Of a stretch of 64,000 nucleotides of DNA, positions 1 to 64,000 are shown piece by piece. Each line of letters opens with the position of its first letter. Position 1 is the first letter of the stretch. The notes beneath the pieces are model-generated. The model saw nothing but the letters and a program-made list of their open reading frames with translations, did not search any database and was not told the origin of the DNA. A program made the translations under genes and the position numbers. This DNA comes from Gammaproteobacteria bacterium (GTDB taxonomy: Bacteria; Pseudomonadota; Gammaproteobacteria; Acidiferrobacterales; SPGG2). The stretch covers positions 2,960 to 66,959 of the forward strand of contig JAOTYM010000007.1 of the NCBI GenBank assembly GCA_029861845.1, read 5' to 3'.

Positions 1-90
1 CCAGGCGCCTATGGCCAAGGTCAGGAGTTGGCGATCCTGGTCTTTGCGGCGCATTTCGCGCCAGGGCAAGAGATTTAGTCGTGTCGTCAT
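1..90 (-). CDS. pilN: Type IV pilus assembly protein PilN, first 30 codons only (gene runs off the window start)
   Basis: The minus-strand ATG at 90..88 overlaps the pilM stop (ATGA). Translation is MTTRLNLLPWREMRRKDQDRQLLTLAIGAW, the conserved PilN N-terminus (NLLPWRE..RR). It is absent from the ORF track because the window edge truncates it. Confidence 0.75.
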   Translation of the reverse strand, partial: MTTRLNLLPWREMRRKDQDRQLLTLAIGAW

Positions 91-1163
91 TCGTCGAAAC
101 TCCTTAATGCGAGCCCACAACTGATCATAAGCGAAGGCGCATCGTTAGCTAGCATCTCAGATTTGATTCGAGAAGCCAGCGACATGCTCGCAAACGGATT
201 CGCGACCATAGCTGGGACACCGATACGTGCCGCAACCATTTCATCGATGCCGGGGATTTGGGCGCAACCACCCGCTAGCAGCACCTGGTCGACATTGTTG
301 AACGGACTTGAAGAGTAAAAGAACTGTAATGCACGCATCGCCTCTTGGCACATCGCTTCCATGAAAGGACGCAACACGTCTGTCTGATAGTTGTCCGGCA
401 GCCCACCTTGCTTTTTGGCCAGCCCTGCCTCCTCGTAAGACAGGCCATAACGCCTTTGAATCTCCTCCGTCAGCTGGCGACCACCGAAAGTATGGTCGCG
501 GCTGTAAACCGAACGATTATTATGTATCACGTTGATGTTGGTGGTCGTAGCACCAACATCCAAAATCGCTACTGTCTTCTCCATGCCGCCGCCGGGCATG
601 TGCTGTGAAATCAACGAATACGCACTCTCCATCGCGTACGTCTCGATATCGACAATAGCGGGTGTCAGTCCGTGAGCCTGGATAACGGCTACGTAATCAT
701 CGACTATCTCTTTTCGGCACGCGGCCATTAGGATTTCCATTTCCTCTGGGTTATCTTCCGTTGCACCGATAACTTGATAGTCCATGTTGACTTCGTCGAG
801 CGGATAGGGAATGTAGTGATCGGCCTCCATTTCGATCTGTGTCTGCAGGTCGTTCTCGCTCAGATTGGCGGGCATCTTGATTGTTTTGGTGATTACGTGG
901 GCACCAGCTACGGCCACGGCCGCGTGTTTGCAGCGTGACCCGGACCGCTTTACGGCGCGTTCTACCGCTTGTGCCACTTGTTCTACCTCGGTGATTGCGT
1001 GCTCGACCACCGAGTTTTGTGGCAACGGCTCCACCGCGTAGCGCTCGACACGGCAGTGCTCGTCGGCCCGGCTAAGCTCAAGGACTTTGCATGCCGACGA
1101 GCTGACGTCTATACCCAGTACGGACGGCGTTTTTTTGGCGAAAAGTTTGTCTAATCCGCGCAC
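87..1163 (-). CDS. pilM: Type IV pilus assembly ATPase-fold protein PilM
   Basis: 358 aa. It has an actin-like fold N-terminus (VLGIDVSSSACKVLEL), is followed directly by pilN and is divergent from mrcA, as in Pseudomonas. Confidence 0.9.
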   Translation of the reverse strand: MRGLDKLFAKKTPSVLGIDVSSSACKVLELSRADEHCRVERYAVEPLPQNSVVEHAITEVEQVAQAVERAVKRSGSRCKHAAVAVAGAHVITKTIKMPANLSENDLQTQIEMEADHYIPYPLDEVNMDYQVIGATEDNPEEMEILMAACRKEIVDDYVAVIQAHGLTPAIVDIETYAMESAYSLISQHMPGGGMEKTVAILDVGATTTNINVIHNNRSVYSRDHTFGGRQLTEEIQRRYGLSYEEAGLAKKQGGLPDNYQTDVLRPFMEAMCQEAMRALQFFYSSSPFNNVDQVLLAGGCAQIPGIDEMVAARIGVPAMVANPFASMSLASRIKSEMLANDAPSLMISCGLALRSFDE

Positions 1164-1346
1164 GGAATTTACTTTTTAAATCAACTATTTATTAGACATA
1201 GATACAACTACAGGTTAAATACTACCTCCAAATATAGACCATGGCGATCGAACATGACAAATTTGCCTTTGGTAGTTGGTGGTTTACCTTTATACTTCGC
1301 GACCCGAGATTCTGGCTAATTTCCGGCTCAAAACTCGTCAGTTTGC

Positions 1347-3902
1347 ATGGCTTCCAGCGGTAGTTTTTTAGCGAAATTTGTCCTGTTTGGACGGTCTCCG
1401 AGCAAGTTTTGGCAGCTCGTTTTAGTCGGGCTGTTTGCGTTGTTTGTGGTTGCCGTACTCACATTGGCGATCACCGCTACCATTCTCATGCCTGGCCTAC
1501 CCTCGGTTCAATCGCTCTCCGACGAACCCCTCAAGGTGCCCATGCGAGTCTATTCCGCCGACGGTCGGCTGCTGGCCGAGTTCGGTGAAGAGAAACGTAT
1601 CCCCGTTAAGGCGGGCGAGGTCCCGGACCTGTTAGTCCAGGCTATCCTGGCCGCGGAGGATGATGGGTTCTACGACCATTATGGCGTCGATTTTCTAGGG
1701 ATCGCTCGCGCTGCCTGGTACAACCTGCGCACCGGTACCCATAGCCAGGGGGCAAGTACCATCACTATGCAGGTAGCGAGGAACTTCTTCCTGAGTCCGG
1801 AAAAGACCTACACTCGAAAGCTTAGAGAAATCCTGTTGGCCTTCAAGATCGAACGGCAACTCAGCAAGGACGAAATACTCGAGCTTTATCTTAATAAGAT
1901 ATTCCTAGGCCACCGCGCGTACGGGTTCGCCGCCGCTGCGCAGGTCTATTATGGTAAGCGCCCACACGAGCTCAAACTCCCTGAAACGGCGATGCTCGCT
2001 GGTTTGCCGAAAGCACCGTCAAGGAACAACCCACTCAGCAATCCCGAAAGCGCTATCGAACGGCGGAACTACGTCCTACAGCGTATGTATTCGCTCGGAT
2101 TCATCGGCGAGGAGGCCTCGGAGGACGCCAAATCGGCACCACTGACCGCCAGCAAACATGCACTGCGCTACGACGTCGAAGCGCCGTATGTGGCAGAGAT
2201 GGTGCGGCAATATGTTATTCAAACCTATGACAGAGACGCCTATGCGGGCGGATTGCACATCTATACGACCATTCGCGCCGATCACCAGGAAGCAGCGAAC
2301 TGGTCATTACGTAAGGGATTGCGCGCCTATGAGCGACGCCATGGCTATCGTGGACCAGCTGGGCACATCGAGGTCGACAGCACCGAATTCGACCAGGTTT
2401 ATTTTGATGATGCCCTCAAGGATTACCGGGTGGTCGGCGATTTGATGGTGGGCATCGTATTGTCAGTGGACGCGCAATCGGTGTGGACCTATACGCAGGA
2501 CGGCTACATCGTGGAGATTGGTTGGGATGGGCTTTCCTGGGCGCGTCGCTATATCGACGAGACATCGCAGGGTCCGCCACCAAAGCAAGCGTCGCAGATC
2601 TTAAGCCCGGGCGACGTTATCTATCTGGAATACGTTGAACCCGAGGCAGAGCAGGAGAAAGAACAGACAACGGCGGCCGAAGGGGACCAACAAGATCAGG
2701 GGCAGTGGTTCTTGGCACAGGTACCCGAAGTCGCGGGGGCGCTGGTCTCGATACGGCCGAGCGACGGTGCGATTCTAGCGCTGACAGGTGGATTCGACTT
2801 TCAACAAAGTAAATTCAACCGCGTCGTTCAGGCTGAACGGCAGCCCGGATCTAACCTAAAACCGTTTATCTATTCTGCGGCTTTGGAAAAAGGGTTTACC
2901 GCGGCTACTACAGTTAGTGGGGCGCCTATTGTTATCGAAGATGCCGGTCTGGAAGGGATCTGGCGTCCCGATAACTACAGTGGAAAATTCTTTGGCGATA
3001 CCCCCTTACGCAAAGCCCTAACGCTGTCACTTAATTTAGTTTCTGTACGTTTGCTTCGTGCCATCGGACCGGCGTTTGCGGCTGAACATCTACAGCACTT
3101 TGGTTTCGACAGCACCAAGCTACCGCGGAATTTGTCGTTGGCCTTGGGTAATGCTTCTGCCACACCGTTGCAAATGGCAACGGCATTCTCGGTGTTCGCC
3201 AATGGTGGCTACAAGATAGAACCCTATTTCATCACCCGTATTGAGGACGCCGAACACAACATTCTGGAGCAGGCAAACCCGCTCGTAATCTGCGCCGACT
3301 GCGAAAAAGCGACGAACCCACCGGTCGTGCAGATCAACGACTCGGTAGGTGGAACCGCCTTTGATGCATACTTACCACGCTATGCACCACGCGTTATCAG
3401 CGCCGAGAACTCGTTCATTATGACAAACATTATGAAAGAGGTGATTACGCGCGGCACTGGTCGACGAGCACTGTCGCTGGCACGCGCCGATCTTGCTGGC
3501 AAAACTGGAACCACCAATGAATTTCGCGATGCCTGGTTTTCCGGCTTTACGCCAGACATCGTTACCACCACTTGGGTTGGGTTTGATCAACCGAGGTCAC
3601 TGGGGCCCGGTGAAGCCGGTGCCAAGACAGCGCTCCCGATATGGATTGATTATATGGTAGTCGCGTTGAGCGGCCTGCCGGAAAAAACTTTACCGATACC
3701 GGAGAATGCAATCGCCTTCAGCGTAGATCGAGACACCGGTGAACCGACCGATCCGACCGACAACCGAGCCGTAGTGGAATTTTTCATCGCCGGAACCGAG
3801 CCCGTATTGGCGGATGATCCAGCGCCGGGAGAAATCGCCGACAGTACCTTCTCGGGTACGGTGACGCCGACACAACCAGAGATTCCCAAGGACCTTTTTT
3901 AG
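1347..3902 (+). CDS. mrcA: Penicillin-binding protein 1A (bifunctional transglycosylase/transpeptidase)
   Basis: 851 aa. GT51 motifs are EDDGFYDHYG, GASTITMQ and RKLRE. Transpeptidase motifs are SNLK (SxxK), SLN (SxN) and KTGTTN (KTG). There is an N-terminal membrane anchor. Confidence 0.92.
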   Translation: MASSGSFLAKFVLFGRSPSKFWQLVLVGLFALFVVAVLTLAITATILMPGLPSVQSLSDEPLKVPMRVYSADGRLLAEFGEEKRIPVKAGEVPDLLVQAILAAEDDGFYDHYGVDFLGIARAAWYNLRTGTHSQGASTITMQVARNFFLSPEKTYTRKLREILLAFKIERQLSKDEILELYLNKIFLGHRAYGFAAAAQVYYGKRPHELKLPETAMLAGLPKAPSRNNPLSNPESAIERRNYVLQRMYSLGFIGEEASEDAKSAPLTASKHALRYDVEAPYVAEMVRQYVIQTYDRDAYAGGLHIYTTIRADHQEAANWSLRKGLRAYERRHGYRGPAGHIEVDSTEFDQVYFDDALKDYRVVGDLMVGIVLSVDAQSVWTYTQDGYIVEIGWDGLSWARRYIDETSQGPPPKQASQILSPGDVIYLEYVEPEAEQEKEQTTAAEGDQQDQGQWFLAQVPEVAGALVSIRPSDGAILALTGGFDFQQSKFNRVVQAERQPGSNLKPFIYSAALEKGFTAATTVSGAPIVIEDAGLEGIWRPDNYSGKFFGDTPLRKALTLSLNLVSVRLLRAIGPAFAAEHLQHFGFDSTKLPRNLSLALGNASATPLQMATAFSVFANGGYKIEPYFITRIEDAEHNILEQANPLVICADCEKATNPPVVQINDSVGGTAFDAYLPRYAPRVISAENSFIMTNIMKEVITRGTGRRALSLARADLAGKTGTTNEFRDAWFSGFTPDIVTTTWVGFDQPRSLGPGEAGAKTALPIWIDYMVVALSGLPEKTLPIPENAIAFSVDRDTGEPTDPTDNRAVVEFFIAGTEPVLADDPAPGEIADSTFSGTVTPTQPEIPKDLF

Positions 3903-4540
3903 TGCATAAACCGAGGTTGGGGGACGCGGGCAAACAGCCTTCGCGTCTGGAAGCTCAGTTGCGACAACAGATTAGCGTTGAGGCCGCGCGCATCATGTCA
4001 GACGAAGGTGTGCGCGATTTTCAAGTCGCGAAGCGAAAGGCAGCTGAGCGACTTAATATTCCCGACAACAAACATATGCCGACTAACCAAGAAGTCGAAG
4101 AAGCGTTACGAGAGTACCTAGAGTTGTTTCACGCAAAACGATTATCGGGAACGTTAGAAACACTGCGTAGATGTGCAATCGAGGCGATGCGCTTCTTGGC
4201 CGATTTCAAACCCCGCCTTGTCGGTTCAGTACTGAGTGGCATTGTTACCCCCGAGTCGAGGATTCAGATTCATGTCTCGGCAGACACCCCAGAGGACATC
4301 GGCCTGTTACTAGATGACCACAACATACCATTTGAAGAAAATGACAAACGCTTGCGTTACGGCGGGGACCGTTACCAGACCTGTCCGGTCTACTGCTTCT
4401 CAGCTGATAACAACCCCATCGAGGTCTACGTCTTTGATCATAAGAAAGGACGTGAGACACCATTAAGCCCAGTGGATGGAAGGCCCATGAAACGAGCCAC
4501 AACCAAGGAGGTTGAAGAACTACTCAATGATTCGACGTAA
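3902..4540 (+). CDS. Conserved hypothetical protein, function unknown
   Basis: 212-aa ORF. The GTG start overlaps the mrcA stop (TAGTG), implying translational coupling. I recognised no diagnostic motif. Confidence 0.55.
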   Translation: MHKPRLGDAGKQPSRLEAQLRQQISVEAARIMSDEGVRDFQVAKRKAAERLNIPDNKHMPTNQEVEEALREYLELFHAKRLSGTLETLRRCAIEAMRFLADFKPRLVGSVLSGIVTPESRIQIHVSADTPEDIGLLLDDHNIPFEENDKRLRYGGDRYQTCPVYCFSADNNPIEVYVFDHKKGRETPLSPVDGRPMKRATTKEVEELLNDST

Positions 4541-4735
4541 CCGTGATCACTTTGCAAGACGATTGCGGCCGTTCTCATTGGCTCGGTCGAGCGCAGCCCG
4601 CACATCTGTCATCAGCATTTCACCTGCCCCAGAAGACTTCATCTCCGTAACGATCCAAGCATTCGGCGACAACTCGTCGTGAAAGTGACGGTATTGCTTT
4701 AAAGGAACCGCGCGTATTCGGCGACGGATGGACGT

Positions 4736-5326
4736 CTAATTAGTTAGCCGCAAAACCTGTATCAACTCATTGGCATCGCTGACCAGCGGGTGCTCAGGGT
4801 AGCGCTCGGCGAATAATTCGAGTGCCGCCACGCCTTCGGCGTCCTTTCCTAACTGGCCGTATGCCAAACCCAAAGCGAACTGCACGTTTGGATCTAAACT
4901 ACTAGCGGGGTAGGAATCGGAAAAAGCGTTTAACGCCTCGGTGGCTTGTTCGAATTTGCCCGCGTCGGCCAGCTCCACGGCATCGAGGAAGGCATCAACC
5001 TCCTTAATATAGTCAGGGTCTTCACGTCGGTCGCCTTTCCAATAGGGTTGCAATCCGCCCGTCGTGCTTTCAACGCCACCCACACCGGCGATCAGGGTGC
5101 GGCCACCTGTGCTCGTAGACTGCTCTGATCTGGGCACGTAACCCCTCAGTTTTGACCACATGTGATTCAATAATCGTTGGGCGGCGCCCTTGTCCTCGAC
5201 CACCTGGATCTCAACGTCGATAGCAGACGCACTCGTGTCGATCTGCGCGTGAACCAACGTTAATGGCATACCCAGCAGCCAGCAAAATAATAGTGTTCTA
5301 CCCATAGCGACTAATCTAATTGGCAA
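4736..5326 (-). CDS. Small secreted protein with TPR/YbgF-like C-terminal helical repeat
   Basis: 196-aa ORF with a TTG start at 5326. An alternative ATG at 5305 gives the signal-like MGRTLLFCWLLGMPLTLVHA. The C-terminal half has TPR-like helices (FEQATEALNAF...ALGLAYGQLGKDAEGVAALELF). It lies immediately downstream of the giant ORF. Confidence 0.6.
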   Translation of the reverse strand: MPIRLVAMGRTLLFCWLLGMPLTLVHAQIDTSASAIDVEIQVVEDKGAAQRLLNHMWSKLRGYVPRSEQSTSTGGRTLIAGVGGVESTTGGLQPYWKGDRREDPDYIKEVDAFLDAVELADAGKFEQATEALNAFSDSYPASSLDPNVQFALGLAYGQLGKDAEGVAALELFAERYPEHPLVSDANELIQVLRLTN

Positions 5327-8300
5327 GTAATTTTCCGAATGCCTCGTATTTCTTTCCTATGTTTTCATCGAGCGCTACCGCCTCGCCATGTTTAGCGACT
5401 GCCTCCTTCAAACTCCCGAGCTTGTAGTAGACGAGCGCGAGATTCACCTTGATGCCGCCATCCTTCGGATCGAGCGCTTCCGCCTCACGGTAGGCCCCCA
5501 AGGCACGATCGTAATCGCCCTTTATATAGTAGAGATTGCCACGATTGTTGTAGGCGGCGCTGTTTTGCGGGCTGACTTGCAGCACTTGATCGAATTCCTT
5601 CAACGATAAGTCGTGAAGACCATTGCTACCGTAGATGATGCCGATCTGCATACGCGCGTCGATATCATCGGGCTTGTTACGTAGCAGCGACCGGTAAGCA
5701 ACCAAGAATCGATCCAGACTCTTGGAGACCAGCACCGTACGCTCGCGTTCGACTAGCGCTTTGATTTCATTTCCGACCGGCGGTGTAATCGAGTACTTTG
5801 CTGGTGCAAGCGTCACCGGCACATACTTCCGCCACGCGCCCTTTAGTGGGATGACTTGCAACTGCTCTTGCTGTATCCACTTCTGATACTTACGCGCACC
5901 TTCTGCCCACGCCTCTGAAAATGTTGTTGATATCATGGTTGCCTCTAAAGGTATCCAGACCTCGCCATCTCGCACCACCATAAGATCATCCTGAAGGCTT
6001 ATAATATGCTTTTCTTTATCCGGCAGGCGCGTGTTAAACATGAGAAACAGGTGTCCGGGCACGTCAACCATCGCCGTTTCTATGCCGAGATTCTCGAGCC
6101 CTGCACTTAACAAGACTGATAGATCATCACAATCACCACTCTTGACCTTCAATGTCTCACGCGGAAACTGTACGTAATCTAGTTGGTCTTTGGTCAGTTG
6201 CGGAAATGGGCTGCTCGGGTCGACCACGTACTTCATGCCGTACGCCGACAGCACGTTAAACCAGGTCATCGCGGACACCATATTTTCGTCTAACGGGCCT
6301 TTTTCTGGTCGATAACTATTGATCGCCTGACGTACATAATCCTTCAGTATCTCGTCTGTGGGGGTAACAAACGAGCCAACCATATCTGCTTCTCGCCAAA
6401 CGATTGCATTCTTGCCATAGATGGTCATCGGCTGCGTAATGTCTACGAAGTGCCTCTGTCCCTCATGGTAAAAGTCGAGCTTGACCTCGACCTGGACACC
6501 CGTGTCCTCGTCGATATCACGGATCTTGTTATTGAAAGATGCCAACAAAGGCATCTCTGTCGTTTCATTCGGTCCCAAGACATCGATGCGACGGTGGGTC
6601 GGGAAATCCATGTAATCCTTAATATGGAACGTTAGTCGTAGATTCTTGTATTCAGCTTCTCCAGTGTTCACCACCTTGATGCTGCCCACAGGCGCGTTCG
6701 TGTATCGCTTGTACGCAGAAGAAAATGCCTGCTTAAACTGTAGATCGCGTAACACGACAAGCGGTGCATTTTGATCAAACTCCAGAGACTTCTTTTTCTC
6801 AGCGTACGCGGTATTCAACTGCAATCTGTTCTCTTTATTATCATCAAGCTCAACCGCTATCGTGAATTCTGCGATCGCCTGGTCGTAGTTATGTTTCTTC
6901 AGAAAAAGCTGTCCAAGCAGGCTGTGTGGTATTGAATTTGTCGGCTCTTTCAACGCAGCCTTTTGTAGGTGGCGCTCCGAAATATCTAGCACATCGTTTT
7001 CCAGATATAACCGACCTAGCTCAAGCTCAATGTCGGTCGACGTTGGATCTCGTGCAAGCGCTTTCTTGAGGTAACGAATTGCATCGCCATTCTTACCTTG
7101 CTGATGCGAAATACTCGCAAGTAACACGAGTGGTTCACTGCTATGCGGTTTCAATATGGCGGCATGCTCCGCTTGCTCGGCCGCTTCCTTTAAGAGCTCT
7201 AGTTTTGCTAGCGAGATCGCATAGCGATAACGTAAATTGTAATGATTGGGTTGCACAACTACTGCTTTTTCAAACTCGCGCGCCGCCGCCACATGATTCT
7301 GGCCTTGTTGTTCAAGAAGTGCGAGGCGCAGCCGTGCCTCGAATAATGCGGGCTCTGCGCTTATTGCTTGACGCAGCGCCGAACGGGCTTTAACTTGGTC
7401 TTGCAACGCTAGATAAGCGTCCGCCAAGCCAATCCAGGCATTGGTATTTTTCGGCTCCTCGTCCACCGCCTTTGTCAAAGACAACACCGCTTCTTGCGGA
7501 CGATTATTCGCAAGGGCAATAACGCCGAGGAGGTATTGCCCGGCTGCCTCTTGCTCGCGCACGCCCGACATGGACAGGGCGATTGCGCGTGCGCGCTTAT
7601 ACTCGTTCAGTTCTATGTAGCTTCGCGCCGCGCCCAGGCGTGCGTCACCATTTAGTTTGTCGATGGCTAGTGCTTTATTGAAACGCTCTAACGCTTGCAC
7701 ATGCTTAGCGAGCGCTTGGTGGGCGCGTCCGCTTTCGATCCAAACCGTGATGTTGTCGGGCACTACCTTGACCGCTTGATCGAACTGCGCCAACCCCTTA
7801 TCCACCGCACCGAGTTGAACATAGGTGTGCCCCAACAAGAAATGTGCGGACTCGAGGTTCGGATCAAGCTCTATCGACTTCTCGAGGCAGTTGACCGCGC
7901 CCGCCGTATCTTCGAGCTTCAAGCCGGCCTTACCGCACCACAGGTAGGTAGAGGCATCGGCTTGGTCGCGCGCGATTGCCTTATCTGCCACAGCTTTCGT
8001 CTCGATAAATTGTTGCGCGCCAAAAAATGACTCGGCTTGACGATTTAAGCCCTTAAGCTCGAAAGCAGGAATCTTTGCGAGTTCTTGGAAACGACGGATC
8101 GCCTGTTTATGCTTACCTTGTCGGTCTAGGCTAAGCCCTAGGTACTCGAGCACCTCACCGTGTTCGGAGTTGTCGTTGTAAAGAGACAGAAATATCTCGG
8201 CCGCCTCGGCGTACTTCTCGTCACCATACAAACCATAGCCGGTCTGGAACAGATCGCTTCCGGTTTCTGACGCCGGTCCTTCGACTCCGAAACCGCTTAC

Positions 8301-10352
8301 CGCTGCTACGCGGTAGTGAACATAGCGTGAAACATCGTCGTGGGTTATCGTTGCCGAGCTGTCTTCAATCTTACCAAGTTCTATGTACGGTCCGTCTTTT
8401 GTCGTCGCGGCATAGATGGCGTAGTGATCGACGAAGCTGGCGGCAGACGATCGCCACTTTAGCTCGGTATCACTCAACCCACCAGTGACAAGTAGGTCTT
8501 CGACCAATTCCGGCACCTGCAAGTAATCGAACACTTGCAGTGTTTGGCGCTTCTTGTCGTAGACATTGATCCGGGTCTTTTTCGAAGCTGGCACCATCAA
8601 TGACGTTGCATCCCCCAGGCCGATCGCCTGCTGCATCGCTGAACCGAATGTGAAAACTAGAGTTTTCCCGTTATAGACGTGCACCGTCTGCGGGTTACTG
8701 GTTGAGGCTAGGACGTACAGATTATCATCCTGATCAAGCGTCATCGCCCGGATCCTTCGATAACGATTGGACGAATCTTCGCCACCATTCAGTTCATACA
8801 CGAGTTCTTTCTCACGGGAAAACACGCGTATTCGCGGCGATTGATTGTCCGCGACATAGATATTACCCTTGGCATCGACGACGACAGCGCCAGGTCGGCG
8901 CAATCGTTGCGTCTCACCCTTGCGGTTGGCGAGTTTGTCCAGAAAAACACCGTCTCGCGAAAAGATCTGTACCCGCTTGCCGCTATCGGCAACGTAGATC
9001 TTGTCGCGCAAATAAATACCCGTGATGTTCTTGAATTGACCATCCTTAGATCCGCTGCGACCAAAGCTAAACCGCGGTTCGCCTTGATGCGAAAAAACCT
9101 TCAGTTCGCTGCCATCAACAATAATGACGTCTTTGTCGTCCACCGCGGCTAGTGTCGGCTTCTTGAACTTACCTGGTAGCATGCGCGCTACCTTGCCATC
9201 CGCCGATATAAGCGTGACGCTAGATTTCTCAACATTCAAACAAAGATGCTGGCCATCGGGTATTGAATAGGCAACACTACATTCGGCGCTGAGACTGTCG
9301 CCAAGCCTTATCCCCGGTAGGCGCAAATCCTTGCCGCGAGCTTGCCCTGTCACGCTCGGCAGGTCGTAGATTTCAATCTTATCGTTGCCTGAATCGCCGA
9401 CTATAAGCTGATTCGAAGGCGTCACTGCCAAACCCGAGATCGTGTGAAACTGCCCACGGCCCTTACCCTTGCCGCCGAAGGCATTAACAATCTCGCCGCT
9501 GTCACGATCGATCTGCATGATCTTGCCGTTTTCACCATCGGCAACGAAAACCTCTCCACCGTGACTAACCGCCATCGCGGCCAGGCGTGGTGGTTTGGGG
9601 ACATCAAGTCTGAGGTCTTCGGGACCGATGCGCTTTAGCAGCTTGCCCGAATGAGAATAGACCGATACGCGACCATTAGGCGCGCTATCCAAGACGTAAA
9701 CGTTTTCGTCCGTGTCTACTGCTATATGGGTAGGCCGGTTGAGTTTAACGGCGGGATCATTGCTACCGAAACTGAATAGAAAGACACCGTCTCGGCTATA
9801 CACCGAAATCCGGTTGTTGCCACCGTCGGCAACATAAAAACGACCCCTAGATGAATAAGCGATATCGGTAGGCGCGCTGAGGCGACCCGGTGTGCTCCCT
9901 GCCTCTGCGAAGGAGTATTGCAGCCTGCCGCTAGCATCGATCACGGCAACCGTAGCATCTACGGTATTGACCACAGCAATAAGCGAACTGTCTACCCCTG
10001 TAAGTCCACCGAGCCGAGTAGACCTGAAGGTAGCGTCTTTGCCGCCGAGCACAATAGACGTATCCGAAGAAGCGTCTAACTTGATTAGCCGGCCAGCCCT
10101 GCTATCTGTCAGAAATAGTGTCCCGCCGGCATCCATGAACATACCAGCGATTTCCGAGAACTTGGCTTGTTCGCTGGTATCAGCTGCGATCGCCCTGGAA
10201 AACTTGATAGTGGCATGCGAGGCTGTCGTGCAGAGCGCGCTGGTCACAAAAAGCGTGGCACAACAAAGGAATGCTAGCTTATTGGATGATTCTGGTTGCG
10301 CCCGACAGAACGTATAATACCTCCGACTAGACAGCCTGAAGTATACGTTCAT
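5316..10352 (-). CDS. Giant secreted multidomain protein: two NHL-repeat beta-propellers, an FN3/Ig-like module, a long TPR array, a transglutaminase-like (papain-fold) core and C-terminal TPRs
   Basis: 1678 aa.
- Residues about 24-47 form a signal/anchor-like hydrophobic segment.
- Repeated NHL-type blades (e.g. RFYVADGGNNRISVYSRDG, NVYVLDS, KIYVADSGKRVQIFSRDG, NIYVADNQSPRIRVFS) cover about 60-335 and 375-575.
- A TPR-like array covers about 705-1180.
- The motif KSGDCDDLSVLLSAGLENLGIETAMVDVPGHLFLMF has Cys1408 (codon 6129..6131) and His1434 (6051..6053), typical of the transglutaminase core.
- TPRs recur at about 1560-1670. Confidence 0.85.
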   Translation of the reverse strand: MNVYFRLSSRRYYTFCRAQPESSNKLAFLCCATLFVTSALCTTASHATIKFSRAIAADTSEQAKFSEIAGMFMDAGGTLFLTDSRAGRLIKLDASSDTSIVLGGKDATFRSTRLGGLTGVDSSLIAVVNTVDATVAVIDASGRLQYSFAEAGSTPGRLSAPTDIAYSSRGRFYVADGGNNRISVYSRDGVFLFSFGSNDPAVKLNRPTHIAVDTDENVYVLDSAPNGRVSVYSHSGKLLKRIGPEDLRLDVPKPPRLAAMAVSHGGEVFVADGENGKIMQIDRDSGEIVNAFGGKGKGRGQFHTISGLAVTPSNQLIVGDSGNDKIEIYDLPSVTGQARGKDLRLPGIRLGDSLSAECSVAYSIPDGQHLCLNVEKSSVTLISADGKVARMLPGKFKKPTLAAVDDKDVIIVDGSELKVFSHQGEPRFSFGRSGSKDGQFKNITGIYLRDKIYVADSGKRVQIFSRDGVFLDKLANRKGETQRLRRPGAVVVDAKGNIYVADNQSPRIRVFSREKELVYELNGGEDSSNRYRRIRAMTLDQDDNLYVLASTSNPQTVHVYNGKTLVFTFGSAMQQAIGLGDATSLMVPASKKTRINVYDKKRQTLQVFDYLQVPELVEDLLVTGGLSDTELKWRSSAASFVDHYAIYAATTKDGPYIELGKIEDSSATITHDDVSRYVHYRVAAVSGFGVEGPASETGSDLFQTGYGLYGDEKYAEAAEIFLSLYNDNSEHGEVLEYLGLSLDRQGKHKQAIRRFQELAKIPAFELKGLNRQAESFFGAQQFIETKAVADKAIARDQADASTYLWCGKAGLKLEDTAGAVNCLEKSIELDPNLESAHFLLGHTYVQLGAVDKGLAQFDQAVKVVPDNITVWIESGRAHQALAKHVQALERFNKALAIDKLNGDARLGAARSYIELNEYKRARAIALSMSGVREQEAAGQYLLGVIALANNRPQEAVLSLTKAVDEEPKNTNAWIGLADAYLALQDQVKARSALRQAISAEPALFEARLRLALLEQQGQNHVAAAREFEKAVVVQPNHYNLRYRYAISLAKLELLKEAAEQAEHAAILKPHSSEPLVLLASISHQQGKNGDAIRYLKKALARDPTSTDIELELGRLYLENDVLDISERHLQKAALKEPTNSIPHSLLGQLFLKKHNYDQAIAEFTIAVELDDNKENRLQLNTAYAEKKKSLEFDQNAPLVVLRDLQFKQAFSSAYKRYTNAPVGSIKVVNTGEAEYKNLRLTFHIKDYMDFPTHRRIDVLGPNETTEMPLLASFNNKIRDIDEDTGVQVEVKLDFYHEGQRHFVDITQPMTIYGKNAIVWREADMVGSFVTPTDEILKDYVRQAINSYRPEKGPLDENMVSAMTWFNVLSAYGMKYVVDPSSPFPQLTKDQLDYVQFPRETLKVKSGDCDDLSVLLSAGLENLGIETAMVDVPGHLFLMFNTRLPDKEKHIISLQDDLMVVRDGEVWIPLEATMISTTFSEAWAEGARKYQKWIQQEQLQVIPLKGAWRKYVPVTLAPAKYSITPPVGNEIKALVERERTVLVSKSLDRFLVAYRSLLRNKPDDIDARMQIGIIYGSNGLHDLSLKEFDQVLQVSPQNSAAYNNRGNLYYIKGDYDRALGAYREAEALDPKDGGIKVNLALVYYKLGSLKEAVAKHGEAVALDENIGKKYEAFGKLLAN

Positions 10353-10368
10353 AACATGCCCTCATCCC

Positions 10369-12603
10369 ATGCTTATCATGATTCGAGAGCCGCAGCGGCT
10401 CTTTGCCAGCTTTGTCCCTTCCATGATGAACGCTAGCAAAATCGGCTTCCTACTTACGGGTGTGGTGCTCATTATGTACCTACCCGGCGACCGGTTACCA
10501 GTCGGTATCCAGTTACTGGATGTCCTGGAATTCAGGACCTATGACATGCGGATGCGATCAGAGGGGATCCGTATCCCAGCCGGCGACGTAACTATCGCGG
10601 CGATAGATGAAAAAAGCCTGGCCGCAATCGGGCGTTGGCCCTGGAGCCGGCGCACGCAGGCCGAATTAATCGATAAATTAGACGCGCTCGGGGCGCGGGC
10701 GATCGCCTTAGATTACTTTCTCTCCGAATCGGAAAACAGCAAGCTACTGGCACATATCGGCCGACTTGAGGCTGAACAGGGGGCGACGGATAAGAGCAGC
10801 CCTTATGAGTCGATTAAGCGCGCGTTGGCAACCGATTCCACACTTGCACGGGCCATCGCCAACAGCGGTAAAGTCATACTCAGCATCGTCCTACTGTCCG
10901 AGGAGGAAACGAGCGGACGGCCCGCCGACGAAGCCGCACGCGCTCTGGATCAGGTCAAAGACCAGGCCATTCGTGCGATCCTGGATAGTGGCGATGGAAG
11001 CCTGGACTTTGAGATGCCCCGCACCTTCGGTGTGCTCGCTAACTTGCCGGAGATACAAAGCGGTGCCAAATACGCTGGACACATAAACAGCACGCCGGAT
11101 TCCGATGGCACTGTGCGTCGGGCGTCACTCGTGATGCAGCATAAGGGTCATTTTTTTCCGTCGGCGGACGTGCAGGCGGTGCGGGCGTACCTGGGTGTCG
11201 ATGACCTCTTACTACGCACTACCCAATACGGGATTACCGGTTTGGCGATCGGCAGTCGCATCATCAAGACAGATGAACGTGGTCGCGCTTTGATTCACTA
11301 CCATGGTCCCGAAAAGACCATCCCGACCATTTCTCTATCGGACATCGATGCGGGTACTGTTGATCCAGCCCTCATCAAGGGCAAGATTGTGATCGTCGGA
11401 CCAACCGCCAAGGGTATCGGCGATGTGGCAGTAACCCCTTACGGGACTGTTTTTCCAGGCGTAGAGATTCGTGCCAATACGATGCAAAACCTGATAAACA
11501 ACGACTTCATCAACCGTCCGGATTGGGTGACTTTGGTGGACGCGCTCGTTATCTTGGTGGTTGGGCTGTTTCTATCTTGGTTGTTGCCAAAAATCGGTAT
11601 GTGGCAGGGCGCAGCCTTGGCGCTGACATTCTTAGTCATACACACATTGGCTGTAGTTATCTTATTTCGTGCCCCGTGGCTCAATATGTTATGGCTCAAT
11701 ATTGTCTATCCTTCGGTACTCATCCTCCTGCTTTTCGTTTCCTCAACAATTGCTAAGTACGTAAGTGCAGAGACCGGGAAGCGGCAAATCAAAAAAGCGT
11801 TTCAACATTATGTACCGAGCGCGGTTGTCAATGACATTACCGACAATGTCGATCGACTTCGGTTAGGCGGTGATAAACGCGAACTCACCGTGCTGTTTTC
11901 TGATATCCGCGGTTTTACCGCTGTGTCACAATCACTCGCGCCAGAAGACTTGGTACGCCTTTTGAACGTTTACCTGACACGAATGACAGCGAAAGTGTTC
12001 GATCATGATGGCCTGCTAGACAAGTACATCGGCGATGCCATTATGGCTGTCTACGGTGCACCCATACACCGAGAGGACCATGCCGTGCTTGCATGCCGCA
12101 CTGCCCTGGACATGATCGACGCATTGGATGAATTACAGACGATCTGGAAAGCAGAAGGACTACCGATTCTAGATATTGGCATCGGCATCAATACTGGACC
12201 CATGGTAGTCGGTAACATGGGTTCTGAGAATCGTTTTGACTATACGGTTATCGGCGACGCTGTTAATCTGGGTTCTAGAATAGAAGCCCTTAATAAAACC
12301 TATGGCACGCGCATTCTCATAAGCGAGTTTACATACGAACAGGTGCGTAACGAGTTCCCAGATGTACGCGAAATCGATATTACGCGCGTTCGGGGGAGAA
12401 CCGAACCAGTAAGAATCTATGAGCTCATGCGGGCAGCCGAATATTCATCTATGGATTGGGTGGCGGAATATCAGGAAGCCTACAAGCTGGTGCGCAAAAA
12501 CGAGCCCAGCCAAGCGCTGTTGATATTCCAGTACCTGAATGAGACGGTGAACGATCCTGTTAGTAAGTACTACATGCAAAGCTGCCGGGCCGCCCTTGGA
12601 TGA
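10369..12603 (+). CDS. CHASE2 sensor-domain class III adenylate cyclase
   Basis: 744 aa.
- The N-terminal periplasmic region has the CHASE2-typical IAAIDEKSL..GRWPWSRR motif.
- A three- to four-helix TM block follows at about 385-465.
- The cyclase core has ELTVLFSDIRGFT, DKYIGDAIMAVYG and YTVIGDAVNLGSRIE.
- The metal Asp residues, Lys552/Thr626 and the Asn/Arg pair are all present.
- The start may be the internal MMNASK at 10423. Confidence 0.88.
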   Translation: MLIMIREPQRLFASFVPSMMNASKIGFLLTGVVLIMYLPGDRLPVGIQLLDVLEFRTYDMRMRSEGIRIPAGDVTIAAIDEKSLAAIGRWPWSRRTQAELIDKLDALGARAIALDYFLSESENSKLLAHIGRLEAEQGATDKSSPYESIKRALATDSTLARAIANSGKVILSIVLLSEEETSGRPADEAARALDQVKDQAIRAILDSGDGSLDFEMPRTFGVLANLPEIQSGAKYAGHINSTPDSDGTVRRASLVMQHKGHFFPSADVQAVRAYLGVDDLLLRTTQYGITGLAIGSRIIKTDERGRALIHYHGPEKTIPTISLSDIDAGTVDPALIKGKIVIVGPTAKGIGDVAVTPYGTVFPGVEIRANTMQNLINNDFINRPDWVTLVDALVILVVGLFLSWLLPKIGMWQGAALALTFLVIHTLAVVILFRAPWLNMLWLNIVYPSVLILLLFVSSTIAKYVSAETGKRQIKKAFQHYVPSAVVNDITDNVDRLRLGGDKRELTVLFSDIRGFTAVSQSLAPEDLVRLLNVYLTRMTAKVFDHDGLLDKYIGDAIMAVYGAPIHREDHAVLACRTALDMIDALDELQTIWKAEGLPILDIGIGINTGPMVVGNMGSENRFDYTVIGDAVNLGSRIEALNKTYGTRILISEFTYEQVRNEFPDVREIDITRVRGRTEPVRIYELMRAAEYSSMDWVAEYQEAYKLVRKNEPSQALLIFQYLNETVNDPVSKYYMQSCRAALG
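10386..10402. repeat. Perfect 17-bp palindrome AGAGCCGC-A-GCGGCTCT (candidate operator in the divergent control region)
   Basis: Read directly from the sequence. It lies between the giant-ORF start (10352) and the more plausible cyclase start at 10423. Confidence 0.3.
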
Positions 12604-12665
12604 TGCACCGGGGTAGTCGTCGACTGGGTGGCGGGCACGTATCGGTGGCGTAGACTCACCGCATC

Positions 12666-14429
12666 GTGAAACAACGCCTTTGCAAACTGCTTGCTCGGGC
12701 TCTGGCCGACTTGGCAAACCATGACACCCTTCCCGTCGGTTACGATGCTGCGGCAATTCATATCGAACGTGCGCGGCGCAAGGGCCACGGGGACTTTGCC
12801 AGCAATGTTGCGCTTACGCTCGCAGATAGAGCCAGCCTACCGCCACGCGAGCTGGCGCAAGCAATCGTTGAACGACTACCGGCGTCAGATTTTGTCGACC
12901 AGGTAGAGATCGCGGGTCCGGGTTTTATTAACTTTTTCTTGAGCCGTGCCGCATTTGAAGCGGTGGTGCCGGATGTTCTCGAGGCCGGCGACGCGTTTGG
13001 TCGTAGCGATATCGGTGCTGGAAAGAAAGTACAAGTCGAATTCGTTTCTGCCAATCCGACTGGGCCTTTGCACGTCGGACACGGCCGCGGTGCAGCGTAT
13101 GGTGCCGCGGTGGCTGATCTGCTGCAGGCAGTCGGCTTTGAGGTTCAGCGCGAATACTATGTTAACGACGCCGGGCGACAAATGGACATACTTGCCACCA
13201 GCATCTGGCTACGCTATCAAGAGTTGTCTGGTGAAGCGGTGCCATTCCCTGCCAGTGGTTATCGCGGCGATTACATTTACGACATCGCAGGCCAACTGTA
13301 TCGCCAACATGGCAAACGATTACAGCGATCTGCAAGCGAGGTCGTCCGCGATCTGCCGCTGGATATTTCGGAGGGTGGCGACGCAGAGGCGCGTATTGAT
13401 GCGCTTATTAGCCGTGCCAAAACCTTGCTAGGTGAATCCCAATACCGCCAAGTTCACAACTATGGTCTTGAAACCATTCTCGCTAGCATTCGCCAGGATT
13501 TAGAGCAATTCGGTGTACACCATGACGTGTGGTTCTTTGAGCGTTCCGTAACCCAAAGTAGTGCAATGAAGGATGCCATCGAGCGGTTGCGCGCTTCCGG
13601 GCATGTCTACAACAAGGACGCGGCACTGTGGTTTCGCTCGACCGATTACCAAGATGAGAAGGATCGCGTACTTATAAAGAACGATGGTCAACACACATAT
13701 TTCGCTTCCGACTTCGCGTATCACATAAACAAACTCGGACGTGGCTTTGGCCGGCTAATCGACATCTGGGGTGCGGACCACCACGGTCACGTGCCGCGCA
13801 TGAAGGCAGCTTTCAGTGCCATCGGTGAGGATCCAGCGAAACTCGACGTCTTACTTGTGCAGTTCGCAGTGCTCTATCGCGGCGGCAAAAAGTTGCAGAT
13901 GTCTACCCGCAGTGGCGAATTTGTGACATTGCATGAACTATGCAAGGAAATAGGGAAAGACGCAGCACGCTTCTTCTATGTTATGCGCAAATGCGAACAA
14001 CATATGGATTTTGATCTCGATTTGGCAAAGTCGCAAACGGCTGATAATCCTGTCTACTACGTGCAATACGCGCACGCCCGAATTTGTAGCGTATTCCGCC
14101 AGATGCAAGAGAAGAAACTCACACACAACCGTGATAACGGCAACGCCCACTTGGATCTGCTCACCGAATCACACGAGCGAGACCTGCTCGTGGCACTTTC
14201 ACGCTACCCTGAGGTCGTGGAGTCGGCGGCTACTGCACTCGAACCGCATCAGATACCACACTACTTACGCGGACTCGCTAATGGGTTTCATACTTACTAT
14301 AACGCCCATACCTTTCTTGTCGATTCAGCGGACCTACGCGACGCGCGCTTGAACCTGATCGCCGCCACTCGCCAGGTGATCAGTAATGGATTGAAGTTAA
14401 TAGGTGTGTCAGCACCGGAAAAGATGTAG
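12666..14429 (+). CDS. argS: Arginine--tRNA ligase
   Basis: 587 aa with a GTG start. It has [12 protein letters not shown], the HIGH-type motif [11 protein letters not shown] and the MSTR motif ([10 protein letters not shown]). Confidence 0.95.
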
Positions 14430-14438
14430 GTTGGACCG

Positions 14439-15032
14439 ATGGCGGTAAGGCGAAAACGAACTAAGCGGCCCCGAGGCAAAGGTAAGAAACTCCCCAACTG
14501 GGGCTTGCTCGGCTTGGGCTTGGCAATCGGCGTCGTATTTACGATCCTGATCCAGATTTTTGTTGATCGCGTAGCAACACCCGGTAGCGGTCTTGGCGCT
14601 CTCGTGAGTCGTATGGATAAGCCCGAGCAAACACCTGCACCGCAGAAATCATCGCCTCAAACCAAAAGCGAGCTTCCTAAGCCGAAGTTCGATTTCTATA
14701 CTATTTTGCCGGAAGTCGAAACAGTACTTCCACAAGCGCAATCGACGAAAGAAAAGAAAGATGCCAAGCCCGCCGTTCCCGAAAAGAACGTCAGTTATGT
14801 TTTGCAAGCGGCCTCGTTTGCGAAGTTCGAAGATGCTGACCGCCTGAAGGCGGAACTTGCCTTGAATGGGCTCTCGACCCATATTCAGAAAGTCACCATA
14901 GAGGGTCGTGGCGAGTATCATCGTGTACGTTTAGGACCTTACAGCAATCTTGACGAGCTCGATGTGGCTCACCAACGCCTACGCAAATTAGGTATTCAGG
15001 CGTTACGTCTGAAGGTTAAAGGACAAGGCTGA
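14439..15032 (+). CDS. SPOR-domain cell-division protein (FtsN/DedD-like)
   Basis: 197 aa with a basic N-terminus plus a TM helix and a Pro/Lys-rich linker. The C-terminal SPOR fold is YVLQAASFAKFEDADRLKAEL...YHRVRLGPYSNLDEL. It follows argS, as in pseudomonads. Confidence 0.8.
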   Translation: MAVRRKRTKRPRGKGKKLPNWGLLGLGLAIGVVFTILIQIFVDRVATPGSGLGALVSRMDKPEQTPAPQKSSPQTKSELPKPKFDFYTILPEVETVLPQAQSTKEKKDAKPAVPEKNVSYVLQAASFAKFEDADRLKAELALNGLSTHIQKVTIEGRGEYHRVRLGPYSNLDELDVAHQRLRKLGIQALRLKVKGQG

Positions 15033-15045
15033 TAGCAGCGAACCC

Positions 15046-15927
15046 TCATCCTTGACCTTGCTCTAACATCCACTGCTTCTGACGAAGCAATGCCGAGATG
15101 TCTTCGTCTCCGAAGCCTGCATCCATCAGGCGCTTGTAGTGGATCAATGTCATCTCGACAATGGGTAGTTGGGCCGCCAACGTCTGCGCCATGCGTTTGC
15201 AAATGGTGAGATCTTTATGGTGTAACGCGATCTTGAATCCAGGTGTGAATTCCTGTTTCAGCATGCTTGGCCCGCGATTGTTTAAGAACCAGTTCCCGGC
15301 CGCGCCCGCCGACAAGGCTGCGATCACTCTATCCATAGGCAGGCCCATGGCCTGTCCGAACGCCAAAGCTTCGGTCACGCCCTGCAACACACCGGCTGCC
15401 ATAACTTGATTTACCGCCTTTGCGCCTTGGCCATTACCGACCGGGCCCAAATGTGTAATCAGCCCCGCGACCACTTCTAGTACTGGCCGCACGCGCTCCA
15501 GCACCGCCTCATCGCCACCCACCATCATCGTTAGCGTACCCTGGCGGGCACCTTCCACACCGCCCGACAACGGAGCGTCGAGAAACGCCACACCAATCTT
15601 GGCTAGTCGTTCGGCAACCTGTCGCGCTGTTTCGATGCTCACGGTGGAGGTATCAACAACCACCTTTCCCTCGGCAAGCCCGGGCAGCACCGTATCGATA
15701 ACCTCGAGTAGATCCTCGTCGCGCGACACGCTAATAAAAATCAATTCGCATTCACGGACGAGCGTGATTGGATCTTTGGCAAGCGCAATGCCGTTAGCTT
15801 TTACGAATCGCGAAACCCGCTCGAAGGTGCGATTCCACGCCAGTTTGAGTTTTCCCGCCTTATGCAGGTTCAGTGCCATCGGGGCCCCCATGGCCCCGAG
15901 TCCAATAAATCCAGTTTTCATCGCCAA
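15046..15927 (-). CDS. NAD(P)-dependent 3-hydroxyisobutyrate/6-phosphogluconate dehydrogenase-family oxidoreductase
   Basis: 293 aa with a Rossmann motif (GFIGLGAMGAPMALNL). Overall it resembles MmsB/GarR. Confidence 0.85.
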   Translation of the reverse strand: MAMKTGFIGLGAMGAPMALNLHKAGKLKLAWNRTFERVSRFVKANGIALAKDPITLVRECELIFISVSRDEDLLEVIDTVLPGLAEGKVVVDTSTVSIETARQVAERLAKIGVAFLDAPLSGGVEGARQGTLTMMVGGDEAVLERVRPVLEVVAGLITHLGPVGNGQGAKAVNQVMAAGVLQGVTEALAFGQAMGLPMDRVIAALSAGAAGNWFLNNRGPSMLKQEFTPGFKIALHHKDLTICKRMAQTLAAQLPIVEMTLIHYKRLMDAGFGDEDISALLRQKQWMLEQGQG

Positions 15928-16239
15928 CTCCCAGTGATCATTTTCTTTTCCGTTGAAGTAGTCAGTTTAGCGCGGCGCGTTGCAGTCGGCGCGGCCAGGG
16001 AGCACACACCATCATTCTGCACACAATGACGAGCGATCGGGCCGGTGGAGCGCCATCCGTCGCGTCTCCGCAATCGGTTCTGGCTGCTTATAGCTGCTTA
16101 TATATAGATACTTCCGCCGTGCGCTGGCCGTAATCAAGGCGGATTCCGGCCGCGCTGGACCGGGTAATATCGTTTGGCTGAAACTTCGATTATATTTCCT
16201 ATACTTACGGCTAGAAGGGCAATTCCCCGGGAGAATCAT

Positions 16240-17661
16240 GTGAGCAAAATTATAAGGATTGTAGGCATGCTACTGGTGCTAGTCGCGGTTATCGTCGCCG
16301 CCGCACCCTTTTGGTTCGGCATACAGGCTGAGAAAACCTATAACAACTTAATCCAACAGATATCTAAGAGCGGCAGTGGCACGTTTACAACGAGAAGCTA
16401 CGAGCGTGGCTGGCTGCGTTCCAGCGCCGAAACCTTAGTGGCCTTACCAGGGCTACCGTTGGATATGTTGGTAAGGCACAACATCTCACACGGTCCCCTG
16501 GCGATAGACAAGATTATCCGGGGCGATCTCGTATTTACACCGGCCGCTGCGTTTATCAGCAGTGGCGCAACGTTGACCCCGCGAAAAGGGGCAACGGCAG
16601 GCATGGTGAAAGATCTGGCTAGATATTTGCCGCCGATGACAGCAGAAACCATGTTTGGTCTCACCGGCGGCGGCGCCGAAACCGAGATCAATGTGGCACC
16701 GATGAAGCGCAAGACCAAAGATGGTGAAATCAATTGGCATGGTCTTACCGGGACGCTGGTGTTTCGTGGTGATGGGCGCGTCAATACGCAGCTCAGCACC
16801 CGCGGCATTTCCCTGCTCTCCGAGAATGAGCCACTCTCAGTCAGCAACATATCATTTCAGTCCGATGCACGTGGCGATGGCGGCATCATGTTCGGTAACA
16901 GCTCCTTAACTGTGGCGAAAATGGATATCGGGCCCGACGTGAGTGTCAAGGGCTTGAGGTTCACTACAACCGCAAAACCGGCCGGCAATAATATTAATTC
17001 CACTATAAACTACCAAGTCAAAGACATCACAGTGGGCACCGACCATTACGGTCCTGGTCAGCTGACCCTACAGTTACGCAAGCTCAACGCGGCTGCCCTT
17101 CGCCGGTTCGAACAGAAGGTCAACGGTATTTCGAAGCGCGGGCTAGCGGAAGAACAAAGACAGATGATGGTCGCGGCGGAAACCATGAAGCTTATCGCCA
17201 GCCTATCTAAGAGTGCGCCGGAACTTGAGGTCACCAAGCTCAGCTTCAAGGCCCGTGAAGGTGAGCTCACCGGCACCGCGAAGTTGGTGTTGGACGGAAG
17301 CAAACTCAATGTAGCCGAAAACATGATGCTACTGCTAAGGGCGCTGCGGGGCGACGCCGAACTTTCGATTCCGCCCAGCATGGTCAAAGCGTTCCTCACT
17401 CCGCGAATCCGCAGCGATATAGAAAACTATAAGCGACGTGGAATCTTGAGCCAACGCGAAGCAAACAAATTGACACCTAAAGTGATGTCGCGGATCGTCG
17501 ACGAAGCATATCCTTCTTATTTGACCAGAAATGGTTTCACCAAGTTACTGGTGCCGTCTGGTGCGTACTACACAATCACAGCATCCTTTCGGCAAGGCAA
17601 ATTCTTGGTCAATAATCGACCACTTAACCAACCGCTGTTGGGGTTCGGTCGCGGCACGTAG
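16240..17661 (+). CDS. YdgA-like DUF945 membrane-anchored protein
   Basis: The ORF is open from 16174. GTG at 16240 is preceded by GGGAGA and yields VSKIIRIVGMLLVLVAVIVAAAPFWFG, an N-terminal anchor. The YERGWLRSSAET motif is typical of the DUF945/YdgA family. Confidence 0.7.
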   Translation: MSKIIRIVGMLLVLVAVIVAAAPFWFGIQAEKTYNNLIQQISKSGSGTFTTRSYERGWLRSSAETLVALPGLPLDMLVRHNISHGPLAIDKIIRGDLVFTPAAAFISSGATLTPRKGATAGMVKDLARYLPPMTAETMFGLTGGGAETEINVAPMKRKTKDGEINWHGLTGTLVFRGDGRVNTQLSTRGISLLSENEPLSVSNISFQSDARGDGGIMFGNSSLTVAKMDIGPDVSVKGLRFTTTAKPAGNNINSTINYQVKDITVGTDHYGPGQLTLQLRKLNAAALRRFEQKVNGISKRGLAEEQRQMMVAAETMKLIASLSKSAPELEVTKLSFKAREGELTGTAKLVLDGSKLNVAENMMLLLRALRGDAELSIPPSMVKAFLTPRIRSDIENYKRRGILSQREANKLTPKVMSRIVDEAYPSYLTRNGFTKLLVPSGAYYTITASFRQGKFLVNNRPLNQPLLGFGRGT

Positions 17662-17671
17662 AATCCAGACG

Positions 17672-17704
17672 AGACGGGCACACAAGCGCCCGTCTTTAGT
17701 TTTT
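17672..17704 (+). terminator. Rho-independent terminator (also usable for convergent amtB)
   Basis: AGACGGGC-8 nt loop-GCCCGTCT followed by TTAGTTTTT. It sits between the convergent DUF945 and amtB stops. Confidence 0.7.
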
Positions 17705-18997
17705 CTACCAGTTGTATCCCCTTTCGTCGTGCAATGCGAGGTCTAAACCTTCAGTCTCGAATTCTTCGCTCACGCGCAACCCCATCGTCAGATCCAGCGT
17801 CTTTAAGATAACGAAACTAACGACACCCGTATAGGCAATGGTGCTCACGACGCCGAGGAGCTGCACACCCAGTTGCTGGCCGATGCCATCGATGCCGTCA
17901 CCAAAACCAGCGCCGCCGAGCGACTGCGCGCAGAACACACCGGTCAATAAAGCACCGACGATACCCCCGACGGCGTGTACACCGAATACGTCGAGTGAAT
18001 CATCATAACCGAATGCATGCTTAATCTTGGTGGAAGCGATAAAAGCGCCAACCCCAGCAGCGGCGCCGATAAGCAATGCGCCCATGGGCCCGACCGAACC
18101 CGAGGCTGGTGTGATGGCGACAAGACCGGCCACCGCCCCCGAGGCGATGCCGAGTACACTGGGTTTACCATGCCCCATCCACTCGCCAAACATCCACGCC
18201 AGCGCCGCCCCTGCCGTTGCGATCTGAGTAACCGCCATGGCCATACCAGCGGTGCCGTCGGCGGCGAGCTCACTGCCGGCGTTAAAACCAAACCAACCGA
18301 CCCACAACATTGATGCACCGACTACCGTCAGCGCCAAGTTGTGCGGCGGCATCGCCGTCCGCGGATAGCCCTTGCGCCTACCAAGAACCAAGGCAGCCAC
18401 AAGACCGGCAGTTCCGGCATTGATATGCACAACCGTGCCCCCGGCAAAATCGAGTATCCCCTTGTTACCAAGCCAGCCCCCATCACCCCACACCCAATGG
18501 GTGATGGGCGCGTAAACCAGCGTGAGCCAGATCGCCATGAACAGTAGCATGGCGGAAAACTTCATGCGTTCGGCAAATGCGCCTACGATCAGTGCTGGCG
18601 TTATGATGGCAAACGTCATTTGAAAGGTCATGAAAACGGATTCGGGTATCGTGCCGCTCAGGGTATCGACCCCCACACCTCTCAAAAAGGCCTTGCTCAG
18701 GCCGCCCCAATAAACACCCTCGCCACCAAAGGCGATAGTGTAGCCATACAACGCCCAAAGCACCGTGATGAGTGAGGTGATCGCGAAGCACTGCATCATT
18801 ACCGACAGCACATTCTTTGCGCGCACCATACCAGCATAAAAGAGCGAGAGGCCGGGTATGGTCATAAACAAAACCAGCGCGGTAGCGGTTAACATCCAGG
18901 CGGTATCACCGGCACTGAGTTCATCGGCAAAGCTAACTCCCGGCATCAACGACAACGAAAGAGCTGTAACTACTCTACTTGCGTTTAGGCGCTTCAT
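17705..18997 (-). CDS. amtB: Ammonium transporter AmtB
   Basis: 430 aa with a signal peptide. It has the Amt signature DFAGGTVVHINAG and many TM helices, and lies directly downstream of glnK. Confidence 0.93.
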   Translation of the reverse strand: MKRLNASRVVTALSLSLMPGVSFADELSAGDTAWMLTATALVLFMTIPGLSLFYAGMVRAKNVLSVMMQCFAITSLITVLWALYGYTIAFGGEGVYWGGLSKAFLRGVGVDTLSGTIPESVFMTFQMTFAIITPALIVGAFAERMKFSAMLLFMAIWLTLVYAPITHWVWGDGGWLGNKGILDFAGGTVVHINAGTAGLVAALVLGRRKGYPRTAMPPHNLALTVVGASMLWVGWFGFNAGSELAADGTAGMAMAVTQIATAGAALAWMFGEWMGHGKPSVLGIASGAVAGLVAITPASGSVGPMGALLIGAAAGVGAFIASTKIKHAFGYDDSLDVFGVHAVGGIVGALLTGVFCAQSLGGAGFGDGIDGIGQQLGVQLLGVVSTIAYTGVVSFVILKTLDLTMGLRVSEEFETEGLDLALHDERGYNW

Positions 18998-19018
18998 GAT
19001 TTCACTTCCCCCAGTTCC

Positions 19019-19369
<351 letters not shown>

Positions 19370-19429
19370 TTAGTGTTGTTAGCCCTGTCGGTTATGCTCT
19401 ACGCGGGTACAACAAGATTTGGCTAGCAT

Positions 19430-19445
19430 TGCACTTCCCGTGCCA
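19430..19445 (-). promoter_or_regulatory. Sigma-54 (-24/-12) promoter for glnK-amtB
   Basis: The minus strand reads TGGCAC-GGGAA-GTGCA (consensus TGGCAC-N5-TTGCA). It lies about 75 nt upstream of the glnK ATG. Confidence 0.6.
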
Positions 19446-19507
19446 GTAGTAATACTGGCAGGAAAACAATCACTTATGTCCCGGCGCAGCGCTCGAAGCA
19501 CAGTTAC

Positions 19508-19556
19508 TGCACCAAGCTGGACCGCAAGCGCGCCAACTGTGCACCAGGAATGTGCG
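19508..19556. promoter_or_regulatory. Two NtrC-type enhancer half-palindromes (TGCACC-N5-GGTGCA-like)
   Basis: - Site B (19540..19556) is TGCACC-aggaa-TGTGCG, matching 10/12.
- Site A (19508..19524) is TGCACC-aagct-GGACCG and is weaker.
- The centres are 32 bp apart, roughly 100 and 130 bp upstream of the sigma-54 promoter. Confidence 0.4.
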
Positions 19557-19575
19557 CCGCCGCCTGCGGTTGTTC

Positions 19576-19584
19576 TGATATAAT
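19576..19584 (+). promoter_or_regulatory. Extended -10 element TGaTATAAT for ubiK
   Basis: Read directly from the sequence, about 20 nt upstream of the ubiK ATG. Confidence 0.35.
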
Positions 19585-19602
19585 CCGGGCCAGGGATAGG
19601 CG

Positions 19603-19848
19603 ATGATTAGCGCGAAGATTCTTGATCAAGTTTCCGCCGCCGTGAGCAACGTGCTGCCGTCACAACTCTCGAGCGACGTGAAAAAGAATATGCGCGCCGC
19701 CCTGCAATCGGCGTTAGAGCGCCTAGATCTCGTGACCCGCGAGGAACTTGAGGTGCAAGAGGCAGTGCTGGCACGTACGCGCCAAAAGTTGCAGGAACTA
19801 GAAAATAAGATCACCGCACTCGAGAAACAGCTCTTAGGAAAGAAATAA
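19603..19848 (+). CDS. ubiK: Ubiquinone biosynthesis accessory factor UbiK (YqiC/BMFP coiled-coil protein)
   Basis: 81 aa. The C-terminal coiled coil LVTREELEVQEAVLARTRQKLQELE is typical of the family. It is divergent from glnK, as in Pseudomonas. Confidence 0.75.
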   Translation: MISAKILDQVSAAVSNVLPSQLSSDVKKNMRAALQSALERLDLVTREELEVQEAVLARTRQKLQELENKITALEKQLLGKK

Positions 19849-20073
19849 TCTGTCCGATCTACCGGGCATTTTATGGCGCCGTGAGTGCCACTAAACCCAC
19901 TTACTAAACTCTCCGAATCGATGTCGTCAGCTTTTCTGCAGACGCCCTGCCGGGCTGTTCGCATTTCATCGATAAAACATTCGATAAATGATTGTAATCA
20001 TGGGCGAAAGCGTCCTTCGGGTTGTTGAATTTCCAGTTTCATAGTCGTCATATTGTATTGCCTAGGGCTCGCA

Positions 20074-20083
20074 AGAATATTCT
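20074..20083. repeat. Perfect 10-bp palindrome AGAATATTCT just upstream of a TGcTAATAT extended -10 (20100..20108)
   Basis: Read directly from the sequence. It is located 70 bp upstream of the ABC substrate-binding-protein ATG, which has a GGAGG RBS at 20146..20150. Confidence 0.3.
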
Positions 20084-20153
20084 CGTTGGCAACCCTAAGT
20101 GCTAATATCGGTGGTGCACCCAAAGATCGATAACTCACCACAATTGGAGGAAA

Positions 20154-21893
20154 ATGGCGATGATACGTAAATTCGCGGTTGTAACCGCGGTTGCTGCGTT
20201 ATGCATCCAACCCGCTGCGTTCGCTGGTAAGGCGGAAGCACAAAAGTGGATAAACGACGAGTTCCAGCCAACCACCTTGTCGAAAGCCAAACAGATGGAA
20301 GAGATGGAGTGGTTCATCAAGGCAGCCGCGCCTTTCAAGGGAATGGAAATCAACGTCCTGTCTGAAACTATTCCTACTCATGAATATGAGTCGAAAACGC
20401 TCACCAAGGCATTCGAGGAAATCACCGGCATCAAGGTAAACCACCAGTTGCTGGGTGAAGGTGAAGTAGTACAAGCAGTCCAGACGCAAATGCAAACCAA
20501 CCGCAATCTGTATGACGCCTACATCAATGACTCAGACCTGATCGGCACCCACTCGCGCCTCCAGCTCGCCGTCAACCTGACCGACTGGATGGCCGGCGAG
20601 GGTAAAGACGTGACCCTGCCGACGCTGGACGTCGACGATTTTATGGGTAAGTCGTTCACCACCGGGCCGGATGGTAAGCTTTACCAGCTTCCCGACCAGC
20701 AGTTCGCCAATCTTTACTGGTTCCGCTATGACTGGTTCCAGCGCCCCGAGTTGAAGCGCAAGTTTAAGGAGATATATGGCTACGAGCTGGGCGTGCCCGT
20801 GAACTGGTCGGCCTACGAGGACATCGCCGAATTCTTCAGCGTACACGTGAAGGAGATCGACGGTGTGCGCGTATACGGCCACATGGACTATGGTAAACGT
20901 GCTCCCGACCTCGGCTGGCGCATGACCGATGCCTGGTTGTCTATGGCCGGCGCCGGCAGCAAGGGCTTGCCAAACGGAGTCCCGGTTGACGAGTGGGGCA
21001 TCCGTATGGAGAAGGGTACCTGTAATCCTGTAGGCGCATCGGTAACGCGCGGCGGTGCTGCCAATGGTCCGGCCGCGGTATACGCGATCCGCAAATGGGA
21101 CGAATGGCTGCGCAAGTATGCACCGCCCGGCGCCGCGAGCTACGACTTCTATCAGTCGCTGCCGGCGTTGTCGCAAGGAAACGTGGCGCAACAGATCTTC
21201 TGGTACACCGCGTTCACTTCGTCGATGGTCGCTCCGAAGAGCGCAGGTAACAACACGGTCGACGGCAACGGCAACCCGCTGTGGCGCATGGCGCCGTCTC
21301 CCCACGGCCCCTATTGGGAGGATGGCATGAAGCTCGGCTATCAAGACGCTGGTTCATGGACGTTGTTCAAGTCCACGCCGGTTGATCGCCGCAAGGCGGC
21401 CTGGCTGTACGCCCAGTTCACCGTGTCCAAGACCGTATCGCTGAAAAAGACCCACGTTGGTCTGACACCAATTCGCGACAGCGACATCCGGCACGCATCG
21501 TTCACCAAGCGGGCGTCCAAACTGGGTGGATTGGTCGAGTTCTATCGCTCGCCTGACCGCGTGCGTTGGTCACCGACCGGTATTAATGTGCCGGATTATC
21601 CCAAGCTCGCGCAGATCTGGTGGCAACAGATCGGTGATGTCAACTCCGGCGCATTCACGCCCCAGCAAGCCATGGACCGGCTGGCCGGTGAAATGGATCA
21701 AGTCATGGCGCGCATGCAGGCGGCCGACGAGAAGGCCGGCACCTACGGCGGCTGTGGACCGCGCCTCAATAAGGAGCGCGATGCGTCGTACTGGCTGAAG
21801 CGGCCGGGCTCGCCGAAGGCGAAAGTCAACGAAAAACCGAAAGGGCAAACGGTTGACTACGACGAGCTGGTTAAACGTTGGATGCAAAGCTGA
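20154..21893 (+). CDS. ABC transporter periplasmic substrate-binding protein (large, family-1 sugar/polyol type)
   Basis: 579 aa with the signal peptide MAMIRKFAVVTAVAALCIQPAAFA. It is the first gene of a six-gene ABC importer operon. Confidence 0.85.
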   Translation: MAMIRKFAVVTAVAALCIQPAAFAGKAEAQKWINDEFQPTTLSKAKQMEEMEWFIKAAAPFKGMEINVLSETIPTHEYESKTLTKAFEEITGIKVNHQLLGEGEVVQAVQTQMQTNRNLYDAYINDSDLIGTHSRLQLAVNLTDWMAGEGKDVTLPTLDVDDFMGKSFTTGPDGKLYQLPDQQFANLYWFRYDWFQRPELKRKFKEIYGYELGVPVNWSAYEDIAEFFSVHVKEIDGVRVYGHMDYGKRAPDLGWRMTDAWLSMAGAGSKGLPNGVPVDEWGIRMEKGTCNPVGASVTRGGAANGPAAVYAIRKWDEWLRKYAPPGAASYDFYQSLPALSQGNVAQQIFWYTAFTSSMVAPKSAGNNTVDGNGNPLWRMAPSPHGPYWEDGMKLGYQDAGSWTLFKSTPVDRRKAAWLYAQFTVSKTVSLKKTHVGLTPIRDSDIRHASFTKRASKLGGLVEFYRSPDRVRWSPTGINVPDYPKLAQIWWQQIGDVNSGAFTPQQAMDRLAGEMDQVMARMQAADEKAGTYGGCGPRLNKERDASYWLKRPGSPKAKVNEKPKGQTVDYDELVKRWMQS

Positions 21894-21925
21894 CGCATCT
21901 CACCAGTCAGTGAAGGCAAGATTGT

Positions 21926-21950
21926 GGCACGGGGGTCCATCCCCCGTGCC
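21926..21950 (+). other. Intra-operon stem-loop after the binding-protein gene
   Basis: GGCACGGGGG-tccat-CCCCCGTGCC, a perfect 10-bp stem with no T-tract. This is typical of mRNA-stabilising or attenuating hairpins after SBP genes. Confidence 0.5.
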
Positions 21951-22075
21951 GACACCAACCGCGTGCAGCCGACACGCAGCAGCCGGCAGCGTGTTTGAGA
22001 ACGTGTGGCGCTAACGGCGTAAGCGTATTAATTGCCTAGCACTGAGTGCGTGACGGACGCGTCCGGACGGTTGCC

Positions 22076-23143
22076 ATGGGAATTGAGCTTAGGAAAGTAA
22101 GCAAACAGGTCGGCGCCGAGACATATATCTACGAAACCAACCTCTCGCTAGAGAAAGGCGGCTTCAACGTATTATTGGGTACGGCCCTCTCCGGCAAAAC
22201 AACCCTGATGCGACTGATGGCCGGGCTCGAACCTCCTACCACGGGAGAACTGTGGTTCGACGGTGAAAATGTAACCGGTGTGCCGGTACAGAAGCGCAGC
22301 GTGGCGATGGTATACCAGCAATTCATCAACTACCCGAACTTTTCCGTCTTCGACAACATTGCCTCGCCTTTGCGTGTGGCGAGGATACCTGCCGGCGAGC
22401 TCAGGCAACGGGTGGAACGCATTGCCGAATTGCTACGGCTCACACCGATGCTGCAGCGATTTCCCAACGAACTGTCGGGTGGACAACAGCAGCGAACCGC
22501 CCTGGCACGTGCGCTGGTCAAAAACGCGCCGCTGGTACTCCTGGACGAACCGCTTGCGAACCTGGACTACAAACTGCGCGAAGAACTGCGAGACGAGTTG
22601 CCAAAGTTATTTAAGGGCACTGGCGCAACCGTGGTGTACGCGACAAGCGAACCTTTGGAAGCGCTGATGCTCGCTGGCAACACCGCAACGCTGCATGAAG
22701 GTCGGGTAACCCAGTACGGCCCAACCGCGAAGATTTACCGGACACCCAACACCCTATTGAGCGCGCAGGTGTTCTCAGACCCACCGATCAATACGGCTAA
22801 CGTGAACAAGAAAGGTGACACCTTTCATCTAACCGACGCTGTTAGTTGGCGGGTGCCGAACGGGTTTGCAGGCCTAGGTGACGGCAGCTACACCATGGGC
22901 ATTCGTCCGCATCACCTGACGCTTGGTACGGCACCGAAGAACGCTGTGAAAGTGTGCGCTACGGTTCTGGTAGCGGAGATAAGTGGGTCCGAGAGTGTCG
23001 TGCACGTCAACGTCGAAGGAAACAATTGGGTTTCGGAATCGCATGGCGTTCATCCGTACAAGGTCGGTGATTCGGTCGAGTTGTTCATAAGCGTGGAACG
23101 CTGCCTGTATTTCGGAAGCGACGGTCAGCTGCTTACAGGCTGA
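22076..23143 (+). CDS. ABC transporter ATP-binding protein 1 (deviant Walker A, H-loop His missing)
   Basis: The ORF is open from 22046, but the likely start is MGIELRKV at 22076. Walker A is GTALSGKTT, the Q-loop is VYQQF, the signature is LSGGQQQR, Walker B is LVLLDEP, and the H-loop position reads YATSEP. Confidence 0.88.
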   Translation: MGIELRKVSKQVGAETYIYETNLSLEKGGFNVLLGTALSGKTTLMRLMAGLEPPTTGELWFDGENVTGVPVQKRSVAMVYQQFINYPNFSVFDNIASPLRVARIPAGELRQRVERIAELLRLTPMLQRFPNELSGGQQQRTALARALVKNAPLVLLDEPLANLDYKLREELRDELPKLFKGTGATVVYATSEPLEALMLAGNTATLHEGRVTQYGPTAKIYRTPNTLLSAQVFSDPPINTANVNKKGDTFHLTDAVSWRVPNGFAGLGDGSYTMGIRPHHLTLGTAPKNAVKVCATVLVAEISGSESVVHVNVEGNNWVSESHGVHPYKVGDSVELFISVERCLYFGSDGQLLTG

Positions 23144-23195
23144 GTAGCAACCGCTAACAGATTTATGAGTTACCGTACTCGGAGAGAGTATCGGC

Positions 23196-24263
23196 ATGGC
23201 AAAAATAGCGCTAGAGCACATTAAACATAGTTATTCGACCCAGCTCAGCGGTCCCCAAGAGTGGGCCCTCAAAGAGGTCGACACGGTATGGGCCGATGGT
23301 GGGGCTTATGCGTTACTGGGACCGTCCGGTTGCGGCAAAACCACGTTGCTTAACATCATTTCGGGCTTAATCATACCCTCCCAGGGGCGTGTCTTGTTCG
23401 ATGACAGCGATGTCACGAGCACACCAACTATCGATCGTCATATCGCTCAGGTTTTTCAGTTTCCGGTGGTCTACGACACCATGACCGTGTACGACAACCT
23501 CGCGTTTCCGTTACGAAACCGGGGCGTTGCTGAAGATAAGATAAGCGCGCGCGTGCGAGAAATCGCAAGAATGCTAGAGCTGGAAGGTCTGTTGCATCGA
23601 CGAGCGTCCGGACTCACCGCCGACGGCAAGCAAAAGATCTCGCTAGGACGGGGACTTGTAAGAGAAAACGTCAACGTAATCATGTTCGATGAACCGCTAA
23701 CGGTTATCGATCCGCACCTCAAATGGTTGTTGCGTTCCAAGCTCAAGGAACTGCATCAGCAAGTAGGCGCGACTATGATTTACGTCACGCACGACCAAAC
23801 GGAGGCGCTCACGTTCGCCGATTGGGTCGTCGTTATGTACGACGGAACGGTTGTGCAGATTGGAACACCAGTCGAATTGTTCGAACATCCACAGCACACA
23901 TTTGTCGGCCACTTCATAGGCTCTCCCGGGATGAATGTTTTGCCCTGCGAAGTAAGCGACGGCACCGTACGACTGTTCGGCAACAAAATCGATACTGCCT
24001 CTAGCCTGCTTCCCGACCCGGACAAAGGCACGATCGAGATCGGTGTGCGTCCGGAGTTCGTTCGTTTCGATGCCGAGGGATTCCTAGTGGAAATCATCAA
24101 AGTCGACGACCTGGGGCGCTATCAGATCGTCGAAGCGCGTCATGAAGATCACACGATAAAAATGATCGCGGGAGAGGATGTCGAGATCCCTTCGGAAAGC
24201 CCTCGCATCACGTTTGATCCGCACAACACCCGACTCTATGCGGATGGCTGGGTCGTTGACTAA
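23196..24263 (+). CDS. ABC transporter ATP-binding protein 2 (canonical Walker A/H-loop, degenerate signature)
   Basis: 355 aa. Walker A is GPSGCGKTT, the signature position reads LTADGKQK, Walker B is VIMFDEP and the H-loop is YVTHDQ. Confidence 0.88.
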   Translation: MAKIALEHIKHSYSTQLSGPQEWALKEVDTVWADGGAYALLGPSGCGKTTLLNIISGLIIPSQGRVLFDDSDVTSTPTIDRHIAQVFQFPVVYDTMTVYDNLAFPLRNRGVAEDKISARVREIARMLELEGLLHRRASGLTADGKQKISLGRGLVRENVNVIMFDEPLTVIDPHLKWLLRSKLKELHQQVGATMIYVTHDQTEALTFADWVVVMYDGTVVQIGTPVELFEHPQHTFVGHFIGSPGMNVLPCEVSDGTVRLFGNKIDTASSLLPDPDKGTIEIGVRPEFVRFDAEGFLVEIIKVDDLGRYQIVEARHEDHTIKMIAGEDVEIPSESPRITFDPHNTRLYADGWVVD

Positions 24264-24277
24264 AGGGGCGCTACACC

Positions 24278-25144
24278 ATGATCGAAAAAACTGCAAATAA
24301 GAAAGCGTGGCTGTTCGTAACCCCGGTTGTCGCGCTGGTTGCGTTCAACGCACTCATACCACTAATGACGGTTGTCAATTACTCGGTGCAAGAAACATTC
24401 GGCGACAACGTTTTCTTCTGGGAGGGTGTCAAATGGTTCGAGCAGGTGCTGAATTCGGAGCGGTTTCACGAATCTTTTCTCAGGCAGATGGCTTTCACCG
24501 GCATGATCCTGGTCATCCAGGTGCCGTTGGGTATTGCGGTAGCGCTGACCATGCCGCGTAAAGGACCTTGGGTTTCTGTCTGTTTGGTATTGATGGCGCT
24601 GCCATTGTTGATCCCCTGGAACGTGGTCGGTGCCATGTGGAACATATTCGCGCTGCCAGATGCCGGTCTGCTGGGGCGCATGATCAACGGCCTCGGCATC
24701 GACTACAACTTTACCCAGCAGCCGGTCGCCGCATGGCTCACTACAGTTGTGATGGACGTGTGGCACTGGACATCGCTGGTGGTGTTGCTGGCGTACGCTG
24801 GGCTCCGTTCGATACCCGATGCTTACTATCAGGCCGCTAAGATCGACGGCGCCAGCGCCTGGGCCGTGTTTCGCCATATTCAGCTACCCAAAATGAAGCA
24901 CGTACTTACTATCGCGATCCTGTTGCGTTTCATGGACAGCTTCATGATTTACACCGAGCCGTTCGTTTTGACGGGAGGTGGTCCCGGTAACACGACGACA
25001 TTCCTATCGATCGATCTCGTGAAGATTGCGTTAGGTCAGTTCGATCTGGGGCCAGCTGCGGCGATGTCATTAATTTATTTTCTGGTTGTGTTGTTGGTGT
25101 GCTGGGTTTTCTACACCCTGATGATGCGCAGCGAGAAGCAATGA
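24278..25144 (+). CDS. ABC transporter permease (MalF/UgpA-like)
   Basis: 288 aa with six predicted TM helices. The EAA-type loop is YQAAKIDGASAWAVFRHIQLP. Confidence 0.88.
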   Translation: MIEKTANKKAWLFVTPVVALVAFNALIPLMTVVNYSVQETFGDNVFFWEGVKWFEQVLNSERFHESFLRQMAFTGMILVIQVPLGIAVALTMPRKGPWVSVCLVLMALPLLIPWNVVGAMWNIFALPDAGLLGRMINGLGIDYNFTQQPVAAWLTTVVMDVWHWTSLVVLLAYAGLRSIPDAYYQAAKIDGASAWAVFRHIQLPKMKHVLTIAILLRFMDSFMIYTEPFVLTGGGPGNTTTFLSIDLVKIALGQFDLGPAAAMSLIYFLVVLLVCWVFYTLMMRSEKQ

Positions 25145-25145
25145 G

Positions 25146-25946
25146 ATGAAAACTTATAAGTGGCTAGTACCGACTCTTTATATCTTGTTTCTAATGCTAC
25201 CGATCTATTGGCTGTTGAATATGTCGTTCAAAACCACCAATGAGATCCTCGGTGTGTTCTCGCTGTGGCCACAGGATATCACATTGGACAACTATGCGAA
25301 GATCTTCACCGATCCTACCTGGTACAACGGCTACTTGAATTCAATCGCTTACGTGGTAATCAACACTGTCATATCAGTGTCGGTGGCGTTGCCCGCGGCC
25401 TATGCGTTTTCGCGTTACCGCTTTCTCGGCGACAAACATCTGTTTTTCTGGCTGTTGACCAACCGCATGGCGCCGCCCGCCGTTTTTGCTTTGCCGTTCT
25501 TCCAGCTTTACTCGGCGATCGGGCTGTTCGACACACATATTGCCGTAGCTCTGGCTCACTGCTTGTTCAACATTCCATTAGCGGTGTGGATTCTCGAAGG
25601 CTTCATGTCTGGTGTGCCGAAAGAACTGGACGAAACGGCTTACCTAGATGGCTACTCTTTCTGGCGTTTCTTTTTCAAGATCTTCATGCCGACAATTGCC
25701 GCCGGTATCGGCGTAGCGGCGTTTTTCTGTTTTATGTACTCATGGGTGGAACTGCTACTCGCGAAGACTCTGACGTCGGTTGCTGCCAAGCCCATAGCCG
25801 CGACCATGACGCGCACTGCAAGCACGGCCGGTTATGAGCTCGGGCTATTGGCAGCCGCTGGAACACTAACCATTTTTCCGGGTGCATTCGTCATCTACTT
25901 CGTTCGCAACTACATCGCCAAAGGCTTTGCCCTTGGCCGTGTCTGA
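25146..25946 (+). CDS. ABC transporter permease (MalG/UgpE-like)
   Basis: 266 aa. The EAA-type loop is DETAYLDGYSFWRFFFKIFMP. There is a 1-nt gap to the preceding permease. Confidence 0.88.
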   Translation: MKTYKWLVPTLYILFLMLPIYWLLNMSFKTTNEILGVFSLWPQDITLDNYAKIFTDPTWYNGYLNSIAYVVINTVISVSVALPAAYAFSRYRFLGDKHLFFWLLTNRMAPPAVFALPFFQLYSAIGLFDTHIAVALAHCLFNIPLAVWILEGFMSGVPKELDETAYLDGYSFWRFFFKIFMPTIAAGIGVAAFFCFMYSWVELLLAKTLTSVAAKPIAATMTRTASTAGYELGLLAAAGTLTIFPGAFVIYFVRNYIAKGFALGRV

Positions 25947-25960
25947 ATTAGGAGACTGAT

Positions 25961-26242
25961 ATGGGGTTGTCGTGGATGGCATGGACCTGGCCTACTGCAG
26001 CGTTCTTCGTATTTCTGCTTTTGTGCCTAACGGCAATGGTTATCTGGGAGCGCTATGATCCCGGCGGTTCACCGCGACGGGGTGTCCTCGGGCTCGACAC
26101 CACGCGGGGTGATCGACTGTTTATTTCGTTGCTCGGCAGTGCCTTTATTTTTCTCGCTTGGCTGGCGTTCTTCGGCACGCCTTTGTGGGGCCCGTTGGTG
26201 GTCTCGATCGTCTACGGCCTCGCGGTATTCAAGTGGGTTTAG
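25961..26242 (+). CDS. Small integral membrane protein (DUF2160-like) ending the ABC operon
   Basis: 93 aa with three hydrophobic helices. Its position after the permeases matches the small membrane protein found in glycerol-type ABC clusters. Confidence 0.65.
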   Translation: MGLSWMAWTWPTAAFFVFLLLCLTAMVIWERYDPGGSPRRGVLGLDTTRGDRLFISLLGSAFIFLAWLAFFGTPLWGPLVVSIVYGLAVFKWV

Positions 26243-26250
26243 CACAAAAA

Positions 26251-26275
26251 GAAAAGCGGCCAATGGCCGCTTTTC
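26251..26275. terminator. Bidirectional rho-independent terminator
   Basis: GAAAAGCGGCC-aat-GGCCGCTTTTC, an 11-bp stem flanked by A- and T-runs. It sits between the convergent ABC operon and the cytochrome c gene. Confidence 0.8.
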
Positions 26276-26296
26276 TCACCCCCAAAAGGGATCAAT

Positions 26297-26800
26297 CTAT
26301 TGGGCTGCTTTAACCATATGATCCACCGCAGCTTTGACTGCATCATCGGTGAGACTGACATTACCGCCCTTGGCCGGCATAAAACCGACGGTGCCCGGGA
26401 AGCCGTTGATCGCATGTTCGTAGAGCGTGTCGGCCCCCTGCGCAATTCGGGGTGCCCATGCTGCCTTGTCACCGAGCTTGGGCGCCCCGGCAACACCCGC
26501 GGCATGACACACGGCACAGGCGGTATCGTAGGTAGCTTTGCCATCGACAGCGGCACTCGCTACTTGGGTCATGCCGCCGGCACTGCCTGAACTATCGGCA
26601 ACGACCAGCTGACCAACCGGGCTGATTCGTTCGCCCAATGCGTCTTTCTTTGCCTCTATCTCGGCTCTGTCTTCGGTCGGCACTTGCGCCGCCACTATCT
26701 GCGCGAGAACGAATAGAACGCAGGCTAACGCCACCAATGCGCCGAGCATTATGGCAAAGTTCTTTGCAAAAACGCGGTCACTAGTACTTACATGGGTCAT
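26297..26800 (-). CDS. Membrane-anchored class I c-type cytochrome (c5-like)
   Basis: 167 aa with an N-terminal TM anchor, the haem motif CAVCH and a distal Met region (GFMPAKGG). Confidence 0.8.
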   Translation of the reverse strand: MTHVSTSDRVFAKNFAIMLGALVALACVLFVLAQIVAAQVPTEDRAEIEAKKDALGERISPVGQLVVADSSGSAGGMTQVASAAVDGKATYDTACAVCHAAGVAGAPKLGDKAAWAPRIAQGADTLYEHAINGFPGTVGFMPAKGGNVSLTDDAVKAAVDHMVKAAQ

Positions 26801-27005
26801 GGCCGATCAATCCTTCACAGTCACAATGATAAATTACCGCCCGGTCGGGCAAATCTGAAAATAAGAACTGCAAGTATATCTGAAATTGCAGACCATCCAA
26901 TAGCACTGACCGCCCCAAAAAGGGCGAGCTCGAATAGAGAGCTATTAGGCGCCGCTACATACGTCAGATGGACGCATTTGGCGCTCGCGCGTATGCTTTG
27001 GTGGT

Positions 27006-27082
<77 letters not shown>

Positions 27083-27169
27083 AAAGTAACGCCAGGATCC
27101 GTCGCGTAAGCTAGAGTCGGTGTTAAAAGTGTAGGCAAAACAAAGACTAGTCGCTACGGCTTAATTACG

Positions 27170-27793
27170 TTAGCGCTGTTGGCGGGTTTTTTCGATTAGG
27201 TGATCTATCAATTGCATGAGCTGGTGCTCACTGCCGGCCATGCTTGCTGAGGTCTTATATTTTCCGCCGATAGTAACGCTGGGAACCGACTCAACGCCGT
27301 ATCGAAAATTTAGCTGTTTCGCCTTTTCCACTTGCGTGCGGACACCGAAAGAATTAAAGGCCTTTCGGAAACTTTCACCGTCGACACCATAGTTTGCAAG
27401 AAAGGTTTTGATACTCGACTCATCGGTAAGCTTTTGGCCACCTTTGTGAATCGCATCAAAGAATGGTCGGTGCACCTTGTCGGTGATCCCGAGCGCCTCA
27501 AACGCATAGTAGGCCTTGGCATGAGCAATCCACGATTTAGCCACGCCGGGGGTACGCACATAGGTAACATCGGGGGGACGCTTCTCAAGCCATGCGTCTA
27601 GATAAGGCTCTAGTCGATAACAGTGCGGACAGCCGTACCAGAAGAACTCTCGCACTTCTATCTTACCGTCGGCACTGGGCGGTTGACCCATACCAAGTTC
27701 AACGTAGTGCTTGCCGGCCTCAAAGCCGGCTTCACTGGTGAAGGAAACTAGGGACAGGGTGAGAAATAGTAGTGCGTAAAAACTGGTTCTCAT
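27170..27793 (-). CDS. dsbA: Thiol:disulfide interchange protein DsbA
   Basis: 207 aa with a signal peptide and the active site FFWYGCPHCY. Confidence 0.9.
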   Translation of the reverse strand: MRTSFYALLFLTLSLVSFTSEAGFEAGKHYVELGMGQPPSADGKIEVREFFWYGCPHCYRLEPYLDAWLEKRPPDVTYVRTPGVAKSWIAHAKAYYAFEALGITDKVHRPFFDAIHKGGQKLTDESSIKTFLANYGVDGESFRKAFNSFGVRTQVEKAKQLNFRYGVESVPSVTIGGKYKTSASMAGSEHQLMQLIDHLIEKTRQQR

Positions 27794-27863
27794 TTAACAA
27801 ACTCCATGCAATATGTAAGAATATTTCAGCTGAACGAACGTCATAAAGCAAGTGCACAAATAG

Positions 27864-28451
27864 CTAATTCGTCCTGGTTTCGCGTGATTTAATCTGTCTT
27901 GCCAGAATATCGAGCTTTCGCCTTGGGTCCGGTTGCTCCAACACTTGTTGTCGACAATCGTTGGACACGGGCAAGAGTTCCGCCACCCGATAAGCCACCC
28001 AGCTTGCATCATCTAGCCTTACCGGTGGATAGTAATAGCGCCCATCGACTTGGTTAAGAATCTTGGCCAAAAGTTCCCGCAAATCTTCATGCGTCGGTCC
28101 CAAATCGACGTGTGGTTCCTCCGGCAGGAGCGCTGTCTCGCCCGTGATCAGTTGATCCGCCAGTACCCGCGTGTCGAGAACACGAAAGCGCTCGCCGCCG
28201 CGAACACTTATATGCAAAATGCCGGTCTGTGGCATGTCGTATTCATCTAGGTTGGCAGTCGTACCTACCGAACTGGGTTGTGCCGCCTCGCCGACCTCGT
28301 GGCCAGCGCGGATCAAGCACACGCCAAACGGCGTTTCGTGCTTGAGGCAGTGTGTCACCATATCCATGTAACGCTTCTCGAACACGCGCAGCCTGAAGCG
28401 ACCGTTGGGAAACAACACGCTATGCACCAGAAATAGGGGTAGCTCACTCAT
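27864..28451 (-). CDS. LON substrate-binding (N-terminal) domain protein
   Basis: 195 aa starting LPLFLVHSVLFPNGRFRLRVFEKRY, typical of stand-alone LON-N domain proteins. Confidence 0.75.
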   Translation of the reverse strand: MSELPLFLVHSVLFPNGRFRLRVFEKRYMDMVTHCLKHETPFGVCLIRAGHEVGEAAQPSSVGTTANLDEYDMPQTGILHISVRGGERFRVLDTRVLADQLITGETALLPEEPHVDLGPTHEDLRELLAKILNQVDGRYYYPPVRLDDASWVAYRVAELLPVSNDCRQQVLEQPDPRRKLDILARQIKSRETRTN

Positions 28452-28460
28452 CGACGATCT

Positions 28461-29843
28461 CTAGCCGCTGGCGCCCGAAGCTACTGGCTCTTGCTGTTGC
28501 AGACGAGCTAATAATCTTGCATGCAGACCGCCAAAGTCACCATTACTCATTATTAGGACGTGATCGCCCTCACGTAACTCATCGGCAAGTGTCGTAATAA
28601 TCTCATCTACAGAGCCTAGGATACGCCCACGCCCGCCGAGCGCATCAGCGATGGTGACGATGTCCCAACTAAGACCGGCCGCCTGCAGAATCATCGATTG
28701 GTCTGCCTCACAAAGAGAAGTTGCTATGTCCTGGCGAAGCGTCCCCATACGCATTGTGTTTGAGCGTAACTCCATGACCGCGAAGATTCGCTGCTCGCCA
28801 ACCCGTGACCGCAAAGCCTGCAATGTTGCCGAGATTGCGGTTGGGTGGTGGGCGAAATCATCGTAGACGGTGATGCCGTTGGCTTCACCACATACCTGCA
28901 AGCGACGCTTCACGTTCTTGAAGTTGCCGAGCGCAGTGGCAGCGTCGGCCACCGTCACACCGGCGTGGCTTGCCGCGACAAGCGCGGCAAGGGCGTTATC
29001 AACGTTGTGCTGACCGATAAGGCTCCAGCGCACCAGGCCTTTTTGTTTCGCTTTGAAAAGCACAGCAAATGAACTGCCGTCTTCACTTTTGAGCACTGAC
29101 GACCAGCCATTCGACGCGTTAAAATGCTCGACCGTTGTCCAACAGCCCATGTTCAGAAGCGCATGCAGATTGTCATCGTTCCCGTTAACAACAATGCGTC
29201 CAGATGCAGGCACCATCCGCACGAGATGATGAAACTGGGTCTGAATTGCGCCGAGATCAGGAAAGATGTCGGCATGATCGAACTCTAAGTTGTTAAGAAC
29301 CGCCGTACGCGGGCGATAGTGAACAAACTTTGAGCGCTTGTCGAAAAAAGCCGTGTCATACTCATCTGCCTCGATGACGAAGAAGGGTGCGTCACCCAGA
29401 CGGGCTGAGACGCCAAAATTCTCTGGCACGCCACCGATGAGAAAACCGGGGTTATGGCCAGCCCGCTCAAGTATCCAAGCAAGCATGCTCGTTGTGGTGG
29501 TCTTGCCGTGCGTACCTGCCACGGCCAGGACCCAACGGTCGCGCAAGATATTCTCCGCCACCCACTGCGCACCGGACGTGTAAGCAAGACCCGCGTCCAG
29601 CACGGCCTCGACTTCGACATTCCCGCGGGACAAGGCGTTGCCGATAATTACCAGATCAGGGGCAGGTTGCAGGTTGGACGTGTCATAGCCAGCAAAAACA
29701 TCAATACCCGCGTCCGCTAGCAGGGTACTTGCAGGCGGGTATATCTTTGCATCAGAGCCAGTGATGATGTGCCCGAGTTCACGCGCCAACATGGCCACGC
29801 CGGCCATAAACGAGCCACCGATCCCTAAAATATGAATATGCAT
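28461..29843 (-). CDS. mpl: UDP-N-acetylmuramate:L-alanyl-gamma-D-glutamyl-meso-diaminopimelate ligase
   Basis: The ORF is open to 29912. The conserved N-terminus MHIHILGIGGSFMAG starts at 29843. The ATP site is GTHGKTTT, with a Mur-ligase central and C-terminal layout. Confidence 0.88.
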   Translation of the reverse strand: MHIHILGIGGSFMAGVAMLARELGHIITGSDAKIYPPASTLLADAGIDVFAGYDTSNLQPAPDLVIIGNALSRGNVEVEAVLDAGLAYTSGAQWVAENILRDRWVLAVAGTHGKTTTTSMLAWILERAGHNPGFLIGGVPENFGVSARLGDAPFFVIEADEYDTAFFDKRSKFVHYRPRTAVLNNLEFDHADIFPDLGAIQTQFHHLVRMVPASGRIVVNGNDDNLHALLNMGCWTTVEHFNASNGWSSVLKSEDGSSFAVLFKAKQKGLVRWSLIGQHNVDNALAALVAASHAGVTVADAATALGNFKNVKRRLQVCGEANGITVYDDFAHHPTAISATLQALRSRVGEQRIFAVMELRSNTMRMGTLRQDIATSLCEADQSMILQAAGLSWDIVTIADALGGRGRILGSVDEIITTLADELREGDHVLIMSNGDFGGLHARLLARLQQQEPVASGASG

Positions 29844-29962
29844 GTAGCCGCTAGTTCTTTCCGAGTGTTCATGCCTCACTTTAATCCTGGCGCAAAAACT
29901 GCTTAATGACAACCCAAACTCGAAATCTGTTCCAATCCGTCAGATATCAATAAACTGGGCAT

Positions 29963-31063
29963 ATGTTTGATCAGTTTGTACAAGATCAACCAGGTCTGGA
30001 ACTAGTCTGCCAGCACCTGCGACAAGAACCGTGGGTTGCGCTCGACACCGAGTTCGTGCGCGAACGCACATATTACGCACGACTGTGTCTCATCCAAATC
30101 GCAACCCCAGACCGGCTTTTTTGTGTAGACCCGCTGGCAATTGACGATCTCTCTGCCCTGTTGGACGTGGTCTATGACTCGAAAATCGTTAAGGTGTTGC
30201 ATTCAGCGAGGCAAGACCTCGAAGTCTTTTACGACTTGCGCGGCGCTGCGCCAGCGCCGGTGTTCGACACACAAATCGCCGCCGCACTCCTAGGCTATGA
30301 GGACCAGATCGGTTACGCGACACTGGTCGAGCAGCTAATCGGTGTCAAGCTCGATAAATTGCACACTCGTACGGATTGGTCGATACGGCCACTCAATAAA
30401 GAACAACTGGACTACGCCGCCGATGATGTTCGCTATTTGTCAACGATCTACCACCAGCTCACGGCTAAACTGAACGAGCTCGGGCGTAGTGATTGGGTAT
30501 CTGAAGAATGTACACGCCTCACAGAACCCGGTCTTTATGCTAATGACCCCGACTATGCGTACGAACGTATCAAGAAAGGACGCACTTTGTTCCCGGCGAA
30601 CCAACAAGTGTTACGTGCCCTCGCTGGCTGGCGCGAACACACCGCAAAGACACGTAACCTTCCGCGCAGCTGGGTGTTGCGAGACGCCACCTTGTTGGAG
30701 CTTGCGGCAACACAGCCAACTTCCCGTGAGCAGCTCAAGAATATAAAGGGCATAGGAGCGGCGACGCTCAGAAAATGGGGGGATGACATGCTGAAAACGA
30801 TCGCAGATGGTCAGACCATGGCACCGTCATCACAGTGGCACAAACCCATACCACTGACGCGGGCCCAGATAGAGCTCAGTCGTCGCATGCTCGCGCTTGT
30901 CAAATCGTGCGCCGATGAACAAGGAATCAGCCCAGCCTTGCTTGCCACTCGCAAGGACGTACAGGCGCTCATCCGTGGCGAACGAGACATCGCACTGCTG
31001 ACGGGCTGGCGCCGTCAAGTCGTGGGGGAGGCGCTGTTGAAGGTGCTTGAGGCCGCTCCCTAG
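29963..31063 (+). CDS. rnd: Ribonuclease D
   Basis: 366 aa. DEDD exonuclease motifs are LDTEF, HSARQDLE and YAADDV. An HRDC-type C-terminal region is present. Confidence 0.9.
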   Translation: MFDQFVQDQPGLELVCQHLRQEPWVALDTEFVRERTYYARLCLIQIATPDRLFCVDPLAIDDLSALLDVVYDSKIVKVLHSARQDLEVFYDLRGAAPAPVFDTQIAAALLGYEDQIGYATLVEQLIGVKLDKLHTRTDWSIRPLNKEQLDYAADDVRYLSTIYHQLTAKLNELGRSDWVSEECTRLTEPGLYANDPDYAYERIKKGRTLFPANQQVLRALAGWREHTAKTRNLPRSWVLRDATLLELAATQPTSREQLKNIKGIGAATLRKWGDDMLKTIADGQTMAPSSQWHKPIPLTRAQIELSRRMLALVKSCADEQGISPALLATRKDVQALIRGERDIALLTGWRRQVVGEALLKVLEAAP

Positions 31064-31263
31064 CCCCCCAATAAAGGGACGGGGAACAAGGCTTAAGGAC
31101 TTTTTACCTTTCCGCCGGTCGCGAAAGGCTAGCGAAGTCAAACATTTGCAGCACTTGCTCGAAGAGGCATTTAGTACGACCGAGCGTCGAAGCGTCTTAT
31201 AGCGCGATGGTCTATTAATATATAGACAGTCCGATCACATCTTTCTTAGGAAAGGATGGAACT

Positions 31264-32112
31264 ATGCGTTGCTATCTGAGTATCTTTGCCGTCTTCCTTG
31301 CCATGACCTCTCCGCTTGCCTACGCCGATCTCGAAGATAGACTGAACTCGCGCTGGCGCGGGGCTTGGGTCATTGTTAACGGTGAGCTTTATTCTAACTG
31401 TGATAGCACTTACACCGACAACCGCGTGAGTGGCGACCTAATCAGGGGCAATGGACGAGTGGCGATGCCGACCGGCGAATTGGCCAAGGTTCGTAGAATC
31501 GATGTCAAGCGGCGCCGTGTCGACGTATTCCTCGATCTCAAGGAAAATGTTCTGATCGAATATCAGGAAGGACCATTTACGCTTTACAGGGAAGCATCGT
31601 GTCGGATTGAGTTGCTCGTAGACACGGCTGGGCGGCGCACTAAGAACCTGACGGTCGATAATATTGAGGCACAGTTCACGCGGTTATTCGAGCGCTACGC
31701 CCGTCTGGCAGAAGTCGAGCATTCGCCCAACTGGAATCGCCGCGCACGCCAAGCGTACCCGGAGGATTATGAACAGACACTGGCTGAGTACCACGTTTGG
31801 CAAGCCGAAAAACACAATCGCTTAGTGGAGCAGAGAATCGATGACGCCATTGAGCAAGCCAGCCAATTGTTGGTCACTGTGAGTCAGGATAAGAACTTTG
31901 GTGCCGGGCTCGGTTACGGCCTTGCCGCCATGAAAGAAAATATTGGTGGCGACTGCGATCGGCTGTTGGCAAGCAACCCTGGTACTTACGAGAAGTCTTA
32001 CGACGCGCCGAACCCTACCTGGGCCAATGGTTACGAGACCGGACAGCACCTTGGTTATTACGTCGAACTAACTCGTCGACTCCGTGGTTGCTTCATGCCA
32101 CCGGTCAATTGA
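31264..32112 (+). CDS. Secreted hypothetical protein
   Basis: 282 aa with the signal peptide MRCYLSIFAVFLAMTSPLAYA. I recognised no family. Confidence 0.55.
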   Translation: MRCYLSIFAVFLAMTSPLAYADLEDRLNSRWRGAWVIVNGELYSNCDSTYTDNRVSGDLIRGNGRVAMPTGELAKVRRIDVKRRRVDVFLDLKENVLIEYQEGPFTLYREASCRIELLVDTAGRRTKNLTVDNIEAQFTRLFERYARLAEVEHSPNWNRRARQAYPEDYEQTLAEYHVWQAEKHNRLVEQRIDDAIEQASQLLVTVSQDKNFGAGLGYGLAAMKENIGGDCDRLLASNPGTYEKSYDAPNPTWANGYETGQHLGYYVELTRRLRGCFMPPVN

Positions 32113-32157
32113 TTTTTTTTGAGTTAGCACTTAGCGGCAGATCGCAAGCGCCATCTC

Positions 32158-32673
32158 ATGACCGAGTCGGTGATCGAAAAACAACGGTGTGTTATTGCTC
32201 GCCAAGCCCTAGCAGTGGACGTCGAGTTTGTGTTGGCGGCTGAGGGGGTACCGGAGAATGTATAAGGCATAACGCCCTGGGATCGCGCCCATCACTTGCG
32301 CATGATGGGGTACCGTTCGGGAGCCTTCCTGATCGTTGAAGCAAAAACGTTACCAGTCGGATTCATGGTGTTTTGTGGTTTGGACAGCCCCGCCCAGTCG
32401 ATCGAGCTTCGCCGCATCGTCATTAGCGAAAAAGATCAAGGTTATGGACGAGCCGCCCTTCAACTTGCTAAGCGCTTGGCGTTTGATGAATTCAGTGCGC
32501 ATCGTTTCTGGCTCGATGTCTTTACCGATAATCGTCGGGCAGAACAATCGTATGAGTCTGAGGGATTCGTGCGTGAAGGCGTTTTGCGAGATAGCTACCG
32601 CGTTGAAGGGCAGTACAAGTCTGTGGTGATTTTGTCGATGCTGGCGCCGGAATACCTCGCGTCGCAACGATAA
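32158..32673 (+). pseudogene. GNAT-family N-acetyltransferase interrupted by an in-frame TAA (32263..32265)
   Basis: ATG at 32158 gives MTESVIEKQRCVIARQALAVDVEFVLAAEGVPENV*, the usual GNAT/RimJ-type N-terminus. The same frame continues as GITPWDRAHHLRMMGYRSGAFLIVE... into the tracked ORF 32296..32673. That ORF carries the acetyl-CoA motif QGYGRAAL. Confidence 0.7.
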
Positions 32674-32691
32674 GGTGCCGCATACAACGTC

Positions 32692-33849
32692 CTATTGTTC
32701 CGCAATTCGTTCGCGCGCCGGAAGTAACACAAACAATCGCCCTTCCTGTTTCATGGTTCCGGCTAAACGCTCCGCCTCTTCTCCTTGACCGAAGAACACA
32801 TCCGCGCGCACCGCGCCTTTGATAGCGCCGCCGGTGTCCTGAGCGAAAACCAAACGTCGGTAGGGCTGTTCTTCCTCTGCCAGCGTTGTGTCCAACCAAA
32901 CCGGCAAACCTAGTGAAATAAACTTGCGATCGACGGCGATGCTGCGCTCGGCCGTAAGCGGTACGTTGAGGCTACCTAGTGGCCCGGGCAACTCAGAATC
33001 TCTCACCGTGAAAAAGACATAGCTAGGATTACTGTGGAGTAGCACTTCAGTTTGATCTGGGTGCATAGCGATCCAATCCCGGATACTGCCTAACGTAACT
33101 TCTTCCGGCTCTAACGCTTCCATTTCCAACAATCGTCGACCAATAGAAATGTATGGATGTCCGTTCTGATCAGCGTAACCGACGGCGAGAATGCGGCCAT
33201 CGGGAAATTGTATACGTCCCGAGCCCTGGATATGAAGAAAGAACAAGGACACTGGGTCGTCTACCCACGCAAGTTCGTGGCCTGCCAGCGGCGGTGCGCC
33301 ATTATCGATCTCGGCGCGGCTGAAGTAGGGGACGACGCGCGTACCCTGCAGTCGTCCGCGTACGCGTTTGCCTTTTAACTCCGGATACACATCGCCAAGA
33401 TCGATGGTGAGCAGATTAGGGGGTCGCCGGTATAGCGGATAACGGAAACGCTCGGTCCTTTCCAGACTACCGTTAAGCAGCGGCTCATAGTAACCTGTGA
33501 TCAGCCCTTTTCGACCACGCTGACCGACGACTCGGTGCGGAACAAAATTGTTCTCAAAGAATACGCGCGCCGTTTCGTCACTCGGCGCCTCCAGGGCCTC
33601 GACATCGTCACAGATATCTTGCCAAGCAGCATCGCGGGTCGCCAGCTTCTCGCAACTCTGTTTAAGAGCTGGCCAGGCCTGTGAGTGCTGATCATCGGCC
33701 CACCCACGTAAGGCGGACCAGCGTACGGGTTTGGATATACCGCCTTCTTTGGTGGGCACGCCACCACAACCGGCTAGCAGCCCGAAGGCGATAGCATATA
33801 AAAGGAAAGAATAACGGTGTGAGATCCTTACAAGCGAAAAATCAAACAT
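32692..33849 (-). CDS. mltA: Membrane-bound lytic murein transglycosylase A (lipoprotein)
   Basis: 385 aa with the lipobox LLAGC. MltA/3D-domain motifs include QDTGGAIKG. Confidence 0.88.
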   Translation of the reverse strand: MFDFSLVRISHRYSFLLYAIAFGLLAGCGGVPTKEGGISKPVRWSALRGWADDQHSQAWPALKQSCEKLATRDAAWQDICDDVEALEAPSDETARVFFENNFVPHRVVGQRGRKGLITGYYEPLLNGSLERTERFRYPLYRRPPNLLTIDLGDVYPELKGKRVRGRLQGTRVVPYFSRAEIDNGAPPLAGHELAWVDDPVSLFFLHIQGSGRIQFPDGRILAVGYADQNGHPYISIGRRLLEMEALEPEEVTLGSIRDWIAMHPDQTEVLLHSNPSYVFFTVRDSELPGPLGSLNVPLTAERSIAVDRKFISLGLPVWLDTTLAEEEQPYRRLVFAQDTGGAIKGAVRADVFFGQGEEAERLAGTMKQEGRLFVLLPARERIAEQ

Positions 33850-33877
33850 AGCTGGGCTGCCAGGTTCGAAAGATACG

Positions 33878-36181
33878 CTAGTTAACAGCAGCTTGTTCGT
33901 CTAGCTCACCTTCGTCATAAGGTTCAGCGAATTTACATTCCTTGACTGGGCAAACTTTTTCCGTGCCGCGGCGCTTAGTGGTCTTGATTGTCAACATGCC
34001 ATGCCCACACGTCGGACAAGTTCCCTCGACAGGTTGGTTCCAAACGGCGTACTTGCAATCTGGGTAGCGCGCACACGAATAGAACACTTTTCCCCAACGC
34101 GACTTCCGGCTGAGCATATTGCCCTGTTTGCATTCCGGACAGACAACTCCCATGTCCTTGGGCTTCTCCAGCGGTTCCATGTGTTTGCAATTTGGATAGT
34201 TGCTACAACCGATGAACTTGCCGTAACGCCCACGCTTGATCACGAGGTCGGACTCACATTTCGGACAACTGCGCCCATCCACAACCTGCGGTTCACTGCT
34301 GGTGCCGGGCTCGTCATCGACGTTGCGCGTATAACTGCACTCCGGATAACCGGTACAACCAATAAAATAGCCGTTACGCCCCAACCGCTTCGCCAGTGCG
34401 CTTCCGCATTTGGGACACTTCTCTTCCATCATTTCGACGCCTGGGCGCTCAACATCTTCCTTCGCATCGACCTGTTCTTTGAAGTCTTCCCAGAACTCTT
34501 TGAGCAACGGTTTCCATTTCTTCTCACCTCGAGCGATCGCATCCAAGTCATCTTCTAGCTTGGCGGTAAATTCGTAATCAACGTAGTGTTCGAAGTGCTC
34601 TGAAAGAAACTTATTGACCACGCGACCAACATCCGTCGGTTGGAAGCGGCGCTTGTCCAGGGTCACGTACTCGCGCAATGTAAGCGTAGAAATGATGCTG
34701 GCATAGGTCGAAGGCCGGCCGATACCGTAAGCTTCGAGCGCCTTCACTAGACTGGCCTCGGTGTAACGCGGCGGTGGTTCGGTGAAGTGCTGATCACCGT
34801 GTACTTTAATGAGCTCCACATGCTCACCTTCCTCAACCGGCGGCAGCAACCCCTCTTGCTCCTCTTCCGGTACGCCTTCATCGCGGCCCTCTTGATAGAC
34901 CGTCATGAATCCTGGCTTCACCACCTGAGAACCGGTTGCGCGAAAGATGTTGCCTTCGCCAGCTTGCAAATCGATCGCAACCGTGTCGAGGGTTGCATGA
35001 ATCATTTGGCAAGCAATCGTGCGCTTCCAGATCAGGTCATATAGCTTGAACTGTTCCAGTTTGAGCAGTTTTTTTACATCCTCCGGCGCCCGCATGGCAG
35101 ATGTGGGACGAATGGCTTCGTGTGCTTCCTGCGCATTCTTGGATTTATTTTTATAGGTCTGCGGCTCATCGGGCAGATTCTCGACACCATATCGCTGCGC
35201 GATAAGCTCACGGATCTCCCGTACCCCGTCTGCAGCCAGGTTGACGGAGTCGGTTCTCATATAAGTGATTAAACCGACAGTCTCCCCGTCGATATCTATT
35301 CCTTCATAAAGCTGTTGCGCAACCCGCATGGTGCGATAGGCATGAAAACTGAGTTTGCGTGCGGCTTCCTGCTGCAGGGTGGAGGTAGTAAATGGTGGCG
35401 AGGGATTGCGTTTGCGTTGCTTCTTGTCGACCGTCGTAACCAACAGCTTGCCGGCAGCCTTTTCGCGCAGCGTCGTCTCAACCTCGTGGGCGCGCTTATC
35501 ATTGCCGATATCAAACTGATCGAGCTTTTTGCCCTCGAAATGTGTAAGTTTTGCACTGAAGGGCTTTTCTCTGGCCTCAACGTCGGCCTCGATCGTCCAA
35601 TATTCGCGTGGCTTGAATTTTTCTATCTCTTCTTCACGTTCGACAATCATTCGCAGAGCTGGGCTCTGAACACGTCCTGCCGATAAGCCTCGACGGACTT
35701 TCTTCCACAGTAACGGCGAAAGATTGAAGCCCACCAGGTAGTCTAATGCGCGCCGCGCTTGTTGCGCATCGACTAGGTTCGAAGAGAGTTCTCGCGGATC
35801 CTTGATCGCTTCCTGGATCGCGCGCTTGGTAATCTCGAAGAACTCCACGCGGTGCACTAGCTTGTCATCTAGCACGCCACGCTCTTTAAGAATCTCGTAA
35901 AGATGCCAAGAAATTGCTTCACCTTCGCGGTCTGGGTCGGTCGCGAGATACAATGTGCCGGCCCTCCTCATAGCTTTCTCAATCGCGTCGACATGCTTCT
36001 TATTTTTTTCTATCAACTCGTACTTCATGTCGAAACCGTTTTCAGTATCGACCGCTCCTGTCTTTGGGATCAAATCACGCACGTGCCCATAGGAAGCAAG
36101 CGCAGAAAAATCCTTGCCAAGATACTTCACCATCGTCTTGGCCTTGGCTGGCGACTCAACAATGATTAGGTTCTTTGCCAT
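33878..36181 (-). CDS. topA: DNA topoisomerase I
   Basis: 767 aa. The TOPRIM N-terminus is LIIVESPAKAKT, the active-site Tyr motif is ITYMRTDS, and there are several C-terminal C4 zinc ribbons (CPKCGS...C, CPKCES...C, CPECK...C, CPTCG...C). Confidence 0.95.
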   Translation of the reverse strand: MAKNLIIVESPAKAKTMVKYLGKDFSALASYGHVRDLIPKTGAVDTENGFDMKYELIEKNKKHVDAIEKAMRRAGTLYLATDPDREGEAISWHLYEILKERGVLDDKLVHRVEFFEITKRAIQEAIKDPRELSSNLVDAQQARRALDYLVGFNLSPLLWKKVRRGLSAGRVQSPALRMIVEREEEIEKFKPREYWTIEADVEAREKPFSAKLTHFEGKKLDQFDIGNDKRAHEVETTLREKAAGKLLVTTVDKKQRKRNPSPPFTTSTLQQEAARKLSFHAYRTMRVAQQLYEGIDIDGETVGLITYMRTDSVNLAADGVREIRELIAQRYGVENLPDEPQTYKNKSKNAQEAHEAIRPTSAMRAPEDVKKLLKLEQFKLYDLIWKRTIACQMIHATLDTVAIDLQAGEGNIFRATGSQVVKPGFMTVYQEGRDEGVPEEEQEGLLPPVEEGEHVELIKVHGDQHFTEPPPRYTEASLVKALEAYGIGRPSTYASIISTLTLREYVTLDKRRFQPTDVGRVVNKFLSEHFEHYVDYEFTAKLEDDLDAIARGEKKWKPLLKEFWEDFKEQVDAKEDVERPGVEMMEEKCPKCGSALAKRLGRNGYFIGCTGYPECSYTRNVDDEPGTSSEPQVVDGRSCPKCESDLVIKRGRYGKFIGCSNYPNCKHMEPLEKPKDMGVVCPECKQGNMLSRKSRWGKVFYSCARYPDCKYAVWNQPVEGTCPTCGHGMLTIKTTKRRGTEKVCPVKECKFAEPYDEGELDEQAAVN

Positions 36182-36426
36182 AAGGGGTTGATACCTTCGC
36201 GGTTACTAACGGAACGGGGCCGAGTGAAAACCGGTCGGCCCCACCCACGGCATCGATGCTTGATTGTCTGCACAGACACTTTAACTATAGCGTAGTGGCG
36301 AAAATCGCCAGAGAAAGGCATTGATAGGTCACTAACCCCTAATAGATGGGGGGGCGGTAGTTTGTCAAGTAGTGCCTGACTTATAAGGTAGAGGGCCAAT
36401 AAATTCAAGTGTAGCGGCGTTGACGA

Positions 36427-36912
36427 CTAGTGAAGGTCGTGACGCGCATCCTCAAATACCATATCTTCGAAAATGGTGTAAGCCTGTTCGTGACCTGGGT
36501 GATTGAACAGTACCAAGAGAATGATCCATTTTAGTTGGTCCAGTTCGATTTCTTCAGTGTCGAGCGCCATAACCCGATCGATGACCATTTCGCGCGTCCC
36601 AGTATCTAGCACACCGCGCTGTTCCATTGCCAGAACGAATCCTCTGCACTCGGCGCTGATCTTAGCACGCTCGGCTTGAGTGTAATGACGTACGGATCCT
36701 GGAACGCCGCCAGCCAACAGGGTCGTGTTATGCTGGCGTAAATCGGAAAGGCCTTCTAACCAAGAGAACGCTTTACTGATCTCTCCTTGTGGAAACCCCG
36801 CCTTTACGAGTTCACTTGCCAATGTTTCCTGATCTTGATCTATATCAGCGTCTTCGTCCATGTAGTTTTCGAACAAATACATCAGGACATCAAACACATT
36901 CTCTTTCATCAT
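36427..36912 (-). CDS. smg: Smg protein (DUF494)
   Basis: 161 aa starting MMKENVFDVLMYLFENYMD. It occupies the conserved position between dprA and topA. Confidence 0.85.
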   Translation of the reverse strand: MMKENVFDVLMYLFENYMDEDADIDQDQETLASELVKAGFPQGEISKAFSWLEGLSDLRQHNTTLLAGGVPGSVRHYTQAERAKISAECRGFVLAMEQRGVLDTGTREMVIDRVMALDTEEIELDQLKWIILLVLFNHPGHEQAYTIFEDMVFEDARHDLH

Positions 36913-36930
36913 ACAGCTCTTCTCACCATT

Positions 36931-37417
36931 CTAAACCCGTACATACTTTCCGCCTGGGCGGGCCTCAACAACCCCTAAGAGTTCCATTTCGAGAAGCATG
37001 GATGAAATAAAATCTGACGTCAATCCACCGTGCTCAACCAATGTGTCAATCGCCATTGGACCATATCCGAGATAATCGAGCAGTTCTCTCATCTTTAGTT
37101 CCTGAATCTCCGGATTTTGATCCTGCCTTTTCGCTACCGGCTGTCGTGTAAGCGGCGTAAGTGCACTGATCTCTTCAATCACATCTTGCGCTGTCTCTAC
37201 AAGTTTAGCGCCTTGCCGAATAAGTGAATGGTGGTGGGCCCGCTTAGATCGACGATTGGCGTTTGCGCGCCGGTGAGCATGGTTTGTAACTCTGATCGCG
37301 AGGCCGAGAACACGGCCCGCACGCTCTCAAAGTGCTGAAACAAGGCATCTAAAGAGGTTCACTGAGGCCGGCGACACGTTGCAACGCCAACCAGCAGCGC
37401 AATGCGTGCGGATTCAA
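36931..37417 (-). pseudogene. dprA: dprA (smf) remnant: N-terminal and C-terminal pieces in three different frames, central Rossmann-like domain deleted
   Basis: - Frame 1 (37417..37352) reads NPHALRCWLALQRVAGLSEPL, then TAG.
- Frame 2 (37358..37200) reads TSLDALFQHFESVRAVFSASRSELQTMLTGAQTPIVDLSGP.., then TAG.
- Frame 3 reads HSLIRQGAKLVETAQDVIEEIS...MAIDTLVEHGGLTSDFISSMLLEMELLGVVEARPGGKYVRV. This corresponds to E. coli Smf residues from HWLIKQGAILV to the winged-helix end.
- Only about 490 bp lie between the LysM-protein gene and smg, whereas an intact dprA needs about 1.1 kb. Confidence 0.75.
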
Positions 37418-37470
37418 ATTCTCGTGCTTGGCACCAGGTGACCCAGTGGGTCGGAATGTCAGATAATGCC

Positions 37471-38625
37471 TTAGGGCGTTTCCACCGCATCCAGAATATG
37501 GATCGGTCGGGTAGCGTTAATTATTAGCCCATAGCTCAGCTTTTCATATGGTCGGAATATCATCATTAGGCCAGATGCTTCATCCGGCAGCTTATACTTT
37601 CTACCCGTCACTGGATCTTTGCGTTTGCCGGCGTGGCGAGTAACCCGAAACACATGACCCTCTTCAATACCATCTCGACGACCAAGATTCACGCTCACGA
37701 TCGTGAACGGGCCGACCTCAGACACGGCGTTGAGCGCCGTTACGATGCGCCCCCTGAGTTCGGTCTCCGGCACATGTGGAAAGTAGTAAGGCAACGGCGC
37801 TTTGAGTGGCGCCACCAATAGGTCGTCGCTCGGCAGAATCTCTTGCTTTACCTTGGTGACCACCAGTTTAGCGGGGTCACCGGGTTTGAGCATTTTCGCG
37901 TCGCCGAGATAGATGGCCTCATAGCCGAGGAACTTCCTGGTGTCAGGGTCTTTGATCTTCTTGCCCTTGCGATAGAGCAAATAGAACTCGTCATCGGCAT
38001 CTTCGGGCAATCCGCGAGCGTAAAATTCGCTGTTATCCCCGAGCGCAATACGATCGTCCAAACCAATGGTCACATAGCCGGATTCTTCCAGCTGATCGTC
38101 GTCGACCAACAGCGGTCGGCTCAAGAAGGGCAGAATGATCTCGGGCGATATGGTAGGAATAGGTTGAGCCAAGGGTTTGCTTAGCACCTTAGGCGATAGT
38201 CTGACAACAGTACCGCTCGGCGCGCCGGCGACCCCTTCGAGCACCTCTGATATGGGTAGGCCCTCGTCGACCAATGGTACTTCGCCCGTCGGCTGATCAT
38301 CGCGGACGATGGTGAGCTCGGGCTGCCCGTCTACGAACCGCAGCACGATTACATCACCCGGGTAAATAAGGTGTGGATTAGCAATCTGCTCGTTGATCTT
38401 CCAGATCCGCGGCCAGTGCCAAGGCGTTCGCAAAAAGCGGGTCGAAATGTCCCAGAGCGTGTCTCCCTTTACGACCGTATAACGGGTGGGGTGATCCGGC
38501 TGCAGCTGAACGATATCGCCGGACTCAATAACCTCAACCTGCTCATTCTGGCCTGAGCTCGTCGCCGGCAGCGCGACCAAAGCGGCCACGACCAGGCTAA
38601 AGAGTGGGTTCCGAAGTGCTGACAT
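37471..38625 (-). CDS. LysM peptidoglycan-binding domain protein
   Basis: 384 aa with a signal peptide. The LysM motif is YTVVKGDTLWDISTRFL..PWHWPRIW. It holds the conserved position divergent from def. Confidence 0.85.
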   Translation of the reverse strand: MSALRNPLFSLVVAALVALPATSSGQNEQVEVIESGDIVQLQPDHPTRYTVVKGDTLWDISTRFLRTPWHWPRIWKINEQIANPHLIYPGDVIVLRFVDGQPELTIVRDDQPTGEVPLVDEGLPISEVLEGVAGAPSGTVVRLSPKVLSKPLAQPIPTISPEIILPFLSRPLLVDDDQLEESGYVTIGLDDRIALGDNSEFYARGLPEDADDEFYLLYRKGKKIKDPDTRKFLGYEAIYLGDAKMLKPGDPAKLVVTKVKQEILPSDDLLVAPLKAPLPYYFPHVPETELRGRIVTALNAVSEVGPFTIVSVNLGRRDGIEEGHVFRVTRHAGKRKDPVTGRKYKLPDEASGLMMIFRPYEKLSYGLIINATRPIHILDAVETP

Positions 38626-38802
38626 ATTATTTATATTTGGATTAGGTCCCTTCGCCGATGAGTGTAGTCCATAATTCCGAGGTGTGCCAACGGCGATATA
38701 TGGAAAATCGTGTTGTTATTCAATAGTATCTGTATCGGACGTAAACCACTTTCATAAGAACTGAAACCAAAGCAACCAAATACCAGTCTAACGGGCTCAA
38801 CT

Positions 38803-39306
38803 ATGGCGATACGCAAGATTCTTCACTATCCGGACCCCCGGCTACGCCGAAAGGCATTACCGGTAGACACCGTCGACGACGAGATACGGACGCTGATCGA
38901 TGACATGACGGAAACCATGTATCAAGCCCCTGGTATCGGCCTGGCCGCACCCCAAATCGACGTTAGCAAGCGCGTACTCGTGCTCGACATTTCCGAGACA
39001 AGAAATGCCCCACAGGTGTTCGTCAACCCGGAACTGTTGACCCAGGAGGGCGAGCAAACAATGGAAGAGGGGTGCTTATCGGTGCCCGGCGTGTACGATG
39101 AGGTGACGCGGGCCGAAAAAGTCAGGGTGCGGGCTCTGGGCCGTGATGGCAAACCGTTCGAGCTAGAAGCCGATGGGCTGTTGGCGACCTGCGTGCAGCA
39201 TGAAATCGACCACCTCGATGGCAAGCTGTTCGTGGATTATCTCTCTCGCCTCAAGCAACAAAGGGCCCGCAAGAAGCTCGAGAAACAACAGCGATTGGTG
39301 ATGTAG
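38803..39306 (+). CDS. def: Peptide deformylase
   Basis: 167 aa with motifs [16 protein letters not shown] and QHEIDHL. Confidence 0.95.
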
Positions 39307-39322
39307 GACCACCCGCCAGACC

Positions 39323-40261
39323 TTGAACATCGTCTTCGCTGGAACCCCTGACTTTGCTGTGCCGGTGCTACGGGCACTGGCCGAGGATAACCGCCACCAT
39401 ATTGTTGCTGTCTACACCCAGCCCGACCGTCGCGCTGGGCGCGGTCAGCGACTACGGGCCAGCGCCGTCAAACAAGTGGCGAGCGAGCTTGGGCTCACGG
39501 TTCAACAACCCATCAAGCTCGACGGCCATGCGGTGGCAGCACTACAGACGTTGCAACCAGATGTCATCGTCGTGGTGGCCTATGGCCTCATGCTGCCGAA
39601 AGCAGTGCTTGAGCTACCCCCATATGGTTGCGTCAATGTCCATGCCTCACTGTTACCCCGCTGGCGCGGCGCCGCCCCCATCGCCCGGGCCATCGAAGCG
39701 GGCGACAGCACCACCGGCGTGACCATCATGCAAATGGATGAGGGGTTGGATACCGGGCCGATTCTCGCTCGGAGCTCGTTACCCATCTCTAACACCGACA
39801 CATCACAAACGCTGCATGACCGCCTCGCAGAGCTCGGCGCAGGGCGAATGTTGGATACACTCGAGAGGTTGGCGGCTGGCCACATTACGGCTCAGCCGCA
39901 GGATGAAACCCTCGCGAGTTATGCGCGTAAGCTAAACAAGGAAGAGGCGATGCTCAATTGGGCTGAGCCAGCAAGTCGGCTCGATCGCAAGATTCGCGCC
40001 TTTAACCCACGACCAGTCGCCCACACTCGGTTTCGGCAACGCGGTCTACGGGTGTGGGAAGCGCGCCCGCGTGATTCGGGCGAGTCATCACCGTCGGCGG
40101 TGCCGGGCGAAGTGGTGGCAACCGATCGCGATGGGATACACGTACTATCGAGTGATGGCGTTTTGTCGCTCCGTCGGGTGCAGCTCGACGGTGGAAAGCC
40201 AATGAGCGCTGAGGCCTTTATCAACGGTCACGCACTGGCCCCCGGGGAACGCCTGGGATAA
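39323..40261 (+). CDS. fmt: Methionyl-tRNA formyltransferase
   Basis: 312 aa with a TTG start. Motifs are IVFAGTPDFAV and HASLLPRWRGAAPI. Confidence 0.93.
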   Translation: MNIVFAGTPDFAVPVLRALAEDNRHHIVAVYTQPDRRAGRGQRLRASAVKQVASELGLTVQQPIKLDGHAVAALQTLQPDVIVVVAYGLMLPKAVLELPPYGCVNVHASLLPRWRGAAPIARAIEAGDSTTGVTIMQMDEGLDTGPILARSSLPISNTDTSQTLHDRLAELGAGRMLDTLERLAAGHITAQPQDETLASYARKLNKEEAMLNWAEPASRLDRKIRAFNPRPVAHTRFRQRGLRVWEARPRDSGESSPSAVPGEVVATDRDGIHVLSSDGVLSLRRVQLDGGKPMSAEAFINGHALAPGERLG

Positions 40262-40287
40262 TGCTGAGCGCCCGCGGGTAAGTTGCG

Positions 40288-41604
40288 TTGAGCGCATCCA
40301 CGGCCATACGTGTAACAGCAGCGCGAGTGGTAAGTGCGGTCATCCATAACAATGAGTTGCTTGACACTGCCCTGCGGCGGGCGCTACCGCCAGAGAAAAA
40401 AGAATCTGCACGCGACGACGCCGCCCTCATTCAGGAGATAGCCTACGGCACCCTGCGTTGGTCGCCACAGCTTGAAACAATAGCAAGCGAGTTGCTCGAG
40501 CGACCCCTGAAGCCGAAAGACCACGACGTCCATGTACTATTGCTGGTCGGGCTCTATCAACTCATGCACATGCGAGTAAAACCCTATGCGGCCGTCACAG
40601 AAACAGTGGCCGCCGCTGAAGGCTTGGGCAAACCGTGGTGTAAAGGCCTGATAAACGCCTGCTTGCGCGCCTTCTTACGCGATCGCGATAACTTGCTCAA
40701 CAAACTCGAACACAACCCGGCAAGTGTCACTAACCACCCGCCGTGGTTACTGACACATATTCAGCAGGCCTGGCCTGAACATTGGCGTATGATCGTGGAT
40801 GCCAACAATGAGCGCCCGCCCATGACATTGCGGGTGAACCTGCTGCGCAATTCTCGCGAGACTTATCAACGAGCACTGCACGACGCCTCACTATCCGCGA
40901 CGGTAGTCGAACATACGGACTGCGGTCTCAGGCTCGACCGACCGGTTCCGGTCACCGCCCTACCGCAGTTCGCGCTAGGCAGCGTATCGGTTCAAGACGC
41001 TGGCGCCCAGCTTGCAGCCCCGCTGCTCGAACTTAAGCCAGGTCAGCGTGCGCTCGATGCCTGTGCGGCACCCGGTGGCAAGCTCTGCCATATGCTAGAG
41101 CGCTACCCCACCGCCGACATTGTTGCCCTTGAAAAAGATCCAATGCGAATCGCTTTGATTGAAGAGAACCTAACCCGATTGCACCTGAACGCCGCGGTTA
41201 TTGTTGGTGATGCCGCCAACCCCGACAGCTGGTGGGACGGCCAACAACTCGATTGCATTCTCGCCGATGTCCCTTGCTCGGCAACAGGGACGGTGCGACG
41301 ACATCCCGATATCAAGGTGCGCCGCCCCGCCGATAATCTACGCAAGCTAACCGCCATCCAGTGCAGCATCATTGAGGGCCTGTGGCCCTTGTTGCGCAGC
41401 GGCGGTAAGCTGTTATACGTAACCTGCTCAATCCTTGCAGCGGAGAATGAAGACCAAATAAGCGCTTTTCTGGCCCGTCACGCCGATGCCGCAACCGTTA
41501 CCCTATCGCTACCGGTTGGTGTTACAAGGAAGCTCGGCATCCAGCTGCTACCGGGACAACAGGGCATGGATGGGTTTTATTATGCGTGCCTACAGAAGAA
41601 GTAA
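40288..41604 (+). CDS. rsmB: 16S rRNA (cytosine967-C5)-methyltransferase
   Basis: 438 aa with an N-terminal NusB-like region. The SAM site is DACAAPGGK and the catalytic motif is DVPCSATGTVRRHPD. Confidence 0.9.
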   Translation: MSASTAIRVTAARVVSAVIHNNELLDTALRRALPPEKKESARDDAALIQEIAYGTLRWSPQLETIASELLERPLKPKDHDVHVLLLVGLYQLMHMRVKPYAAVTETVAAAEGLGKPWCKGLINACLRAFLRDRDNLLNKLEHNPASVTNHPPWLLTHIQQAWPEHWRMIVDANNERPPMTLRVNLLRNSRETYQRALHDASLSATVVEHTDCGLRLDRPVPVTALPQFALGSVSVQDAGAQLAAPLLELKPGQRALDACAAPGGKLCHMLERYPTADIVALEKDPMRIALIEENLTRLHLNAAVIVGDAANPDSWWDGQQLDCILADVPCSATGTVRRHPDIKVRRPADNLRKLTAIQCSIIEGLWPLLRSGGKLLYVTCSILAAENEDQISAFLARHADAATVTLSLPVGVTRKLGIQLLPGQQGMDGFYYACLQKK

Positions 41605-42151
41605 TTGGCTCACGGCCGCCGCGCTAACCGCCGCCTTAAGCGCCTCGGTGGCCGACGCCGAGTTTACGGTGACAAATGTCGAACCACGCCTCACGGCGGA
41701 AGCGCTTGCGCTCTCTGGTGTACTCGATTTAGGGTTATCCACCAAGGTGGAGGAGGCCCTGAGCAAGGGTATACCGATGGATGTGATAATCGACATCAGC
41801 CTCTACCGGGAGCGGTCTGTGGTGTGGGACGCGCGTATTCAGACATGGGCGTTGCGACGCCGGATCAGTTACCATGCGTTATCGCGCCAATATCTGTTGA
41901 TGGGGCATAGGCCGGACGCCGCCACGGTTGAGAGCTTCGTGTCCTTGCAGTCGGCACTTAGAACCATGGGTTCGCTTGATGAACTGAGTTTTGCCCTTAA
42001 CAGGGAGTTCGATAGCAATTCCAATTATTATGTGGAAGTGCGTGCAAGCCTTGATATTGAATCACTGCCAGCGCCGCTACGCCCAGTGGCTTATACATCA
42101 CTGGCCTGGCACTTGAGCAGCGGGTGGACGGAATGGCACGTACAACGTTAA
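41582..42151 (+). CDS. DUF4390-like periplasmic protein
   Basis: The ORF is open from 41486. ATG at 41582 gives the signal peptide MRAYRRSNWLTAAALTAALSASVADA. It sits between rsmB and the NtrY-like kinase, as in beta- and gammaproteobacteria. Confidence 0.7.
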   Translation: MRAYRRSNWLTAAALTAALSASVADAEFTVTNVEPRLTAEALALSGVLDLGLSTKVEEALSKGIPMDVIIDISLYRERSVVWDARIQTWALRRRISYHALSRQYLLMGHRPDAATVESFVSLQSALRTMGSLDELSFALNREFDSNSNYYVEVRASLDIESLPAPLRPVAYTSLAWHLSSGWTEWHVQR

Positions 42152-44424
42152 TCCGTTACGCCACCGGTGTAGTTCCGCTTGCGGTTATTTCAGTCTTATT
42201 GTTGGTCGCGCTTTTCATGATGAACGCGGCGACCCAGAATTCAGAGCTATTCGGGCGTTTGTACTCTCTGCTGCTGGTCATTAATGTCGCCGGCATCATT
42301 CTGCTCCTTACCCTTATCCTCATAAACCTATATCGGCTAGCGGTGCAGTTTCGCGCACGCGTGATGGGTGCGCGTTTGACGCTGCGCCTATTCGGCATGT
42401 TCGTTCTGCTCGCTGTGATCCCAGTATCAGTAGTGCTGTTCTTCTCTTTACAGGCGGTAAACAAGGGCATCGATAGTTGGTTCGACGTGAATACCGAAAA
42501 GGCCTTAGATGATGCGCTGCTGTTGGGCCGCACCGCGCTCGATGCCATAAGACAGGATTTGGTAAAGACCGGCCAGGATACGGCAGTGGAACTTGAAGAT
42601 ACACCGGTCAAGTTGGTGTTGCCCGCCCTCGACTTCTTGCGCGAGAAGCACGACGTGGCAGAACTGACCTTGTTCTCACAAAACGGTGAGATTATTGCAT
42701 CGAGTAGTCAGGCAGGACCAAGTGCGGGCACGCTCGTGCCCGACCGACCGAACGAAACCATTCTGTCTCGAGTTAGGCAGGGCCAAGTCTATGCCAATCT
42801 CGATCCGATTGCGGCGGGGGATCTTCAACTTCGCGTCGTGGTACCGGTCTATTCCCGTGAAGTGGGAGCGCCGATCCGGATTTTACAACTCTTGCAACCG
42901 CTTCCTACACGCTACGCCAAACTTGGCCAGAGCGTGCAGGTAGCGTTTGCTGAATACGAGAAATTGGTTTATCTGCGCGGCCCCCTGAAATTTGGGTTTA
43001 CGTTAACGCTCGGTCTCGTAGCGCTACTGACCATGTTGATATCGATATGGGCAGCCATCTTCTCGGCTCGCCACCTAGTGGCGCCAATTCGTGATCTCGC
43101 CGCTGGTACCCATGCAGTCGCACGGGGTGACTATCGCAAGCAATTGCCGGCGCAAGGCCGAGACGAGTTTGGCGTACTCGTGCGATCGTTTAACGACATG
43201 ACACGAAAGATCCAAAATGCCCAGGACCAAACAAAGCGCAGTCAGGCGGAAGCGGAAATGCAGCGCACCTACCTGGAAACAGTGTTGGCACACCTTTCCT
43301 CCGGGGTTTTATCTTTTGATCGACGAAACTGCTTGCGCACCCACAATGCGGCGGCGGCGCAGATCCTGCACATGGATTTGGGACCCGCCGCGGGAAAATC
43401 GCTGCTCTGGCTTTCGAAGTCCCAGCCGCAGATTGCAGATTTCTGTCATTCAATCCGCGATGCCAGCGAGAAAGACCGGGCTGAGTGGCAAACAGAAGTA
43501 ACCTTGGCCGGACAATCGGGCAAACGAACGCTGATACTACGCGGCACGATGCTGCCCCGGATCCGACGGAGAAAAGGTGGTTATGTCGTCGTATTCGATG
43601 ATGTCACCGCCTTGATACAAGCCGAGCGTGACGCCGCCTGGCGCGAGGTCGCACGACGACTCGCGCACGAGATCAAGAATCCGCTTACCCCTATCCAACT
43701 GGCGGCAGAGCGTATCCGACAAAAATGCATGAGTGCCCTCGCATATGCGGAACAAACGACCATGGATCGGGCCACTCGCACCATCGTCGAGCAGGTAGAA
43801 GCACTGAAGTCCATGATCAATGCCTTCTCCGACTATGCTCGGCCGGTGCAGATGCAGACACAACCTATGGACCTCAATGACTTAATCCGGGATGTGGTAG
43901 AACTTTACGGCGGCCGCATATCAAAACGCGCAACAGGGTCCAACGACCGTAACGACGCCATCCTGACCAAACCACCGGCTATTAAGCTCGGGCTCGACCC
44001 AGACTTGCCCAACATCACTGCCGATCCGGGACGCTGGCGGCAGGTGTTGCATAACCTGCTGTTGAACGCTCGGGACGCACTGGCAAACAACGAAAAACCT
44101 TTAATTTATATCAATACTCGTCTAGTAGAATACGCAAGAGAAAATTTTGTGGAATTGGTTATTGAAGATAATGGCCCTGGTTTCCCAGAAAACCTAATGG
44201 ACCAGATGTTCGAGCCCTACGTCACCACTGGCGACAAGGGCACTGGCCTGGGGCTTGCCATTGTCAAAAAAATAGTCGAGGAGCACAGTGGTACATTGTT
44301 TGCGGAGAACCTTGCCGATAGCGGCGCGCGCATTACGATTCGGGTACCCATAGGTGAAACTGCTTCACTACATAAAGGCGACCTCAGTCGGTCGAGCAGT
44401 GATTTTAAAGAGAAACGGGCATGA
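42124..44424 (+). CDS. ntrY: NtrY-like sensor histidine kinase (multi-TM, HAMP, PAS, HisKA, HATPase)
   Basis: 766 aa. The H-box is LAHEIKNPLTPIQL, the N-box is NLLLNARDA, G1 is EDNGPGF and G2 is GTGLGLAIV. Confidence 0.8.
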   Translation: MDGMARTTLIRYATGVVPLAVISVLLLVALFMMNAATQNSELFGRLYSLLLVINVAGIILLLTLILINLYRLAVQFRARVMGARLTLRLFGMFVLLAVIPVSVVLFFSLQAVNKGIDSWFDVNTEKALDDALLLGRTALDAIRQDLVKTGQDTAVELEDTPVKLVLPALDFLREKHDVAELTLFSQNGEIIASSSQAGPSAGTLVPDRPNETILSRVRQGQVYANLDPIAAGDLQLRVVVPVYSREVGAPIRILQLLQPLPTRYAKLGQSVQVAFAEYEKLVYLRGPLKFGFTLTLGLVALLTMLISIWAAIFSARHLVAPIRDLAAGTHAVARGDYRKQLPAQGRDEFGVLVRSFNDMTRKIQNAQDQTKRSQAEAEMQRTYLETVLAHLSSGVLSFDRRNCLRTHNAAAAQILHMDLGPAAGKSLLWLSKSQPQIADFCHSIRDASEKDRAEWQTEVTLAGQSGKRTLILRGTMLPRIRRRKGGYVVVFDDVTALIQAERDAAWREVARRLAHEIKNPLTPIQLAAERIRQKCMSALAYAEQTTMDRATRTIVEQVEALKSMINAFSDYARPVQMQTQPMDLNDLIRDVVELYGGRISKRATGSNDRNDAILTKPPAIKLGLDPDLPNITADPGRWRQVLHNLLLNARDALANNEKPLIYINTRLVEYARENFVELVIEDNGPGFPENLMDQMFEPYVTTGDKGTGLGLAIVKKIVEEHSGTLFAENLADSGARITIRVPIGETASLHKGDLSRSSSDFKEKRA

Positions 44425-45788
44425 CGGCTGAATGCATCCTTGTGGTTGATGACGAACCCGATATTCGACGACTCGTACAAGAGATTCTAGAAGACGAACA
44501 ATACCAGGTGGTCACTGCCAAGAATGCGGTGGCGGCCCGTGCGGCCTACGCCGACCGACATCCTGATCTCGTATTGCTAGACATCTGGATGCCGGATACC
44601 GATGGTATTTCGTTACTCAAGGAATGGTCACAAACCGGCAAGCCACATGTCCCTGTCGTCATGATGTCTGGGCACGGTACGGTCGACACAGCAGTCGAGG
44701 CCACGCGCTTCGGAGCTTGTGACTTTATTGAGAAACCGCTGTCGATTGGCAAACTACTGGTAACGGTTGAGCGCGCTCTGGAGAGTGCCCGGCACACAGA
44801 TGAGAGCGGCTATCCACAACGTCAGATACAACCAGTCTCGACCTTGATCGGGCACAGCGCCATCATGCAGCGACTGCGCGAGGACGTGGAGCGGGTTGCA
44901 AAGACTGACAGCTGGGTGCTCATCACCGGTGAACCAGGTAGCGGCAAAGCGGTCACCAGCCGCTATCTTCATGCGCAAAGTGAACGTGCGAATCAGCCGT
45001 TTGTCGAAATTGGTCTGTCAGTGGTTCCAGCGAAAGATGTTGCGGCGGTGCTTTTCGGTCGTGAACACGACGGCGTCATTACAGCCGGCAGTTTTGAGCA
45101 GGCGACTGGCGGCACATTGGTGCTGTATGAGATTGGCGAACTAGATGTTGTAACGCAGTCACAGTTGGTGAGGGCCTTGGCGGAGCGCAGCTTTGTGCGC
45201 GTTGGCGGCACATCGTCATTCAATATGAACGTGCGCGTGATCGCCAGTAGCAGCCAGGATCTTGAAAAAAAGGTCGCCGATGGCAGTTTCCGTGAAGATC
45301 TGTACTACCGGCTCAACGTTTTACCGATACACATGCCACCGCTACGAGACCATCGCGAAGATGTACCTGAACTGATCAACTTTTATCGTGATTGGATGGT
45401 AGAACAAGAACAATTGCCATTCCGCAAGTTCTCAACACCAGCAATCAATCAACTACGAAACTATTCTTGGCCAGGAAACGTGCGTGAGCTTAGAAACATG
45501 GTACAGCAGTTACTGGTTCTCAATCGTGGCGTGGAGATTGACGAATCGGAGGTCGAACGTGCGCTTAGCAACCGCGGCGTAAGCAACGAAGAAATCGCCG
45601 AGTCGGTTTTTGATCTCCCACTTCGCGCCGCCCGAGACCAGTTTGAAAAGGCTTATCTTGAGTACCATTTGAAGCGCACACATGGAAATGTAAGTGAATT
45701 GGCGGCCCTAGCAGATATGGAGCGCACTCATCTGTACCGTAAACTGAAAAGCCTCGGGATTGATCCGAAGTCATCGAGATCGAAATAG
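44421..45788 (+). CDS. ntrX: NtrX-like response regulator (REC plus degenerate sigma-54-type AAA+ plus Fis-type HTH)
   Basis: 455 aa. The REC domain has VVDDEP..LLDIWMPD. Walker A is GEPGSGKA. The GAFTGA loop is replaced by DGVITAG, and Walker B reads LVLYEIGE. The C-terminal HTH is HGNVSELAALADMERTHLYRKLK. There is a 4-nt overlap with the kinase gene. Confidence 0.8.
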   Translation: MTAECILVVDDEPDIRRLVQEILEDEQYQVVTAKNAVAARAAYADRHPDLVLLDIWMPDTDGISLLKEWSQTGKPHVPVVMMSGHGTVDTAVEATRFGACDFIEKPLSIGKLLVTVERALESARHTDESGYPQRQIQPVSTLIGHSAIMQRLREDVERVAKTDSWVLITGEPGSGKAVTSRYLHAQSERANQPFVEIGLSVVPAKDVAAVLFGREHDGVITAGSFEQATGGTLVLYEIGELDVVTQSQLVRALAERSFVRVGGTSSFNMNVRVIASSSQDLEKKVADGSFREDLYYRLNVLPIHMPPLRDHREDVPELINFYRDWMVEQEQLPFRKFSTPAINQLRNYSWPGNVRELRNMVQQLLVLNRGVEIDESEVERALSNRGVSNEEIAESVFDLPLRAARDQFEKAYLEYHLKRTHGNVSELAALADMERTHLYRKLKSLGIDPKSSRSK

Positions 45789-45812
45789 CTCTGGGCTACT
45801 AATAATAAAAAC

Positions 45813-47192
45813 ATGAAGATTATCATTCTCGGCGCTGGTCAGGTCGGCACATCGGTCGCCGAGAATCTCGTAACCGAAAACAACGACGTCACGATCATGG
45901 ATGTTGATGCGAATCGGCTGCAGGAGCTTCAAGACCGATTAGATTTACGCACAGTCGTCGGGCACGCCTCCCATCCCGAAGCCCTACGCCAGGCCGGGGC
46001 CGAAGACGCGGATCTGATCCTGGCGGTCACGAGTAGCGATGAGGCCAATATGACGGCTTGTCAGATCGCTTACTCCTTATTTCACACACCCACCAAGATC
46101 GCCCGTATTCGTGCGGCTGAGTTCCTCTCGCATCCAGAGATTTTCGCCCAGGATGCGATACCCGTAGATGTCATCATCAGCCCAGAGCAGATTGTCGCCA
46201 GTCATATTCAGCGGCTGATTGAATACCCGAGCGCCCTGCAGGTACTCGACTTTGCAGGCGGACTAGTCGAGCTGGTAGCGGTAAAGGCGTTTTACGGTGG
46301 TCCTATGGTCGGGCACGAGTTGCGTACAATGCGTGATCATCTACCTGGCATCGAAGCGCGCGTCGCCGCTATCTATCGTGGTGATCGCCCGATTGTCCCC
46401 GACGGCGATACGGTTATCGAACCTGATGATGAAGTCTTTTTCCTCGCCGCTAAGAAACATATCCGCGCCGTGATGAGCGAGATGCGCAAACTCGATAAGC
46501 GTGTCAAGCGGATTATGCTCGCCGGTGGCGGCAATATTGGGCTTAGGCTCGCCTCTCAGCTTGAGCGTGGAAATTACTTGACCAAAGTCATCGAGCTAGA
46601 CGCGCTGCATGCACGTAGCGTCGCGGAGCAACTCAATCAGACCATCGTGTTGTTAGGTAACGCGGCCGACGAGGACCTCCTCCTCAAGGAGGGCGTGGAA
46701 GACACGGATATATTCTGCGCCATCACCAACGATGACGAAGCCAACATTCTGTCGGCCATGCTTGCGAAGCGACTAGGGGCACGTAAGGTCATGTCTTTGA
46801 TAAAGAGCCCGGCCTATGTCGATTTGGTCGAGAGTGGTGCCAATATAGATATCGCTATTTCTCCACAGCAAGCCATCATCGGCAGTTTGCTTGCCCATGT
46901 GCGACGCGGTGACGTGGTGGCAGTACATTCCTTGCGGCGCGGCGCGGCCGAAGCAATCGAGGCGGTTGCCCACGGAGATACTTCTTCGTCACGCGTAGTT
47001 GGACTCGCCGTCGGCGATATCAAGTTGCCGCGCGGCACAACGATTGGTGCGCTTGTGCGCAAGAACAAAGTGGTCATTTGCCACCACGATACGGTCATCG
47101 AACCCAATGACCACGTAATCATGTTTCTGATAGACAAAAAACACATCTCGCAAGTGGAACGCTTGTTCCAAGTCGATTACAGGTTCGTCTGA
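45813..47192 (+). CDS. trkA: Trk potassium uptake system NAD-binding subunit TrkA
   Basis: 459 aa with duplicated RCK/KTN domains. The N-terminus is [12 protein letters not shown]. Confidence 0.93.
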
Positions 47193-47196
47193 CGAC

Positions 47197-48645
47197 GTGC
47201 ATTTCCTCACCATTCTGCGCGTCATGGGGCTATTGCTGACTTTCTTCAGCAGCACCTTATTACCGCCCATGGCAGTTTCGCTGTACTACGAAGACGGCGC
47301 CAGCCTCGCTTTCGCTATTGCCTTCGGCATTACGTTGGTGACCGGACTAGTGCTGTGGTTGCCGGTTGGTAAACGCAGGGAGGTGCGTGTGCGCGACGGA
47401 TTCGTCATCGTCACCTTGTTCTGGGTGTTGCTCGCGTTGTTTGGTTCGTTGCCGTTGGCGCTGGTAGACAAACCCGAAATGACATTTACAGACGCGCTTT
47501 TCGAGTCCACCTCAGGCCTTACAACAACCGGGGCGACAGTATTGACTGGGCTTAATGCCTTACCGAAATCAGTGCTTTACTACCGGCAACAACTGCAGTG
47601 GTTTGGCGGCATGGGTATTGTCGTGTTGGCAGTGGCAGTCATGCCCATGTTAGGGGTCGGTGGTATGCAGTTGTATCGGGCCGAGACACCCGGGCCTATC
47701 AAGAACAACAAGCTCACGCCGCGCATTACAGAAACCGCTAAGGCACTCTGGTACATCTATTTGGGTCTCACCGTGGCATGTGCAGTCGCCTATTGGTTTG
47801 CGGGCATGAATCTATTCGATGCGATTGCCCACAGTTTTTCCACCATAGCCATTGGTGGTTTCTCCACGCACGATCTAAGCTTTGGCCATTTCGATAATCC
47901 TGCCGTAGATAGCGTAGCAGTTATTTTTATGATCTTGGCGGGTATCAACTTTGCACTCCATTTTCATTCCTGGCGTGCACGAAGTATCAGACCCTATTTC
48001 GCCGATGCCGAAGTACAAGTCTATGTGCGCGTCCTGCTGGCGGTAGCAACTGTGAGTGTCATTGTGCTCATGATCACTGGGGCATACGACGGTTGGTTGC
48101 AAACGGTGCGACATGGCATCTTTCAGGCAGTATCGATTGCCACCACCACTGGATTCGCCACAACTGGGTTTCATTGGTGGCCATTGTTTTTGCCGGTTTT
48201 GCTGATTGTCGCGAGCTTTATCGGCGGCTGTGCTGGATCGACGGCCGGAGGGCTGAAGGTAATCCGGATATTGTTGTTATATAAACAAGGCCTGCGCGAA
48301 ATTTTCCGTCTCATACACCCGGATGCCCTAATGCCAATCAAGGTTGGTGGCAAGCCTATGGCAGACGAGGTTATCAGCGCAGTATGGGGGTTTTTCGCAC
48401 TCTATGTGGTGAGTTTCAACCTATTGGCACTTGCCATGACCGGAACCGGCGTAGACCTGGTAACGGCCTATTCATCTGTGGCCGCCTGTTTGAACAATCT
48501 TGGCCCTGGCTTGGGTGCGGTGAGTGCAAACTATGCAGAACTATCGGCAATAGGTAAATGGATACTGTGCTTTGCCATGGTATTAGGGAGGTTGGAGTTA
48601 TTCACATTGATGGTGCTGCTGACGCCAAGTTTTTGGCGTGGCTAA
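47197..48645 (+). CDS. trkH: Trk potassium uptake system membrane subunit TrkH
   Basis: 482 aa with a GTG start. It is polytopic with repeated selectivity-filter-like segments (TTTGAT, GGFSTH, TTTGFAT). Confidence 0.9.
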   Translation: MHFLTILRVMGLLLTFFSSTLLPPMAVSLYYEDGASLAFAIAFGITLVTGLVLWLPVGKRREVRVRDGFVIVTLFWVLLALFGSLPLALVDKPEMTFTDALFESTSGLTTTGATVLTGLNALPKSVLYYRQQLQWFGGMGIVVLAVAVMPMLGVGGMQLYRAETPGPIKNNKLTPRITETAKALWYIYLGLTVACAVAYWFAGMNLFDAIAHSFSTIAIGGFSTHDLSFGHFDNPAVDSVAVIFMILAGINFALHFHSWRARSIRPYFADAEVQVYVRVLLAVATVSVIVLMITGAYDGWLQTVRHGIFQAVSIATTTGFATTGFHWWPLFLPVLLIVASFIGGCAGSTAGGLKVIRILLLYKQGLREIFRLIHPDALMPIKVGGKPMADEVISAVWGFFALYVVSFNLLALAMTGTGVDLVTAYSSVAACLNNLGPGLGAVSANYAELSAIGKWILCFAMVLGRLELFTLMVLLTPSFWRG

Positions 48646-48822
48646 GGACTGCCGCCTCGAATAGCAAAACGCTAATCGATTTTATAAGAAACTTAGGTAT
48701 GAGTATGGCGACAGAGCCTGTCTTCTCGACCCACTAGGCGAAGAGCTCCATATTATGTGCAGAAACGTTGCACGTAAGATTGTGATGAAACTTTACTCGC
48801 AACTACCAACTGACCCTACAAA

Positions 48823-49089
48823 ATGGTCAGGGACATGCTCTATGCCCTGCAGAACGGTAAACAAAAGGAAATTCTAGTGTACATTGAGCAAAATCAACGG
48901 GCCTATAACCATGAGGGTGAGGGCCGCACCAAGTTCGGCAAAAATTTATTAGAAAAATATCTGCCTAAGTCCTTTGAAATTCTGTATATCGGCAAACGCA
49001 GCGACGATCGTGCGCGTTCTCGTTGGATAGAGGGCCCCGTGCTATCCGTGTGTAGCGTCTGGGTTACGGGGAAAGTGACGTACAGTTAA
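48823..49089 (+). CDS. Orphan hypothetical ORF in an AT-richer spacer
   Basis: It is the only ORF of 60 aa or more in the 564-bp trkH-to-TPR spacer. I saw no RBS and recognised no family, so it may be non-coding or a gene fragment. Confidence 0.25.
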   Translation: MVRDMLYALQNGKQKEILVYIEQNQRAYNHEGEGRTKFGKNLLEKYLPKSFEILYIGKRSDDRARSRWIEGPVLSVCSVWVTGKVTYS

Positions 49090-49209
49090 TATTTTATGGT
49101 TCACGGAGAGCCATTGCGAAATGATCAACCCCGCCGCTACAGCTGCCGAGTGTCTCATGGCGATTGTGAGCACGACGATGCGCAGCGCGATTACATCGCC
49201 GACTAAGCG

Positions 49210-49521
49210 ATGGCGCTAATCGATAATCTTGAAGCCATGCTACGCCGTGGCCAAGACAACGCCCTGGTACGCTATGGTCTGGGCAACGAATATTTAAAGC
49301 TAAAGCAGTTTGATAGGGCCGTCGAACATCTGGAGAAGGCAGTGCAGTTTGATCACGGTTATTCGGCCGCTTGGAAGTCACTAGGCAAAGCGCTCGCCTC
49401 AGCGGGAAAAAACCGGGAAGCGATTGAGGCGTACGAAACTGGGATCGAGATAGCCGAGAAAAAGGGAGACGTGCAAGCGGTTAAGGAGATGCGGGTCTTC
49501 TTGAAAAGACTACGAAAATAA
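49210..49521 (+). CDS. Small single-domain tetratricopeptide-repeat protein
   Basis: 103 aa. DNALVRYGLGNEYLKLKQFDRAVEHLEKAVQFDHGYSAAWKSLGKALASAGKNREAIEAYETGI is a clear run of two to three TPRs. Confidence 0.8.
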   Translation: MALIDNLEAMLRRGQDNALVRYGLGNEYLKLKQFDRAVEHLEKAVQFDHGYSAAWKSLGKALASAGKNREAIEAYETGIEIAEKKGDVQAVKEMRVFLKRLRK

Positions 49522-49577
49522 ACTTTTGAGACGACTGTCCTATTAGCTATTAATGTCAGCAAAGCAGCTAGAAACAG

Positions 49578-50240
49578 TCATTTAGGTGCATTCAGATAGT
49601 GGTGCCAGAGCAAGCGCGCTGCCACCGATCTCCAAGGCCGCCAACGCCTGGCCAGTATTTCCAACTTCGCCGCCGTAGGCCGTGACCGTAGACGTTTTAC
49701 GCGTTGCGCTGCTGCCGCCAATGCAATGTCTGCACTCGGCCAAATGTCCGGCCGACGTAACGCGGTTAATAGATAGACATCGGCACTCCAAGCGCCAATA
49801 CCTTGCAATGCCGTTAGCTTTGCGTGCACCGCATCGTCGGACATGCGGCGCAGTGCAGATAGGTCGAGTTCTCCTGCCAAAATGGACTCCGCCAACAACC
49901 GACAATAACGCATCTTCTGACGACTAAAGCCGATTGACTTAAGCTCGGAGTCGCTGAGGCCAAGGAGGTCCCGTGGCATGGGCGCCTCCATTACACCCAT
50001 AAGCCGCTGATAGACCGCCTTTGCCGACACGATCGAAACCTTCTGCTCGAGGATTATGTAGACGAGAGTAGAGAATTCTTGTTTGCGCGCCCACATAGGT
50101 GGCGGACCGATGGTTGCGACAATCCTATTTAGATCTGGATCACGCCGACACAACTCGGTTACCCCCTCTAGCAACCTAGCCTTAGTTAAGCTTAGCGAAA
50201 CCTTGTCGCGATCCTCTCGAGAGTTCACTCGCGCATTCAA
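49578..50240 (-). CDS. HhH-GPD superfamily DNA-3-methyladenine glycosylase II (AlkA-like)
   Basis: 220 aa. The helix-hairpin-helix motif is LTALQGIGAWSADVYLL and the catalytic Asp context is WPSADIAL. The start is uncertain (TTG 50240 or GTG 50228). Confidence 0.75.
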   Translation of the reverse strand: MNARVNSREDRDKVSLSLTKARLLEGVTELCRRDPDLNRIVATIGPPPMWARKQEFSTLVYIILEQKVSIVSAKAVYQRLMGVMEAPMPRDLLGLSDSELKSIGFSRQKMRYCRLLAESILAGELDLSALRRMSDDAVHAKLTALQGIGAWSADVYLLTALRRPDIWPSADIALAAAAQRVKRLRSRPTAAKLEILARRWRPWRSVAARLLWHHYLNAPK

Positions 50241-50614
50241 CCGGAAAGTGCTTTAAAAAACCACCAATGAATCGCGATCAACCCAGCGATTATCAACGCG
50301 TACAAAAGCGCTTGGTGGGGCCGCTCTACAATCAGTCTTCGTACATTTAAGAGGGTAGCAACGAGGCCGGTACCTTGGGCGGCTGATCCATATTGTTGAC
50401 GCACGCGTAGCGCATGAGCCTTGTCGTATTCCTCAATGATTTGCCGTGCCGTGTCGTAATCTGCGTCATTCTCTACCCAAATCGCGCCTAGTGAGAGACC
50501 GAAGACACCCTTTGGTGTCTCGTAATGAGAAATAGCGTGTCGTTGTAGCAGCGCCAGAATATCGCTGATCTCTTCCGAGCTCGCCTGGTTTGTGTCGTAG
50601 ACTTTTCTTGCCAT
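50237..50614 (-). CDS. DUF6164-like small protein with C-terminal membrane anchor
   Basis: The ORF is open to 50647. ATG at 50614 overlaps the upstream stop (TAATG). The pattern ..EE..DILALLQRHAISHYETPKG..GLSLGAIWVENDADYDTAR plus a C-terminal TM matches my recollection of that family. Confidence 0.6.
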   Translation of the reverse strand: MARKVYDTNQASSEEISDILALLQRHAISHYETPKGVFGLSLGAIWVENDADYDTARQIIEEYDKAHALRVRQQYGSAAQGTGLVATLLNVRRLIVERPHQALLYALIIAGLIAIHWWFFKALSG

Positions 50615-51105
50615 TATTTCTGCACTAGTCCCAAGCGTTGGTGCCAATCGGCAATGGACTCTTCTGGGTAATCAGCAAACTTCTTGTCTTTGTGGTCGGC
50701 TGGCAACACCACCCATGATGGCTTGGCATGTAACATTAGGTGCGTACATTCGGGCGGGATTGGCAACTCAGTATCGATCGCAGATGCGAAAGGATGTATA
50801 AGCTCGGGCCACCGCGGATCCCACACCCATAGCGCGCTGGCACACACACTGCAAAAGTTGCGTTGTGCGGGACTCTCACGCGCCGTGTTGGTTTTTCGGT
50901 CCCGGATCTTCGCCTGATAGATGCGCACATGATCGTGGCCATCGACCTCAAAGGTATCGGCATCGCCGCCGAGATTAATGGCATAGCCCCCGCCACCGGC
51001 TGTCTTGCGGCAAACGGAACAATAACAGCGGTTAAATGGATAGGGATGGGCCGAACGCAATCGAAAACTAACGGCACCGCAATGACATGATCCCTCTAGA
51101 AGCAT
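50614..51105 (-). CDS. GFA (glutathione-dependent formaldehyde-activating / CENP-V) family zinc protein
   Basis: 163 aa with Cys clusters CHCGAV...CYCSVC...CSVC. Confidence 0.8.
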   Translation of the reverse strand: MLLEGSCHCGAVSFRLRSAHPYPFNRCYCSVCRKTAGGGGYAINLGGDADTFEVDGHDHVRIYQAKIRDRKTNTARESPAQRNFCSVCASALWVWDPRWPELIHPFASAIDTELPIPPECTHLMLHAKPSWVVLPADHKDKKFADYPEESIADWHQRLGLVQK

Positions 51106-51239
51106 ATTGGAACCCCTCCAAAATCATGGGTCAGAGATACCTCATCTGGATTACGCGACCAGTTATCATTTTAGATTGTCACAACTATCGTAACCAGCCA
51201 CAATCGGCAGCGAAAAACTTCCATTACACAAAGGTTGCA

Positions 51240-51604
51240 TCAGCTCGATTGCCCTACGGAGATCCTGTTGCCGTTCCGCCACCCGAGCGAGAAAAAACAG
51301 GCCTCCTGAACGCCTTGCGCACAACGCTTAGAGAAATACGTACTCGCGGTCGCGTAATTGTCACTCGAACTACTTAGCGTAGTGATTTTCTCGCAGGCCG
51401 CTATCTTCAATGCCCCATAGACGCGCTTAACCTCCATGGGACAGACTAGGGCATAATAGCTGATTGCGATATTAGATTTCCCTCGCGTTCGGTCGCTTCC
51501 GCTGTGTCGTAACAATCTCGAAAACCGCGGCATTCTGCCTGAGCGAATCCTGGGACGCTCAAGAATAGCCCGACTACCCAGAACAAGATAACGCGGTTAG
51601 GCAT
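51240..51604 (-). pseudogene. Small secreted Cys-rich Sel1-like-repeat protein, apparently split by a frameshift
   Basis: - Frame A (51604..51446) has its ATG overlapping the MOSC stop as ATGA. It reads MPNRVILFWVVGLFLSVPGFAQAECRGFRDCYDTAEATEREGNLISQSAIMP*, which carries a signal peptide.
- Frame B (tracked ORF 51240..51533) continues ..NIAISYYALVC...ASTYFSKRCAQGVQEACFFSLGW, an A..YF.K.C..G...AC..LG pattern of the Sel1/Hcp type.
- The combined length of 365 nt is not a multiple of 3. Confidence 0.35.
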
Positions 51605-52419
51605 CACTCGAGCACGACCGTATCACCCCGTTTGACAGTACCGGCGTACAATACCTCAGCATATACACCCACGTTCAACTCATTGTGTTTCGCTGCCGCG
51701 CGTAGGATACCCGGATCCTTTGGTAAATCTCCTTGCGCCATCGTGGTCATGACACACCGAGGGCATGGGCGCGTTACGTGCAGGCGTACATCATCACCGA
51801 TGACGAGCGTTCGACCTACCCAGGTATTCTCGACAAAGCCGGTCTGCGTCGATGTTGGCATAACAACAATATTGGGACGAAACCTGCGCGCCTCGAAACG
51901 TCCATCGGGATATAGTCTTCGCAGCCAATCCAAAGTCGCTGTCGTCAGTACATGCATGGTTGCACCATCGAAGAGCGTTTCCGGCGCTAGAGACTCGTCG
52001 GTCACCGCGTTTCGGTAAGGGAGACCATCGGTGTCTGGCCAGTACTCCTCAAAACTCAGCACCTCTGGTGCGACGCTCTGAAGCCGTACTTCGCGATCGA
52101 AAACATTTGAAAGCACAAAGTTGATATTATCGGAGGCACTCGTTACTTCCGTGCCATCTGTTAGGCTAATGCGCACGGTGCCAGTGGCATTGGCGTTATT
52201 ACTGTAAGCGGCACGACAATCAAACATGCGCGCCCACTTGCGCGGATTCTTGGCGCTCACCACCTTTCTACTAGAAATATCAATGAGGGCATACGCACGG
52301 TCGCCGTATAGCCCACGTTCTGTAATGATGGCCGAGTTCAGTTCCTCGCCCATCATGGACTTGATGGGGTAGCGCCAAAGTGAAACTACCGAACCCGACG
52401 AGCCTGGTTTTGAGGGCAT
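51604..52419 (-). CDS. MOSC domain protein (YcbX-like beta-barrel plus MOSC, no ferredoxin domain)
   Basis: The ORF is open to 52578. ATG at 52419 overlaps the upstream stop (TAATG) and gives MPSKPGSSGSVVSLWRYPIKSMMGEEL, the MOSC_N start. Further motifs are RFRPNIVV and PCPRCVMTT. Confidence 0.8.
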   Translation of the reverse strand: MPSKPGSSGSVVSLWRYPIKSMMGEELNSAIITERGLYGDRAYALIDISSRKVVSAKNPRKWARMFDCRAAYSNNANATGTVRISLTDGTEVTSASDNINFVLSNVFDREVRLQSVAPEVLSFEEYWPDTDGLPYRNAVTDESLAPETLFDGATMHVLTTATLDWLRRLYPDGRFEARRFRPNIVVMPTSTQTGFVENTWVGRTLVIGDDVRLHVTRPCPRCVMTTMAQGDLPKDPGILRAAAKHNELNVGVYAEVLYAGTVKRGDTVVLE

Positions 52420-53018
52420 TATTGCGTTCCGTCCAGGGAGGCCCAAACCGTGAGGGCGTAGACCAGGTAGCCAAGATAGCTCACAAGCGTCACGCCTGCC
52501 AACACTCTGGCCGCAGGTGACTTGTGACGTTGGAACAGAATGACCGAGCCCACCAATACCAATGCCATTTCGGCCCACGTAACATATCGGCCATAGTACC
52601 TATGATCCCAATAAGAAACTGGACTTAGCAGTCGCCAATCAGAAAGGGGCAAGAAATGCCGATGGGCATCGTCGTGGTGAAGCAAAAAATCGGCCATGCA
52701 ATGAAGGCCGATGCTGAGAAAGAACACTTGCAACCAGTCAGAACGCACCCAATATGCAACGATGAGACCGACAACAATGAGTGGAAAGGAATTAAAGATA
52801 TCAAAGAGTGCCTGCCAGTTCGGTTGAAAATACACATGCGACCAAATATAGGACTCGGGCTCGCGCAGGATTACCCGCTGCAAGAAATAAAACCCAAGCA
52901 TGGGAACGTCTGGCAGCAATGAACCCAGGAAAATTGGCAACCACAATATACGTCGGTGCCCACCACCGAGAACGAGCAGATTCAAAACAGCGTGGGCGGG
53001 TGTGGTCATCCACGCCAA
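52419..53018 (-). CDS. Polytopic membrane protein with metal-hydrolase-like His/Asp motifs (YdjM/DUF457-like)
   Basis: 199 aa with five to six TM helices. Motifs are LLPDVP, HCMADFLLHHDDAHRH. The family assignment is tentative. Confidence 0.5.
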   Translation of the reverse strand: MAWMTTPAHAVLNLLVLGGGHRRILWLPIFLGSLLPDVPMLGFYFLQRVILREPESYIWSHVYFQPNWQALFDIFNSFPLIVVGLIVAYWVRSDWLQVFFLSIGLHCMADFLLHHDDAHRHFLPLSDWRLLSPVSYWDHRYYGRYVTWAEMALVLVGSVILFQRHKSPAARVLAGVTLVSYLGYLVYALTVWASLDGTQ

Positions 53019-53055
53019 GGTCGGGCAAGGTAGATGTTTGGTCTGTGGCAGGAAT

Positions 53056-54066
53056 CTACAGCGTGTAACGTGAGAAATCGGTGTCTACAGCGTGACCCCT
53101 CTTGAGATGGATAGTCTGGTTGGGTAGATCCATGATGACAGAGCATACAGTCCCTATCTCCTCAATAACGTCATCTGCAGTATATCGTCTGTTTATCGGG
53201 AATTCTCCATGCGATCGATCTAACAGAATCGATTTCATATCTTGAACCGAGTATGCAGTCAGGGCCTTAATCCTTTCCTCCGCTGTTTGCTTGCGCGCAT
53301 ATGAACAACGAAATATGCCAGCATTGGGATTGATGTGCTCACCAATGTAGTGATTCGTGTGCACGAATGTCTGCTCCGGCTCGATTTTCAATGACCTGTC
53401 CCGAGCAAACTCGATATCGAAGCAGTTGCCATGCCGATCAGCGACGAGAATATTGCTTGCTTTGCCTTGACCGGCTTTTTTTAGGGCAATCTTTGCTTCA
53501 TCGATGCTTTTCGAATCCAGAATAGACCGCAACAGCACATGCACAGGGAGCCCATCGAGCCGTCCTTTGATCCTCAGTATATTCAAACACACGCCGATCC
53601 CACTCGAGTTCAAACCGATTTTGCCAATAATGCCCGGCTCGGTGATCATCTGAATTACGTGCCCATTGGGATATTCGATCCGCATCAGTACGGTCAGCGG
53701 TTCGAGAACACTGGCCCAGTCCCAGTTCTGACCCAGTATTCCCGTTTTCTGGAAATAGATGGCGGTGCACTCATTGGTTTTCAGCGAAAGAAGTTCGCTC
53801 CTGGCATTCAGCGCATAGATATACGATGAATCGAGGCCGGCGCCTTCGGCGACAGACTCGATTTCGGTCGCATACTCGTCATCGAACTCACGAATCTTTC
53901 GCTTGAAATGATCTGCTAACTCGAATAGCACTGAATCGGGTTGACCAAAAATGCGAGTGTAGAATTCCACCGTACGCCCGATACGGTCTGCCAAAAGTTG
54001 GCCATGCTGGAAACCTCTTTCCTCGGCGCGACCGCTGACCGCTAGTCGGAGAAATTCGTTACTCAT
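53056..54066 (-). CDS. Peptidase C45 / acyl-CoA:6-aminopenicillanic-acid acyltransferase-family Ntn hydrolase
   Basis: 336 aa. It has the N-terminal G.A.ERG..HG motif (SGRAEERGFQHGQ) and a candidate autoprocessing nucleophile in NEC(100)TAIYF. Confidence 0.75.
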   Translation of the reverse strand: MSNEFLRLAVSGRAEERGFQHGQLLADRIGRTVEFYTRIFGQPDSVLFELADHFKRKIREFDDEYATEIESVAEGAGLDSSYIYALNARSELLSLKTNECTAIYFQKTGILGQNWDWASVLEPLTVLMRIEYPNGHVIQMITEPGIIGKIGLNSSGIGVCLNILRIKGRLDGLPVHVLLRSILDSKSIDEAKIALKKAGQGKASNILVADRHGNCFDIEFARDRSLKIEPEQTFVHTNHYIGEHINPNAGIFRCSYARKQTAEERIKALTAYSVQDMKSILLDRSHGEFPINRRYTADDVIEEIGTVCSVIMDLPNQTIHLKRGHAVDTDFSRYTL

Positions 54067-54078
54067 ATCGTAAATTAC

Positions 54079-55773
54079 CTACTGTGAGCTCTTCATGCCA
54101 GTCGGTTGTCGGTCAACGATATCGCCAGAAATCTCGACTAGATCGGATATGGCATAAACGTCTACCGGCTCACCGCGGCCTCGCACCCTGGCCTGGTGCG
54201 TCGGAAACCTCGATAGATCCACACCGGCGCATTCAGCCGTCACCGCCGATACCAGGAGCGTACAGTCATAATTCCTGGTTAGCGCCTCAAGCCTAGCTGC
54301 AATATTGATGTTGTCGCCAATTGCCGAGAAATTTGGCGACGCGGGCGGTCCCATGGTGCCGACAATGGCTTCACCACAGTGAATGCCAATGCCAATACGT
54401 AGAGGTTCGCGCAACTCCATACCTAATCGCTCATTGAGCACCATCAGCCTGCGGTTCATCTCGACCGCACCCTTGAGTGCGTCGCGGCAACCGTCTTCTA
54501 TACCCGATTCCAAACCGTACAAGGCCATAAGTCCATCACCTGAGAACTGCGCATAGTGGCCGCGTGTTGCTTGCAGGCTAGCGGCCATTTCTGCAAAAAA
54601 CTGGTTCAGAATGAAGACAACGTCATACGGGAAACGCTCTTCACCAAGCTTTGTCGATCCGCGAAGATCGATAAACATTGCCGCCACTTTTTGTTCATGG
54701 CCCTGCACACCGCCCGGTCGGTAGGCGGCCCGCGCGTCCGCCCGTGCCGGCAGCAGCGGTGTGATCGACACATCCCGCCGCGGTCGCGTTTGACAGGCTA
54801 GGCGCACGTTAGGAGCCGCACCGATGCGACGTAGTGCAGCCAATTCCAATGCCGACGGTTCAGCCAGATCGTCCATACCTTTGCCCACCCGCACCCGGCA
54901 GGTCGTACAACGCGCACGTCCGCCACACACGGAAGCATGTGGAATACCGGCAGCCCGCATCGCTTCCAATATCGTCTGGCCGATAGGCGCAGAAACTACC
55001 TGTCCCGACGGGTGCGAAATGCCGTACGACGAGTGGCGATCTATTAACAAGTGTCGTATCCGCCGAGCTACGAGCACTCCCAACAATACTAAAACAAGTG
55101 ATGCCAGCACCTTGGCTTCTAGCCCAATAATCAATGCTTGTTGTTTCGGCGTCGCTGCGTTCCAGCCCGCAAAAATCGCGCTCACTGCATCTGGATCGGT
55201 GATCAACTCATCCGATTCAAGACCAGCCCTTACAAATCCGAGTAATGCGATCGCGGGCAGTAACACCGCGAGCCCAAAAAGATAGGGTACCAACCTTTCG
55301 TACCAGGGCTTGATGCGTAGCCAAAAATGCATCCCGACCGTCAAGTGGCTCCACACCACAAGAACCAAGAGCGGCTGTTGGATCGAGTATCTAAGATCGT
55401 TCCACAGGATTGTGACTACATACGGATAGGTAACATCGAACCCGAGTAAGGTCTGATTAATGCGGGTTCCGATTAGGTGTGAAGCCAACAAGAACGGAAG
55501 TAACAGGCCAAGGGCAAATTGTGTGGTTTCCCACGGTGGCATACGCAAGGTCCGGCGCCGATATAGCGACCAAAGCGCAAGCAAAAAATGGGTTAGCAGT
55601 GCGCCATAGAGCGCGACAGTCCCAACCGGGGTTTGCCAGAGCGATGCATTGTGGCGGCGAAACCACTCCATCATGTCGAGCGATAACAGTCCCAACGTAT
55701 GGTTTGCCAAATGCGAAACGACATACACCGCGAGTATGAGACCCGTCCAACTCCTTAGGCGTCGCTCAAACAT
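54079..55773 (-). CDS. Membrane (His-rich 5-6 TM) / 2Fe-2S ferredoxin / class III nucleotidyl cyclase fusion protein
   Basis: 564 aa.
- The N-terminal TM helices have conserved-looking His residues (SHLANH, LTHF, ASHL, WSHL..MHF).
- The Cys pattern C283-X5-C289-X2-C292-X34-C327 (CGGRARCTTC...LAC) is adrenodoxin-type.
- The cyclase core has AAMFIDLRGST, AQFSGDGLMALYG and SAIGDNINIAARLE. Confidence 0.85.
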   Translation of the reverse strand: MFERRLRSWTGLILAVYVVSHLANHTLGLLSLDMMEWFRRHNASLWQTPVGTVALYGALLTHFLLALWSLYRRRTLRMPPWETTQFALGLLLPFLLASHLIGTRINQTLLGFDVTYPYVVTILWNDLRYSIQQPLLVLVVWSHLTVGMHFWLRIKPWYERLVPYLFGLAVLLPAIALLGFVRAGLESDELITDPDAVSAIFAGWNAATPKQQALIIGLEAKVLASLVLVLLGVLVARRIRHLLIDRHSSYGISHPSGQVVSAPIGQTILEAMRAAGIPHASVCGGRARCTTCRVRVGKGMDDLAEPSALELAALRRIGAAPNVRLACQTRPRRDVSITPLLPARADARAAYRPGGVQGHEQKVAAMFIDLRGSTKLGEERFPYDVVFILNQFFAEMAASLQATRGHYAQFSGDGLMALYGLESGIEDGCRDALKGAVEMNRRLMVLNERLGMELREPLRIGIGIHCGEAIVGTMGPPASPNFSAIGDNINIAARLEALTRNYDCTLLVSAVTAECAGVDLSRFPTHQARVRGRGEPVDVYAISDLVEISGDIVDRQPTGMKSSQ

Positions 55774-55818
55774 TATTTACAAGAAACAGCAACCGTATTT
55801 GAGGGTTGCAGTGTTGCG

Positions 55819-56601
55819 TCAGTTTGCCTCGTATAGACCACGTGAACCAATCCAAGCGGCATGATGGCTCTGGTCTCGGATGTCCCACTGATTGGCGCTA
55901 TAGCTTTGGTCGTCGGTTTGGGTAAGCAGCCAGGCGTAAAAATGGCCAACCGTTTCAGGCTCAATAAGTTTTCCCTGCTCACGCAAGGCGCCATACTCGT
56001 CTCTATCCGGGAAAACATCCGCATCGGCGACCATACCAGCCTGAAGCATACGAGTGTTTACCGGGCCAGGGATGGCATTGGTTACCAAGACTGCGTATTG
56101 CGCTAGCTCTAGCTTTAAGCATTGCTGCAACATAAATGAAGCGGCCAGTGAGGTGCAATAAGCAGTCGAGCCCTTGCGTGGCTTAGTCGCCGACATCGAC
56201 CCTATGAACAACACACGCCCGCCGGGCGTCAGACTGGGGACTAATGCTTGGGTTAGGTGCAACCTAGCGTCCACATTGGTGGCCATGACCTGACCCCAGG
56301 TGTCGGGGGTAATATCGGCGAGTCGCTGTATCGGCATGGTGCCGGCCGCGTGCACGAGAAAATGTACTCTATCTCCACCGAGCTCATCGACAATGGCGGC
56401 GCGGCCGGCCGCGGTGGCCACGTCGGCGTTCAACACCCGTACGCCACCGGTTGCCATATCGGCCGTCTCTTTCAAGGGTGGTAAGCGACGTCCGACCGCC
56501 AGCACCGTTAGTCGTTTATGACTTAATGCGAGCGCCACCGCGCGGCCGATGCCAGAACCGGCCCCGGTTACCACCGCCAATCTGCTAGTATCTTTAGCCA
56601 T
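55819..56601 (-). CDS. Short-chain dehydrogenase/reductase (sepiapterin-reductase-like) with non-canonical active site
   Basis: The ORF is open to 56682. The likely start is MAKDTSRLAVVTGAGSGIGRA at 56601. The NAD(P) motif TGAGSGIG is present. The catalytic motif reads YCTSL instead of YxxxK. Confidence 0.8.
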   Translation of the reverse strand: MAKDTSRLAVVTGAGSGIGRAVALALSHKRLTVLAVGRRLPPLKETADMATGGVRVLNADVATAAGRAAIVDELGGDRVHFLVHAAGTMPIQRLADITPDTWGQVMATNVDARLHLTQALVPSLTPGGRVLFIGSMSATKPRKGSTAYCTSLAASFMLQQCLKLELAQYAVLVTNAIPGPVNTRMLQAGMVADADVFPDRDEYGALREQGKLIEPETVGHFYAWLLTQTDDQSYSANQWDIRDQSHHAAWIGSRGLYEAN

Positions 56602-56728
56602 AGTGCCGTGACAACCGCCGTATATGAGATGTGCGTTGCCACCGGTATTTGGGCCGACCACACTGAACCAAAAAACCGACACCCGGTCTTAGGGAGCGAT
56701 TATCCTGAAAAAGTAGGGAGTTACGGTA

Positions 56729-57355
56729 ATGAAAATGCGCGCGCTTTGGGGTTTAGCGCTAATAACCGGCCCGATACTGGGCATGGCCATCGACCATGGC
56801 GGTAGCGCTCAAGCCGCAGACCCTCGCCAGTTCGAAACCGCGACACTCGCCGGTGGTTGTTTTTGGTGTGTGGAATCCGATTTCGATAAGGTGGAAGGTG
56901 TGATCTCGACCACCTCCGGATACACCGGCGGCCACGCGAAAAATCCAACGTATAAACAGGTATCGGCCGGCGGCACCGGTCACGCCGAGGCGGTACAGAT
57001 CGTGTATGATCCGGCCAAGGTTACTTACGCTGAATTGCTCGAGGTCTATTGGCGCAACATCGACCCCACCACCCCCAACCGTCAGTTCTGTGATGCCGGT
57101 AGTCAATATCGAGCCGAAATCTTCTACCACGACGAGACACAAAAAGATCTAGCGGAACAATCGAAGCGAAAGGCCGAATCCACAAAGTCATTCGAAGCAC
57201 CGATCGTAACCCAAATCACAATGGCGTCGGAGTTTTATCCGGCCGAGGAGTATCACCAGGATTATCATTCAAAGAACCCGATACGCTACAAGGTTTATCG
57301 TTACGGTTGTGGTCGAGATAAGCGCCTCGAACAACTCTGGGGCTCAACCGGTTAG
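56729..57355 (+). CDS. msrA: Peptide-methionine (S)-S-oxide reductase MsrA with signal peptide
   Basis: 208 aa. It has the active site GGCFWCVE and an N-terminal signal-like segment MKMRALWGLALITGPILGMA. Confidence 0.9.
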   Translation: MKMRALWGLALITGPILGMAIDHGGSAQAADPRQFETATLAGGCFWCVESDFDKVEGVISTTSGYTGGHAKNPTYKQVSAGGTGHAEAVQIVYDPAKVTYAELLEVYWRNIDPTTPNRQFCDAGSQYRAEIFYHDETQKDLAEQSKRKAESTKSFEAPIVTQITMASEFYPAEEYHQDYHSKNPIRYKVYRYGCGRDKRLEQLWGSTG

Positions 57356-57365
57356 CCGGCCTAGT

Positions 57366-57800
57366 TCATAGAGGCATATCAGGCACCCACACGTACCCGT
57401 CTGAATCGATAAGGAAGGCTTCACGCAACCCGTGGGCCTCCTTGTCGGTGGGGCGCGCCAACACCTGAAATCCTAGACGTTGCGCTGCCGCTTCGGCTTC
57501 ATCGGGATGGCGGCCGTGCAGGCGTAACTCCATGCCAGCTCCTCGTTGGCTAACGTCAGCAACAACGTCCTGCATCGCATGTTTGTCGTACGTATGATCA
57601 GCGTGTAGCATCCACTCGGCGCCAAATCCGCTCACGACTGCAATATCGGGGTCACTGTAGACTACGGTCGCACCAAGTACCTCGGTTTGGAATACCAGCG
57701 CTCGCTCGATATCGCGAACCAGCAGATTGACTGTCAATCCCTTGAGCGATCGTCCATATTCATCCGCTGGTATCCACGTATCACCAGTACGCAGTTTCAT
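57366..57800 (-). CDS. VOC (glyoxalase/bleomycin-resistance/dioxygenase) family protein
   Basis: 144 aa. The paired beta-alpha-beta-beta-beta pattern includes LLVRDIERALVFQTEVLG. The family call is made by resemblance only. Confidence 0.6.
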   Translation of the reverse strand: MKLRTGDTWIPADEYGRSLKGLTVNLLVRDIERALVFQTEVLGATVVYSDPDIAVVSGFGAEWMLHADHTYDKHAMQDVVADVSQRGAGMELRLHGRHPDEAEAAAQRLGFQVLARPTDKEAHGLREAFLIDSDGYVWVPDMPL

Positions 57801-57838
57801 TAGAACCTCCCTCCAACAGACATGTTCGATACTACGAT

Positions 57839-58789
57839 CTATCGTCGCTTCTCTTTTGGATAGAAACTGGTCTCGCCGACCGGGCGTGTCTTGAACCGTT
57901 TATGTAGCCAAAAATATTGTTCCGGGGTCTCTCGTACTGCACGCTCGATCTCTCGGTTCATGCGCTCGGCATCTTTGACTGGATCATTGGTTGGAAACCC
58001 GGCTAACGGTGGTTCGAAGGCAATCTCGTAGCCCTTGCCGCCGGGCAATTGACGGCAAAAGCACGGAATAACTACGGCCGCGGTGATCTTTGCCAAACGC
58101 CCGAGTGCCGTGAAGGTTGCGGTGGGTATCCCAAAAAACGGTGCAAACGCTGGACTGCGCTTGCGTGCATCTTGATCTGGCAGGTAATAAAGCGGCAGAC
58201 CTTCGCGAACTTTTTTAACCAATGTTATCAGCGGCTTATTGTATTCAATAAGGGTAAGCCCGAAACGGGTCCGGCCCTTCTCCATAAAAAGACGCAGCAC
58301 CTCATTATCGACGTGACGGAACACGGCACACATGGGACGTTCCTGTGACAGGCGTACTACCCCTATCTCCAAGCCGACAAAGTGCGGCACAAGTAGAATG
58401 ACATTCTTACCATCGGCTATCGCGCGGTCATAATGCTCGCGTCCGCTGATTTTCACCAGCCGGCCTAAGCGCTGCGGTGACGCCCACCAGGCGATTCCCA
58501 TATCGAGCAGCGCCTGACCAAAAACACGAAAATTGCTTTTCACCATTTGCTTTTGTGCTTCCGGCGTCAACTCTGGAAAACATTTGCAAATGTTGATGGT
58601 CGCAATTTCTCGACGACCGGGATGTATGTAGTAAAGCACCACACCCAGGCTGTCGCCGCACCATGCCAACATGGGCAATGGCAATAGGCTAATCGCACGC
58701 ATCGCACCAACACCCAACCAGCGGTGCCAGTGTCGTGGGTGCAAGAAAAACTTCAGTCGGCCTTTCTTAGGAATAGGGAGAACGGCCAT
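57839..58789 (-). CDS. Lipid A biosynthesis late acyltransferase (LpxL/HtrB family), canonical HX4E
   Basis: 316 aa with PHFVGLE (HX4E), YLPDQD and QYFWLHKRFKTRP. Confidence 0.85.
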   Translation of the reverse strand: MAVLPIPKKGRLKFFLHPRHWHRWLGVGAMRAISLLPLPMLAWCGDSLGVVLYYIHPGRREIATINICKCFPELTPEAQKQMVKSNFRVFGQALLDMGIAWWASPQRLGRLVKISGREHYDRAIADGKNVILLVPHFVGLEIGVVRLSQERPMCAVFRHVDNEVLRLFMEKGRTRFGLTLIEYNKPLITLVKKVREGLPLYYLPDQDARKRSPAFAPFFGIPTATFTALGRLAKITAAVVIPCFCRQLPGGKGYEIAFEPPLAGFPTNDPVKDAERMNREIERAVRETPEQYFWLHKRFKTRPVGETSFYPKEKRR

Positions 58790-59738
58790 TATCGGGACGA
58801 GTCTTGAACAACTTGAGAGTCCACATATATTGCGCTGGCATTTCGTAAATGCTTGCTTCCAACACTTGATTCATGCGGGTGGCATCTTTGTTGCGATCGC
58901 CAGTTGGAAAATCCTCTAGCGCCGCCCCCATGGTTACTTGGTAACCTCGACCTGCTGGCAGCAGGGACACAAAGAACGGTAGCACTGCCGCGTCAGTGAC
59001 ATCTGTCAGTCTTCCCAGCGTGGCGAGGGTCGCGGTTTGGACACCAAAAAACGGCGCGAATACCGAGCGTCCCGGCCCAAAATCTTCATCTGGAATATAG
59101 TAGAAGATCATACCTTGCTGCAGGGCGCGCACAACCGGTCGCATACCTTGCTTGCGCATGAGCAGACGACAACCAAACCGCATACGCGCTTTATTGATCA
59201 ACCAGTTCAGCAAGCTGTTGCGTGCCGGCTTAAACATTGAGAATTGGTCATGCTCTTTGGCAATGACGGTGCCGAAGTTTATGCCAACGCAGTGAGGCGC
59301 CAGTAGAATGACATTCTTACCATGACCCAGTTGTAGGCGCAGATTTTCCAGACCGACGATACTTATTTTGCGTTCGAGTCTTGACCTTGACGCCCACGCC
59401 AGAAAACCAAGGTCAATATAGCTCTGCCCAGTCAACACGAAATGTCGGCGCAGTAAACGCTCGCGTTGTCGATGATTGAGATCAGGAAAGCACATCCCCA
59501 GGTTGGTACGGGCGATACGACGGCGTTTGCGGTTAAGCAGAAAGAATAACCAACCATAGGTAGCGCCAACAAAACGACTGACGCCGAGGGGGAGCAACGC
59601 GCTTAGGCGCAATAACCCTAATCCCGCCCAGGTCAACCAATAGCGGGGGTGCAGATAAGCAGGCTCGAGCTTGAGTGAATAGAAATCTGGCTGCTTGAGT
59701 TGGGTTAGGCCGCGGGTGTTACTCGGGACTGAGTTCAT
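58767..59738 (-). CDS. Lipid A late acyltransferase paralog (LpxL/LpxM family), HX4N variant
   Basis: 323 aa with PHCVGIN in place of HX4D/E, plus YIPDEDFG and QYMWTLKLFKTRP. It overlaps the downstream paralog by 23 nt. Confidence 0.8.
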   Translation of the reverse strand: MNSVPSNTRGLTQLKQPDFYSLKLEPAYLHPRYWLTWAGLGLLRLSALLPLGVSRFVGATYGWLFFLLNRKRRRIARTNLGMCFPDLNHRQRERLLRRHFVLTGQSYIDLGFLAWASRSRLERKISIVGLENLRLQLGHGKNVILLAPHCVGINFGTVIAKEHDQFSMFKPARNSLLNWLINKARMRFGCRLLMRKQGMRPVVRALQQGMIFYYIPDEDFGPGRSVFAPFFGVQTATLATLGRLTDVTDAAVLPFFVSLLPAGRGYQVTMGAALEDFPTGDRNKDATRMNQVLEASIYEMPAQYMWTLKLFKTRPDNGRSPYS

Positions 59739-59973
59739 GCAGATATGGACCTTGGGTAGCGCTATATGGCGGCCGGCATTATAGCCTTGGCGGTTAAGGC
59801 ATTGAAAAATAGCGCACCAGGCGACCTATGGCCGGCGCGGCCACGGTGACGCCTGAGCTTGGATGGCGGCATCCGGCGAAATCATACCGCACGGTTGGTT
59901 TACGCACCTGTACTTATGTCATTTTTCTGCATTTATTGACAGAGACAATCTATTATGATACATACCGGTTGGT

Positions 59974-60597
59974 ATGTTCACAGCCAGAAAATCGGACCAG
60001 ACACGCGAGTTGTTGCTACGCGCGGCGTTTGACGAGATTCACCGGAATGGCTTCCAGGCAGCTAGTCTCAGCAAGATTTTGGCCGATACAGGCCTAACCA
60101 AGGGCGCGCTGTATCACCACTTTCCAAACAAGACGGCACTCGGGTACGCGGTGGTCGATGAATTGGTGACAAACGAAATTACGCAGCGGTGGTTGGCCCC
60201 ACTGGAAAACCAAGACGACCCGATCACTGCTTTGCGCACGTTATTGCAAGAGGCCGGCAAGTCGCTGCGACCAGCGGACATTATGCTTGGTTGCCCACTC
60301 AACAATCTTGCCCAGGAAATGTCACCGGTAGACGAAGGTTTTCGCGAACGCATAAATCATATTTACAACGTCTGGCGTGGTGGTATCGCGCAAGCGCTCA
60401 TGCGGGGGCAGGCCAACGGCACCGTACGTACTGACGTTCACCCCGGAGAAACCGCTGCTTTTCTGGTCGCGGCCATGGAGGGTTGTATGGGCATGGCGAA
60501 GAACGCACATGACCCGGACCTGCTTTTCAATTGCGGCAAGAGCCTTATTGGTTATCTCGAATCCCTTCGCGTGGCGCCGAAACCCAGGGTGAGGTAG
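59974..60597 (+). CDS. TetR/AcrR-family transcriptional regulator
   Basis: 207 aa with the N-terminal HTH ASLSKILADTGLTKGALYHHFPNK. Confidence 0.88.
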   Translation: MFTARKSDQTRELLLRAAFDEIHRNGFQAASLSKILADTGLTKGALYHHFPNKTALGYAVVDELVTNEITQRWLAPLENQDDPITALRTLLQEAGKSLRPADIMLGCPLNNLAQEMSPVDEGFRERINHIYNVWRGGIAQALMRGQANGTVRTDVHPGETAAFLVAAMEGCMGMAKNAHDPDLLFNCGKSLIGYLESLRVAPKPRVR

Positions 60598-60624
60598 GCC
60601 ACAGATGAATATGGGGAGCGTCTA

Positions 60625-61560
60625 ATGCAATTCACGGATTTCCTAATCCTGGCTAGCGTCGGTGTGGCGATAGTGGCGATTCTTAGCGTTGGGTTTGCGT
60701 GCGTATTCACTCGCCTATGGGGTAAACCCAGGCGTCTCGCATCGGCAAGAACACCTGCCGATCACGGCCTGCCATTCGAAGCGGTGTCTTTCACCAGCGA
60801 CGGCGTGCGCCTGCGGGGTTGGTTTATCCCCAGCCACATGCCAACCGCCAGGGGCACAATTATTGTCGCGCACGGCTGGTCACACGGTGCCACCAAGATG
60901 TTGTCCGTTGCCCGTCGGTTACGCGAAGCCGGGTTCGCCGTGTTGCTCTATGATACGCGTGGTCACGGAGCCAGTGGCGATGATGGTTTTATCAGCATTG
61001 CCAAGTTCGCCGAGGATCTGATCGCGTCGGTCGACTACCTGGAAGGCCGACCGGACGTGGACGCTACCCGCATCGGGGTGGTGGGGCATTCTATGGGCGG
61101 CGCCGGCGCGATCTTGGCGGCATCAACGGAGCCCCGCATACGAGCGCTGGTCAGCACCTCCGCATTCGCCGATCCGGTTACAGTTACCGCCCGCGCGTTG
61201 CGTTGCCTGCGTATTCCGCGCTGGCCGTTTCTCTGGCTTGTGTGCCGTTGCTGGGAGTATTGGCTGGGGACCACCGGAGACGAGGTGGCGCCGCAAAATC
61301 GAATCGCCGATGTAACCGTGCCGGTGCTCCTTGTACATGGTGACACCGATCGTTTAATACCGGCCTCGGACATGCGAACATTGTATGCACGAGCCAATGC
61401 GCAGTATGCCGAACAATGGTTGGCGCAGGGACGACGTCATTCAGATGTGTTAAGCGATCCCGAATTCGAATCTCGCGTGATCGCATTCTTGGGCCGCACC
61501 TTGACCATCCCGTTTGAACCGCAGGCTGACTATCTGCCACCACGTGAATTCTCGACCTAG
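60625..61560 (+). CDS. Membrane-anchored alpha/beta hydrolase
   Basis: 311 aa with an N-terminal TM helix, the nucleophile elbow GHSMGG and a distal HGDTD / H triad context. Confidence 0.8.
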   Translation: MQFTDFLILASVGVAIVAILSVGFACVFTRLWGKPRRLASARTPADHGLPFEAVSFTSDGVRLRGWFIPSHMPTARGTIIVAHGWSHGATKMLSVARRLREAGFAVLLYDTRGHGASGDDGFISIAKFAEDLIASVDYLEGRPDVDATRIGVVGHSMGGAGAILAASTEPRIRALVSTSAFADPVTVTARALRCLRIPRWPFLWLVCRCWEYWLGTTGDEVAPQNRIADVTVPVLLVHGDTDRLIPASDMRTLYARANAQYAEQWLAQGRRHSDVLSDPEFESRVIAFLGRTLTIPFEPQADYLPPREFST

Positions 61561-61602
61561 TAACGTCACCCCTAAGTACAGCAACGACCAACAGAAGGTT
61601 TC

Positions 61603-62040
61603 ATGGCTGTTCAGCTTCCCCCAACCGCGACTAATTCCAATGTACTTCGTCGCGCCCTGCAAGCCAACGGCCTGTTCTCCGCGGTAAACGGCGTCGTGCT
61701 GGCGGTGTTACCGACACAAGTGTCGTCTTTCTTGGGACTTGATATGCCGGGCCTCATGAACTTCCTTGGTGCCGGCCTTATCGGGTTTGCCGTCGCTCTA
61801 TTCTGGCTTGCAGCCGAGCCCAGAATTCGTCGTAGTCTTGCGCTCGCGGTAATCCTTCTCGACGTCGCCTGGGTGGTAGACAGTATATTGTTGTTAGTCA
61901 CTGACATTGTGCCGCTGACTATTCACGGGATGTGGGCGATTGCGATCGTCTCGGGCATGGTCGCGTCATTGGCCGCGCTTCAATCTTACGGGCTGCGCCG
62001 TTCGTACGATACCCCGCAACCCGTCGCCTCGCGCGCCTAG
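61603..62040 (+). CDS. Small 4-TM integral membrane protein, unknown function
   Basis: 145 aa with four hydrophobic helices. It lies between the hydrolase and the RND exporter. Confidence 0.55.
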   Translation: MAVQLPPTATNSNVLRRALQANGLFSAVNGVVLAVLPTQVSSFLGLDMPGLMNFLGAGLIGFAVALFWLAAEPRIRRSLALAVILLDVAWVVDSILLLVTDIVPLTIHGMWAIAIVSGMVASLAALQSYGLRRSYDTPQPVASRA

Positions 62041-62081
62041 TTTCGGCTTACGATCGCAAACAACCCCATCTCGAGATAATA

Positions 62082-64000
62082 ATGATTGTCGCCTTTTCAA
62101 AATGGGTTATACGTTGGCGTTGGTGGTTAATGCTCCTGTGCATCGCCGCCACCGTAGCAGCTGGCAGCGGTGTCCGGTTTCTCGAATTTACGACCGACTA
62201 TCGCGTGTTCTTCAGTAAGGAAAACCCACAACTACAGGCCTTCGAAGAGCTGCAAGATGTGTATAGCAAGAACGACAATGTCCTGTTCGTGATTGCACCC
62301 AAGGATGGCACGGTATTTACACGCGAGACATTAGCGACGGTGGAATGGCTAACCGAGGCTGCTTGGCAACTGCCTCATTCCAACCGTGTAGATTCGATCA
62401 CAAACTTTCAGTACACATATGCGGACGCCGATGACCTCGTCGTTTCGAATCTGATCGAAAATGCAGACACCTTCTCCAACGAACAACTTGTGCGTGCCAA
62501 AGAGATAGCGCTGGCCGAGCCCTTGCTTATAAACCGGCTTATCTCGCCACAGACACACGTCACCGGCGTCAACGCCACCATTATTCTTCCTGGTAAGGGA
62601 CTACATGAGGTACCGGAAGTCGTCGCTAAGGCGCGCGAACTCGTCGACCAAGCCAAGGCAAAAAACCCTAACATCGACATTTATCTCACCGGCGTGGTGC
62701 TGATGAACAATGCATTTCCAGAGGCAGCCCAGAACGATTTGGCTTTTCTGGTGCCGTTGATGTACCTGGTAGTGATCATCGTGCTTGCTTTAACCCTTCG
62801 CTCGGTGAGCGGCACTATCCTTACCGTGGTAGTAACGATGATGTCGGTCGTAACCGCGATGGGGCTCACCGGATGGCTGGGTATAAAGATGACGCCGCCA
62901 TCGTCGGCGGCACCAACGATTATTCTGACCTTGGCAATCGCGGATAGCGTCCATATCTTAGTGACGTTGTTGACCGAGGTCCGCGATGGTAAAGGAAAGT
63001 ATGAGGCGATAGTCGAGGCCCTACGCATCAATGTGCAGCCGGTGTTTCTCACCAGCCTCACCACGGTCATCGGTTTCTTGTCCATGAACTTCAGTGATGC
63101 GCCGCCGTTTCGTGACCTCGGCAATATAGTCGCCATGGGTATTAGCGCTGCATTTGTCTATTCGGTGCTATTCCTACCGGCAGCGATGGCAGTTATGCCG
63201 CTGCGGGTTAGACGTCGTCCAATTGGGGCCGCCGGTATGGACCGTTTTGCGGAGTTCGTGATTCGAAATCGCCGACGTTTGCTATGGGGAATGACACTGG
63301 CAATCCTCGTTCTCGTCGCCTTTATTCCGCGCAATCAGCTCAACGACCAATTTGTCGAGTACTTCGCCGAAAGCATCCCATTTCGCACCGACACCGACTT
63401 CTCGGTCGCCAACCTAACCGGTATCTATCGGCTCCAATATAGTTTGAACGCCGGCAGCAGCGGCGCCATCAGCGACCCTACTTATCTGAAAACACTTGAA
63501 GAGTTTGCGAATTGGTATCGGCGTCAGCCCGAAGTCATCCATGTCAACACGCTCACCGACACCATGAAGCGGTTAAATAAGAATATGCATAGCGATGATG
63601 CCAAGTGGTATCGCATTCCTGAGGAGCGTAACTTGGCGGCGCAATACTTGTTGTTATACGAGCTTTCACTACCATTTGGGCTCGACCTCAACGATCAGAT
63701 CAATGTCGATAAGTCCGCCACCCGGCTTACCGCGACGCTGAAGAATCTAACCACCAAGGGAGTGCTTTCACTGGAGGCGCGCGCCCAACAATGGCTGAGA
63801 GATAACGCACCAGCACATATGTTTGCCCATGGCGCCGGCCCCTCAATCATGTTTTCGTATATCGGTTACCGCAATATTCGCAGTATGTTGTTCGGTGGCC
63901 TTGTAGCGCTCATATTGATTTCCGGCCTTATCCTGCTGGCTACGCGTAGCGTAAAAATCGGCTTGGTCAGTTTGTTCCCTAACCTATTGCCAGCGGGCAT
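62082..64000 (+). CDS. RND-superfamily exporter of the MMPL/HpnN (sterol-sensing-domain) type, N-terminal 639 codons (continues past the window end)
   Basis: I translated by hand from ATG 62082 to the window end with no stop: MIVAFSKWVIRWRWWLMLLCIA... There is a large periplasmic loop, then a TM bundle (LVPLMYLVVIIVLALTLRS..., PTIILTLAIADSVHIL, FLTSLTTVIGFLSMNFS), then a second loop. It is missing from the ORF track because it is open-ended. Confidence 0.8.
   Translation, partial: MIVAFSKWVIRWRWWLMLLCIAATVAAGSGVRFLEFTTDYRVFFSKENPQLQAFEELQDVYSKNDNVLFVIAPKDGTVFTRETLATVEWLTEAAWQLPHSNRVDSITNFQYTYADADDLVVSNLIENADTFSNEQLVRAKEIALAEPLLINRLISPQTHVTGVNATIILPGKGLHEVPEVVAKARELVDQAKAKNPNIDIYLTGVVLMNNAFPEAAQNDLAFLVPLMYLVVIIVLALTLRSVSGTILTVVVTMMSVVTAMGLTGWLGIKMTPPSSAAPTIILTLAIADSVHILVTLLTEVRDGKGKYEAIVEALRINVQPVFLTSLTTVIGFLSMNFSDAPPFRDLGNIVAMGISAAFVYSVLFLPAAMAVMPLRVRRRPIGAAGMDRFAEFVIRNRRRLLWGMTLAILVLVAFIPRNQLNDQFVEYFAESIPFRTDTDFSVANLTGIYRLQYSLNAGSSGAISDPTYLKTLEEFANWYRRQPEVIHVNTLTDTMKRLNKNMHSDDAKWYRIPEERNLAAQYLLLYELSLPFGLDLNDQINVDKSATRLTATLKNLTTKGVLSLEARAQQWLRDNAPAHMFAHGAGPSIMFSYIGYRNIRSMLFGGLVALILISGLILLATRSVKIGLVSLFPNLLPAG

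Follow-up and report, generated by a model that had tools for sequence, protein, structure and literature searches.

Three genes make up the locus under study, which lies within the 64,000-nt stretch of contig JAOTYM010000007.1 analysed here as a whole (the window): a gene for a giant secreted protein with NHL, TPR and transglutaminase-like parts, a gene for a small secreted TPR protein that follows it on the same strand, and a divergent gene for an adenylate cyclase with a CHASE2 sensor domain (Table 1). The first-pass annotation had placed the three open reading frames (1678, 196 and 744 aa) correctly, but the distances between the genes change once the start codons are reconsidered. Since the closest orthologues of the cyclase are all 726 aa long, its start is best assigned to the ATG at 10423 (MMNASK); the giant and cyclase genes are then 70 bp apart, as had been offered as the second option, and the spacing of 16 bp is an artefact of the longest frame. 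Orthologues of the small protein begin at an aligned Met, which corresponds here to ATG 5305, so that a product of 189 aa is more likely than one of 196 aa from TTG 5326. This leaves a gap of 10 nt after the giant gene in place of the 11-nt overlap reported before, which stems from the longest frame, while the two genes are tightly coupled with either start. No RNA runs carrying the locus sequence were found, the matches being exclusively to DNA metagenomes from sediments, and a scan of 4500..12800 for promoters and terminators returned site counts equal to those expected by chance.

Table 1. Features of the locus, in positions of the window
Feature	Position	Strand	Basis or remark
Small secreted TPR protein	4736..5326	(-)	longest ORF 196 aa, from TTG 5326
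Giant secreted NHL/TPR/transglutaminase-like protein	5316..10352	(-)	1678 aa
C-terminal TPR triplet, giant aa 1541-1678	5319..5732	(-)	Pfam TPR_1, TPR_2, TPR_11, best at aa 1599-1646
Ig-like sandwich and transglutaminase/papain-like core, giant aa 1190-1540	5733..6785	(-)	triad, AF2, Foldseek
Triad codons of giant	C1408 6129..6131, H1434 6051..6053, E1470 5943..5945	(-)	
Central TPR array, giant aa 720-1189	6786..8195	(-)	Pfam TPR_19, TPR_16, TPR_CcmH_CycH, others
NHL / six-bladed propeller region, giant aa 60-620	8493..10175	(-)	Pfam NHL E 3e-25, SGL E 8e-10
Divergent intergenic region, 70 bp	10353..10422		giant ATG 10352 to cyclase ATG 10423; orthologue lengths and alignment of 12 regions
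Palindrome AGAGCCGC-A-GCGGCTCT	10386..10402		8+1+8 bases
CHASE2 cyclase, longest ORF	10369..12603	(+)	744 aa, divergent from giant
CHASE2 receptor adenylate cyclase	10423..12603	(+)	726 aa from ATG 10423
CHASE2 ectodomain of cyclase	~10480..11568	(+)	Pfam match
Three TM helices of cyclase	~11518..11772	(+)	hydropathy
Class III cyclase domain	~11878..12420	(+)	Pfam match, PDB alignment

From the N-terminus onwards, the giant protein comprises a signal peptide, the NHL beta-propeller region, an unassigned linker, about 12 TPRs, a module composed of an Ig-like and a transglutaminase-like domain, and three further TPRs; its one hydrophobic segment spans aa 26-45. The Pfam transglutaminase models score under their gathering cutoffs (DUF553, 17.9 bits vs. 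20.5; Transglut_core PF01841, 15.1 vs. 23), so that Pfam alone would leave the domain unassigned. Nonetheless, the earlier description of the giant as a transglutaminase-like TPR protein is supported, because the Cys-His-Glu triad C1408/H1434/E1470, carried by the motifs SGDCDD, VPGH and WIPLE, is invariant in 21 diverse homologues down to 27% identity, and because the confident AlphaFold (AF2) model of the module (pLDDT 93) gives weak Foldseek matches to PNGase (2f4m, E 1.7e-3), 3kd4, factor XIII and TG2, at TM values of 0.2-0.25 for a two-domain query whose Ig-like domain dominates the top ranks. The module may have a proteolytic or transglutaminase activity. The module family is large, with 2494 clusters at 50% identity, and is without a dedicated Pfam model; orthologues of the giant over its full length (~1650-1720 aa) were found at 75 loci. 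A role in defence was considered on account of a match of giant aa 1221-1494 to positions 11-292 of the NCBIfam model NF058533 ('Anti-phage ProA'), and rejected: the match (E 6e-12) is far under the cutoff, PADLOC returned no defence-system match to the giant beyond TPR noise, and a literature search on the 'Anti-phage ProA' lead found nothing relevant.

The small protein has a predicted signal peptide, MGRTLLFCWLLGMPLTLVHA, the family motif G[IV]RGAE..PYWK.D, represented here by GVGGVE, and a YbgF/BamD-like TPR region at its C-terminus with a weak TPR_6/YfiO-like Pfam match. Identity with CpoB/YbgF or BamD was rejected, as the NCBIfam scores stay under the cutoffs (tol_pal_ybgF, 39 bits vs. 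90; BamD, 31 vs. 81), and the likeness to these proteins is therefore a TPR resemblance only.

In the cyclase, the CHASE2 domain (PF05226) is recognized over aa 38-400 with 203 bits against a gathering cutoff of 26.3 (E 8e-60), and the Guanylate_cyc domain with a Pfam E-value of 6.5e-25. Hydropathy analysis indicates three transmembrane segments within aa 384-468, and an N-terminal hydrophobic stretch, IGFLLTGVVLIMYL, is visible by eye but stays under the threshold of the hydropathy scan; the predicted topology is thus that of an ectodomain bracketed by transmembrane helices with a cytoplasmic output domain. The motifs FSDIRGFT, DKYIGD, YTVIGD and NLGSRIE hold all six residues that the first pass had listed as the class III catalytic set (D512, K552, D556, T626, N633 and R637). 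Judged by its sequence, the domain has a complete set of the class IIIb type (Lys/Thr) and a predicted cAMP output. A PDB sequence search matched the cyclase domain alone; 2w01 and 3r5g are among the solved class III cyclase domains with which it can be aligned. The ectodomain yields a good model (pLDDT 85), but as its best match in a fold search against the PDB has E 0.3 and TM <0.26, with no structural relative, the fold gives no hint of a ligand. PADLOC matches to the Pycsar defence cyclase (PycC) span the generic cyclase domain only, and a Pycsar reading was dropped because an effector partner is missing, the neighbours being argS and the giant gene.

Comparison of related loci shows that the giant and small genes form a fixed (obligate) gene pair: both are present in 70 of 80 loci, with the small gene directly downstream, and the remaining 10 contigs end too early. 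The pair occupies about ten different contexts, unrelated and of housekeeping character, most commonly the site after lpxA in the rseP-bamA-skp-lpxD-fabZ-lpxA cluster, and 69 of the 80 pairs have no CHASE2 gene within ~6-10 kb. The 11 CHASE2 HMM matches in these loci are all immediate neighbours of the pair; the rest of the ~20 kb inspected at each locus has none. Eight Acidiferrobacterales-like genomes (L001-L006, L008 and L025) have the head-to-head arrangement in the same argS/mrcA/pilM context as the window, and the layout recurs in L084, L086 and L087; in L084, the annotated one of these three, the flanks are wholly different (MM-CoA-mutase/ABC-transporter/TctC). L084 and L087 have giants whose nearest counterparts are those of the Acidiferrobacterales head-to-head loci, and the layout persists down to 42-46% identity in the CHASE2 region and 42% in the giant.

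Other arrangements also join the module to CHASE2. In L065, L068 and L069, which belong to another giant clade, a different CHASE2 cyclase (32% identity) follows the small gene directly, in the same orientation. Distant module homologues (~30% identity) repeat the pattern, and 3 of 5 sampled have a CHASE2 gene within three genes. In L172 a module-TPR protein is followed by a 230-aa TPR protein and a CHASE2+SpoIIE/PP2C gene, spaced by 54 and 7 nt; L170 has the same order with a split CHASE2/SpoIIE gene; and in L173-175, from pig gut metagenomes, a module protein fused to an outer-membrane barrel precedes a 137-aa gene and a CHASE2 cyclase. This makes at least four distinct arrangements, namely head-to-head (in two contexts), same-strand giant-small-cyclase, module-TPR-CHASE2-PP2C, and barrel-fused module followed by cyclase. 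The CHASE2 domains that adjoin module proteins do not form a single clade.

The association is nevertheless facultative. Six loci (L081, L083, L085, L166, L167 and L168) keep the cyclase at its site mrcA-hyp-cyclase-argS in the absence of the pair, hence neither pair nor cyclase strictly requires the other next door. Decay has left only remnants of the pair in L083, beside an intact cyclase, and in L166 a cNMP-binding GGDEF protein occupies the slot upstream of the cyclase. Within the metagenome sample, the module was never a neighbour of CHASE2 cyclases at <=41% identity. Across 88 CHASE2-cyclase loci, the commonest recurrent neighbour is a FecR-domain protein, which 13 of the more distant CHASE2 cyclases have upstream of them. 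The first-pass annotation, which would have counted an adjacency not conserved in related genomes as refuting its signalling module, is partly supported: the neighbourhood recurs across contexts and arrangements, but most pairs and six cyclase loci lack the respective partner. Its statement that TPR-bearing CHAT proteins neighbour CHASE2 receptors in other phyla was not confirmed: they are absent from the recurrent neighbour clusters, the part of the 88 loci that was scanned, and what the literature on this point describes are fusions of caspase and CHASE2 rather than CHAT neighbours.

As a sensor domain, CHASE2 is widespread in bacteria, where cyclases, kinases, phosphatases and caspase fusions carry it, and we know of no case in which its ligand has been identified. 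A secreted module family that recurs beside CHASE2 receptors is a possible partner for this sensor domain; since it does so whatever the output domain, it offers a concrete and testable candidate for the input component still missing. The link is observed solely as gene neighbourhood, and for the most part in uncultured bacteria of sediments. We consider it probable that a real functional link exists between the pair and the CHASE2 receptor. With the output domain varying between cyclase and PP2C and CHASE2 remaining constant, the link most likely runs via the periplasmic sensor, although to locate it on the CHASE2 input side is, in our view, an even bet.

The explanation we favour, to which we give about an even chance of being right, is that the three genes constitute a facultative extracytoplasmic signalling module in which the periplasmic pair acts on the sensor side of CHASE2. 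The giant would be exported by means of its signal peptide and work in the periplasm with its small TPR partner; the two may serve the inner-membrane receptor on its sensor side as co-receptors, or as partners that process or present its ligand, and the receptor would turn the periplasmic input into cAMP through its cyclase domain. We infer a physical or functional coupling of pair and receptor, on the input side. By analogy with Sinorhizobium, our preferred cue is a protein, a peptide or a signal of envelope state. It is unlikely that the cysteine-protease domain itself generates the CHASE2 ligand, as the first pass had entertained. Similarly doubtful is the idea that module proteins and their small TPR partners serve CHASE2 domains quite generally as periplasmic co-receptors, and so represent a class not recognised before; the Cys-His-Glu domain would then cleave or cross-link an envelope or foreign protein, and CHASE2 would read the product or the loaded TPR/NHL scaffold. 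The co-receptor reading, if true, would give molecular access, for the first time, to the question of what CHASE2 senses.

Alternatively, the pair could stand on the output side: the cyclase would sense something unrelated, and its cAMP, via a CRP/Clr-type regulator, would control the divergent giant-small operon as an envelope effector. There is a precedent in S. meliloti, where CyaD1, CyaD2 and CyaK induce, through Clr, a large TPR protein of the periplasm, SMb20495, and a FecR protein, neither of which is needed for perception (PMC5498481). The head-to-head layout with its common 70-bp region would suit such co-regulation, and the GGDEF protein of L166 has the appearance of a plain cAMP effector. 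However, the module family also adjoins CHASE2-PP2C phosphatases, which make no cAMP, and this points to the sensor domain as what they have in common, not to the cyclic nucleotide. Co-directional, tightly spaced genes, as seen in four arrangements, are, moreover, what one expects of subunits of one system, and reading of 10353..10422 revealed no site of the TGTGA-N6-TCACA type. SMb20495, for its part, does not belong to the module family, as tblastn against plasmids found no module homologue on S. meliloti pSymB. Altogether, we regard control on the output side as improbable.

A chance association is distinctly improbable. According to this scenario, giant and small would form an autonomous envelope cassette, one that has changed loci in the course of evolution and happened to land beside a cyclase with a conserved site of its own, as would befit a pair seen in about ten contexts and mostly without a CHASE2 neighbour, and a cyclase site that six loci maintain without it. 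On the other hand, chance would have to produce at least four architecturally distinct juxtapositions with genes that are rare (by a rough estimate, ~1 gene per thousand), place every CHASE2 match of the giant loci directly at the flank of the cassette, and carry the head-to-head pair through a complete change of flanks.

As to regulation, the 70-bp divergent region and its 17-bp palindrome, proposed in the first pass as a shared control region, are both real, but the palindrome is retained only as far as L002. Among the 12 aligned intergenic regions, that of L002 has it as 7+3+7, that of L001 has a broken copy, and from L003 onwards it is missing; since its conservation stops at the closest relative, it is weak evidence of a shared operator. 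With 8-bp arms and a spacer of 0-5, palindromes of this class number 12 in the window, and the promoter scan found no excess of sites over chance in 10353..10422. That the palindrome is an operator or RNA hairpin co-regulating giant and cyclase is very improbable, its position in the divergent region (chance of one falling in a given 70-bp region ~0.013) and its trace in L002 being outweighed by its disruption in L001, whose proteins are 82-98% identical, by its absence from all more distant head-to-head loci, and by the fact that no T-run follows it and the terminator scan did not flag it.

For the favoured action of the pair on the CHASE2 sensor side, there are precedents of CHASE2 receptors that need extracytoplasmic partners (PMC7529298, PMC5192318, PMC9239204). 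The CHASE2 cyclases of S. meliloti require the outer-membrane protein NsrA, and their signal is a protease-sensitive protein (PMC7529298). Both systems combine an inner-membrane CHASE2 domain with a class III cyclase, and the S. meliloti pathway resembles the proposed trio in having a separate extracytoplasmic partner for perception, as well as large periplasmic TPR and FecR proteins. However, NsrA is a beta-barrel and not an NHL/TPR/transglutaminase-like giant, cAMP induces the TPR protein SMb20495 as a target, which is neither part of the sensor nor a module homologue, and such gene adjacency has not been described there. In Campylobacterota, a cluster unites a CHASE2-cyclase, a cAMP phosphodiesterase, a FecR protein of the outer membrane and a TPR protein, for which the authors proposed a single pathway (PMC9239204). 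The grouping of a CHASE2 cyclase with TPR proteins is common to this cluster and our locus, where both giant and small bear TPRs, whereas domain searches found neither a FecR protein nor a phosphodiesterase in the window, all eight genes between and including pilM and the SPOR gene being free of FecR matches. The Burkholderia 'BiofilmReg' operon encodes a FecR/LysM protein, a CHASE2 histidine kinase and a response regulator (PMC5192318). Like the 13 loci with FecR upstream of CHASE2 cyclases, it shares with the present locus a secreted accessory gene adjoining a CHASE2 receptor of variable output; the accessory there is a small FecR-fold protein, as opposed to a 1678-aa protease-like protein with a TPR partner. 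A functional likeness can also be seen to LapG/LapD, in which a periplasmic cysteine protease of the transglutaminase fold is tied to an inner-membrane cyclic-nucleotide signalling protein; LapG is small and controlled by c-di-GMP from the inside out, a direction opposite to that proposed for the giant and CHASE2.

The comparison of the window with related loci in other genomes and metagenome contigs (handles of the form L001) indicates that the giant and the small protein (together, the pair) are quite probably linked in function to the CHASE2 receptor. This link would most likely, at about an even chance, act on the periplasmic input side, with both proteins acting in the periplasm on the sensor side of the receptor. 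An input-side link is in line with the known CHASE2 receptors, which have extracytoplasmic partners: S. meliloti CyaK/CyaD require the outer-membrane protein NsrA and their signal is a protease-sensitive protein (PMC7529298), CHASE2 kinases are accompanied by FecR/LysM proteins (PMC5192318), and Campylobacterota CHASE2 cyclases are clustered with FecR and TPR proteins (PMC9239204). CHASE2 receptors accompanied by accessory proteins outside the cytoplasm are already known, and the window trio would be of that kind. That the Cys-His-Glu domain of the giant protein produces the CHASE2 ligand seems doubtful. The signalling module proposed in the first-pass annotation has gained comparative support, but the idea of a palindromic operator and the analogy to CHAT neighbours have not.

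Features of the window and of two related loci
Feature	Source	Position	Strand	Description
Giant protein	window	5316..10352	-	1678 aa; N to C: signal peptide, NHL propeller region, ~12 TPRs, 350-aa module, three TPRs
Small protein	window	4736..5326	-	196 aa; signal peptide; YbgF/BamD-like TPR C-terminal end, below family cutoffs
CHASE2 cyclase	window	10369..12603	+	longest ORF
CHASE2 ectodomain	window	10495..11517	+	
212-aa protein	window	3902..4540	+	GTG start overlaps mrcA stop
Pair remnants	L083	8392..9000		
cNMP-binding + GGDEF protein	L166	6746..7732	-	

The most telling loci are distant ones. Of five homologues of the module (the Ig-like and transglutaminase-like region of the giant protein, aa 1190-1540) with ~30-37% identity, three are closely followed by a CHASE2 gene in the same orientation. 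The order in L172 is a module-TPR protein, a 230-aa TPR protein and a CHASE2+SpoIIE/PP2C protein; L170 has the same order with a split gene; and L173-L175, from pig gut metagenome, comprise two tandem module paralogues, a 137-aa gene and a CHASE2 cyclase. Each of these two paralogues carries an N-terminal outer-membrane beta-barrel, implying that the module would be anchored to the outer membrane in those organisms. The other two homologues, L169 and L171, have no CHASE2 gene nearby; L169 retains a gene of the small-protein family. A three-part layout of module protein, small (mostly TPR-bearing) protein and CHASE2 receptor therefore recurs, and its output is a cyclase in some loci and a phosphatase in others. 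The CHASE2 domains linked to the transglutaminase-like module are very divergent among themselves, and thus the association is either ancient or repeatedly re-formed; either case speaks for a functional tie, and for one made via the sensor rather than via cAMP. S. meliloti offers a real precedent (PMC5498481) for the main rival, in which the direction is opposite and cAMP controls expression of the pair, and the cNMP-binding GGDEF gene that takes the same slot in L166 is a further parallel; but this rival leaves the PP2C-linked cases unexplained, and we regard it as improbable.

Seen from the giant protein, the pair is a stable unit in a variety of places. Of 80 genome loci that carry an orthologue of the module (51-89% identity), 70 have the giant and small genes joined, and the remaining 10 contigs stop within ~700 nt. 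The pair occurs in ~10 genomic contexts, most commonly after lpxA in rseP-bamA-skp-lpxD-fabZ-lpxA, and also beside MoxR-DUF58-TgpA, RuBisCO/LysR, a PAS hybrid kinase, glgB or GspA/GspB. Directly after lpxA, and followed by tsaB and truD, it is found in L015, L020, L022, L026-L029 and ~25 further loci; such a location would suit an envelope-related function apart from CHASE2. A CHASE2 cyclase adjoins the pair in 11 of the 80 loci, and an HMM search across all 80 revealed no further CHASE2 genes. Eight of the 11 (L001-L006, L008, L025) are head-to-head with full window synteny, while three (L065, L068, L069) have giant, small and cyclase genes on one strand, with a cyclase just 32% identical in CHASE2.

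Seen from the cyclase, there are six loci (L081, L083, L085, L166-L168; 43-59% CHASE2 identity) that have the site pilQPONM-mrcA-hyp-cyclase-argS-SPOR but lack the pair. In L083, on the same contig as L110, an intact CHASE2 cyclase is separated from hyp210 by decayed pieces: aa 65-114 from the N-terminus of the giant protein (40% identity), a weaker piece of aa 429-462 and the small C-terminus (the 3' end of the gene). This lineage has lost the pair secondarily. The L166 protein of the table is encoded divergently from the cyclase, in the slot of the window's pair, which points to a relay from cAMP to c-di-GMP there. The small-giant order, head-to-head with the cyclase, reappears in L084, L086 and L087 (42-46% identity); in L084, whose flanks are annotated, these are of another kind altogether (MM-CoA mutase, AMP-binding enzyme, ABC transporter, TctC), and the L084 and L087 giants are closest to the other head-to-head giants. 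The head-to-head neighbourhood is conserved in these three and the eight window-type loci; the majority of pairs and several cyclases stand apart, which would favour pure coincidence, a reading that we consider unlikely. Among 80 metagenome CHASE2 cyclases, none at <=41% identity adjoins the module. Their recurrent neighbours, instead of the CHAT proteins once suggested, are a FecR protein encoded directly upstream (13 loci; on the same strand in L106, L109, L116, L123, L130, L131, L135, L136, L140, L156, L162 and others) or upstream PP2C and FHA genes (L121, L145-L149 and others).

The three ORFs lie exactly where first annotated. Profile searches place a CHASE2 domain (E 8e-60) and a class III cyclase domain (E 6.5e-25) in the cyclase, a receptor adenylate cyclase with three TM helices C-terminal to the ectodomain; its cyclase domain is alignable to solved class III cyclases in a PDB sequence comparison, and all six catalytic residues (D512, D556, K552, T626, N633, R637) are in place. 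With the good AlphaFold model of the CHASE2 ectodomain (pLDDT 85), a Foldseek search of the PDB gave no similar solved structure (best E 0.3); the PDB appears to lack a representative of this fold.

The only hydrophobic segment of the giant protein is its predicted N-terminal signal peptide. Its module matches Pfam transglutaminase models below threshold, but a Cys-His-Glu triad (SGDCDD, VPGH, WIPLE) is invariant among 21 homologues with identity down to 27%. The confident AlphaFold model (pLDDT 93) has an Ig-like sandwich and, after it, an alpha/beta core; among the weak matches of this core in the PDB are PNGase, a Parabacteroides putative protease, factor XIII and TG2. Pfam has no model specific to the family, which is large and counts 2494 clusters at 50% identity. 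Positions 11-292 (of 1903) of NCBIfam NF058533, 'anti-phage protein ProA', match giant aa 1221-1494 with E 6e-12, far under the cutoff; judging from this alignment, a large defence protein may carry the same module at its head. A literature search for a ProA-module link found nothing.

Small-protein orthologues begin at the Met encoded at 5305, and therefore the 11-nt overlap with the giant gene gives way to a 10-nt gap. Across 62 family members the motif G[IV]RGAE.T...PYWK.D is near-invariant; at residues ~80-86 the window protein departs from it with AGVGGVE (G in place of R, V in place of A), a difference that may be genuine or may stem from the assembly, and the 82%-identical L001 copy retains AGVRGAE.

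The length of 726 aa shared by all of the nearest cyclase orthologues places the start at ATG 10423 and makes the divergent gap 70 bp rather than the alternative 16 bp. The 17-bp palindrome within it is real and mildly unlikely by chance (12 of that class in 64 kb, or ~0.013 per 70-bp target), but aligned intergenic regions show it degraded in L001 and gone from L003 onward, which leaves a shared operator without comparative support.

The window sequence occurs in sediment DNA metagenomes only, and the nearest genome is an Acidiferrobacterales MAG with ~89% identity in the module. Housekeeping genes flank the trio: pilM, mrcA and the gene of the conserved 212-aa protein lie on the side of the small gene, and argS and the gene of an FtsN-like SPOR protein lie beyond the cyclase. 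Neither Pfam nor NCBIfam has a match to the 212-aa protein, which lacks a signal peptide and TM segments; its gene lies directly 3' of mrcA in every mrcA..cyclase..argS locus, whether the pair is present or not.
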